Below, one piece after another: positions 1 to 59,832 of a stretch of 59,832 nt of DNA. The notes under the pieces were generated by a model. That model worked only from the letters and a program-made list of their open reading frames with translations. It searched no databases and was not told the DNA's origin. The stretch comes from Alloascoidea hylecoeti (taxonomy: Eukaryota): assembly GCA_001600815.1 (NCBI GenBank), contig BCKZ01000013.1:645621-705452 (forward strand), read 5' to 3'. Positions within the stretch are counted from its first letter, which is position 1. The number at the start of each line of letters is the position of its first letter. The position numbers and the translations under genes were made by a program.

Positions 1-1040
1 TTTCGTACTCTTGCAGGATCTTCATAATCATGGCCAGTCTTTTTTCTATATTGTCGCATTAATAATTCTCTCTCGGTGTCGTAGATATCTGTATAGCCGC
101 GTTGTAAAAGTTGATCGCAAGCTTCTGTTATATTTAGTACTGATCGCTTTCGTGCATTTTCTTTTGTTATATCTTCTTGAAGTTGAGTTAGATTATTATT
201 CCTGGATTTATTATGCCTACTCTTCTCAGAATTCAATTCTTGTAGAGCTTCAATAGGGGTTTGTGCTGGTTCTAAGATTTCGATTAACTGTCTCAATAAT
301 TCTCCATCTCCGATATAAGAATTCTCTAGTTTCATCTTCTCTTGCTTTGCTTTTTGACTTAGTATTCTTTCTGCTTTTTGGGCTTTCTTTATATCTGATT
401 TCTTAACATCTAAAAGCCACGAATCTTGATGTTCGTTTTCATCAGCCATATTTCTTGTAAAATTCAAATCAGCATCAAACTGACCTTCTTCTAAATCATC
501 TTCGAGTCCGAATCTTTCAATTTTCGGTTGGCTTTCGTCGTTGTCATCATCATCATCATCTTCTTCTTCTTCTTCTTCCCCTTCTTTGTCACTATTAATC
601 GTGTCATCAAACCTAACCCCAGATTTTTCGAAAAGTCTCGTTTCCTCGGCATCTTCTGTTCCTAGAGATTTTTCGAAAGCATCTACATCCAATGCTTCTA
701 CCAGGTCATCGTCATCATCATCAACTACATCTCTACCATTAACAAATCCCCTTTTAAGCCGTATTTTTTCCGATTCAACTTCCTTTGAATTATTGCTTTT
801 AACTTCCTTTAAATTATTGTTTTCATCATCACTATTGAACATATCATCGTCCGAATCATCAGCTTCTTCATCGCTACTATCTGGACCCTCATTAGATATT
901 CCTTTCCGACCAGTCTTTTTAGTGGAACCAGGTAAATCCTCTTCTAGGAACGCCTCTTCCTCTGTTATTTTATCATTCAGGTTTGGTACATATAAACGGG
1001 AATGATCACGAGAGTCAAAACGAAGAATTTTTTTGGCCAT
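1..1040 (-). CDS. LIN1: LIN1/CD2BP2 (U5 snRNP 52K)-like protein; 3' end runs off the window
   Basis: Hand translation from ATG at 1040 gives MAKKILRFDSRDH..., acidic SDEEADDSDDDMF, then KIERFGLEDDLEEGQFDADLNF and IYDTERELLMRQYRKKTG, motifs typical of fungal Lin1. It is not in the ORF track, presumably because its stop lies outside the window. Confidence 0.75.
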   Translation of the reverse strand, partial: MAKKILRFDSRDHSRLYVPNLNDKITEEEAFLEEDLPGSTKKTGRKGISNEGPDSSDEEADDSDDDMFNSDDENNNLKEVKSNNSKEVESEKIRLKRGFVNGRDVVDDDDDDLVEALDVDAFEKSLGTEDAEETRLFEKSGVRFDDTINSDKEGEEEEEEDDDDDDNDESQPKIERFGLEDDLEEGQFDADLNFTRNMADENEHQDSWLLDVKKSDIKKAQKAERILSQKAKQEKMKLENSYIGDGELLRQLIEILEPAQTPIEALQELNSEKSRHNKSRNNNLTQLQEDITKENARKRSVLNITEACDQLLQRGYTDIYDTERELLMRQYRKKTGHDYEDPARVR

Positions 1041-1670
1041 TATTGTATTCAGTGGGAAGAATAGTCCTTAAAGTATTTAATATCACGTGAAATATGCGTG
1101 TGTAAGCTTAAAGTTCAAAAAGTGGATGCAACTGTCTGATGTTAAAAGTCTGTTTTTGAATCACTTTACACGAATCTGAATCATTTCTCAGTGAGTTTAA
1201 ACCTATCTAATTCATTATCTCTAGTGTAGTAGCATATCACAACTATTTCTATATTTCGTTCCAGCGAATTAAGATCTGTTGCAATTGAAATGACATTTCT
1301 GCAGCTGGCTCTTTTAATATGTTTGATGAAAGTGGTAATAAATGTTATACTGCAGCGTTAACTGATACTTCTTCTTAAGCTTGTTCGTGCAATTTTACAG
1401 AATGATTTTGTATTCTATTGCCGGTGATGAAACGCCCTAATTATTGAATAACACAACTATAGTTGATAATTAAATTTATAATAATCATGCAGATACTTTC
1501 CTTTATCAAGTTGCCATGATTGGATACTTGCATTTTCTTACCTACAATACAGTACAGCAAGCTATATTTCTGGGCTAAAACTTTCCAACAGTGAGTTTAT
1601 TAGTCTTACAGCAGATGTAATCAATATCTATGATCTAGAAGATGTTTAAATCTAAAATATTAAAGTTCCT

Positions 1671-4600
1671 TTATATCAATTCAGAGATCATATCATCTAG
1701 TAATTTCATATCATACCATTCGCTGACATGCTTGAGTAACTTTATCTTTTGGAAGATTTCCTCTTTTGGGACTGTTTCAATCCATCCCCCAGAACAAGGA
1801 CAATAATCTGATAAATCATCAGCTCTGACTTTATTGCATTTATTACATTTAAAATCCTGTGAATGATAAGAGTAGCAAATCTTATCTAATTCATAAATCA
1901 GTCGTTCTTCAATAAAAATCTTATTGCAAGGCTTTTTGCAATCTTCACATCCCCAGATCAGTTTATCATCATCAATATCATTAACGCTACACAGATCAAT
2001 TTCTCCTACATGACCACAATATTCACAAATAACTTCAGACAGTCGTAATGATTGTGATGGGTTTTTAAATTCAGCCTCTTCGCTAAATTCCCTGATGTCA
2101 AAATGCCTGAGCAATTCCCTCCGTAATACTCGAACTGATAAGTTCATCTTTTTATCTAATCCATAAACTGCACAAATTGATTTAACTAATTGTAACGTGG
2201 GATTCTTTAAATTTAAATGTGAGCCTGGTAGATTGGGGAATTGAAATTCTTGTCTTAGTTCTGGTTGTATCATCGCAGTGGTTTGCTTTCTAATCAATTG
2301 TTGTACCCTTTTAATCAAAGGTTTCTTTATGTTTTCGATACATTTACCGTTCTGTGTTAATTCTTCGTCAACACTAAGTTCGTTTTCATTTCCCACTTTT
2401 AATGTGGTTTGCTTTTTTCCAAGTGATGGCGGTAATTGTGTTGCTCTTGGTGTAGTTTCACTTAATATCCTTGACTTCTCTTCCAATATTGCGTCTAAGA
2501 ATATATTAATCCAATCATTAAATTCAGATTGCAATATGGATGGTAAGAATGATCGAATGTGCCAATTCATCTTTGAAACCAGTGGCGGATTATCTGTTGT
2601 TATTTCTTTACAACATCTTCCCCCAAAGTTCTGATTATCCATCCATAACAGAGTATCATAATATTCAGTTACACTAACATCAAGAAAATGAAACAATGGT
2701 TTCGATCTTATGGCTTTTGAAATATATTGTCCATACGCATATGAATTTTCAACTGATGTTTTTGAAGTCTGCAAAATCAATCTATTTTGGTCCCCATAAA
2801 TTATCCTTGAGCCCATTTTCTTGAATTCTCCTGTTAATTGTAGGAATGCTTTTCTTGATAAATTATTAACATGATAATGTAATGCTGAGTCATAAAGATG
2901 CGAGTCCGGCTTCTGTACCCAACTAACAAAATTATGAACCATTGTATCAGCCATGAAAGCATTTGATTTTTCTTTTATTGCTTCATCCCACCAACCCTTT
3001 AACATTTGCCTTAATACTGATAAAGCAACTGACGAAAATGAATCCTCGGAGAATGACATAGGATTTTGTCCATCTCCAATACTAATTGATAAATCGGCTA
3101 AATCAGATCCCTCGGCTTCATTGATTAGTGCAGATGTTAAAACAGTGTTAATACTTAAATTTCTAACACTCAGTTCTAAGCTTGCGGTTCGATACAACCC
3201 AGGATTATTGATGATGGGAAATTGAAGTTGCAGACTACTATTATTATAACCTTCCTCTTTTTCAAACCCACCATGATCTGGCATTGGTTCAGGCGACCAC
3301 CAGAGAACAACATTTGCTCTTTGAAGCTTTCTAGCATAAATAACATCAATCAGAAATCTAACATCTGTCCCCTGTAAATTACAAATAGGAATATTGCTAT
3401 ATCGTGATAGTATCTTAAGGTGGGAGATCCAAGATCCCAAGGAGAGAAAATAACCAATAATCCGTTTGGATACAGGCGCTTGCCACCCTAATGTAGGAAC
3501 TGATACATCCATACTCTGTAATTTAATAATTGGTAATTCAGATGGTACTTTAACAATTTTTGCTAATTTTTGGGGGGATGGAGCTTGTAAAACAAGTATT
3601 GATTGAGTGTTCTTTTCCTCGTGAGCTTTTCTTGTAGAAGTACCAAGAGTGTTATATAATTTTTTCAGATCATCATAGTAAATAATTTCAAATTCCAACT
3701 TTTCAGAATATTCAATCACACTTATAGTCTTTTCGAGTTTACTTAATTTCTTAATAAATTGTTCATGATAAAATGTTTCCATGGGTGCTAGTGGTTGTGC
3801 CATTCTCGATGGTCTCTTAACAAAAATCTGGGCTTTTTCGGACCACGTTCTGAATAAAGCGAATACCTCATGTTGAATATTAGGGATATTAAGATGTAAT
3901 AAATAAATGTAATCAAATCTAGCGGTTTGCAAGTAGCGTTCATTTTCAACTGATTTTAAAGATGTTAAATCAAACCCATTTTCAATTCCCCTACCAAGTC
4001 CCCCTGGTCTTGATTCATCGAAAACACAAGATGTGCCTAGTTCCAGTAAGGCACGTTCGGCTCCTTTGATCTTTGTCTCATATATACCATTGACTGATTG
4101 ATGGAATAAAACGCTTTGGGCATTTGTCATTTCTTTTAGATATTGCTCTTCGGGCATAGTCATTCTGAATAAATGCTTAGAAGTATGGCCATTGGGTAAA
4201 GTAAAATTAGTCAACTTTTCAATTGATGTATTAGGTATAACTGAATCAGGTGGTAGTTCCTCTGTTCCAAAACTAACAATGACTTTTTTAGGGACCTTTA
4301 ATTTAAAATTATGAATTTTTCCATTAATGAGAGCTTGAAGTCTTACTTCGCCTGGAGTGTTTGTTTCGGCATATTGTAATATTTCCCAACTCGAAGAAGC
4401 AAATGAAGCGGCTTGGTTTCTAAACATATTACCGATGGTATTAGAATTATCAAAATTAGATCCAAATAGAAATTTCTTAGAAGTATTAAGTTTGATAGAT
4501 CGCTTCCAAGATCTCTTCTGACTTCGCAACCAACCCTTGTAGTCTTCTTCCATCAAAGGAGTAGTTTCATCGATAACAGTCAGTTCTTCATTTTCTTCCT

Positions 4601-7600
4601 CATTTTCTTTGGCCTTTCGCTTTTGTCCACGAACCGTAACTTTTGCAACTTTTCTAGTAATATTTGAAATCGTTGTTGGCCTATTTAAACAATTTTCAAT
4701 TTCCAGGGGTTCTTCTGCCTTCTTAAAGAAAGTTCCAAGATCTTTTTGTTTCAGTCTATTGTTTGAATCTCGAATTCTTTTTGCTAACCAATCTGGGTGA
4801 GCCACCCTTGGAACCGGATTTTTCACATGTTGGAGTGCAGCAGGAATAGTGATAATCTTCTGTACCACAGATCCGAGACGCTCTAAGTAATAATCCCAAT
4901 CTAGAATTGATTTTATATCAAAATCATTAAGTTGTGGATCCACTAACCATCTCCTTAAGTATAGCTTCTTAACATCTTCTTCAGATGAAAATATCGCAAC
5001 CGGAACTGCGCGTTCGGTAACAGGAGCACCAACAGGCCTCTGTGAAATAATATATTTACAGGCAAGACCTTTATCTTTTGTCATTTGGTTGCCTAAAAAT
5101 TCGCCAAGACGTTTTGCTGTTGTAATTGACGTTGACTTTTGCCCTCCATATTCCTCCAAAGATTTAGACATCATTCTATTTTCAGAAATCAATTCAATTA
5201 ATTCATCATTTGAAACTACTGAGCCCTTAGTAGTGAGAACGTCAAGCCAACTATTAGCAACTTTAGCAACTTCACCATAACATTCTTCCAAAGTATTACC
5301 AAGCAAGAAACATCCGAAAAGATCTGATTGGAAGTTTTTAACCAGTTGCAACTCACCTCTTCTTTTCAGTTCAAATCCCTTTAGTTCTGCCAACGAGCCA
5401 TCATCATTAAAAACGGCATACCTCTTTTTTAGACCTTTGCCTTCTTCTTTAGATGTAGGCAAGATCATAGCTTTATAAGGCCCATCAACCTCAAAGAAAA
5501 TACTATTTTCGCTGGAGGTCTTATATTTATGTTTTGCAGCATCCGCTAAGGTTTGATATTGATGATTTGTAAATTTATCGTGAACAAGATAGTTTAACAT
5601 AACACAAGGATAAGACACAAAAACTTTACCACCACCTTTTAATTTGAAAACATAATTTTCGGGAAATGATTTAGGTAATATGCACCAAATACCGTCTGTA
5701 TCTAATTCTAGAGGTCTACCCAATCTTTCCACCAGTGATCTAGCTATTTGAATAATTGTTGCACCAGTAAGACAAGTGATGCCTGCCATTTCCATAGAAT
5801 ACCATCTTGACCCCTTTCTCATTACATAACCGTAAAACGAGTTTAGAATGACTTTATGGGCTAATTGCAAAGAATCATATAAAACTATCATTTTCTTGGC
5901 CTCGTCTAGGCCATGGTGATCATCTTTAGAAACTTGAGAAGCCTTCTTTTTCCACACTTTGGCCAATCCTTTAAAATCATAACGACGGTCTCTAAAATCT
6001 CTAACAGTGTCAATATAAAAAGAATTCTCTCGTTGACAAATGATAGCCTCTCGTTCTTTAATCTCTGTTTTTTTAACCTTATGATAAACTTTTCTTGAAT
6101 AATCATTTAAACGTTTTCTTATATGTTGTACTTGTTCAGTATGACTCAAATCATCAAATGACCGTCGTGGAAGCCACGGCTTTTTCGGTGTGAAAGTCTC
6201 TAACTGTAAAGCTCGTCTAATCATGTTATATTCGTCTTTCTTAGACGGGTTGTAATCCACCCTCCAAGACCACGGCAATCTTCTATCGCATACTTTATTT
6301 GGACGATTGAAATCACAAGATGCACAGTCTTCCTCTGATTTCATCGAATCAGGTTGCAACCGATTTGTGATCATAATATTCGGATACATAGATGCAACAT
6401 CTAAATGATATATTAATGGCGTTTCGAACCGCTTAGGACTGTTTTTTAATGCTAGTAATGACTCTTTGATCTGATCTCTCACTTCTTCATAATTTTCAAC
6501 ATCTTCAAATTTTTTGTTGTTTTCAATTTCAACAGTGAACTTCAAAGACTTATCTAAATCTGCCAATAATTCATCAATCGCCGTAGGATCGATCTTAAAA
6601 TCTGTCGCTAAATCACTTCTAAATACTCCTGCTTCTAAACTTTCAACATGCCCACCAACGTATGTTTCACTTTCGATTAAGTGGCCATCATAAAATCTCT
6701 CGATTGGATCCATGTGTTTATTCGGTAAGAGGATATCTCCGCGGTAGGCCTGAACCATAAGTAACATTTCGCAAAGTGTTCCCGTACCTTTTCTTAGTAC
6801 ATCATCTGGGTTTAAAGGTAAAATCGTACAAAGTGAAAAAATAAATGGATGAACATATTTGTAGTATAAATAATAAGTAGCAACAGCATCTGAAACTGAA
6901 TATTCTGAGAGCGTTTGTGGTTTTTCATAGGCATAAGGTGTCATTAATTCGGGATCTAATTCAATAGGATTGTACCCCAATTTAGCAGTAGTAACAGCTT
7001 TAAGACCCTGACTACCCTGTGGTAGATAACTATCTCTTTTTACCCATCTAAAACAGTCCATATGAACACAATAATTTGATTTATATTCACCTTCCGAATC
7101 AATCTGAAATCCAATTTCCTCATACATATCTAACCCATTGATAGATGCTCTTTTTTCAACAAAAGGCCAATCAAAAAAATCACCATTATAAGTTGCAATA
7201 ATTGTGGGCTTAACATCTTGTATATGCTCAAAGAACCTCTGTAATACCGCTTTCTCATCAGATTCATTGAAAATTGTAAAGCAGCCAGGATATTCCGGTC
7301 TAGGAGTATACTCAAAGTCCTCGATATCTTTACTTATAATCTCTCTATTCGTTATCAGAAAGCCTTCACCATCAATCATGTAAGAAATCATCATAATTTG
7401 ATCAATTGCTGCATCAGGAAATTTCAGAGGTGCTTTGGAAGTTTCAATATCAAATGCCAGAATCACTGGATCGGCCCGTGCAAGACGATCGGTAAGTTCC
7501 GTTAAAGTGATGAGACCAGAGTTTGATTCGACAGTATACCATTTCCCAACTCGGATTTCTTTATCTATTGACACACGAACATGATACGGAACATCATATT

Positions 7601-8494
7601 CTCGAATATCGTCGACATAGTCTATGACCTCTATGGGGTTTTCGCTTTTCTCTATATCATCGAAATCATCCATGAAATTACTAACAAGACTAGAGAAAAA
7701 TATTGTTAGATCTCATTGAATACTTTTTTTAATTAATCAGAACAGTTTGAAGTAACTTACTTATTTGACTCTTGGTATAAATCTAAAGTATCCTTCTTAA
7801 GGTTATTTTCTGTTATTATTGGAAAAATCTCTCGTCGAACTTGGAGAAGTTCTTTAATATTGTTAAAAGTTAATTTAATAATGGTTCTATCAAGACCTGA
7901 TAAATGATTCGGCTAGAGATTAAATATTAATCATGTGTGGTACTAATTGGACGATTATACTTTACTCACCAGCGATAGATCTGTCTTGATTAATCGAGAA
8001 ATGGACTTCACCTGACCATCTAGTCTTCGTTGTAAGTACTCTTCAATTTCAGCTTCAAGACCATTCTAAGAAAAAAAGTGACTGATATTAGTATTATTAT
8101 ATAACACAGCATATATCTATAATCTTACTCTGCAAGTGATAAGAAAATATGGATCATATTTCACCGTGGCTTTAAAATAACCACCTTCTTCATCTAAGAA
8201 ATAATAATCAACCCCAGAGGTGCCCTCCAATACGTCGTCATCAGGAACAGTGGTAGAATGCATATTAATTAACCATCCAGTTTTAGCTGGTCCTGCTTCG
8301 TACCTATCAAATCCCATCTTGCGGTCAATTTCATCAGCTTTCTTGGTGATTTCGTGTTTACTGGCACTATCCTGTTGACTTATGAAGGTAGATGCGCCCC
8401 GATCTGTAGAAGTTGATTTAGCATAATTGTTTGCTCTTCGTGAGGGAGCATTAGCCGGCTGGTGTTTCCAGGCATTTGGTTGTCCCTGAGCCAT
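1671..8494 (-). CDS. POL2: DNA polymerase epsilon catalytic subunit, 4 exons (8494-8129, 8065-7970, 7912-7761, 7689-1671), ~2210 aa
   Basis: FDIET exonuclease motif, YHLDVASMYPNI, ELDTDG and C-terminal Cys4 zinc fingers. Three GT-AG introns join the 125-aa and 2000-aa ORFs in frame. Confidence 0.97.
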
Positions 8495-8544
8495 GATTAG
8501 TAAAGTTGAAGGTTTGTGAACAAATGAATCTTATATTAGATTTT

Positions 8545-8584
8545 ACGCGTTTTTTTTCGTGTTTTGGGGTGTAAATCCGGGTAA
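8545..8584. promoter_or_regulatory. POL2/YIF1 divergent promoter with MCB (ACGCGT, 8545-8550) and Reb1-type site (CCGGGTAA, 8577-8584)
   Basis: Exact motifs in a 166-bp head-to-head intergenic region. An MCB is expected upstream of a replication gene. Confidence 0.65.
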
Positions 8585-8660
8585 CCTATGGTTTTGGAAC
8601 AGCGTAGCAAAGTTATAGCATTTCAAACCATTTGCCAGCTGCCAAACCTCCACCTACAAT

Positions 8661-9868
8661 ATGTTCTCGACAGGAAACCCCACCAATCAGGATGAATACT
8701 CACAAGGGTACACACCAAGGGGCTCTCAAGGGATTAATACGCCTCCACTGCACCACCCTGTTCCACAACACCCCATCAATAACCTCAGGTCACCCATATT
8801 TACCGAACCTGCGCCATCTCAGTTTGATGCCTCTGGTGCTGAATTTGGAGTAGGAACAGCGGGTCATGTTAGGACAAGTGCTTATCAACCTCAGGCACAA
8901 GCTCCTCAAGTTCAGGTTCCGATGCCTAATCAACCCCAATTAGGAGGCCAACCTTCAAATATTCCGTACGGAAACTTTTTCAGTGATACAAGATCGGCCG
9001 TTGGCTTACAAGTAGGTAGAAATGCGGTTTTGGCCGGTCAGGAGTATGTCCAAGCCAATTTTAAGCAATATGTATCTGTGACAGAACTCAGATATTACTT
9101 TCAAGTATCGACAACATATGTGTGGAAGAAAATACTGCTGGTATTATTCCCCTATAGACATGCTCATTGGACTCGGGGGTTGCGAAGATCGGACACAGTC
9201 GGTGCACCTGATGTATTTGAAATTCCAGCCGATGATATTAACGCTCCAGATTTATATATTCCAACAATGGCATGGACCACATATGTCATATTACAAACAA
9301 TTAAAGATGGATTAAAAGGAGATTTCAAACCGGATTTATTTGGGTACTATGCATCCGTAACGACTTCATTGATTGTGGCTGAAATGATAATATTTAAGTT
9401 TGGAGCTTATATCTTCAATGTTGATTATAAATTTTATGACGTTTTAGCCCATAGCGGATACAAATTCATAGGGTATGTTTTAACGCATTGATTAATTTCA
9501 ATTATGTTTTGTTTCGTCATTGATAACAACCGCTAATCGATTATATGGAAACTAACCTCAACTTTTAGAATTATAATTGCGAGTCTGGCATCCTCATTAA
9601 TTTCAGGGAGGGTGTTAGTCTACTTAATATTTCTTTTTACTGCAACTTCTCTTGCTTTCTTCATGGTATGTCATTTGTCAAAATTTTAAATATGTTGTAG
9701 AGAAGATTTATTAACATGATTATTTAGTTACGATCACTACGAAGTGTTGCACTGCCAGCAAGCACAAGTACACAGACAATTACACAAAGACAAAGAGCGC
9801 AGCGCATTAAATCTTTATTTGTTTACTGTTACCTTATTCAAATAGCTTTTATGTTTATTCTTTTTTAA
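8661..9868 (+). CDS. YIF1: Yif1 ER-Golgi transport membrane protein, 3 exons (8661-9472, 9569-9665, 9728-9868)
   Basis: DINAPDLYIPTMA and LRYYFQVSTTYV motifs. Two GTATGT...AG introns restore the C-terminal LRSLR...FMFILF*. Confidence 0.9.
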
Positions 9869-11790
9869 CTAAAAAGTTGTTGAAATCAGTTCCCTCGGTT
9901 CTAAGTAAGCAAATTAACTGGCTATGCTTATCAATTGCCTTTATATATATATATATAGTCTCATGATGTTACTCTGGCACGCCCCCAAAGCTACTTATAC
10001 AACATGAATATGATTTTGCATAATAATTTATTTTTGGAAGCTAGCTTTTTTTAATTGACATAATGTGATTTGGTATGATCCCTGTAATTAGGGTCGGTGA
10101 GTTCTCTAACTATATAGCCCTTATATAATATATTTGTTTTTCTATAAGCTTAATATAATATATAAAGAGTTGTATGTATCTTATAAGTCTTATCTTCCAA
10201 AGTGTAATAATAAAGGTTTATGATAATTATTATTATTGAACCCGTGGAACGGCGTGCATATCTCATCGCTCCTGCAGGAAAAGTTTACTGATAGATCTTA
10301 ATTATAATTGCGTAAACATGTTATGAAAAATTATTCTATTGAGTTAAATATCGCGATCGAGTTATAGTATTATTTATCTCTACATTTTATCTTTCTTATA
10401 GCGGCAGGTGTATATTTTATTTGCCTTTAGCTACATAGCGCCGGCACGTAATAACAGACCTTATAACACTCATGATCAGACTGGAAGGAAATACAATTTA
10501 ACAACCTTCGTAAGCTTTAACTAAATGGCTAACTTTTAATAACTATTAGCTATAGATATAAGTTATATACCACCATAACACTGTAATACACTGTAATGTT
10601 AATCGCTTCCCTAGCATACAACAAACTTAACCTCATGAGTCATGATTGCAAATACCTATATCACTAGTACTACCATGGACTTACACTAAATCTGCTTACA
10701 CATAAGTATAACAGGATTCCGATCACGAAGGATGATACCATACGGTTAACAATAAGCAGCTTTAACAATTTCAGGATCTTGGATATTAATAGTATCCATT
10801 GCCAATTCTCGATTCTTATTTCAATTTTGACGCGGCTTGTCATCTGTAGATCCGTGGAACTTAGAAGGCTCCAGAATCCAGATAAAAATATTCTACAGGG
10901 GTGTAATCACCTTAAGACATAATTATATATATAGACTGCAGTTTCAGAGTTATAATCAATAATTCTATATATAAAGTTTATAGGTTATTACATTTATATC
11001 GATATCACAAATATAATGTTTATAAATAATACCAATATGTTATACAAGCCGGAAAACTTCTGATTTATAAAGAGACATTGTAATTATAACTTAATATTAT
11101 TTATAAATTAAGAGGATATAAAATTAAATAGCAACTGCAATCATTCGTAATACAGTATACTGTAGCTAACGGTGCAATTGTACAATGTTGAGAATAATCA
11201 TGGTATGAGTCACTTGAGTCACCGCGGAACTCCGAATTTATGGCCACGCCATAACTCCTTCGGTAACTCGTATGCGCTGATATCGATGTAGACTAAATCT
11301 TCTCTAGTTTCGCCTTAAGCTTGGCCAACAATATCTCTTTTCTGCACCGAATAGAGTCTACAAATAATGGGAAATCTCTCTGACTTCAGTCTACAATGAG
11401 ATTTTCCGTCGATATTATCCCAAGCTAAAAGGGTTAGGAAAAAAACATTTCTAACTATAAGGAACAGTTGTGTTTGAAAAATTTCTCTGCAAAAGGGAAA
11501 AGCTGATGATGGAGTATCGTTTGTTGAAATTGAGTGCATTAAAATTCACAATAAAAATATTGCATTATTATAAATAGTGGTACGCCGCACCATGCATATA
11601 CTACTAATCCGGTCCGACATCTCACGTGACTAAAGTTTTTATATAATTATCACTTAAATGTTTATAAAACCACCTAAATATCTATAAAACCACTTTAAAT
11701 TCATTTTCTGGTATTTATTCCATTTGGTCCCTCTTCCATCTGAAATAACTCTGTTAAATGAATGAGAAGAGCTAACTAAATCATAATAAA

Positions 11791-14700
11791 ATGGGTTTTT
11801 TTTCTTATATAACGGCTAAAGTTTGGCCTTATTTATCTGACAAAACGGCGAATAGAAGAGCAATTAAATGCGTTATTCATGCTACAATATGTTACATATT
11901 TTGTCGGATAACGAAAATTGTGGAGGTCTTGGGATTTTATCCTTCAATGCTGTCTCTTGTGGCTGTAGTGATTCATCCTGGACGTAGATTAGGGGCTCAA
12001 ATTGAAGCTATCTGGTTTTATACAGCTGGCATCCTCATTGGTAATGCCTACGCTATCTTTGGAAGATTTTTAGCCCAGCAAATACTCGGAGATGCCAAAA
12101 TTTATGAAGACAGTTACCTATTGATAAATTATCCACATAGGTACGAGGCTGCTCTCGGCCTCTTGGTAGTACTAGAAGCTTTAATGCTATTTATGCATGG
12201 TTATATTAGGGCTATATCAGCGAAGTTCTTCAACTTCTTATTCCCTATATTTATGATTCCACACTTCGCATATATGTCTAATTTAAATGTCGAAGCTGGT
12301 GTCGTTGCAAAAGGGTTTACTGTCCCGTTTTTTCTAGGAATGGCTATTTCTTTGCTAATCAATATTGGATTATGGCCGGAGTTCGGTTCTACCTTCTTAG
12401 GCAATTCAACTATTGAAGCAATTAATGAAATACATGGAGCTATCGACTCTACAACACAGTTTTTTATTTCCGTTCACGTCCCTGTAAATACATTCCGTTT
12501 GCAACAGATGAATAATAATCAGCCATCAGATTCGAATTCAGATACGAGGTCAACTACTAGTTTAAGTTCATCTTCAAACTCAGAATCGGCATCAATATCT
12601 GACCCAATCACTTATAATCCTACCGAAGGAATTGAAATCTCATTTAACCAACCACCTTCATCTTTGGCAAGTCTCATATCTAAAAAGAATAAAGTACGAA
12701 GTAAGCTAGGGGCATGTCATGTTGTTTTAGACCAATGTTTATATGAAATTTCATATTCATATCTATCGCCAGTTGAATTAAAAAATATTATCACTAAATT
12801 ATCTGGTGCTGCCACAGCTCTCAATGGTCTTGTCAATGCATGTCAGTTAGAGTTCGTATTACTTGGGGAATCTCAAATCAGGAGAGTGAGATCAACCGTC
12901 GCACAAGATTTAGAAGATCCTAACAAATTCCTTAAAGACTTGGGTATAACTAAACCGGAGAAGGAGATTTCCTTCGGTGATAAGGAAATTTTATTAGAAT
13001 TATTAGATAAAGTCAGAGCTCCAATATTCGAACTTCATCTTATAATATCTAAATGTTTGTACTTTGTAAAGAAAGGCATCATTTATGCGTATGATGTTCC
13101 TATAGATACTAAGAATCAATTACCACAAACATACATTCCCGAGGAGCAGGTTTACGAAAAAGTTGAAAATATGGATTATGCAACTTACATAGATGAATTG
13201 GCTAAATCAATTTCAAATTTCGATTTGGCTTGTCGGGATATTTTGCACGCTGGAAATGATACAGCTTTCAAAAATTTATTACCTCGAGATGAGATTTTCT
13301 TATTATCTTCATTCCTAATGAATACCAGAACCTGTTCTAGTGTCATTTTTGATATGATGAAGGAAGTAAAAAATATTGTTGAAACTAGAAAACGAAGGAG
13401 TAGTAGGGGCTGGTTCGGTAGAAAATTCTGGTTCTCATTTTTAAAGAGTAAAGAACAAATAAAACAATGGATTGGGCTTAATAATAGTAAACTGATACGT
13501 GTTTCTGAATCAGTCAGCTTGAAAGGTGATGGTTTAGGCTTAGGTGATCTACATGGTGCTGGTTCAATTCCCACTCCCCCAAATCCAACTGAGAATATAG
13601 CTACCTACAAGAGGCCCGTTTCAGATATTGGATTACCAACCACTAGCATAGAAAATGAGAGTAACAAACATATAGACTCGTTTGATAAGGAATGGAGTTT
13701 CTTAGATAAATGGTTATACTGCACTAAACACTTTTTAGCTGATGTTTCTGATTTGCCATATAAACAAGCTGATAGATTCAAGTTCGGTTTTCAGGTAATG
13801 ATGAATCTAATGATAGTATCATTTCCTATGTTTGTCCCAAGTATTAGAAGTTGGTATACAGAATTGAGGGGTGCTTGGATAGGTTTTGTTGCTATTTTGG
13901 TTTGTGAACCATCTATAGGTGATACAATCTGGAGTTTAATGTTGAGATTTGTGGGTTTAATATTAGGTTGCCTTTGGGCATATCTTTCTTATGTTTCTGG
14001 CACTAGTGCTGGAGGGGTATATCTTGAGGTTATTATTACTGCTGTTGGTGCATTTCCTGGTTTTTATTGTTTTGTTGCGACACCTTTTGCTAAAGCATCT
14101 GTACTTGGTATTATTAGTATGTATATTGTGTTAGAGAGTACTGAAATTATTGGTACTAGTAGTGGAACTATTCTTGATAATTTCACAAAGCGATTAATTG
14201 CAATGCTAGTGGGTGGAGCTGTGGCTACCGGTGTTCAGGTTCTAATTTTCCCTGTCAAGTCAAGAGATGAATTGATTAAGAATGTAGCAAATGCGGCTGG
14301 TTCTTGTAGTAAGTTAAGTGCACTCTTTGCCGCGGGTATTGAAGGTGAAAAGAACGAGTTTTTTGATGATGTTAGATACAGCGCCTACTCCAAATCTTCA
14401 AAGGAAGTAAATGGTTATTTGGCAAAAGCAGATTTTTATAAGAATATGAGTAAAAAAGAATTTCGTCTAAAGGGAAGTTTTGATGAAACTGTCAAAATAT
14501 ATGGCGAAGTTATTTATGTTATAAGGCAGATTAAAGAAAGAATTGATAATATGGCACAAATCCGAAGACATTACGGCTCTGCAATTATTGATGAATTTAA
14601 TGATGATGTTTATCAATACAGACGCCAATATGTTGCTGCTATTTGTAACATAATGAAGATAATTGAATCATCTTTGTTGAATAGATCGCCTTTGCCCCAA

Positions 14701-15558
14701 TATATTCCCAGCGCACGAATTGCACATAGAAGATTAATTAATAGGGTAAGAGAGGTTGTGTCTTTAGAAATTCAAGCAAAGAAAAAGGAGGGGAGAGATC
14801 TCTTTCAAGGAATGATTTTAAAGCATTCTAAATTTGATGAAATTAACCACACCCCTCATGGTTTGAAGCAAAACTTTATGGGCTGGAGTGCTACTAGTTC
14901 TGCTGCTGAAGAAATCATTGAATATGTGGAGGAGCTTCTTGATCTTGCTAAGCTATTAGTTGGTGTTACTGAATTTAAATATGGGTTCTTGAGTAGACCT
15001 TTGTACACAGATTGGGCTGCTACAGCTACAAGAGGGTTCATTGACTTTGTTAATAAAGGTAGTAAGACCTCCAAACAAGAAGGTGATAGTGAAGTACTAA
15101 TGACTGATCCAAGTATTGCTAAATCATCTGGTAATGAAGAAAGCAATGAAAAATCGGAAGGTAGTGACAGTGAAGATGATTACGTTAATCTTTCAAGAAT
15201 ATCGACAAGAACATTAAGCAGGATTCCGAAGCAGGAGAAATCTAAATTTTTATCTTTCGGGAGCTTAACAAAGCATCAAGCGTTTGACGGTGACTTCTTG
15301 GGTAATTCTAGGAAGTTTAGGAAACGGAATAATTCTAATAATACTGACGGGTCTGAATCTGGTAATGAAAATGAAATACAACGGCGTGAAAATATAATTC
15401 ATGAAGAAGAAGAAGAAGAAGAAGTAAACAGTGATGATGAAAAATTGCCATTGGCTTTACAAAGAGTAGTTTCAAAACATTTACAAAGAAATATGTATCC
15501 CTCAGCGAATATTGAACTACATGGGAATTCGAAGAATCGTAAACATTGGTGGACATAA
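11791..15558 (+). CDS. Large ArAE_2/FUSC-like membrane protein (Bre4/Ygl140c family), 1255 aa
   Basis: Two hydrophobic clusters (VVIHPGRRLGAQIE; RGAWIGFVAILVCEPSIG) separated by soluble domains, and PLPQYIPSARIAHRRL. Confidence 0.7.
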   Translation: MGFFSYITAKVWPYLSDKTANRRAIKCVIHATICYIFCRITKIVEVLGFYPSMLSLVAVVIHPGRRLGAQIEAIWFYTAGILIGNAYAIFGRFLAQQILGDAKIYEDSYLLINYPHRYEAALGLLVVLEALMLFMHGYIRAISAKFFNFLFPIFMIPHFAYMSNLNVEAGVVAKGFTVPFFLGMAISLLINIGLWPEFGSTFLGNSTIEAINEIHGAIDSTTQFFISVHVPVNTFRLQQMNNNQPSDSNSDTRSTTSLSSSSNSESASISDPITYNPTEGIEISFNQPPSSLASLISKKNKVRSKLGACHVVLDQCLYEISYSYLSPVELKNIITKLSGAATALNGLVNACQLEFVLLGESQIRRVRSTVAQDLEDPNKFLKDLGITKPEKEISFGDKEILLELLDKVRAPIFELHLIISKCLYFVKKGIIYAYDVPIDTKNQLPQTYIPEEQVYEKVENMDYATYIDELAKSISNFDLACRDILHAGNDTAFKNLLPRDEIFLLSSFLMNTRTCSSVIFDMMKEVKNIVETRKRRSSRGWFGRKFWFSFLKSKEQIKQWIGLNNSKLIRVSESVSLKGDGLGLGDLHGAGSIPTPPNPTENIATYKRPVSDIGLPTTSIENESNKHIDSFDKEWSFLDKWLYCTKHFLADVSDLPYKQADRFKFGFQVMMNLMIVSFPMFVPSIRSWYTELRGAWIGFVAILVCEPSIGDTIWSLMLRFVGLILGCLWAYLSYVSGTSAGGVYLEVIITAVGAFPGFYCFVATPFAKASVLGIISMYIVLESTEIIGTSSGTILDNFTKRLIAMLVGGAVATGVQVLIFPVKSRDELIKNVANAAGSCSKLSALFAAGIEGEKNEFFDDVRYSAYSKSSKEVNGYLAKADFYKNMSKKEFRLKGSFDETVKIYGEVIYVIRQIKERIDNMAQIRRHYGSAIIDEFNDDVYQYRRQYVAAICNIMKIIESSLLNRSPLPQYIPSARIAHRRLINRVREVVSLEIQAKKKEGRDLFQGMILKHSKFDEINHTPHGLKQNFMGWSATSSAAEEIIEYVEELLDLAKLLVGVTEFKYGFLSRPLYTDWAATATRGFIDFVNKGSKTSKQEGDSEVLMTDPSIAKSSGNEESNEKSEGSDSEDDYVNLSRISTRTLSRIPKQEKSKFLSFGSLTKHQAFDGDFLGNSRKFRKRNNSNNTDGSESGNENEIQRRENIIHEEEEEEEVNSDDEKLPLALQRVVSKHLQRNMYPSANIELHGNSKNRKHWWT

Positions 15559-15923
15559 TGGTTGACTTTACCAACTATACCTAGTTCTTTATTTATTTAT
15601 TTATTTGTTTATTCATTTATTGTACTTGTATATATTTATTTTTTTGTTAGATTAGATTTTCATGTTTGCTGATTATTTATTGTTTTAATATTTCAATTGG
15701 AGTTTTTAAGGTTGAAATTGATTTTCAATATATTTGGCTATGGTCATGATAGTCACTGATACGATTGTGTCTGGTTCAACATAGTTTCAAGATTGTCTCC
15801 ATTCATAATCATAAATAATCCTAATATTATATCCCATGGACAGCTAGCTACAGTTGTATATTTCATCTGATAGTATGGCAAGCCTTATTATAAGTAAAAT
15901 GATATTGCAACAACTAGTCATGA

Positions 15924-17579
15924 CTAGTCTTCGGTTCCCCAAGCATAAGGGCTAATGCTCCTCAAACGTTTACCATATCGGTAAAATAAAAAAGGCATGG
16001 GAATCATTGCAATTGCAACAAATCCCAATAAAGAAGTAGCCCAATGTATTCCCATTCCCTTATACATTTGTAATGCAAATAATGGAAATACACCTGCCAT
16101 TATAGATCTGACAAACGAATTTGCAGCCATACCACTGGCTGTGTATAGTCTATAAGCTTCAATAGTATATGAAAAAATCCCACTGAAAGCCAAACTTGTC
16201 CCAAGACCAAATATTACTCCACCAATAATAGGGCCAATCCAATGAACTGATTTATATGTTGTCCAGGCTAAAATGAAGAGACCAATTGGAGATATTATAG
16301 AGCCATACATTAATGGAAAAAGCCGGAATTCTGGCTCTGGAATACCATTATTTTTGATGGTAAATTTCTTGTATAAATTTGCAAAATATGGAGTTGTTAA
16401 ACTTCCAGCCGCAAGACCAACAACTAAGCCCATAAAAGCAATTCCTTGTAACTCCATACCCCACCCATATACAGTTTTAAAAGTATACGGAAAAGCAATG
16501 AAAAATAAGTAAACAATCGCAAGCTCATAGCCTGTATAAAAACACAAACTTCCCATCATTGGATCTTTCACGAGTAGAAGAAAAGGTCTTTTAGAACTTA
16601 AAATTAATGTGTCAAATAATGTCTTGTCGCTTCGTTCTAAGGGAGCGTATAGATATTGATTACCTTTTTCTTTACGGAGTCTAATAGCCTTCTTTTTCAA
16701 CTGCACCGGCTGATATGTTTCGGGAACAAATATAACTAGCAATACAAATAGAGACCAAGAAAATATCAACATGACATAAAAGGTCCATCTAAAGTTAACA
16801 TTAGCATTAATGAGTCCACCTATAAGAGGACCAAGGCCAGGGCCGATAAAAGGTGTTAGGGTATACATGCTCAATGGTGCTGTTATTTCTTCTCTTGAGA
16901 ATATATCTGAATAAGTTCCTGAAGCAACGGCCATGAAAGCACTTCCACAAAAACCAGTAAGGAATCTACTTATCAATAGTGAAGGCATATTCTTACCAAA
17001 AGCAGTTAAAAATTGGAAACAGTTGCCAATAAAATAGCCAGTAATATAAACAATCCTTCTTCCATGAAATTCAGAAATGGGAGATAAAAACATTGGTCCT
17101 ATACCCATACCAAAGATGAATAAAGTTATACCTAAAGTAGTAACTTCATGGTTGGTGTGAAAATGTTCCTGTATGTTTTTAGCGGCCATGCTCCATATAG
17201 AGGAGCACATTGTGATTTGCAACGAGGTTGCAGCCAATACTACACTAATAACCCACTTCCTCCATTTTGGAAGTCGTCGCATATCTTCTTTGTCGTCGAC
17301 ACCATCAAATTTGACCTCATTTGGCTCGGTCTTTTCCATAGTAGGAAGGGGAGGAGCATCTTCTAGGTTGGTATTCCAAATGTCGGCTTGATCGGGATAC
17401 AATGACTCAGAGTATAATGATTGGTGTGTTCCAGTCCTCTGAATTTTCAAAGATTGAAAATGCTGATCATCAAAGGCTGTAATTGGCAGAAAACCAGATC
17501 TCGATCGGGAGTGGGATAGTTTATCATCTGTGGTACTAGTATAATCTACAACAGAATCTGGTTCAAAGTTCTCAGCCAT
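15924..17579 (-). CDS. MFS drug:H+ antiporter, DHA1 family
   Basis: 12-TM pattern with GPMFLSPISEFHGRR, FRWTFY, VPETY and PEPEFRL motifs. Confidence 0.9.
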   Translation of the reverse strand: MAENFEPDSVVDYTSTTDDKLSHSRSRSGFLPITAFDDQHFQSLKIQRTGTHQSLYSESLYPDQADIWNTNLEDAPPLPTMEKTEPNEVKFDGVDDKEDMRRLPKWRKWVISVVLAATSLQITMCSSIWSMAAKNIQEHFHTNHEVTTLGITLFIFGMGIGPMFLSPISEFHGRRIVYITGYFIGNCFQFLTAFGKNMPSLLISRFLTGFCGSAFMAVASGTYSDIFSREEITAPLSMYTLTPFIGPGLGPLIGGLINANVNFRWTFYVMLIFSWSLFVLLVIFVPETYQPVQLKKKAIRLRKEKGNQYLYAPLERSDKTLFDTLILSSKRPFLLLVKDPMMGSLCFYTGYELAIVYLFFIAFPYTFKTVYGWGMELQGIAFMGLVVGLAAGSLTTPYFANLYKKFTIKNNGIPEPEFRLFPLMYGSIISPIGLFILAWTTYKSVHWIGPIIGGVIFGLGTSLAFSGIFSYTIEAYRLYTASGMAANSFVRSIMAGVFPLFALQMYKGMGIHWATSLLGFVAIAMIPMPFLFYRYGKRLRSISPYAWGTED

Positions 17580-18636
17580 GCTAAAAATTTGTAGTGGTTT
17601 TTGAGGTTACCATTATTATAAGCTTATAACTGTAAGATAAAGAAGTAAGCAGCTGCGGGGTGTCCACTTGCCACAACTCAATTTATGCAAAAGATGCCAT
17701 ATGTTTAGTCATTGGATTTAGAAAAGTATTATCTGGAATATGGATAGCCATAGAAGATTAATTAAGGGGTGACCTATGATGTTGCCCAATGTTAGTGATG
17801 CCGCTATCTCAGATGTTTTCGAAGCATTGTGCGTATACGGCTGAAACGCCAAGAAATTCAGTTTTCAAAAATATAAGCATCGATGTGCTGAAAAAGTTGA
17901 TTATGTTGATATAATGATATTCGACTATTCTTTAAATTAAACTCTTTCGTACTACATTGGGATCGTTATATTACTGCGACTGATAAATTTATAGACTGGA
18001 ATTGCTTTTTGACATTCATCACAATATTTACAATTATATTCAATCACTTCATTGTTTGTATAAATATATCCATTACTCCTTGAAAGGAAAGTTCAGACTC
18101 CTACATGTCCTATATCTTATACCTCTTTCTTTTCGCCATTGCATTGCTATGTCTTTTGATTCCACCTATCTAATAAAATGATAATCCGATATCGATGGGC
18201 ACCTTCTATAACTCACCTTCCCAATTGCTAATTATAATAAAAATCATAATATCAATGGCATGTTTTGTCCCTAACAAAACCGAAAGTATCTTAAAGGATT
18301 TATGATTATTTGGGCTGTGTATTTGAATATTTCATCGACGTTTCTTCCAATGGGAAGACAAAACCCATAGATTTTGATTTCTAATCCTCTGATTACTGAG
18401 TCAATCTAATTTAACAAATCCGTGCCTTTTCAACCGATAAACTGCATGATTTATTCAGTACTAATAACGGGGTAAGTTAATAAACGGACATAAAAACGTG
18501 AACGTTCATAGGTTTTTATTATCACTCCACCTTTTAATTGAAAATTTTCCATACAATTTGAAAACTTTTACTTAACTTAAATATGTTGAAAATTCTCCGA
18601 ACTAAAATATTAATTACTATTGAGTGAATATTAAAA

Positions 18637-19695
18637 ATGGCGGTTGCTACTATAACTAAAGTTCAGCTTCATGATTGGCTTTGGACTAGAAACGAAGAAC
18701 CTCATAAACTTCGAAGAAAGCAAATCCTTAAAGCTCATCCAGAAGTGTCAAAACTATGTGGACCTGAAAGAATTACCAAATATGTTGTTTCTGGAGTTGT
18801 TTTGCTACAATTAGCGTGTGCTTATTTGTTAAGAAATGAGCCATTCTTTTCAAGAAATTATTGGATTATTGCTTATATCGTTGGTGCCACATCAAATCAG
18901 AACTTATTTATGGGAATTCATGAAATATCTCATAACCTCGCTTTCAAGAAGCCTCTGCCAAATAAGTTGTTAGCCATTTGGGCCAATATTCCCGTTGGAA
19001 TTCCATTTAGTGCATCGTTTACACCATACCATCAGCTCCATCACAAATATTTAGGTGATACTACTTACGATGCTGATCTTCCCACAAGGCTGGAAGCAGT
19101 TCTTTTGGATAATATACTTGGTAAGACTTTTTTTGCTACGTTTCAGATATTCTTCTATGCCATAAGGCCGATGTTTGTAACTTCTGTGAAGTTAACACTT
19201 ATTCATTTATTTAATATAATTGTACAATTTACCGCTGACTATCTGATTGTAAAATTCTGGGGTTGGAATTCAATGTTATATTTGTTGCTTAGCAGTTTTC
19301 TTGCCGGTTCTTTACATCCTTGTGCTGGTCATTTTTTTGCAGAGCATTATGTGTTTGATGGCCTTGAAATTGCTGCTTATGATCCTAAAACAGGAAGAAG
19401 CCCTCCTGAAACCTACAGTTATTATGGGCCTTTAAATATTTTCACATACAATGTGGGTTTACATAATGAGCATCATGACTTCCCATATATTCCTTGGACT
19501 AGATTATACAAGTTAAATAGAATTGCGAGAGAATTCTATGATCCATTGCCAAAGTATTATTGCTGGTCAATAATCATAGTAAAGTTCATCTTCGACCCCA
19601 AAGTTAGTCTCTGGTGCCGTGTAAGAAGAGAAGCAGCTGTTAAAAAAGATGTCAAAGCTGCCGTTCTTGAGGATGGAATTGAAGATTCGGGCTGA
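18637..19695 (+). CDS. DES1: Sphingolipid delta(4)-desaturase
   Basis: EEPHKLRRKQILKAHPEV N-terminus and His boxes HEISH, HQLHH, HNEHH. Confidence 0.93.
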   Translation: MAVATITKVQLHDWLWTRNEEPHKLRRKQILKAHPEVSKLCGPERITKYVVSGVVLLQLACAYLLRNEPFFSRNYWIIAYIVGATSNQNLFMGIHEISHNLAFKKPLPNKLLAIWANIPVGIPFSASFTPYHQLHHKYLGDTTYDADLPTRLEAVLLDNILGKTFFATFQIFFYAIRPMFVTSVKLTLIHLFNIIVQFTADYLIVKFWGWNSMLYLLLSSFLAGSLHPCAGHFFAEHYVFDGLEIAAYDPKTGRSPPETYSYYGPLNIFTYNVGLHNEHHDFPYIPWTRLYKLNRIAREFYDPLPKYYCWSIIIVKFIFDPKVSLWCRVRREAAVKKDVKAAVLEDGIEDSG

Positions 19696-19794
19696 TGGTA
19701 TAATTAAATAACTATATAAATATTTGAATGAACAATTATTAACTATTTTGGGTGTAGAGGTGTTTGTTTGGAGACGAGTTGATCGGTATTTTAA

Positions 19795-21123
<1,329 letters not shown>

Positions 21124-22264
21124 GAAGATTACCAAGTTGTATCAATTACGATAAATATATAGTCCTTTATTACTAAATTATGATAAAATAAAGTTGTCAA
21201 AGTAAGTTTTGTTTTGTGTTAGCACCCATATGCCCCACTTCTCCCTGAAATTTAAAAACTAGATTGATAATTATATATTTTTGATCTTTAGTTTCTAAAT
21301 CTCAGCTCAGCCCCCTTTAAACCCCACTCTTTCAGTATGATGGTATACTGTTGAATTTATTTGAAGGATGCTATCTATAATTAGAGAAGCGTATCTTGAG
21401 CCAGATCTAGAGAAATACGTGATCTCAAGTCAAGATGGTAAGTTCAACTTGAAAGTATACCTATAATTCATCGAAAGATATTTGAAGGTATATGAATAAT
21501 ATATGTGGAGTAGGGAGATTTGATAGTACTTACTAAGCTTCACTAATTACTGATAATAGTATATGGCATATACATATGGCTTGATGATTATAAGGACTTG
21601 TTTAGAATAAATCAGATTTCTCAGTGTCATTCATGAGATATTACCATTAATTAATATTGTACTTAACTATTCCAGTTCGATAGACCTAAATCGAAAAATT
21701 ATCTCATGTAAATTGCAATCTTACAGTAAACTTACAGGCAGGTGTATGTATGTATATACACTATATATATATGTCCTGATTGTTGAAATACATTATGATC
21801 CAGATGATCCTGTGTAGTTGACCAGCTACATGTATTAGCTGATAGCCGATACGTTTTTTTATATAGGAATTATCTATTCTTAACATAGTATAGCAATTTA
21901 GTATAGCAACTCTAATGCCATGTGTTGCATTATCAGATAATACAACAGTGCATTTAAAGCTTGCTTTCTCCTAAAGCTTCCCCTACGCTCAATTAGTTAA
22001 AACTAAATTAAAGCTCTTTAGTGTTACAAAAGATGAAGATTATGTGAGTATACTGTTTTCCATAGATGAACTTCCAACAGATACTACGTGACTATAAAAG
22101 GAGCAATATCAATATAAATAAACTATTATAACATAATTATTACAAGCAGGCAATACTTTTTAACGATAAATAAATAAGCTACATCTGACAATTAAAAACT
22201 TTCATAACATCATTTATGTCTTTAAATATAAAGTAACATATCATTTACAGATTATTAAATTCTT

Positions 22265-25078
22265 CTAGTGATTTTCCAATTCTTCTTTGAAATTTTCAAC
22301 ATTGAACTCTTTCACATCAAGTGGAAGGTTTTCTAAGTTTATTTCTTCTGGTATTTTACCTTCCTTTTCCAGGTCTTGTAAAAGTTTAATGGCATCCAAC
22401 ATTTCTATAACAAGATTTTCATCTATTGGTTTCTTTGATTCCATATCTTGTTTTGGATCGATAGCGGCCTTAGAAGGTTCTGGAGCTTCATCGATTGGAA
22501 TATTAGTATTTGTATTCATAGCTTTCATCAATATCTCAAGTGCTTCTTTTTCTTCTTCTGGACTTTTGAATTCTCGCTTATTTTCTTTATCTCCAAGTCC
22601 AAGTTCGATATTTTGTATCTGTTTCAAGAATTCTTCGATATCATCTGCTGCAAGTGGTTCTTTTGAAGCATTTAACTTATCTAAGCTTGCTTTTGCTTCT
22701 ATTTGAGCATAGTCAGATATTTCTTCTGGAAATATTTGACAATAATAATCCCAAGTTGAAATTAAACGTGTTCTTTCGCATTGAGATTTTGTCCATTTTA
22801 GACCATATATTAATGGCGATAGGGATAAGAAAAATCCAATTACAGCAAAAGTGAACAATATAATAATAGTGCGTGATATATATTTCTTGATACCCACCTT
22901 AGCAAATTTATTGACTAATAAATTGACAAAGTGAGCCAAAGCTAATATTCCAAAGTAATAAGCAGGAAGGTAATGATGAATAAAAAGTTGTCTTTCCATT
23001 AAAAATGAAGGGAAATAATGTATAGCCCAACCAAGAATATATTTAATGATGTGATAATCGGAGTTTATAAACAATGGATCAGTAGATAAAGGTACTTCTT
23101 TAACAGGATGTTTAAATTTTTTAGCATCATTAGAGGCTTTTAATTTTAAATTTTCCCATCTTATCAATTGAACTGTTTTAAATAATGTATAAGCCACAAT
23201 TGTAAAGGTAACCGCCCACCATACAAAAATATTTCCCAATAAATAAATATGAGTTCCATCTTTATTGTAATAATTAATTCCTCTTAACATTAGTGGCCAA
23301 GATTCGGGGGTAGACTGCCAATGATGGGGAAGAGTTAAAGCAGCATTAGATTTCCACATGACTTTATGAAGTTCCAAAACTTTAGGAATAAATCCTAGTT
23401 TAGTGTAATTTGTTCTTCTTGCATCCGTTTCATCAACATCTGGGTGATGATTTTCTTCAATCATCCAAACTGTATAATCAGGGTTTGCGTTAGTAGCACA
23501 TGTAATTTCTTGATGGTTAAATCCCCAATCAGGTAATTTAACATCATGAGAGAATAGCTTGCAACCAGTAGATGTATGAACTAATCTAAATTTTGTCTTA
23601 ACAGCAAGAATATTTTCTTGAGCTTCACCGGGTTCAGATAATTTTTTATCAATTTCAATTTTCCATTGGTCATTTGCATCACCTTTAAATTCGATTCCAC
23701 CATACGCACTAACTTCGTTTTGCCATACTTCTTGTGTAGTGACAGGAGGTCTAATATTATGAGAATGTAACTTTCTATTGGTTGATGCATGCTGAAAAGA
23801 AAGTAAGAAGCCATCTTGGATTTTAACTAGACCATCAGTTTTGATGGATAATCTTTCAATCAATGTCCTATTGAAATGATCAATAGTCCAAAAGTTGTTT
23901 TTATCTTGATATGAATAACCGGTAACTTGTTGTTGCTTGGAGGATTTTTCGTTCTTATAGTTATGTGGATGAGAATGAAGTAAAGTTCCTGTTCCAGCAG
24001 GACCAACGTGTTTTAAAGTGATCTTACTCCCAAAATATACATCAGTGATTAAGTTTTCTAATAGGCCTGAATTTTCCATTGTATTTCTAAATTCAGGAGA
24101 TAATGTTAATGAACCAAGACTATTTTTATTCAACATTTTAAAATGAGCTTGCCATAAGGCTAAGTAGATTGATAGTGGAGTCATAATTAGGGCAATAACT
24201 CTCCAGGAAAAATGTTTAAAATATTGACGTGGTGTTACAGTCAAGTCTCCAACAAATTGCCATAATTGATAGACAGTCAAAAGACCCATCCAGGTGACAG
24301 TAAATAATCCAACCCATTTTGAACTCACAGTTAGACCTAAACCCAAGCCGGAAATAAAGAGATATTTGCACCAATTTAAGGTGAAAGGTTTTTGAATATC
24401 GAATTTTTCAAAAGCATAGATGGTCAATGCCATAAAGAATATTAGAGGGGCATCCAAAAGAATGAATCTGGATATCATGACATTTGCATTTTCAAAAATA
24501 AACCATAGACTTGCAACAAAAGCAATGTTCGAATGTACCCCGGATGTCTTCAAAGTTAAAAAAAACAACGAAGAAGTTAGAGCACCCAGAAAAGCCGGAT
24601 ATGATCTCATTTGTACATAAGGAACATTAGCAGTATATTCCGTACCAATTTTTGAGAAGTTGAAGATTCCATCAAAATCCGAAAGCTTTGCAACTATCGC
24701 AAACAACATTTTAGCTAGAGGTGGGTGAACATCGATGAAAAGTAACCCTTTCAAATATTTTTGAGCGAATCCACCGAAATGAACTTCGTCAAAGATGGTA
24801 ACATTTGGGTACGATAGTCCCCAAACCCTTATTACAGAGGAAAGGAAAGATATTATTCCTAACAAGATTTTATCTTTAGGAGTTATGATACGCCGAGAAT
24901 TCAATTCTTGTGGGGCAGCGGTAATCCAGTAAGTTGACACAGGACCTTTTCCATATTGCGGGGGCACGATAGCATCCTCATACCTTTCCGACATCCTGGT
25001 CGTTTTCCCGATCGGTTTTGGTGCCTTTTGACCGGCTTTCTTTTTATCAGTTGCTGCTTTTTTGACACTGACGGACAT
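22265..25078 (-). CDS. PMT1: Dolichyl-phosphate-mannose:protein O-mannosyltransferase, PMT1 subfamily
   Basis: FDEVHFGGFA..DVHPPLAK, MIR domains (LHSH) and RQLFIHHYLPA. The first ATG is at 25078; the ORF-track start at 25117 is TTG. Confidence 0.88.
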   Translation of the reverse strand: MSVSVKKAATDKKKAGQKAPKPIGKTTRMSERYEDAIVPPQYGKGPVSTYWITAAPQELNSRRIITPKDKILLGIISFLSSVIRVWGLSYPNVTIFDEVHFGGFAQKYLKGLLFIDVHPPLAKMLFAIVAKLSDFDGIFNFSKIGTEYTANVPYVQMRSYPAFLGALTSSLFFLTLKTSGVHSNIAFVASLWFIFENANVMISRFILLDAPLIFFMALTIYAFEKFDIQKPFTLNWCKYLFISGLGLGLTVSSKWVGLFTVTWMGLLTVYQLWQFVGDLTVTPRQYFKHFSWRVIALIMTPLSIYLALWQAHFKMLNKNSLGSLTLSPEFRNTMENSGLLENLITDVYFGSKITLKHVGPAGTGTLLHSHPHNYKNEKSSKQQQVTGYSYQDKNNFWTIDHFNRTLIERLSIKTDGLVKIQDGFLLSFQHASTNRKLHSHNIRPPVTTQEVWQNEVSAYGGIEFKGDANDQWKIEIDKKLSEPGEAQENILAVKTKFRLVHTSTGCKLFSHDVKLPDWGFNHQEITCATNANPDYTVWMIEENHHPDVDETDARRTNYTKLGFIPKVLELHKVMWKSNAALTLPHHWQSTPESWPLMLRGINYYNKDGTHIYLLGNIFVWWAVTFTIVAYTLFKTVQLIRWENLKLKASNDAKKFKHPVKEVPLSTDPLFINSDYHIIKYILGWAIHYFPSFLMERQLFIHHYLPAYYFGILALAHFVNLLVNKFAKVGIKKYISRTIIILFTFAVIGFFLSLSPLIYGLKWTKSQCERTRLISTWDYYCQIFPEEISDYAQIEAKASLDKLNASKEPLAADDIEEFLKQIQNIELGLGDKENKREFKSPEEEKEALEILMKAMNTNTNIPIDEAPEPSKAAIDPKQDMESKKPIDENLVIEMLDAIKLLQDLEKEGKIPEEINLENLPLDVKEFNVENFKEELENH

Positions 25079-25495
25079 CGATGGTTTGCAGAAAAGAACA
25101 ATATGGTCCCGAGACAAAAAGAGAAGTTTAATCTACACGCGCATATACGAGCAGCACTCCGCAAGCTTAGGCACGCCGTGGCAGCGTAGCTTCGTAAGCC
25201 GAATGCAGTTACCCCTTTGGGCCGAGACGTAAATATCTATAATAATCTCATAAGAGCCCTATTAACTGTACCTTTGTACGCATGGGCGAGTATAGTCGGT
25301 GCTTACTGCTCCACTGGCCAAGACGTGTCAAATTATTAATGTTAAGATCCTGGTCAAAAGCACCAAACGTTACCCGGTGTCTGTTGACAGAGCGGGGACG
25401 ACCTGCATGGAGTTCTATTAATCACTAAAAAGTACAACTCCAGTCATCTCTCTAACTCTTCTTGTCTTCCAATTCAGATACTGTTGTTTCTCAGA

Positions 25496-26491
25496 ATGTT
25501 CAGACTCTCTCCATCCCAGATATCAAATCAGTGTTCACGCTTGCAATTGGTACCCAAACCACTTTCAATTATAAGAGCCCTCTCCATCACCGCTCCTCGA
25601 TCCAAGCTCTCTAGACCACACAAGCGCTTGCCTTCTCTTGGAGAAATCAAGCAAGTTGATATTGAGAAGTACTTTGATCAGTCAATTGAAAAACAACAAT
25701 TAGACAATTGGAAATTTGGTCACACTGATATTGATGTGGGTTCACCAAGCTTAATAAAATCCTTTCTATATGGGTCTCATACGTCTAAAAGTGAACTTAC
25801 ACAGATGGAAAAATCTTTTTCTCAAGCTTTATCAAGGGGTCAATATGTCCATGAGCTGGTATTTCATAAAGTGAAACCTGAAAACTCTGTTGAATATTTC
25901 AATCTGATATCAAAAACCTACCCTCAGATGTCTTCGAATGAAAATATAGGCACTACACTAGTTGGAAGTTGGAGAGTTGTTGTGGGCGATATGGACACCT
26001 ATGTTCACATTTGGCAATACGAAGGTTATCCGGGTTTTCATAAAGCTATGAATTCCTTACACGATAATGATTTCTATCTTGACCACTTGGAAGCCGTTAG
26101 GCCTATGTTATATGAACGTCGTAATGAATTGATGCAAGAGTTTAGCTTCTGGGGTGGCACGGCTGCACCACATAAAATGGGGGGAGTCTTTGAAATGAGA
26201 ACTTATGAATTGAAACCAGGTCAGTTACAAGAATGGGAACACAGCTGGGCCAAGGGTATCGAGTGCCGTCGTAAAGTGATGGAGCCTGTTGGTGCTTGGT
26301 TTTCGCAATTGGGATTGATCAATCGAGTTCACCATATTTGGCAATTTTCTGACTTGGAACATCGAAAAATCAGTAGAGAAAAATCTTGGGAAATATCTGG
26401 ATGGTCGGATACGGTCCATGAGACTGTTAAATTGATTGATCATATGGAAGCAAACGTTCTGGTGGCACTTCCATTCAGTCCGTTAAAATAA
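25496..26491 (+). CDS. NIPSNAP-family mitochondrial protein
   Basis: Basic presequence-like N-terminus, two NIPSNAP domains (VHIWQY; FEMRTYELKPG; VHHIWQF) and C-terminal FSPLK. ATG at 25496. Confidence 0.9.
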   Translation: MFRLSPSQISNQCSRLQLVPKPLSIIRALSITAPRSKLSRPHKRLPSLGEIKQVDIEKYFDQSIEKQQLDNWKFGHTDIDVGSPSLIKSFLYGSHTSKSELTQMEKSFSQALSRGQYVHELVFHKVKPENSVEYFNLISKTYPQMSSNENIGTTLVGSWRVVVGDMDTYVHIWQYEGYPGFHKAMNSLHDNDFYLDHLEAVRPMLYERRNELMQEFSFWGGTAAPHKMGGVFEMRTYELKPGQLQEWEHSWAKGIECRRKVMEPVGAWFSQLGLINRVHHIWQFSDLEHRKISREKSWEISGWSDTVHETVKLIDHMEANVLVALPFSPLK

Positions 26492-29400
26492 AAAATTAAA
26501 GCCTCGATTGTGTTTTGATCGGCAAGTGCTTTTATCACATGAATTTATTTATCTTATCTACTTACAATATTTTTTCCCCATTAAAACGATTATTCGTATT
26601 ATAATATTTGATGGTAGATTTGTAGGCATTGTACTGATAATTGTATTAAAACTTACTGTCTCGCGATAAACAATCTCCATTTATTATTGTTATGGAATAT
26701 TTATAAGTTCAGACTTAAGATCTCAAATCATGTCTAATTAAATATTATCGCAATCGGCTCAAGCTTATGTCTATTAGGGTTAACGTTGACTAGATGGAAA
26801 ATATTTGTTATAAGTTAGAATTTTGTTACTTCTTAATACAGACATTATCAATATCTTTTGCAGGTAACCAGCAGATCTAGATTTCCTAGACATCTTGAAG
26901 GTACTAATGTTTTGAAATATCAGTGAATGCCGTAAAGAAACGCTATCGGGACAAAAAGGCTACCGTGCATTCAAAATCGTTACATGTCAACCACGAATTG
27001 CAGGACCAGCAACAAATATAAACTATTAAAAATAGTATTACTAAAGTCTAATTTCATAATTCTGATGATATATGTTCGATATGTTATTTTGTAAATCTTG
27101 TTGTGATGGGTTCTTCTACGACTTAGCGTATTGAGCTTACTAGTTATCTTCAGGCAATTGTGTGTAATTAGCGCCTTTCCCATCTGCAAAAATGTGAATT
27201 CCATTGATAGTTTTTATTCGATCTTCAAGCATTGTGATTTATTTCCTGCATCCCCTTAAAGGTATTTGTCCAAATGAGAAAACCATCACCATATATCTCG
27301 TATGTTTTCAATTTTTCTAACCACGAATCATAAACTTCTTTTGCATATTCTGTAGATTTACATAGTTCACGCAAATTCTCATATAAAATGAATTTCTCCA
27401 AATTTTTTGGTTATTTCTACCTTCTTTTCACCCACCCAAACTTCAATACATAATATCATCAGTAGATTAAAAGGATGAATTCGGGTTGTTTTGCGAAGCC
27501 TCATCAAATATTTTTAGGGGCTTTAGCTTCAACTTTCGCTTTCTAGTATATTTTAATGATATCCTTTTGAGACCGGTGGCTTGTGGGATTTGTTACTAGT
27601 ACTAGCTTCCATTAACTTTTATATAGCGAAGTAATACTTATTATATAAAAAACATATAAAGAAATTGTATTGATCTTAAAAGTGATAATTATTCCCGAAA
27701 CTCCCTTGCTACTATGGAACAAGCAACTCAAGCGAGGTTTAAAAACGTTAAGTTAATGGCACAGGAGCAGGAAACAGGCAGATATTATTACTATTCCACA
27801 TTAAATATTGACGCTCTAAAGATCTCTACAAGATCGAATGAATTAATTCAACACTGGTGAAACAAACATGGCCATTTTTCTTAAATATAATCATCGGAGG
27901 AACCTTCCATCTACGCAGAACACACACTAAGTTTTCCTCGGGAAGATTTATAAGAAGAATTAGCTGAAGTGGAGGGTAAAATATCGTTTATCCCGTACTT
28001 TTGTAATACCAAGCCGTCGATCAGTTTCACCAAGGTTTCATATATGAGTGATTGTAATAAATGCTTGAGATTCGGGTTCATATTTTAGACACTCACTTAT
28101 TATTTCAATGACCAGTTTATGGAAAGTCTTCGAACATTGATGCTTCCTTGGAGAGTTTTTTCTTGGCAATCTTTGAGATGGACCATTTTTCAGACCACAA
28201 TCAATTAATCAATCAATCCATGAAAACGCGTTAGAGTATCAGCACAAATATTTTCAGACAAAATCTATAATCTACTAACGATATACTTCCCCTTGAGAGT
28301 GTAGGGAACTTTTTTTTTTTTGATTGGAGTTTTCTCGTGATAATCTACGGTAGAGACGAGCTTGAAGTAGATTTTGTGATACCAAATTTTTTGACAACTT
28401 TTCTATACGACACCTGCTTGTTATTTCAACAACAAGAGAGTATAAGGTTGTTCTAATTTTGCTTCTCATTATTTTTTAGTTATACCAGATGACATTTGAA
28501 TTACTGGAAATGATCGGTAGTTGTAAATAGAGGAGGAACTTCTGAATTGAACTTGTTCAACGTTTTGGGGTGTGTCGGAAAAATTTATAGATCTCACCAA
28601 TTCTCATTCTTCACTATGGCACTTACGTTAAAGATACACTACACCATCTAGTGAAAAAAAAGGCATTACATACCTATATGACACTGCTTAACTGGCCGTG
28701 GGATGCTTGAAATCGTGATTTAATATTTGGAGTTGATGGGCTCTGAGCTATATCGTAGAAGAATGCTCACACCTCAATAAGATGTACAAAACCAAAAATC
28801 AAACATATATTATTATGAGATTAAGTATTTTAGCAATACTATTTTTAATAATTTATACTTATTGCTGGTCTTGCAATTCGTGGTTGAAATGTAACAATTT
28901 TTGTGTCTCGTTTTATATTGATGACGGTACCTGGTACACATAAGAGAGCATATAACAACCTAAAGTGGCTTGTCTAGATTTAATAAAATCCCTTAATATT
29001 TTAGTGAGAGATTCTCAGAAAGAAGCACTCCATATAGTCGAATCAAATCAATAAACTACCCTTTTTTAGCAGAAAATATCGAGAGTAATATTTTAGGGAG
29101 ACTAGACTTGGTTGATTGACCTTCCCATCTGACTTGAGTGTGATATATGCTGAGTAAGTTGTAGGAGTTAAAAGGCCTATTGTTTAACTCGGTTACAAGC
29201 CATTAAGTGATAGAGCTTACAAGCGATCTGCACATCCATTTATTATCTGGAAGTGTTGTTGGTTCATTTTTAACATACAACTATATTTATGTGGTGTAAA
29301 GCTACAACACGTCATAATTAATATCTTATATATAGGGCTAAAGCTCCTCTTTGCCTATGCAAGGTAGTATGCTAGAAACTGTAAATACATATAATATCAA

Positions 29401-30148
29401 GAATAACCATCTTCCGACGAGCAAAGATGGTAAGTAAACAGAAGGAAAAAAAAGAAATATCTTAAAAAAATTGGTCAGTCCCAATCGCTAATTATTTGGT
29501 ATTAGATTAACCACTGTTGCTCATTCCATTTGTTTAGTTCTCATAATCTATTTAAATAGAGAGTGCCAATCATATATGAATACATGTATTGTTAATATGC
29601 ACGGTAGAATAATTAAATATTCATTCGGATGAAAAATGAATTTAATTCTAGTATATTAGTTAAGAAAGATTGCCTTTTATTTAACTCATAAATGGCTTGA
29701 AGTTTATCATACTTTCGGAATTTGATAGATACAATTAAGAAAACATGCAAAGGAGTTAATATAAGGTTTGTTTACATTTATATAGACCCTCATCCAAGTT
29801 CTATCACGTGCACTTATAGAATATAACTTATATATTAGATCAATAATTTTAGAAACTTCATTTATTTTCCTTTAAATTTATCAACAACTCTTCCACTTAT
29901 ATATGAATTATTTCATCTTTTTGAGGGTTCTAATTTCAGGCTTGATTGGTTGCAATTGTACCTGAATCAAACTTAAGAGAATCTTTTCTGTGTGCATATG
30001 CATGAGACATATCCCGTATTCTTAAATTCCGGCCGCGATATATAAATATTTAATATATAACGATAGAAAAGCCTTTTAAAATCACTCAATTCAGATTTCA
30101 AACATAATTACACATTGCTTTGTTATTTCTGATACTTATCTAAAGGCA

Positions 30149-31941
30149 ATGTATTTGTTTCCCATTGAAATTAACAGCAATTCAAACGGAGCTCAAGCAG
30201 GTGAGAGTGATATTTATTGCCTAAATCTACAAATTAATTTTTAATAACATTACAAGACTTTTTTACACCAAAACCAAAGGAATACGCAAATATACAAAGG
30301 AAGGAAAACTTGATTAGTCTGCCATTTGAGTTGAGGCAAAAGATCGCAAATTACTGTACTCAGGCAGATGCTTTTCATTTATGCCTTGTATCACAAGACC
30401 TATATCAATCATCAATAGAGAGAATATATCGTTGTATAGTTATTGATGAATCACCACGAATATTTGGTAATAATGAGATCTTGACTGTTAGAAAATTATA
30501 CAAAATGGAACACGAAGATAAAATCAAAAACAATTATGAAAGAATGTCCTATACCCTAGTTCAATCAATAGGTGGAATTAAAGGGTGTTTGAGAACTTTA
30601 ATGACAAAAGGTAGTGAAAAGGGTCAGTTTATAAAACGGTTTGAATGCTTGAATTGTAAAGAGTTCCCGGAACGGGAACTACAAGAGGCTATAATGTCGA
30701 TATTAAGCTCTATGACAAACCTTCGCTGTCTTATATGGAGAAGCTCAGTAATACCAACTAATGTTTTAACAACTATGATAGCTGGAGAAAAAATTAATAC
30801 TTTATGCCTGAATCTGCCAATATCAACAAAACAATTTCCGGCCTTTAAATGCAGCCTAACGCAAATACAAAATTTAACATTTGGCCCTTATGAAGCTTCC
30901 AAAAATCTAAAAGATCTGGCTAAATGTTTATCATCCTCTGGAAGCATCCCCAAATTAAAATCTCTATATTTGTCACAAGATTATACTGGTTATAAAATAA
31001 ATCCCAATAATGGTCCTCCTAACATGTATATTGATCCTTCTACAGCATTTGGTAATAGAGATCCTCTTGATATCAACACCTGTCAAAATTTCTTCGGGGA
31101 AATTCTCAAAAATACTGATCCTGGGACTCAATTAACATTACATAGATTGGGCATAGAAGGTGCCACTTTACAGCCCAATGACTTCCAAATTCTTAAAAAA
31201 GCAATAAATTCTAACTTCCTACGAGAATTGTCATTTGTAAATATCAGTGAGATTCCATGCGAAAGCGGGCAACAAAAAGGTTTACTTGAACATTTAATCG
31301 GAGCCACCCCCCAATTGAAGAATTTGACAATCGATTATTGTGAAGCTTTCTTTGATTCGGTACCTAAATATATCGAATCCTTCGATGGTTTGAGAAGAAT
31401 ATCTGTAACAATTAGATGGAATTCCACCAAAGCAAGAACTGGAATATCATGGAGTGAACTATGTGCCAACTACTTTAATGCTATCGTTAAGCATAAAGAT
31501 ACTCTTGAGTTTTTATCAATCGAGACTGTGGATGAATTACCATTTGCAAATACAAGTAGGAGAATGACACCTGAAGCAGTTATTAGTTTGAAGAGATGCA
31601 AAAATCTTAAAGGGTTACGAATTTCATTACAGTCATTTGATAATCGTAGGGGAATGGTCATTATTTCAAAATTTCATAATCTTTTGTATTTAGACCTTTT
31701 TGGAGGAAGTGGTCCTGCATATCTAGGTCAGCCCGTATCAGGATTATCTTTATTGCTTGAAGCATGGACACGGTACGAATCAATCGCTATAGAGCTAAAA
31801 GCTTCTCAACCATCTTTACAGTATATTAAAATTGATGATCAGATTTTGGATGTTAGGGTTCCGAATAAACCTATTATTAGAGAAGGACTAGACGAATGGT
31901 TCCAACAAAAAGTTAAAAACCAGTGGCAATGGGATTACTAA
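30149..31941 (+). CDS. F-box protein with LRR-like C-terminal region, 2 exons (30149-30200, 30257-31941)
   Basis: F-box LISLPFELRQKIANYCTQADAFHLCLVS. The ORF-track start is TTG; an upstream ATG exon joins in frame through a GTGAGA...AAG intron. Confidence 0.75.
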
Positions 31942-32091
31942 CTTTGGAATAAATAATTTTTTGCATGTTCTTATAAGTATTTCGGGTGGAATAAAATCGT
32001 AGGATATAATATTCAATGCTGATGTGTATTTCCATTAACATAAATTAACTTTCAACTTATCTATAGACTATAATATTAAAATTTGAGCATC

Positions 32092-33248
32092 TTATGCTTT
32101 CTTCACATGTGTAGCAGCACTCAATATTCCTGGTAGTTCTTCGCTTCCGACACTATAAAGCAATTGTACCCCTCCAACTACCAGGAGAATCAATACAATC
32201 CCAAACCAAAGGAATAAATTAAATTCAAAACTGACATCTTTTCTTTGTGATGGGGTACTTCTCTTTTCCTTAATAGTTTGTTCCAATTTTCTATGGGTTA
32301 TAACTGGTTTTCCAGTGTTAGCAGAATCATCAGGCAGAACAATAACCGTGCTCTTAACTTTTGAGGCAAATGATTTTATAATATGATTGATGGATTCAAA
32401 TATCATTTGCTCCGCAATTTTGACTTTTTTTGAATCTCCCCCATAACGGTTTGATAAAGCACTCAGTGAGCGAGATTCGATAATGACAGTTTGTCCATGC
32501 ACAGGTGATTGTGAGGTAAGGGAGTTTAATGCTGAAATCTCATAAATGAATTGTTTATCCTCCTCAATTTGTTGGTCGAACTGATCTTTAAGATTAGACT
32601 TTTGGGTATTGAAAGCATCATTAAATAGACTGACAATATTAATCTCCAGTTTTTTGAAAGCTGTGAAATCAATATCGGCGAATTCTCCTACAACTGAGAA
32701 AAGGGGAGCTAAGTTTGTTTCATGGTTTATTTTGTTCACAATAGTGTCTTTTAACTGACCCACTTGATGAACGAGAGTATTCAAAAGCGAAGAAAAGTAA
32801 GAAAATTTTGGAGGTGATTCAATAGTAAAAAGAGGTAAAATCCCTTCGCTTGACATAAAATCTTTTGTGTTATCTATTCCTTGAACAACAATCATAAAGC
32901 TTCCTTCTTCATTTGCAAATAAAGATTCAGAAGGGTTGATATCCAAGTCTTTTAGGGAAAGAACTTCTTCACTCTAATATATCATTAAACAGTGTTAGAA
33001 ATCTGTCATAAATTAGCATCGTCCAATTAAATTAAGCTTACAGAAATGTCTTCGTCTCTAAACACATCCAATCTATCGGCTAGAACCAATTTCGCAGTGT
33101 TGAAATCCAACTTGGGTGTCGCATCTGTTTTGGGTGCATGTGGAAAGACAAACACAGCAGCCTCTAGTGCCTTGTGTGCTTCTGATAAGCTTCCGACGGT
33201 CAGAAGAGCTACAGAAAACAGAGTAGATAATTTAGTAGATGCCTTCAT
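32092..33248 (-). CDS. Vps3844/DUF3844-like type I membrane protein, 2 exons (33248-33042, 32973-32092), 362 aa
   Basis: Signal peptide MKASTKLSTLFSVALL..., a 68-nt intron in frame, and C-terminal KDVSFEFNLFLW-TM-LYSVGSEELPGILSA. Confidence 0.7.
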
Positions 33249-33361
33249 GTTTGAGGAATAGAAACAATGAAACATTAAAGTGTCGAGAGTTGGGTAACTA
33301 TTTATGCCGGGTAACTCTTCGCCATTTTTCAATAATTAGTGCACTGTGGAAACATCTAGTT

Positions 33362-34015
33362 ATGATAGGGAATCAAAAGGATTTTATTGAAAGCAGCGAT
33401 GACAGCTCATCTAGTGATGACGATATGATTGGACCAAGCATACCGAAAAGCATATTATCTGCACAGGAAGAGGAGGCCAAGGCTAAAAAGAGACTTCAGA
33501 AAAACTCCAAAAGTAATGTTCATGGAATGCCACATTCAACATCTAGACCTGAATGGATGACATTACCACCTAGTTGGGCTAATCCTGGGACAGCAACCAA
33601 GCAAATTGACCCACCATATATAAAAAGTCGATTTTTCATGACCAAGAAGACTGCCCAGAGAGTTCAAAAACAGACAGGGGCATCCAGCTCTTGGCTCGAA
33701 AGTGAAACAGACAGGACGAAACGGGAGGCAGAAGAGATGATGGGACTAAGAAACATCAAGAATTCCAGTGAATCAGACAATCACACAAAGTCCTCTAAAG
33801 GAAACACCAAACACACACATAGGTCTACAAAAAATGCGAACACCACATCCATATCAATACAGAAGAACACATCAAAGGTCACAAAACCAAAAAAGGAGCA
33901 ATCTGCTACATTTAATAGAGAAGAATTAATGAGCACTCGTTCAGAAAGAAAAAAACAAATTTTGCAACGAACAGCCAACATCATGAGCAAATTTGAAGGT
34001 AGTGAAAATCTATAA
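33362..34015 (+). CDS. GPALPP1/DUF3752-like protein
   Basis: DDDMIGPSIP, RPEWMTLPP, SSWLESETDR and FNREEL motifs. First ATG at 33362. Confidence 0.75.
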   Translation: MIGNQKDFIESSDDSSSSDDDMIGPSIPKSILSAQEEEAKAKKRLQKNSKSNVHGMPHSTSRPEWMTLPPSWANPGTATKQIDPPYIKSRFFMTKKTAQRVQKQTGASSSWLESETDRTKREAEEMMGLRNIKNSSESDNHTKSSKGNTKHTHRSTKNANTTSISIQKNTSKVTKPKKEQSATFNREELMSTRSERKKQILQRTANIMSKFEGSENL

Positions 34016-34283
34016 TCAACTTTGAAATACTTTATTTATTCATTACGTATAATTAATTTGAGTTATGCCACTCTATTATTTTGTTTGTTAGAGTCAAGTC
34101 CACATAAATTAGTTCGGACCTCTACCTGTTGGGTTGAACTTATACCATTTCTTATAGAAGAAAATTTTTTCGGGTGATTACCTATTTTTTTAAAGCCTTT
34201 TAATTGTGAACTATTGGTGAACCTAATCGTCAGCTTTATCGAACCTTTATAAAGATGGCAGGAGTTATCTTCAAAAGATTTTT

Positions 34284-34629
34284 TCATGCTGATTTTTTTT
34301 TCTGTTCCTTCAGTTTGTTCTGTTTTTCAACCTGCCTTCGGGAACCTTTGACGACTTCTAAATGCCCCACTCTGCTTGCAATTAATTTCTCCGTTGCTGA
34401 GATAAGAGCAGCTTTGTGTGTTTTTTGGATTTTAGCTTCGGTTTTCAATAGTTTCTTTTGGGGTGCGATGATTTTAGGTGCAGCTTTTTTCTGTTGTGAT
34501 CTATTTCGAAGTTTGAGGCAACATTAGTTTATAACTGTAATATAATGTGTAATATTATGGAAGTACTTACTGCTTTTTGGTTATTCTACCAGCAGATTTT
34601 TTTTTCAATTTCAAATTCCCTTGGGCCAT
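34284..34629 (-). CDS. UPF0390/DUF2462 (C19orf53-like) small basic protein, 2 exons (34629-34571, 34500-34284), 91 aa
   Basis: Spliced translation MAQGNLKLKKKSAGRITKKQSQQKKAAPKIIAPQK...ATEKLIASRVGHLEVVKG through a GTAAGT...TAG intron. Not in the ORF track. Confidence 0.8.
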
Positions 34630-35035
34630 TATTATTTATAATTATGGGAACAAAAATACTTTGATAGTGGTTATAAAAGTTCTGTTATTTACGCTTATGT
34701 GTGCGGGTAACCTTATATATCAAACGGTTTCGCACAAAAAGAGTTTTTAGTAGTCTCTCCAGGACCACCAACACCTTCTTAACTTTCACAGTCGCCCATA
34801 GTATAACAGCATATATATCTGCTTATATTGTGTTTGGTACGTTGCTCCTCTCTGTTTTCATCTTCACATTCGGTCGTTTTTTTGTAATGGCTGATATTCA
34901 TGCGGGTCTTCACTCTGATCTGCTTCATACTGATCTTCATCATTTATCTTTTTCAGCACTAACCTTCATTCCCAAAATTAGTCACCTCAATTATCAAGTT
35001 TTGATTGACATCCAACCCAGCACTAGATATCCTCG

Positions 35036-38000
35036 ATGAGTAAAGACTTTCTTGTCATCCCAGGTCCAGTGGGATTATCTTCATTTAGATCTGCAAATTT
35101 AATTTCAGATATCAACAAAGCAGTAAATTCTTCAATTGTTACTTCCATCAGATCTTCATATGTTCACTATATCTCTTTGAAGCCAAGCGCTGATGATGCT
35201 ATTTTTAACACTGCAACTAACGAAAGACGTTTGCTAGATGCTCTTCTGGAATATAACTCACCACTTGACAATTCGGATGCTTTAACAAAAACCCTCATCA
35301 AAACTATCGAAACCCCAGAAAATGCGTCACTCGATCAAGATAGTTATATTGTTAGAATCATTCCTCGACCAGGTACTATCTCTCCATGGTCATCAAAGGC
35401 CACTAACATTGCTGAAGTCTGTGGATTGGATTCTCATATCGAGAGAATCGAGAGAGGCATTAATATTCTTATTAATGTCCGCCATGAATTTCCTTTTGAA
35501 ACTTTTTTAAAAAAACATGCTGGTCTCCACTCCGTTTTTGATAAAATGACGCAAACAATTTTAAATCATACTCCTACTCATGATGATCTTTTTCAACATC
35601 ATGAACCCAAACCTTTGATTGAAATTGATCTTAAAGAAGCCCCAAAGAAAAAAATTGAAGATGCAAATATTAAATTAGGTTTGGCTTTAGATGAAGGTGA
35701 AATCGAATACTTGGTAGAAGCATTTAGCCATAAAAATGGTCGCAAGCCTACGGATGTTGAATTATTCATGTTTGCTCAGGTTAATTCTGAACATTGTCGA
35801 CATAAAATATTTAATGCTGATTGGACAATTGATGGTGAAAAGAAACCATTCAGTCTATTCAAGATGATTAAAAATACTCATAACTTGCATCCAGAATATA
35901 CAATTTCAGCATATTCGGACAATGCAGCTGTTCTCGAAGGTCATGATGCTGTATTTTATGCTCCTGTTTTGAAAACTAAAGTTTGGACTTCAAAGGAAGA
36001 GAAAGTTCAACTCATTTGCAAAGTCGAAACCCACAACCATCCAACTGCTGTATCGCCATTTGCAGGAGCTGCTACCGGATCTGGTGGTGAGATTAGAGAC
36101 GAAGGTGCTGTTGGCCGCGGTTCTAAATCCAAAGCTGGTCTCTCAGGTTTTTCCATTTCGGATTTATTGATTCCCGGCTCTGTTCAACCTTGGGAGCTAG
36201 ACATTGGAAAACCAAGTCATATTGCAAGTGCTCTTGATATTATTATTGAAGCTCCGATTGGAAGTGCAGCTTTCAATAATGAATTTGGTCGTCCTTGTAT
36301 CACAGGTTACTTCAGAACTCTTACTACTAGAGTTGTAAATGGAAACGGAAAGGAAGAAATCAGAGGTTTCCATAAACCTATCATGATCGCAGGGGGGTTA
36401 GGTGCTATACGTCCTCAGTTTGCTCTAAAGAACAAGAAGATCACAGATGGTGCATGTATTATCGTTCTTGGTGGTCCTTCAATGCTTATTGGACTGGGTG
36501 GTGGTGCCGCTTCTTCTGTAGCTTCTGGAGATGCTTCTTCTGATCTAGATTTTGCTTCTGTCCAGAGAGGTAATCCCGAAATGCAAAGAAGAGCTCAGCA
36601 AGTTATTGATGCTTGTATTGGTTTAGACGACAATAATCCAATACAATCAATTCATGATGTTGGTGCAGGTGGTCTATCAAATGCTCTGCCCGAGCTTGTT
36701 CATGACAATGGCCTTGGTGCCATTTTTGAATTGAGAGATGTTCCATGCGTTGAGCCAGGAATGTCGCCAATGGAAATTTGGTGCTGTGAAGCTCAGGAGC
36801 GGTACGTTCTTGCAGTTGCTCCAAGTGATCTTCAATTGTTCAAGGAAATTTGTGATAGAGAAAGAGCACATTTTGCTGTTGTTGGTCATGCTACAACCGA
36901 GGAAAGATTAATCTTAAATGATAAACTATTAGGTACAACACCGATTGATTTGGAGATGTCAATTCTGTTTGGAAAACCCCCTAAGATGAGCAGGACAGCA
37001 ATTACTAAACCATTAACACTAACTCCTTTCAATTCTAGTGTTCATATATCGGAAGCTGTTGATAGAGTTCTGCATCTTCCTAGTGTTGGGTCTAAATCAT
37101 TCTTGATCAGTATTGGTGATAGATCCGTTACAGGTCTTATTGACAGAGACCAAATGGTCGGCCCATGGCAAGTTCCTGTAGCCGATGTTGGTGTAACATC
37201 CACTGCACTTGGCCAAAATATTATTACAGGTGAAGCTTTAGCTATGGGAGAAAAACCTGGCATCGCACTCATTTCTCCTGCAGCTTCTGCTAAGATGTGT
37301 GTTGCTGAATCTCTTATGAACCTGTACGCATCTGACGTTTCTGCCCTGGAGAGAGTTCGAATGAGTGCCAATTGGATGTCTGCTGCTTCACACGAAGGTG
37401 AAGGTTCTGCGCTTTATGAAGCTGTTCAAGCTATTGGTCTGGATCTTTGTCCTGCTCTTGGCGTTTCAATTCCAGTAGGCAAGGACAGTATGTCTTTGAA
37501 AATGAAGTGGAATGAGGATGGTAAGAAAAAAGAAGTAACTGCACCTCTTTCGCTGGTTGTTACAGCCTTTTCCCCCGTTGACAATACTCACAACACATGG
37601 ACTCCTCAACTTCAAAATATTGATGAATCTACAAAACTTGTTTTTGTTGACCTTTCTGATATTAGTAAACCTTCTGCACTTGGTGGTTCTGCCATCGCAC
37701 AGGTTTACAACGAACTAGGAGATGCTGCGCCTTCCGTTTTCAATACTGGTATCTTTAAGGGATTCTTGAAAGCTTTGGAAGAATTACATAAATCTGAAAA
37801 TCCAATTGTATTGGCATATCACGATAGATCAGATGGTGGTATATTTGTTACATTATTAGAAATGGCATTTTCTGGGCGTACTGGTCTTGATATATCACTA
37901 AAAGGTAACGATGATGTTATTACTGCATTATTCAACGAAGAACTAGGTGCTGTGTTCCAAATTAGGGATTCCGATTTAGCTAGATTCGGGGAATTATTGA

Positions 38001-39082
38001 ATACACATGGAGTTCCGGAAGGTCATATTTCTGTTGTTGGTTCAACTAATAATACTAAAAATCAAGAGATTTCATTCAGTTATAATGGAGTTCAAAAATT
38101 TACTTCTACTAGAGCTAAATTACAACAGGCATGGTCAGAAACTTCCTACAAAATCCAAAGATTGCGAGATAATCCACAATGTGCTGATCAAGAATTTGCC
38201 AATATTACTGACAACCAAGATCCTGGTCTTTCATATAAGCTGTCGTTTGAAACAAACGATCTTATCGGATTATCTTCTTTGGCTAATAAGCGCCCACAGG
38301 TTGCCATTTTACGTGAACAAGGTGTTAATGGTCAACAAGAAATGGCTTTTTCATTTGAACAAGCAGGCTTCACTTCTGTTGATGTTCACATGACAGACAT
38401 CCTAAGTGGCTCTGTTAATTTGGATGATTTTGTTGGAATTGCAGCATGTGGTGGATTTTCATATGGTGATGTTTTAGGAGCTGGCGCTGGTTGGGCCAAA
38501 TCAATTCTTTTCCACAAAGATGCTAAGGCACAATTTGAACGATTTTTTAATCAACGTAAGGACACTTTTGCATTTGGAGCCTGTAATGGTTGTCAGATGA
38601 TAAGTGGCCTCAAGTCCCTAATTAATGGTGCAGAAGATTGGCCAACTTTTAGTTCAAATGCATCAGAACAATACGAGGCTAGGGTGGCTATGGTTGAAAT
38701 ATTGGATAACGGTCCCGAACCAAGTGTGTTTTTACATGGAATGAAAGGATCCAAATTACCAATTGCAGTTGCTCATGGCGAAGGTAGAGCTTCTTTTTCT
38801 ACTATTGAACAACAGAATAAGTTACAATCTAATGGTTTAGTTTCTGTAAGATATGTTGATAATTATGGTAATGCTACAGAAAAGTATCCTTTCAATCCTA
38901 ATGGATCAGTTGATGGCATTACAGGTGTTCGTACGCCTAATGGTCGTGTTCTGATCATGATGCCACACCCTGAACGTGTTACAAGAAAGGAATCCAATTC
39001 ATGGTATCCGGCTGATGCCGCATGGGGAGAGAATGGGCCTTGGGTAAGATTATTCCGATCTGCGAGGAGATGGGTTAACTAA
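35036..39082 (+). CDS. ADE6: Phosphoribosylformylglycinamidine synthase
   Basis: NSEHCRHKIF, VETHNHPT, GGFSYGDVL, CNGCQ and MMPHPER. Confidence 0.98.
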   Translation: MSKDFLVIPGPVGLSSFRSANLISDINKAVNSSIVTSIRSSYVHYISLKPSADDAIFNTATNERRLLDALLEYNSPLDNSDALTKTLIKTIETPENASLDQDSYIVRIIPRPGTISPWSSKATNIAEVCGLDSHIERIERGINILINVRHEFPFETFLKKHAGLHSVFDKMTQTILNHTPTHDDLFQHHEPKPLIEIDLKEAPKKKIEDANIKLGLALDEGEIEYLVEAFSHKNGRKPTDVELFMFAQVNSEHCRHKIFNADWTIDGEKKPFSLFKMIKNTHNLHPEYTISAYSDNAAVLEGHDAVFYAPVLKTKVWTSKEEKVQLICKVETHNHPTAVSPFAGAATGSGGEIRDEGAVGRGSKSKAGLSGFSISDLLIPGSVQPWELDIGKPSHIASALDIIIEAPIGSAAFNNEFGRPCITGYFRTLTTRVVNGNGKEEIRGFHKPIMIAGGLGAIRPQFALKNKKITDGACIIVLGGPSMLIGLGGGAASSVASGDASSDLDFASVQRGNPEMQRRAQQVIDACIGLDDNNPIQSIHDVGAGGLSNALPELVHDNGLGAIFELRDVPCVEPGMSPMEIWCCEAQERYVLAVAPSDLQLFKEICDRERAHFAVVGHATTEERLILNDKLLGTTPIDLEMSILFGKPPKMSRTAITKPLTLTPFNSSVHISEAVDRVLHLPSVGSKSFLISIGDRSVTGLIDRDQMVGPWQVPVADVGVTSTALGQNIITGEALAMGEKPGIALISPAASAKMCVAESLMNLYASDVSALERVRMSANWMSAASHEGEGSALYEAVQAIGLDLCPALGVSIPVGKDSMSLKMKWNEDGKKKEVTAPLSLVVTAFSPVDNTHNTWTPQLQNIDESTKLVFVDLSDISKPSALGGSAIAQVYNELGDAAPSVFNTGIFKGFLKALEELHKSENPIVLAYHDRSDGGIFVTLLEMAFSGRTGLDISLKGNDDVITALFNEELGAVFQIRDSDLARFGELLNTHGVPEGHISVVGSTNNTKNQEISFSYNGVQKFTSTRAKLQQAWSETSYKIQRLRDNPQCADQEFANITDNQDPGLSYKLSFETNDLIGLSSLANKRPQVAILREQGVNGQQEMAFSFEQAGFTSVDVHMTDILSGSVNLDDFVGIAACGGFSYGDVLGAGAGWAKSILFHKDAKAQFERFFNQRKDTFAFGACNGCQMISGLKSLINGAEDWPTFSSNASEQYEARVAMVEILDNGPEPSVFLHGMKGSKLPIAVAHGEGRASFSTIEQQNKLQSNGLVSVRYVDNYGNATEKYPFNPNGSVDGITGVRTPNGRVLIMMPHPERVTRKESNSWYPADAAWGENGPWVRLFRSARRWVN

Positions 39083-39229
39083 GTTTGCGGTGCTTTTTCG
39101 ATATAACTATAAAATGTATAAAAATATATATAAAAAAAAGTATCACATTTATATATAATTCTAAATATATACGATCTATTAGATTTATTCCTTTAAATTT
39201 AAATAACAATGACATGTATAGAAAAAAAT

Positions 39230-40853
39230 TTAATGTTCCAAAATAGATAAGTTGCCAGTAATGACAACATTCTCTAAAACACTTCCATTTGGAATATCTA
39301 TTTTCTGACCATCAGAACAAACGATGATAACAGTTCCTTTCAATTGAACGGCCTTTCCAAGATTTACATTACCTGTAATTGTTAAATGATCCAATTCCAA
39401 GATTTTTGGCATATGAGGGATTCTTTGTTGGAAGTCAGAAACCTTTTTAAAATGAGAACCCAATTTTACAAGAGGTTGAGCACCGAATCTATCATCCACC
39501 AAGGTCAATTCACCATGAGATAGGTAATATAGGTCAGACTTAACAAGTAATAGATCCGAACAAGTTTTCACAGGTAAAAATCTAGATCTTGGAACATTAA
39601 CTCCATGCCCTCCATGGAAATATTTGATTGCAGCACCAACAGCAGTTTCCAATTGTAAGACTGAAAAATCATTATTACCAACAGAAATGCTTTTAGTATT
39701 TGGAATAATTTCTAAATCGAGTTTTTCTTCTTCTGCCAATCGTTTGATTGCTTTTAAATTAATCCACAAATTATTTGTATTGAAATATTTAAACTTTTTG
39801 ATAGATTTAAATTCTTCAATATGATCTTTTGGAACTTGGGCCAATTCTAGCAAACGTACCTCACCATCATAGTCAATAATAGTACCACCTTTGACATCAG
39901 CCCTTGTTTTATTTGTTAACTCCATTATATATTCAGATTTAGAGTCAACCATATGTTTCAAGATTGGCAAATCAACAACGGCACCTAAGTTGTCAATGTT
40001 TGAGACAAATAAGATTTCTTTGCCTTCTGCAAGCAATCTATCCAGAACGCCAGAGGTCGCAATTGACTCAAACAAGTCACCATGACCTGGAGGATACCAA
40101 GCATCAATAGTGCCATTAAAATCCTTTGGAACGGGCAACAAGGAATCTTTGAAGACTCTTGGGAATCTTGATTGGTTGAAAGTTATGACACGAATCCTAT
40201 GGCTTGCATACTTCTTAATAAGATTTTGAGTATCAGAATCAGTATTGAAGGAGTTCATCAAGACAAATGGGACGTCAACGTTATATTTTTTATTCAAATG
40301 CTCCACCTGTCTGACAGACAAGTCCAAAAAGGAGCTTCCATCTCTGACCTCAATTACAGACTTAGGACCAACACAACCCATTGAGGTACCCAACCCACCA
40401 TTCAGCTTTAAAACGGCCAATTTGGACAAAAATTCAGCACCAGATTGGTCTGGGTCCAAAGCGGAGTAATCTACAACCTGTTCCGGGTTTGGGGGTTGGA
40501 TCCCATCCCACTGGACATGGTTAGCATCGGCTTTGTCGTTCAAATATCTTCTGAAGAGACTAAAAAAGCTGTCCATTTCATTTTCAAACAGCCTTTTAGT
40601 TTCTGGGTCCTTAACAGTATCGGTGAGGTTATTCAGGGCATTGCGCATTTGGGAAGCTGCTATACTTGACGACGTGCGTTCAAAGGCCTATGTGGGGGTT
40701 AGCAACATACATATAATTATGATAACCGTTGAAGCACTCTCTGCCCAATAGAATTGAATGCAGAGAAAACAGTGTATGATGATACATCAATAATAGGAGG
40801 ATACTCACAAAGGCACTCTGTGTTTTGGCGTGTTTTCGAGGAATGGCGGACAT
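39230..40853 (-). CDS. UGP1: UTP-glucose-1-phosphate uridylyltransferase, 2 exons (40853-40809, 40687-39230), 500 aa
   Basis: [16 protein letters not shown] and WYPPGHGD. The spliced N-terminus [33 protein letters not shown] resembles yeast Ugp1. Confidence 0.96.
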
Positions 40854-41016
40854 TTTTGGAGTTGGGAAGAAATGAGAAGAAAATGCAAATGCATGCATAC
40901 CAGAAGAAGAAGAAACCACGCAACTACACCCGTCCACCCCCTACCTACCTGAAGCCAGCTTCGATCTGAGGGCAAAACCAAACAAAAAACAAATCCAAAG
41001 AGTAATCCCACTGAAA

Positions 41017-43050
41017 ATGGACCAACACCTCATTTCCACCATCAACAGGCTTCAGGACGCCCTCGCATCACTGGGTGCCAGTTCCAGTCCCATTGACTTA
41101 CCCCAAATCACCGTTCTAGGCTCCCAATCCAGTGGCAAGTCTTCAGTCCTTGAAAACATTGTGGGCCGTGATTTCTTGCCTCGTGGCAGTGGCATTGTTA
41201 CTCGAAGACCCCTGGTACTACAGCTAATTAATCGCCGCTCCAAAACTGCTGCCGGGAATGATTCCACGAAACGTACAAACGAAACAAATACTGATGAATG
41301 GGGCGAGTTTCTCCACATTCCTGATAAGAAGTTTTATGAATTTGATGAAATCCGCCAGGAAATCGTGAGAGAAACAGAGAAAACTACTGGCAAAAATGCT
41401 GGAATCTCTCCTATTCCAATCAATCTACGTATATACTCTCCCCATGTTCTTACCTTAACCCTTGTAGATTTGCCTGGTCTGACAAAAGTTCCCGTTGGTG
41501 ATCAACCAAGAGATATTGAGAAGCAAATCAAAGATATGGTCCTTAAATACATTCAAAAACCAAACGCCATCATATTATCCGTCAATGCCGCTAATCAAGA
41601 TTTGGCAAATTCAGATGGGTTGAAATTGGCTCAAGAAGTTGACCCCGAGGGTAGCCGAACAATTGGTGTTTTAACAAAAATCGATTTAATGGATCAAGGT
41701 ACTGATGTTATCGATATATTAGCTGGTCGTATAATTCCATTGCGCTATGGTTATATCCCCGTTATAAATAGAGGTCAACGTGACATCGATACCAACAAAT
41801 CAATTCAAGCCGCTTTGGATTCTGAACGAAAGTTCTTCGAATCTCATCCAAGTTATATGTCCAAAGCTCAATACTGTGGTACCCCTTATTTGGCAAGAAA
41901 ATTAAATGGAATTTTACTTCAACATATTAAGGCAACATTACCTGAAATAAAAATGAAAATTGAGTCAAGTTTAGCTAAATATAAAGCTGAACTTGCCGCT
42001 TTAGGTGATGAAAGAATGGGTAATCCATCAAGTATAGTCTTGAATACTATTACCGAATTTTGTAATGAATATCGTGCGGTTTTGGATGGTGAGGGAACAG
42101 AATTATCTTCTCAAGAACTAAGTGGTGGTGCTAGAGTAAGTTTTGTATTTCATGAAATTTATAAAAATGGTGTCAATGCATTGGATCCTTTTGATGAGAT
42201 TAAGGAAGTAGATATAAGGACAATTCTATACAACTCTTCAGGTACTTCTCCATCTTTGTTTGTGGGAACTCAAGCATTTGAATCACTTGTCAAGAAACAA
42301 ATTAGAAGATTTGGTGAACCAAGTTTGAAATGTATCACTCTTATCTTTGACGAATTGGTTCGAATTTTATCACAGATTGTATCAAAAACGAAGTATAATA
42401 GATACCCTGTATTAAAGGAACAACTATTACAAGTAGTTATCGCCTTTTTACGAAAATCGTTAATTCCAACCAACACGTTTGTGGGAAATTTGATTGAAAT
42501 GGAAGAATGTTATATTAATACCGCTCATCCAGATTTATTAAAAGGTTCACAGGCAATGGCTATTGTTCAAGAAAAATTCCATCCAGTTAAACCTATACAG
42601 GTCGATAAATCCGGTAAACCGTTACCAAACCAACAACAGCAATCTCAACCACCTCAAGATGATTCAATTACTGGAATTTTTAGTAATTTTTTCTCCTCAA
42701 AAAGTAAGAGACGTTTAGCAGCAATGGAACCGCCTCCAGCTGTATTACGTGCGACTGGTGCAATGGGTGACAGAGAAGCAATGGAAGTTGAAGTGATCAA
42801 ACTCCTTATTCAATCTTATTTTAACATTGTTAAGCGTACTGTATCTGATACTGTACCAAAAGCTATAATGTTGAAACTTATTCAATTCTCAAAAGAAGAA
42901 ATGCAAAAAGAATTGTTGGAACAATTGTATAAAGCTGAGGTTTTGGAAACATTAGCGTCTGAAAGTGAATCAACTGTGCAAAGAAGGAAAGAGTGTCATA
43001 ACATGATTGAAGTTTTGAAAAATGCTAATGAGATTGTCTCTAGTGTCTAA
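41017..43050 (+). CDS. VPS1: Dynamin-like GTPase Vps1
   Basis: [16 protein letters not shown], middle domain and [16 protein letters not shown] is Vps1-like. Confidence 0.92.
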
Positions 43051-43970
43051 TTATTATACATTGTTATAGAACTATAAAATTAATTGTTGTTGTTTTAACT
43101 TTTCTATCTATTATTTCAATCTAGCTAATATAATATACTACGTCAAACTCATATATCGATGAAATAACTATAACAACTGTTACGTTATGATGTATCAACG
43201 CATTAATAGTATGATAAGACCCATTACTTGTAATGTGCTATTTTGGCTGTAAATCCAGTTCAGTTTCCTTTCAAATTAAGTCCAGTTATATTTTTTTATT
43301 TTAGTTAAAAACCAGATTTCCTGTATACGTACGTATGAATCGATTGATTGTTTGGTTCATAATTCCTAATTCGTAACTAAATGAGAGTAAATGGAAAAAT
43401 AATTATAGAAGAGTACTTCGATTTGATTTTAAGGATGATTGATAAAAAAAAATATTTAACACTCTACCAGCGAATGTTCCATAATGGATGCTGCCAAAAT
43501 GGAACAGGAAAATCAAGGAACCGGTATGTACTGTGGTTCATCTAATTAATAACCGGTAACTTGGTAATATTTTAAACTTGACGTGCATAGAAGGATACCC
43601 GGTACAATAATAAACTCATCCGCGCGTAAAATAAAGTACGGGTGCATCGAAATTTGCCCTTCTGAAAAATCCATTCTGGCACACTCATGGTATATTTTTA
43701 TAACACAAATACTATACTATTTAGATTATATACATGTACAAGATTATTTAAATAATAATGAAAAGGCAATTAGATAGAAAATCATCGATGAATAATAAAA
43801 AATCCTATAACCCAATTTTTAACACTAAAACAAATAAAATCAATTAAGAGTTCATGGACAATGGAGGACTATATTAATTTAGTAATAAAACAAATTAATA
43901 ATCACATACGTATTCATCTTTTTCTTGGATATAAACACGAAAACAAGGTATTCTATTGGTGTATTTGAAA

Positions 43971-45585
43971 TCAAATGAAATCGGAAGATAACATATTTAA
44001 TCTTAAGAGTTCACTTTTTGTAGTGAAAGCTGTACCAGGTTCAAGATTTTTAGCTTCATGCCATCTAGCTAAATCCTCTGATACCATCCGAGGAAGTTTT
44101 AAAAACCTTGCCCATTCTTGAGATCTAATTCGAGCTTCAATGTAATCTAATTCATCTTGTAGTGGGGTAAGCCACCAAATATTGGGAAGTGAGTATAATA
44201 ACATTATGAAATGTGCTACTATTATAAGAGCACGGGGATCATCTTGGTCGATTAAAGTTACGAACTCATTGGGAACAAATGAAACCCAACGAGATATCAC
44301 TGAAATATAATCAGTTTCCGGATCCTCAATATTATAAATATTTGAAAATTCACGTTCCAAGTCGCTTATTGCCGATAAGTATACGTGGGAAAACAGTAAA
44401 TTATTTCTGTAAGTGTTTTCATTTGCCGTTATATTTCTAGAGCTTTGAGAAGAGGAAGATAAGACTGGGGTCCGATTATAAAAGTCAAAGCTAAACCCTT
44501 CTATTGTTGGTATTTCGGTAAATTCTTTTAGAGTTAATGTCTCAGTTTCAAAATCTTGGATGTTGAGTAATTGGTATAAGTAGTGGGGAAAATCTGAAGA
44601 TTTAATATTTCCATTTTTTGGGCCATAAAACTGGATTAGAGGAGCAAAAACACTGGAAGCAATCGCCGCTTGAGATTCAAAGAATACAGGCTTTATACCT
44701 TTTGCGATCTTAAAAAAATCTGCATCTGAGAGCCTATGTTCAGGAGAAGCGGTCAAAAATATAAGATTGAAGAAACTTGTACACATCACAGCAATAGCTT
44801 CATCAGAGTTCTGAGGATGAAGACAATATTTGAAATCTTCGAGACTTTTGGTTTGATGATATTTCGCTAAAAAATCATAGTGTGACCTACCATTATGAAC
44901 CAATTTTTTGTCATTGGGAGCATTATATTCGAAATCAAGAGCACTTATCGCCAATAGCATTCTCATCAAATAGTTATATTTGTATGCGAGAGGTGGTAAC
45001 GCTGTACACCATATATTACGGAGTACCGGCTTTGTTGACAGCCGGAGATAGAAAGATGTTGAAAAATGTAGAATCAATTGCAAGTCCATCGTTGACCACT
45101 CCAAGAATTGGGGAAATGGCTCATTTTGAGAATAACTGCCCATTAGACTAATGCTACTTCGATTCTGAATATGGGGAGATATTGAGTTTGATGATGATGT
45201 TGAAGTAGAATTTGTCGAGCTTGAAGCCGAATTAGAAGTCGAGGGTATAGCGGTGGACGATTGCCTCCTTGAGCTCCTCGACCTATCATCGGTTGATAAA
45301 GATGTAATTGGGAGGTATTTACACTCGATGGCTCTTCGAGTGCAGTTGTTACAATTGGGATGGGTCTCGTCACACTAAAGGAAAGATGTTGGTTAGCTCA
45401 TATGCCTATAAGCCTAAATATATATGGTGAATAGAGATATCACATACCTTTATTTTCCTCTGTTTACATGTAACACACCCGCGTCGTGACTTCTTGTGAG
45501 AGCGCCGCGTCTGGATGCGATGAGTTGTGGACATGGGTAGATCCGGTTGGTGATCCGGTTGATGTGAAGGAACATTTCTAGACAT
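43971..45585 (-). CDS. Zn(II)2Cys6 transcription factor (Upc2/Ecm22-like clan), 2 exons (45585-45448, 45374-43971), ~513 aa
   Basis: RRSHKKSRRGCVTCKQRKIK|CDETHPNCNNCTRRAIEC joined across a GTATGT...GCTAAC...TAG intron. Also DLQLILHF, YLMRMLLAISA and DPRALIIVAHF. Confidence 0.88.
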
Positions 45586-45872
45586 AAGGATTATTACAAG
45601 ATCGTATTCGTACACGTAATGCTTGGGAAACAGAGATGGCAAGGGTGGAAACGGAAGAGTAGTTATAGAAATCCATCACGGAGATGGTCATCGCGAGGTT
45701 GAAAGATGAATATTCTCGAAGACTCTCAATTGTTTCCTTGTGACCCGTGCTTGGCTGATCATGACACTCAGCCGTTCCGCTCGAGAGATGTTTGCTTATT
45801 TGAGTATATAAACGTCTATTAAAGGACACATTACACCAATTATTAACATACAGTAAGAGACCAGTTTTATAT

Positions 45873-46771
45873 TCAAAGCTTGCCTATTTTGTCAAACATG
45901 GCCCATTCATCGTCGTTGCCCGGTTCCGACTCTTTAAGGTTAGGGTCTTCGGTTGGTGTGTCATTGACATCCTGCAGCCAGCCGAGCAACGTCGTAATCT
46001 GTCCCTTACTATTTGGAACAAAGTGCCCGCCCGGGTGTCGTAACATAGTCCTACTAGATTCTTCACATGAGTCCCAAAGTAAGAGACTTCTCTCCTCTGA
46101 AACCACCGTATCCAAACTTCCCAACACATGTAAAGTCGGAGTGTCGATCTTTTTGTCATACATAAACTGTAGGAACTCCGCCTTTGCTCGGAATCCACTG
46201 TAGAAAATAGCAAACTTGAATGGATCCTGCTTAATCAGTATTTTCTGGGATTCATCATTGGAACCTCTGGCGTAAAATGGCTTACTATGCTGAATGTTTG
46301 TAATATACTCACATAATAATCCAGCAAACCCAGCACCCTGACTAAACCCAATTACTCCTTCGAAGGGACCTTGTTTTTCAACTGCCTCATTTATTATCAG
46401 GAGACTTGTCTCCAATGAGTAATAATCGGGCTTCGTTTCGTCTGCTGGCCACCAGGATCTGTAATTAGGGTTGTCATCCTGAACTGATTGGCCTCCTAAG
46501 GAAGACACATCCGACACTTGGAAAGGTAAATCAGCAGTTTTTAGTATAATTGGGCCATCGACATAGATTAACTCGTAGTTTAGTTTTTGGAGTGCTTTAC
46601 GAAGGCCAGAAGACTTTTTCTGGAAAATTGAACCGCACTTGAGGTTGCCGAAAACGAAAAAAAACAACATGCAAAGTCAATATCTCTAAGTCATATATAT
46701 GGAGATGATCAGGATTAACATACCTGAACAAACCCGTGAAGACACAGGATCTTTCTTGTTTTGGTGGCCAT
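45873..46771 (-). CDS. FSH1/OVCA2-family serine hydrolase, 2 exons (46771-46724, 46637-45873), 270 aa
   Basis: KILCLHGFVQ|CGSIF, GFSQGA, GSLD and HPGGH. Confidence 0.9.
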
Positions 46772-48262
46772 AGTTTTATAAGTATTATTCAAATCAACGA
46801 TTAAATTGGGACTCGTGCAGAACATTACCCGGCCACATTGTTATTTAATGCTACACCCCTATTTGAATCAGAGAAAAAACAAGTATAATCTTTAGAATTT
46901 ACTAAACATTCTACACTATTTTAGTAATAGTTTAAGGCCTTGTGGAGTACTCGTAGGCTGGTTCCACTTTTGTGTGTGCGTGTATGTGTTTTTTTTGTTT
47001 TTGTTTTTGTTTTGGGGGGCAGTAGATTGTTGTATGTTATAGAAGGCATATTTTAGAGCTGATTTTATTAAAACGAATATCTACGTTACGATAATATAGC
47101 TATATTTTTCAGTATTGAATTGTTCTATGCAGCTCCATAAGACTTATATACTCTGAATTTCTGATCATGATACTAGATAAATTTAACTTGTAGGGTTCGC
47201 AGATGAAGATACGACATTGTATGTGTTGCAACCGACTTAAATAGATACAATTGATAATTTCTTTGAAAGTTTATATCTGAGTATTTTTAGAAATAAATCT
47301 TGCAATTGTTTGATTGTAAAAACTATGAAAGTATAGAAAAATTACACATATGCATGAAAGTGATAATAACTGTTGTATTATTTAGTATAATAAAACATAT
47401 GAGGTTAATGAGACATCTGTTAGTACTAGATTGGTCACTAATGGGTCTCCAGTATGGTTGTAGCATAGGAAAGATTGGACTATTTAAACAGTATATATTC
47501 CCTTTAATAAAAATTATCGGCTGTCAGCTTATAGTTGGTGTCAACTACTTCGATATCGAAAGATTCAGAATTAAGATATTATTGTGTTTGATTATTATAT
47601 ATAGTCTGTTATAATTAGAAGCTATTACAACATAACAGTTCACTGTAAACAGTGTAAGTGTGATCCCAAAGTTTGTGACAGGACCAAGGATCACAAAAAA
47701 CAAGGAGTTCGATAAAACGATTACCAACATCAGCATAATATATATATATTTATATATGAATTCACTAGAAACTTTGTATAAATAAACTACCTATCCTAAT
47801 ATGTTTGTTGTTTTCAGGGGGGTTCTTCTTCTTTTTCCCCGGGTTTTGATAGTTTATCTCGAGAGAATTAACTTCTCATCTTTCCATGTTAGTACCAACT
47901 GCTAGATATACCTTTCCCTGAATTCACTCTGGCTTGGCGACATGTGGGAAGTGTCATGGGGGAAAATAGAGCAGCCAAATCCGTCAGACTATGCTCACAC
48001 GAGAGGAATAGGGGATTCTAGTATGCTACTGTATGACAATGTATGTAGTAACTGTATATGGTTACGGTATAACTGAGAAAGGCGTAGATTATAGTACAAA
48101 CTACACATCTTACTGCAATAGGTCTCTGAATATGCTCATATGTACATATGCACATTTTGTGAGTTTTCAGCCTCACTTCAATATTTAGCTAAATGACATG
48201 CACATTGCACACATTATCGGGATTCTGCATTTTTCTAACCTAATGAACGTTTATAAAAATAT

Positions 48263-49224
48263 TTATTCCAGATATCTCTTATAATCAGCTATATCGATAT
48301 CTAATTCTACATCAGTGTCTGTATCTGAATTGGAATTGTAATCCATCCCGGAAGTTGAATCATTTGTTTCAGTGTCACTGTCTATTTTAGGAAAAGATTT
48401 TGTCAAATCTTCAGAGGAACTGCTGTGCAAAGTTTTAGTTTCGATATCATTTGATTCAATATTTTTCACCCATTTTATTATTTGGTTAACCTGATTCTTT
48501 CCATTCGGAATAAAATGAGCACCCCGATGCCTGATAATAGTTCTTTTTGATTCTTTACAAACTCTCCAAAGACTTAAACTGCATCTTCTTGACATCTCGA
48601 GATCCAAATCACCTATAACATGCAATGTTGGTAAATCGATTTGTTTTTTATACATAAACTGCAAATGGTTTGACTTAATAAAAATTCGAAATCCACTGAA
48701 AAAAATTGCAAATTTAAACATTTTTTGCTTGATTATTATCTTCTCCCCCTGAAAATAAAATGGAGATTTTTTTTGAATATGAAACATATATTCGCATAAT
48801 AATCCTGCAAATGCTGCCCCTTGACTGAAACCAATAATTCCCTCAAATGGACCATATTTATCGATTGCATCACTAACGTGATGAAGACCTTGCTCCAGTG
48901 AAGAATATTCTTTTTTTGAGAAATCATATGGCCACCATGACCTGATATAAGAAATCTCACCATCTATTTTAGGTTTATTCGATATGTGTGGAAACCCAGA
49001 ATCGTCTGATGGAAAATCGCATAACTTGATTGCAATCGGTGCATCAAGATAATGCAGCTCATATCCAAAATCTTGAAGAGCTTCTCGAACTTGAGAAGAT
49101 TTTGCAAACATCTCGGAAGCACACTATATATTAACTCAATGTTAATATCCATCAATTCCAGTCAAAGGAAATTTAACGAACTTACTTGTCCAAAACCATG
49201 AAGGCATAAAATCTTTCCCCCCAT
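48263..49224 (-). CDS. Second FSH1-family serine hydrolase, 2 exons (49224-49186, 49123-48263), 299 aa
   Basis: KILCLHGFGQ|CASEMF, GFSQGA, GDLD and HRGAH. The intron is at the same position as in the neighbouring paralogue. Confidence 0.85.
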
Positions 49225-50665
49225 TTAAATATTAATAGCTAAATCTAACGGTGAACCTTAATAATCAGATATGCTAAAGCTTGATGAAACATTTAGGGAA
49301 ATCTCTGATTTTATATTGAGTTTTTACATATACGACTTATATACGTATATAAGAATATTTTAGGCATAGGATTAGTTCAGTGTTCACAGAAACCTTTCAA
49401 TTACAACAGGTGTCTATACAACTTATGATTATATGAATCTTAAGCACAAGGATTTTTATAAATTACCATTACAACCTTCATATTATTTTTCTAAATTTGA
49501 TTTGATAAAAATAACTGATAGCAGCTATGGACAATAATCTCATCATTGCCTGTAAAATGTATAGGCCCTATATTACAGTTATAACTCATCAAAGAAATCA
49601 AATCATTAATCTCCTGTTGTATCAAGTTACTGTCAACTAGTACAGTACTTGTATGTAAACTTATACATACGATTATAATTAAGAATTGAAGAAGAGTCTA
49701 AAATGCACATGTAATATGTATAAATAAATTTTGAATTGAAAATATTGGCCCTATAGATCTAGATTATATATACAGTACATAGATTAAGATATAAATCATA
49801 TTGCTTAGACCTATTAATAAATTATATAGCATTCAAAAGATTGTGTTACCAATTGCAAACTTGCAATCTAAGAGTAGATCTATATAGATATATACTTTTA
49901 CGAAGAAATTCAGATTTATAACTATTGAATATTAGAGTCTTTTAAGGGTGTATGAAAATGGTATATACAATGCTATACATTATTTCAGTTTTGCGATTAA
50001 CGGTCAATACTTGCAAAAATAAATTAATGATGAGATTCAAAATAAAAAATACCAGTAAGCTTATAAGGCCTTACATGAAATGTCTCAAATATACATGGCG
50101 CCTAATATATAATTGTGATTAGTTAATAATTATAAATCTATACGATTGTACATTGTAGCCTTATAATTAAGCATAATATAAATATTGTATGCGTTTATGA
50201 ATCAATCTTAACTAAAATAAGATACATTCTATAAGGCCTTATAACTATAAAATAATACAGCACTCACATATCTATTCAACAAAATCTTACAAGTTATCCA
50301 TATACCGGTATTATCTGATGGCATGTGAAGCTCAATCTACTGTTCTAACAATTGATCAGTACTAGGCTACTAGCTACTGATTATATGCAAACTTATATGG
50401 CATGGTTTTGTTGTATCAGTACAGATCAATAACTCTATACCATTTTTTTTTAATTTTGACCAAGGGTAACGTTTCAAGTAAATTATTCGGATTGGAATGT
50501 TCTTGAAGTTGCCATTATCCTAACATAAATCAATTGAACTTAGAGTAGTCATAAATTCCATCATTTTGATAACCTATAGCAATATAACAATAAAAAAACA
50601 GTAAGGGTATAGCCAATAAGGTATATATTAAACTTGTAAAGCTATAGGCATATATATAGGCCTAT

Positions 50666-50909
50666 TGTATTATAATTGAGGAAATAACTTATAATATTGG
50701 ATTGCTAGAACCTTCTATAACAAAGTAATGTTGATATAACAAAGCAATGTTGAAGTTCTAGCTAGAAAGTTCTATAGTAATATTTGTATGTCCCATATAT
50801 GGATATAAATACTCTTCAGATTTCCCTTAGTTTTAGTCCTTAATACTTTCCTAGTAATCACATAGTCTTAACAATATAACTAGCTTTATATCTTTAAAAA
50901 GATATTACA
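50666..50909. mobile_element. Probable solo LTR (244 bp)
   Basis: TGTATTAT...ATATTACA ends (7/8 inverted match), flanks CCTAT/CCTCT as a near-perfect 5-bp TSD, an internal TATAAATA and a 19-bp tandem duplication near 50716-50753. Confidence 0.5.
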
Positions 50910-51854
50910 CCTCTAAGGGTTGTTAATACACAACAGAGTATATAATTTTAATTGTTGATTAATATTTATAAGGAATAGGATATTGGCGAATGGCGATCGT
51001 ATTTACACAATAAACTGTTCTAGATATAACATGCATACGTGGATATACATGTAATATACGGTTTATATAATATATATAACTATATATATATATATTTAAA
51101 CCAAATAGCAATGCACAATATAATTAATTATAGTATATTTGCTATACCGTTACATGTAGTACGTACTATATATATAGTGTATGCTTAAAAAAAGACCTAA
51201 AACCCTATATCTTAATCTGATCATATATATGACTTTTTGGCGGACGCAATTGGTTCCACAGTCTCTTTGATATATAATTGCAGTCGCAGCAGCAGATGAG
51301 ATCGTTCTGAATGGTAAATATTTTAATAAAACTCTTATTTTAAATCATATAAATTTGGGCGGATAACAAAACTCTGGGAATATCAAATCCTTGCCCATTG
51401 GGGGCTTACAAAGCTTATACATGTACTGCACCCACCTATAACTATTTACTAGTACTATTTGAGTCCAAAGATATATTTTATATACTCGGGCTCAAGGGAC
51501 TTAAACGCAAGGCGATAATAACATACTTACAATATATTTAATAATGATGTTGAATTTTTGGGAACTATGGGAAGAGTATACTGTCAGTTTCTGTACGTAA
51601 TATGTTTATGCAGCCATATTAATCTTTAGATTAGAGATGCATATATACTTATGATAGTTAATCTATTAGTTACATGTAATTCGTTACTTAGATATACGGA
51701 ATGAGTCCTACACTTTATGGTCTATAAGGGTTACTCGACGGAATCCAGCGTCCTGATTTGGAGTCGTGCATACTGCACCAACCTCCGCAACAAAAGATAG
51801 TGTCTATAATTAACGCTAGGTGCCTAGGTGTGATTATACCGGTACAACCTTTCC

Positions 51855-52205
51855 ACCTATTTATAGCGCTATTCTCGAAGATAATTAGCGATCTTGCGAG
51901 CGATCTTGCGGAAAATAATTTAGCGTTACCTAGGAGAATTTGGTAGTGTTATATGCGACAATTAATTGGTCACAAGTTAGCGCTATGTTCAAAAATTAAT
52001 TAATGATTCTATAAAGTTATTTAGCGATCGGATTGAATTAATAATTAGCCACATCTCCAAAACTTAATTAGTGATATGTGCAAAAATTGATTAGCGATTT
52101 TTCTAAATATTGTTTACCCATATCTTTGAAATCTAATTAGCGTTAAGTATGAGAAATAATAAATAATTAGCATTCTCTAAGGTGAGGGAGTTAATTAGTC
52201 ATCAC
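51855..52205 (+). repeat. Array A-left: ~15 degenerate units, ~23-nt period, core AATTAATTAGCG
   Basis: TAGCG-like cores at 51864, 51886, 51921, 51944, 51967, 51978, 52001, 52022, 52046, 52069, 52092, 52115, 52138, 52168 and 52196. Confidence 0.85.
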
Positions 52206-52550
52206 ACAATAGATAGGTAACAGTGATTAGACTATTTTCAACTCATCAAATTATTTTATTAGAAAAAAAAGAAAGATACTCAAGTATTCTAGATTTATAT
52301 TTCGTAGTATTTAACTTACTATTTACTATGATGGGGGATTCAATTTAAAATTCTTAAGGAAAGTCATAGCTAATTCACGAATTTGAAAGTGTCTATAATT
52401 TCTGCCGGTATCGATTCCACACGAAACTTTTAAAGTATAGGGAGTCTTAGGGACCCTTATTATAATTAGAAGTTGCTATAATAATTTCCCAGATAATGTA
52501 GACGCACAAGTGCACGGCTTGTTGTAAGTTTGAAAGCAAATTAATGTATG

Positions 52551-52710
52551 GTGGTCGATTATTTGTGAGTCATGTAATCTAATATTAACTCAAGATGTGG
52601 GCGAATATTTAATGCAAGTAGTGCTTGAATAATTTATTGAATAAGTGGTCTAACCTTTATGTCTGATATGGTCGAGTATTTAATTCAGGGGTGATTGCAT
52701 ATTAACTGTA
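52551..52710 (+). repeat. Array B: 7 degenerate units, ~23-nt period, core GTGGTCGAATATTTAAT
   Basis: Units start at 52551, 52574, 52597, 52621, 52645, 52668 and 52691. Confidence 0.8.
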
Positions 52711-52714
52711 TACC

Positions 52715-53824
52715 GTTGGAAAGAGGGGGGTATATCGACGTTATCAGCCAGAAATAAAACATCAAGTATATGATCTGATTCATGATCATGGTTATACTGT
52801 TGCAGAGGCATCCCGGAAACAACACGTTCCATCATCAACAATTCGTAATTGGTTAAAAGAAGAAGAAATGAATCCTGACTTCAGACCTGTTGAGAAAAAG
52901 GAATGCAAACCTGGTCCAAAACCAGGAACTACTGGAAAGTTAAACGACACTCAAAAAGATTTCATGATTGCCCTGATAGATGATGATCCGGGAATAACAG
53001 CGAATGGAAAGGTGGACCAATTAACTACTAATTTCAATGGTTTAAAAATATCGAAAGCTGTCCACTCTTATATCACTAAAAAGTGTAACCTATCCCTCAA
53101 ACAGGTTTCATATCATAGTATTGACAGAAACAGTGAGGCATCAATTGAAAAAAGTAGATGTTGGGTATTTCAATGGGAGCCGCATCTCAACTACTTACAA
53201 AATACAGTATTTGTTGATAAGAGTTCTTTCACCGTTCATATGAGTCGCTCGGTAGCATGGTCCACCAAAGGTGAATGGGAAACAGTTGCTGTTCCTCGAA
53301 CACGGTCAACAACAACGACCATTTTGGGGGCGATAAGTGCTCATGATCCCTTTTATTTGAGGTTAAGGTTCGACAACCAGCAATGAATAAGAAAAGAAAA
53401 AAGGATCGTGGTAATGAGACGACACAGCTAGCTCCTAACAACAAATACGGGACCAATAGTAGTCACTATTTTAGCTATATTAAACATTTCATAGGAGAAA
53501 TGGATAGACACAGTATTTATAAGGAGGCCTACATAGTCACGGACAACAGTCCCATCCATAAAAATCATGAAATATCAAAGTTCATAGGAGAAAAAGGATA
53601 TTGCTGTGTTTTGTTTACCTCCCTATTCACCGGACCTCAATCTGATTGAGCTATTTTGGGCGGTCTCAAAAGCTCGGGTTCAACGTGAGCATGTTGATAA
53701 AGAGGAGGAATTAATTGAAAAATTCCGTGATGCCGTGAAATCCATACCAAAAGAATATTATAAAAACTTTTGTGAACATTCATCGACGTTCTTCAAAAAT
53801 TGTAAATTAGGAGATCCATTGTAG
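52715..53824 (+). pseudogene. IS630/Tc1-family DDE transposase pseudogene (two frameshifts, no start ATG)
   Basis: HTH (YTVAEASRKQHVPSSTIRNW), VFVDKSSF, TTILGAIS, IVTDNSPIH and LPPYSPDLNLIE split over three frames, with approximately D34E spacing. Confidence 0.9.
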
Positions 53825-53900
53825 TACGTAGCAATAAATAGGAGGCTTGAATATCATTTTCGTATATAATACTTGATGGTTTGTATAGTGGTTTATTTAT

Positions 53901-54043
53901 GTCGATGAATATTCACAAAACTTTTATAATATTCTTTTGGTATGGATTTCACGCCATCACGGAATTTTTCAATTAATTCCTCCTCTTTATCAACATGCTC
54001 ACGTTGAACCCGAGCTTTTGAGGCCGCCCAAAATAGCTCAATC
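53901..54043 (-). repeat. Inverted copy of the transposase 3' segment 53644-53787
   Basis: Near-identical reverse complement encoding IELFWA.SKARVQREHVDKEEELIEKFRD. Confidence 0.92.
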
Positions 54044-54064
54044 GGATAGGGACAGTGATATCTT

Positions 54065-54335
54065 TTTTCGGGAAAATAGTTAATTAACTCCCACACTTAA
54101 CGCTAATTAGTTCTCGTACATAGCATCAATTAATGTTTACAGATAGCGCCAATTAAATTTCAAAGATAAGTCTAATTAATTTTCAGCAAGTACGCTAATA
54201 ATCTTTACACACGGATCACTAGTTAATTTTCAAAGGAGTGACTAATTAATCGTTTATACGGATCGCTAAATTATTTTATAAAATAGCACTAATTAAGTTT
54301 CGTAAATAACGCTAAATAATTGACGATTTTTACTG
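54065..54335 (-). repeat. Array A-right: 11 units, ~23-nt period, inverted relative to A-left
   Basis: CGCTA-like cores at 54078, 54101, 54124, 54147, 54170, 54193, 54217, 54240, 54264, 54287 and 54310. Confidence 0.88.
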
Positions 54336-54344
54336 CCTTTTCTA

Positions 54345-55160
54345 TTGAAAAGGGTATAAGATAGAGGATAGAGAACTAAATCCACCTCTGGATTTAGTCT
54401 CCTTTTTTATTAATATTTATGTATATAAGTTATATAATTGTGAGTATAAATATTAAATAATAAATCGGCGTACGTCAGAAGTATTTTTCAACATTCCCGC
54501 TACTTCGAAACATTCAATAATAAAAATAAGAAAGTAAAATAAGTAGTTGAAAATAGGATATTAATAATAAGTTTTTAAAATAATAAAATAAGAAACTTTT
54601 CTTTAAAATAAAACAAGCTTTCCCTTTTCCAAATTAATAAGATAAATGAGTAATAAGTTTTCATATATAATTTGAGATTTCAAGTAACATAAGTTAAACA
54701 TAATTGAATAGAAATAAACAATAAATATAAAATAAGATATAAAATTTCAAATAAGTATTAAAAGTATTTTTAGTTCATGATCTTATTTATCAATAAATTG
54801 TATTGATTATGTTCCAGATTTTTTGTAAGTTGGTCTGCCATTTTCATTTGTTTGTATTAATAAAGTTTTATACTTCCATTTTCAACTAATTGTCTAGTGA
54901 AGAAATACTTGATCTCAATGTGTTTATTACGACCAGTACTGTGTATTCCCATCATAAGTGCTGATTGATTATCGTTAACAATATTGAGAGGATTAACAGA
55001 TAAGTTGAGTTCCTTAAGAAATTTTTTTACATATAGAGCATGATGAGTTCCACAGCAAATCGCAGTTAATTCACTCTCAGAATTACTTAATGTAATTGAT
55101 GAGATCTTCTGAGATTTCCAACTTACCATATTGTTGTTCATGAATGTGATATAACCATGA
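54345..55160 (-). mobile_element. Ty1/copia 3' fragment: RNase H remnant (~55160-54830), 3' UTR and 3' LTR (~54493-54345)
   Basis: VSWKSQK..TLSNSESE..DNQSA..RNKHIEIKYFF is copia RNase H. On the minus strand a purine-rich GCGGGAA directly precedes TGTTGAAAAA. Confidence 0.85.
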
Positions 55161-55179
55161 TTATGACGATTTTAAGTGC

Positions 55180-55791
55180 TTTTTTTATTGAAGTAAAGTA
55201 GTTAAAATATGAATAAGATAAAGGATAGAGAACTAAATCCTTAGGGGGATTTAGCTTCTATTTATATTAATTTTAAGTATATAAGTATATAAGTTATTCA
55301 TAAGAATATTAAATAATAAATCGCAGTATGTGAGAAGTATAACTCACATTCTCAGAACTTTGATACATATAAGAATTTAAAAATAGAAACAAACATTTTC
55401 TTAAATATAATAAATGTTAATAAATATAAAATAAATGTTTTGAGATATAAATAACATAAAATTTGAGATATTTGAGATAAGCATATCAAGATAAAAAGGG
55501 TATAAGAAAAATGAGTATTTTTAGATAAATATAACAAAAATAATAAGATAAATAGAATTTATCATTTTTAAAGAATAAACTATTTTGTGTAAAATGATAT
55601 GTTTTAAGAGATTTTTAAATAAATATAAAAAACTTTTAGCTTTTAATTTGTAAGAAATATTAATAAGATAAAGGATAGAGAAAGAAATCCAGAGGTGGAT
55701 TTCTTCTCTTTTTATATTACTTTTTTACTGTATAACTTATATAAATTAAGATATTATTAATTTGCATATGTTGCTAAATATAGTTTCAACA
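55180..55791 (-). mobile_element. Two further minus-strand LTR copies (~55190-55348, ~55640-55791) with adjacent 3'-UTR remnants
   Basis: Both share TAAGATAAAGGATAGAG, the hairpin and GAAGTAT/AAATAT...CA|TTCTCAG with the 54345-54493 copy. Left boundaries are approximate. Confidence 0.7.
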
Positions 55792-55917
55792 TTCTCAGTA
55801 TTTTAAGGCATATGCAAATTATAAAGTAATCAATAAAAATAATAATGATAAAAATAAGTTTTGTTTAATTCTAATAAAAATAAAAACATCATAAGTGTTT
55901 TTTGTTTAATAAGAATA

Positions 55918-57700
55918 TGTTAAAAAATGATATTCAACAAGATAAATATTATTAAATAAACTATATAGATATATAAGAAAAATGAATATAAAAGGGACTA
56001 AATCCTGAGGATCTCAATCCTGTTTATCTTATTACCATCTCTTACTACTAAAAGTGAAAAATTTACAAAATTAATAGATTTCCAATCTTTTCGTCTTGTT
56101 AAATTTGATCAATTACTAGTAAAATTTTCACAAACTTTTATTACAAACTTTATTTTTACAAACTTACTTTACAAATTTTATTAAAATTTACTATTCCATA
56201 CAAAAATGTCTGGTGAATTCGCAGTCAGTCCAGATCCCCTGGACACTACTAAAACCTTCACCTATCAGGACTTCGTGATGTATGGAACAAAAGATCTGCC
56301 TTATGAACAATTTAAATTGTTCAACGAATCAATTAACAACCAATCATTTGAAAAATTTGACAAGGGCTTTTACTTTCCAATTGTGTTCGCCTGGTTTGAG
56401 GCCACATTTGCAAGTCTTTTAACCGACAAGAATCATTCAAATGATGTAATTATTGAATTGAACAACTGTGGCCATCATCCTATTAACTTTAGTCATACAA
56501 TCGACCATATGATTAGAGTTAGATTTACTGACAATGTTTTAAATGATTTTGACTCCAACTTAACCGGCATACAGTTATTTACTGAACTATACAATGCATA
56601 TAGTAAGGTTAATTTTGAAACACTTGAAAGAATTCTACTTTTAAAACATGTTATGAAAAATATTATTACCCATGGTTCTAATTATAAAGAATTCAATAAC
56701 CACGTCACTATTATGCAATACTACTTCGACCATTTCAACTCATTTACGCCTTACTTTGCTATGTTTAATGTATCACCAGAACAAATTGATACTGTACTAA
56801 ACAGAGAACAATTAGCAACTTACACCGCCTTTGAAGGATTTACATACAGAAACTTGATTAAACTTACCAAAAATCTTGATAAATTTAAAAATATTGAAAC
56901 AGAACAAGTTAATTATCTTAAATTTAATAAATCCGTTACTTCTAACTCCGATAATACTTCCAATGATAATATTTCAAAAGTTTAGTATGGTCTTTCAAAC
57001 GATCCAACAGTTAACGATGCCGACGAAGTATTCATTGTCCAAGACATTCCATTCATTTTAGACTCGGGATCAACCTGTCATCTAGTCAATGATGAAACAC
57101 TATTGGAAAACATTTTGGAATCAAATACGTATGTTAAAGGGATTGATAACGTGGCATCTAAAGTCAAACAAGGCGATCTTACCATCGGTAATCTCACCTT
57201 ACATGATGTAAAGGTATATCCAACATCGGATAAGAATATCATTTCAGGAGATCTTCTTACCAAAATTGGATATAATATAAACTTAAATCATAAACATGCA
57301 ACTATTACGAAGGACAATCAGCTGATTCTAAAAGCAATCAAAAAGAATCGATTTTGGGAAATTACTCCAAATGATTCTTAAAATTAGAAGAAACAAATTT
57401 AATGGATCTTCATGTTAAAAATCGTGATGCTTCTCCTGATTCTCTAAAAGGGCAATTTCCGAAATTAAATCTCTCTGAATTACGTTCTATTGTACAAAGT
57501 TGTCTCATCTGTGCTTCTCAAGTTAAATTATATCATGGTCCATTCAAAGATGACAAACCCACATCACCTGGTTCTTATGTTAGTGCTGATATCTTTGGTC
57601 CAAACAACGGACAATATGGTCTGACTCTCGGTGATCGTCACACTGGTTTCCTAATGGGGTATATTCTACAATCCAAAGCAGAAGCATCTGATAAATTGAT
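55918..57700 (+). mobile_element. Truncated Ty1/copia element: 5' LTR (~55918-56077), gag-like ORF 56206-56985, protease and integrase N-terminus
   Basis: The LTR matches 57826-57997. Protease FILDSGSTCHLVND; integrase H...CLIC and VSADIFGP; stops and a frameshift near 57380-57400. Confidence 0.85.
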
Positions 57701-58260
57701 TGTATGTATATAAGTTATATAATTGTAAGTATAAATATTAAATAATAAATCGAAGTATGTAAGAAGTATTTTTCAACATTAACTACATTTATATTATTCA
57801 ATTATTTTTTGAATATTAAAAAGAATGTTAAAAAATAATATTCAACAACAAAATAAATAGTAAATATACTATATAGATATATAAGAAAAATGAATATAAA
57901 AGGGACTAAATCCTCCTCAGGATTTAGATCTCCATCCTGTTTATCTTACAATCATCTCATACTACTAAAAAGTGAAAAATTTACAAAATTATTAACATAT
58001 CCGATATGCAGTGCAGATTAATCATCAAATGATCTGCATAGGTTTCCTATTTATATTGAATTACGGGCCTTGCATGTTAATTAATGCAGGGGGTGCGTGG
58101 TCATTCATATACTACAGCAAGCCCCTTAATATTGCCACCTTCTTATTATTATTTAGCCTATATAGTTACATATATAAGATAGCTAAATCCATTGGATTTA
58201 ACTCTCTACTTTTTCTTATTTCTCTTTAATATATTTTTACTTTATTAGTTTCACCAATTA
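57701..58260. mobile_element. Nested LTR pieces: minus-strand partial (~57701-57778), full TGTTAA...TTAACA LTR (57826-57997), degenerate copy (~58140-58260)
   Basis: Similarity to the LTR copies at 54420-54493, 55918-56077 and 59741-end, plus the shared hairpin. Confidence 0.75.
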
Positions 58261-58279
58261 TTACTTTAATGTCCTTGCT

Positions 58280-59250
58280 AGTCTTGATGAAGACACTGAA
58301 ACGAATGACGCTTCTTTAGATGGTAACAACACCTTAACAAAAGAAACAATACAATCAAACAATGGTTCATCTGCTTTCACTAATTCAAATCATAACTCTG
58401 TTAACTCTGATTCTGTATCATCTGGTTCTATTAGTCCTGAAGAAATTGTTCCAAAAGACTATATTCTGGACGCATCAATCAATGCTTTGAACTTCAATAA
58501 ACAAAAAACCAAATTATCTAACGTTCCCACTGCTGTTCCTTTTTCAAACTCTTCAAACTCATCGGTTGACACTCAAGGAGACACAATCATGAAAGACTTT
58601 CCTACATCAACTCCTAATAAAAAAGTAACAATCAATAGTCCTGAGTGAACCCATGATTATATAGTCGAAGACATAACNGATCAAAAGGAATTACCAAGTA
58701 ACTACAAACAATTGAAGTATTATGACGATGATCCTCTTAATGCATTGGAAAAACAAATAGTACATCAACCAAAGCAATCAAAACCTGACAGAATTACTGA
58801 TTCCCCTGATCCTATAGATGTTATTGACAAGTCCCTTTCACGCTACTTTTCAAATAATTTAGAAGAAACATATTTACTAATGCCATACACAACAGAAGCA
58901 ATTCCTAAAGATTATTCTGAAGTATTGAAATCAAAGAGTAAAGACAATTGGGAACTAGCTATGAAAATGGAACTAGAATCACTGAGAAAACATGAAGTTT
59001 ATACCGAATCAAAAGAAAAAGTACAAAAAAAAAAATAATAAGTTCAAAATGGGTATTTACTTTGAAAAACATGAAAGGTTTACCTGTTTATAAGGCACGA
59101 CTGGTTTGCAAGGGNTTCACTCAAATGAAGGGTATCAACTTTAATACCACATATTCACCAGTCTCTTCATATGACAGTTTCCGTACTCTTCTTGCTATTC
59201 ATACTCAACATCCAGAACATGTAATGGTCCAAATAGATGTGAAAACAGCT
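58280..59250 (+). mobile_element. Ty1/copia pol remnant: IN-RT linker and reverse-transcriptase N-terminus
   Basis: IPKDYSEVL..WELAMKMELESL, KWVFT, YKARLVCK.FTQ..GINF..TYSPV and QIDVKTAF, with a stop and a frameshift. Confidence 0.88.
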
Positions 59251-59832
59251 TTTGTTTCTCTAATGCATTGAGAGGATCATCTTCATAATACTTCAATTGT
59301 TTGTAATTGCTTGGTAATTCCTTTTGATCGGTTATGTCTTCGACTATATAATCATGGGTTGACTCAGGACTATTGATTGTTACTTTTTTATTAGGAGTTG
59401 ATGTAGGAAAGTCTTTCATGATTGTGTCTCCTTGAGTGTCAACAGATGAATTGGAAGAGTTTGAGAAGGGAACAGTAGTAGGAACATTGGGTAGTTTAGT
59501 GGTTTGTTTTTTTGTTGAAGTTTAGTGCATTGATTGATGCATCTAGAATGTAATCTTTTGGAACATATTCTTCAGGGCTAATGGAACCAGATGATACAGA
59601 ATTATGATTAGAAGAGGTAGAAATAGATGGACCATTGTTAGATGTTGATTAGAAAAATTGTAAATTGTAAGTTTGTAAAAGTAGTTAATATTAATTGTAT
59701 TAAAGAAAAAAGGTTAAGGAGCCAAAATCCTTTAAGAAGATGTTGAAAAATACTTCTTACATACTTCGATTTATTATTTAATATTTATACTTACAATTAT
59801 ATAACTTATATACATAAATATTAATATAAAAG
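59250..59832. mobile_element. Inverted diverged copy of the pol linker (~59250-59640), then an LTR fragment (~59643-59740) and an LTR starting at 59741 that runs off the window
   Basis: The minus strand encodes MKDFPTSTPNKKVTINSPE...PLNALEKQ, matching ~58590-58758. TGTTGAAAAATACTTC at 59741 is the reverse complement of the LTR end at ~57778. Confidence 0.8.

Follow-up and report, generated by a model that had tools for sequence, protein, structure and literature searches.

Two arrays of a short core repeated at 23-nt spacing face each other on a contig of Alloascoidea hylecoeti (BCKZ01000013.1; the window is the whole stretch of 59,832 nt that was analysed), with a DD34E transposase between them. 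The question is what these arrays are and whether the transposase belongs to them. The original prediction was a possibly undescribed transposon family with repeat-spacer ends, either encoding the transposase or later invaded by it. The analysis identifies the two arrays as terminal inverted repeats (TIRs) belonging to a single, decayed DD34E transposon that is Dici/Tc1-MP1-like. The best explanation, which we consider quite probable, is a once autonomous cut-and-paste element of the Dici/Tc1-MP1 type (IS630-Tc1-mariner, DD34E), now decayed, whose TIRs are arrays of 23-bp units that represent putative transposase sites. The locus comprises:

51843..51844, + strand: TA dinucleotide at the left end, where one half of the TA target-site duplication is expected (terminus profile of relatives).
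51845..52239, + strand: left TIR, ~395 bp, ~15 degenerate 23-nt units (periodicity, core profile, terminus profile).
52712..53824, + strand: broken Dici/Tc1-MP1-like transposase (Pfam HTH_Tnp_1 and DDE_3, identity to P0002).
53901..54047, - strand: inverted duplicate (~96%) of the transposase 3' part 53640-53787 (self-comparison).
54066..54320, - strand: right TIR, 11 units at 23-24-nt spacing (core profile, alignment to the left arm).
54321..54777, - strand: copia-type LTR, TG...CA, 457 bp, high copy, inserted in the right TIR (sister LTRs, contig depth).

The lag-23 autocorrelation was 0.397 for the left and 0.518 for the right array, above the maxima obtained in 1000 shuffles each (0.39 and 0.43, respectively), and the two array regions were the top lag-23 tiles of the entire window, which bears out the prediction of two facing arrays with a 23-nt period. 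A profile of the core matched 11 units in the right array (from 54321 to 54089, in steps of 23-24 nt), whereas the matches in the left array were less regular (steps of 21-24, 28-35 and 46 nt); the count of ~15 units on the left combines 11 profile matches with weaker units recognized by eye. The left arm also contains an exact 12-nt duplication and a broken phase. The core includes the sequence TAATTA, a homeodomain-type motif. Tandem Repeats Finder, proposed earlier as a check, detected only 2.1 units of the right array, because the units are too degenerate for it.

The arms are indeed inverted copies of each other: blastn paired 51977-52145 with 54144-54315 at 73%, and a global alignment gave 174 identical columns out of 229 (76%) at a score of 229, compared to a maximum of 119.5 in 300 shuffles. 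The collinearity of the spacers between the two sides that had been noticed is real, though modest (124 of 5040 permutations match or exceed the observed score). The spacers are not freely variable, as was thought, since 6 of the 11 spacer columns hold 0.7-1.0 bit; they are the degenerate portions of a single 23-mer, in which the core reaches up to 2.0 bits versus 0.2-1.0 for the remaining unit. The superficial core-plus-spacer look had also led to the suggestion of a guide-RNA-like role, i.e. of a CRISPR-like guide array. Such an array has invariant repeats and unique, acquired spacers that match foreign DNA, and is processed into phased small RNAs; here the spacers are ~11 nt long, partly conserved by column and collinear between the arms, and the adjoining protein is a DDE transposase and not a guided nuclease. 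The search for spacer matches elsewhere in the window gave 2 exact matches against 1.8 by chance, and no Rfam match was found at E<=1. A guide array is thus improbable in the extreme.

Both TIRs consist of degenerate 23-bp units arranged head to tail. The distance between the TA-flanked terminus and the first unit is fixed: in the left TIR, 24 nt lie between the terminus and the end of the first core, a distance shared by the relatives. The terminus profile was made from 14 ends of relatives with the window itself left out, and includes the first core, which makes it partly dependent on the array motif. With this profile the TA at 51843 ranked second among the 10,780 TA sites of the window and first on the + strand, and the left end of the element is most likely at this TA, with CAACC starting at 51845, and not at 51840 as predicted. 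The summed contig depth rises at the bin from 51846, from 21.2 to 274.8 in X2 (own contig 20.8). A terminus at 51840 was rejected, since the TA sites near it score lower (51835, -19.5; 51837, -26.0) than the one at 51843 (+11.8).

The right TIR is truncated to 255 bp and lacks the outer ~128 bp that correspond to 51845-51972. The outer right TIR and the right TA are absent because the LTR inserted there; the missing outer arm was looked for across the window and not found. The CAGT-type right terminus of the original prediction, CAGTAAAAATC, falls within the 457-bp TG...CA LTR and is LTR sequence; it recurs at the beginning of the sister LTR at 55164. Further sister LTRs were found at 55663, 55898-56076, 57703-57994 and from 59740 onward. 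In line with a copia-type LTR of high copy number, the contig depth is 15,543 versus ~55 in X1, a second LTR copy shows a different flank at 54323 in the contigs, and RVT_2 and Pol_BBD (Pfam) are found downstream of the LTR. The copia-type LTR is foreign to the DNA transposon. In contigs of the same organism, another genomic copy runs past 54321 without an LTR break and 54321 is joined to 51972 on opposite strands (both in 4 of 4 runs), and a loose contig end (X4) carries the array onward without the LTR. In these contig pieces of other copies the arrays are present, the right arm continues into an outer part that resembles that of the left arm, and the 3' part of the transposase is linked to the right array; a complete second copy with both termini and the TA duplication was not obtained among them. 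Contig bins that lacked cover were left out of the evidence.

The DD34E transposase predicted inside the arrays is present, but broken into three frames (52712-53368, 53362-53610 and 53588-53821). The catalytic codons D1 (53216), D2 (53542) and E (53648) form the DD34E triad, with 106 nt between D2 and E (35 codons and one extra base). A structure model predicted helices at 15-27, 32-39 and 43-55 and at 81-93, 99-109 and 117-126, i.e. two bundles with GPKP in between, corresponding to the PAIRED domain of Dici (two three-helix HTH units with a GRPR-like linker). Likewise, a KKRKK insert (frame 53347-53649, aligned to residues 284-364 of P0002) corresponds to the KKRK in the catalytic core of Dici. 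A Foldseek fold search yielded no match at E<=0.001, the best being Mos1 and Pax paired domains (E 0.03-0.1).

A HMMER library search identified 517 relatives at E<=0.001, the best full-length one being P0002 (434 aa, 37%, E 1.2e-37). Dici elements have a single CDS of 432-478 aa; in the window ~370 codons, in three frames, align to residues 67-434 of P0002 at 35-36% per piece (the Dici family mean is ~40%), and no counterpart of the first ~66 residues of P0002 was found in the window transposase. P0002 is, by eye, near-identical to Tc1-MP1, which is Dici FUN-MUPI-1 (PMC13469147; PMC9977792), and the named relatives are all from Mucorales. An undescribed family is thus not supported, the transposase being of the Dici/Tc1-MP1 type. 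No relative at E<=0.001 was found among the 90 candidates of a word-index protein search, and none could be confirmed among the candidate stretches that were picked out in viral contigs (177 and 94) and in prokaryote genomes (108). In a quick tree of the relatives only, made without Gambol and Hiker and used solely to find the nearest neighbour, the window groups with P0004 among Mucorales-type rows; P0004 forms a long branch and has an altered catalytic motif.

The inverted duplicate of the transposase 3' part forms a hairpin with a 113-nt loop and is common to other genomic copies: divergent contigs cover 53998-54296 in 4 of 4 runs and, among the matches listed, 54024-54315 in 3 of 4 runs. 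The duplication is thus carried by the lineage of the window copy, which itself later gained the frameshifts and the LTR insertion. The inverted fragment would most likely stem from template switching in gap repair. Its position adjoining the right array could also point to a non-coding Foldback element into which an unrelated Tc1-like transposon moved later, or to a right half that is a second, deleted element placed tail-to-tail, as could the fact that the arms are just 76% alike and that a short motif at the inner ends of the arrays resembles, by eye, the CACTA-type terminus of Tc1-MP1. However, no second TIR pair enclosing the transposase was detected within the arrays, the TIRs of relatives are periodic in the same terminal register, and imperfect TIRs are common in Dici, with 78-87% in several members according to the text of PMC13469147. 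We consider such an origin very improbable. A tail-to-tail second element would not alter what the arrays are. We also considered a nested element with its borders at the inner ends of the arrays and rejected it, as the motif there agrees with the last unit.

Ends of the same architecture, with units of 21-23 bp, are also found next to related transposases. An end pair (inverted repeat) was detectable in 6 of the 42 related loci, and all 6 were periodic at 21-23 nt in at least one of two tests: five had a top lag of 21-23 at p<=0.01, and the sixth, L001, had a 6-link chain of a TTAGC core (p=0.016). In the other 36 loci, many of them short or decayed, no TIR pair was detected, and a clade of 18 loci showed a left end only, with weak periodicity. 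The chain test was positive in 10 of 40 loci, and a top lag of 21-23 at p<=0.05 was found for 11 of 54 testable flanks versus 3 of 103 host tiles. The terminus-profile test was passed by 14 of 58 flanks at p<=0.02; two of these (L006_3 and L019_5, p 0.015-0.02), which may be false ends, were left out of the set of 12 terminus-anchored ends. In this set the mean z peaked at lags 22 (1.8) and 23 (1.7), with other lags at <=0.6, and eight outside flanks showed no peak at lags 22-23. The cores differ among relatives (TTAGC, TTCGTG, TAAGAG, TTTGCG and TGAAAC), and their Mucorales-type elements have 6-7 units per end versus ~15 in the window, roughly a doubling. The published TIR of Tc1-MP1 (141 bp) divides into 26 + 5 x 23 nt and has a recurring core, of which the first copy stops 24 nt short of the end; the TIRs of Tc1-MP1 and Tc1-OP1 were judged by eye only, without a statistic. 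Because relatives carry periodic ends in the same terminal register, the array belongs to the transposase, and of the two alternatives left by the original prediction the first holds: the element encodes its transposase and was not invaded by it.

The prediction of long modular TIRs on a DNA transposon is supported, and these are probably composed of transposase-binding repeats. We infer that the 23-bp units are tiled transposase-binding sites, each a putative site for the bipartite helix-turn-helix domain. The outermost site would place the catalytic domain at the TA boundary, and inner sites would load further transposase as a tiled row, which may turn a weak sequence preference into end specificity and may help end pairing, as with the TnsB arrays of Tn7 and the TIR repeats of Galileo. 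Turnover of units by slippage and unequal exchange would yield imperfect arms with unit-sized indels.

Alternatively, the outermost unit alone matters, and the inner ones arose from the terminal site through neutral expansion by slippage, as an incipient minisatellite. The TIRs of L034 and L039 are near-perfect 21-nt tandem repeats, as from recent slippage, the number of units varies, and the left arm shows features of the same kind in its 12-nt duplication and broken phase. Nevertheless, the period remains at 21-24 nt across transposases that are only ~25-40% identical while the core sequence changes, and the core is much better kept than the remaining unit, suggesting selection on core and spacing, so that we regard neutral expansion as unlikely. 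The inner units could also be mainly regulatory and not synapsis aids, either by binding the transposase as decoys or for autorepression, or by binding a host protein of the AT-binding or homeodomain-like type. The TAATTA in the window core and the altered catalytic motif of P0004 would agree with this, as does the report in PMC4120734 that the promoter activity of the Bari3 TIR drops when transposase binds it. However, the relatives have different cores, a diversity that speaks more for a binder encoded by the element than for a conserved host factor, and the arrays occur at both ends and not at the promoter end alone; a mainly regulatory role therefore seems quite unlikely. A regulatory function is compatible with tiled transposase sites, and both can hold.

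If the units are tiled transposase sites, this would be an end-recognition design unusual for Tc1/mariner elements; it would explain the long, imperfect TIRs published for Dici and tell builders of fungal transposon tools which cis sequences to retain. Tentatively, the Dici type may be a Tc1 lineage with a Tn7-like tiled row of 6-16 transposases at a conserved 21-24-bp pitch (one to three sites in other Tc1/mariner elements), doubled in this host, and the host may have retained catalytically altered sister proteins of the P0004 type, which would coat the arrays and silence or exploit them. The window copy is dead and truncated, and its value therefore lies in pointing to a family trait and in being the longest example seen here.

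Dici elements are, as reported in PMC13469147, the first endogenous DNA transposons for which mobility in a yeast was shown, with TIRs of 8-187 bp that are called highly variable; their ends appear there only by length and first bases. The window element resembles them in its DD34E triad, paired-like N-terminus, GPK-type linker, KKRK insert and imperfect TIRs, and has a TA at its visible, predicted left end; Dici elements have a TA duplication at both ends, and the right end of the window element is lost to the LTR. It differs in its broken ORF, internal inverted duplication and LTR insertion, and its left TIR (~395 bp, ~15 units) lies outside the published length range. Subrepeats are not mentioned in the searched text of PMC13469147 and PMC9977792, and no description of periodic TIRs in the family was found in the literature searched, i.e. 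outside Repbase and subscription journals.

The IR-DR group of Tc1 elements (Bari, S, Minos, Paris, Sleeping Beauty), as described in the text of PMC4120734, shares long ends, repeated transposase-binding sites (putative in the window element) and a DD34E-type enzyme. Its TIRs of ~250 bp carry two or three separated direct repeats, in contrast to 11-15 contiguous units at a 23-nt pitch. Galileo and other Foldback-type elements have, like the window element, long TIRs of internal tandem repeats, which according to the text of PMC3688188 and PMC4079207 hold extra transposase-binding sites and may give specificity. However, Galileo belongs to the P superfamily, with a THAP transposase, and Tetris combines repeats of ~220 bp with a non-coding middle, whereas the window element has a 23-bp unit, a middle that encodes an ITm DDE_3 transposase, and an array that, unlike theirs, begins at the very end of the element. 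Finally, the ends of Tn7 carry an array of weakly conserved ~22-bp TnsB sites, the spacing of which converts a weak preference into end recognition (text of PMC9308760); Tn7, a bacterial and unrelated multi-protein system with 3-4 sites per end and asymmetric ends, is a mechanistic analogue only.

Two facing arrays with a 23-nt period are indeed present, as the original prediction claimed: the lag-23 autocorrelation was 0.397 in 51840-52215 and 0.518 in 54066-54335, above the maximum of 1000 shuffles in both (0.39 and 0.43, respectively), and these were the best lag-23 tiles across the whole window. An iterated core profile identified 11 minus-strand units in the right array (54321 to 54089, 23-24-nt steps) and 11 plus-strand units in the left array (51879 to 52189; steps of 21-24, 28-35 and 46 nt), with an extra isolated plus-strand match at 51804, the score of which is equalled elsewhere in the window. 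The arrays also align as inverted copies (174/229 aligned columns identical between the left and the inverted right arm; score 229 versus at most 119.5 in 300 shuffles; 73% over 173 nt by blastn). In the left arm, two core registers are interleaved at 51914-51994, about 11-12 nt apart, and there is an exact 12-nt duplication at 51887-51910, which together account for the half-period peaks (lags 12, 34 and 57) confined to this arm.

The spacers are collinear between the sides, as proposed, modestly beyond chance (124/5040 permutations), but they are not freely variable: 6/11 spacer columns hold 0.7-1.0 bit, so the array unit is a degenerate 23-mer and the spacers are not unique inserts. That the repeat-spacer layout represents a guide array is extremely improbable, as spacer matches elsewhere in the window occur at chance level (2 versus 1.8) and Rfam gave no match; the suggested guide-RNA-like role is not supported. 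The arrays enclose a broken transposase gene, and the features are:

51845-52239, plus strand: left arm (TIR)
52712-53368, 53362-53610 and 53588-53821, plus strand: transposase frames
53901-54047: inverted duplicate (96%) of the transposase 3' part (53640-53787), adjoining the right arm
54066-54320, minus strand: right arm (TIR)
54321-54777: TG...CA repeat of 457 bp, an LTR

The three frames align to residues 67-434 of P0002, a related transposase, at 35-36% each. P0002 was the best full-length match among 517 at E<=0.001 and, by eye, hardly differs from the Mucor piriformis element Tc1-MP1, entered as FUN-MUPI-1 in the 2026 Dici paper (PMC13469147); the possibly undescribed family is probably a published one. 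In two cluster look-ups, all species-named relatives were Mucorales. The D2-to-E distance is 106 nt (DD34E plus one extra base). The protein also has a GPKP linker, a KKRKK insert and a pair of three-helix bundles, all in keeping with the family description in the Dici paper (PMC13469147). A fold search gave weak matches only, with Mos1 and Pax paired domains on top. A quick 52-row tree of relatives pairs the transposase (support 99) with P0004, a long-branched related protein of 433 aa with an open frame and altered catalytic motifs. We consider the element Dici-like and a probable Dici member.

By eye, the published Tc1-MP1 end and several of the relatives retrieved share an offset: their first core stops 24 nt inside a TA-flanked terminus. 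With a 30-column terminus profile, for which 14 ends were called in 58 flanking regions of relatives and the window was left out, the TA at 51843-51844 scored +11.8 (second of 10,780 TA sites, best on the plus strand), versus -19.5 and -26.0 for the TA sites closest to the earlier proposed end at 51840; because the profile contains the first core, it depends in part on the array motif, and it is the offset that counts. In public run X2, the bin that starts at 51846 has a summed contig depth of 274.8, up from 21.2 (own contig 20.8) just before it. The left terminus most likely lies at 51845.

The proposed right terminus, CAGTAAAAATC, falls within the LTR and hence is not the transposon end. The same sequence also opens a sister LTR copy at 55164 (identity 86% over 29 nt and 73% over 230 nt); additional copies to the right border copia-type gag-pol remnants. 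We compared the region with contigs of four public runs, from at most three samples. The array-LTR junction is crossed by an exact contig in 4/4 runs and thus is no assembly error; at 54323, a different LTR copy has another flank. One divergent contig of 597 nt, with 38 differences across 54065-54321, runs on beyond 54321; its continuation matches the left arm on the other strand, from 51972 downwards, and the joint is present in 4/4 runs. The right TIR was therefore once ~128 bp longer and was cut by the retrotransposon. This missing outer part was not found in the window.

The stretch 54321-59832 holds a cluster of nested decayed copia-type elements that lie in either orientation and include six or more LTR pieces. 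A minus-strand frame at 54857-55171, without a Pfam match, resembles a copia RNase H tail, judging by motif. Within a copia remnant, 58410-58757 and 59251-59602 form a 350-bp inverted duplication (90%), a second fold-back event near that of the transposase. Two adjacent FSH1-type serine hydrolase frames lie on the minus strand at 45873-46676 and 48263-49123; the latter has a Pfam FSH1 match and looks more diverged, with no start codon in view, and the former is similar to it by eye. In run X4, a wood-decay metagenome, 70% of sampled words were present and contigs showed 0-2 differences, a hint from a single study as to where the host lives.

The transposon ends are repeated in the genome, since the summed depth in run X1 reached 578 and 764 over the arrays versus 44-62 for single contigs, which is not a copy number. 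Divergent transposase contigs are also present. Divergent contigs span the junction of the inverted duplicate and the right arm, so this junction is older than at least some copies; in one copy the transposase is joined straight to the right arm (joint 53921-54065, 3/4 runs). The duplicate likely arose by template switching during gap repair, as has been proposed for the Goblin MITE (PMC3814204).

Periodic TIR arrays are a family trait. Counted by eye, the printed 141-bp TIR of Tc1-MP1 is exactly 26 + 5 x 23 nt, with a related core closing each unit; the 5' UTR holds one more, the seventh. An inverted-repeat end pair was found in 6/42 related metagenome loci and not in the other 36. Five of the six had a top lag of 21-23 (p<=0.01); the sixth, L001, with a TTAGC core nearly that of the window, gave p=0.40 in the lag test and p=0.016 for a six-link core chain. 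Over all loci, a top lag of 21-23 at p<=0.05 occurred in 11/54 testable flanks versus 3/103 host tiles, and the chain test was positive in 10/40 loci. Among 12 terminus-anchored ends, the mean z was highest at lags 22 (1.8) and 23 (1.7), versus at most 0.6 at other lags, and 9/12 had a top lag of 22-24; eight outside flanks lacked a lag 22-23 peak. An 18-locus clade has left ends only, with weak periodicity. That a transposon invaded a separate Foldback element is very improbable.

The core sequence varies between elements and the pitch is constant at 21-24 nt; neutral expansion of the inner units is an unlikely explanation, if the least unlikely of the alternatives, and a mainly regulatory role for them is quite unlikely. 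Relatives carry 6-7 units per TIR, whereas the left arm holds ~15 in 395 bp and is twice as long as the longest TIR of the published family table (187 bp). In a divergent pair of relatives (L039:370-514 / 1727-1872 and L034:277-338 / 1581-1644) the TIRs are near-perfect 21-nt tandem repeats with lag-21 identity up to 0.89, resembling young minisatellites. In the 169-bp TIR of yeast Tc1-OP1, as given in supplement S1 of PMC9977792, a motif recurs, by eye, at about 21-22 nt.

A term search of the two main Dici papers (text and supplements, apart from the figures and one supplement) found no mention of TIR subrepeats, and a literature search found no description of periodic TIRs in the family, though Repbase reports and subscription papers may hold one. 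The family is known, and its periodic end design is apparently unreported; this copy is dead, yet it reveals a family-wide design that can be tested. The array layout, its register at the terminus, its link to the transposase and the loss of the outer right arm are demonstrated here. As to mechanism, we propose that the bipartite HTH domain of the transposase binds the units: the outer unit would position cleavage at the TA boundary, and the inner units may load a tiled row of transposase, adding specificity and helping with synapsis. Two or three direct repeats have been described in other Tc1 elements (PMC4120734); precedents for the proposed mechanism are the TIR repeats of Galileo (PMC3688188) and TnsB of Tn7 on its 22-bp sites (PMC9308760).
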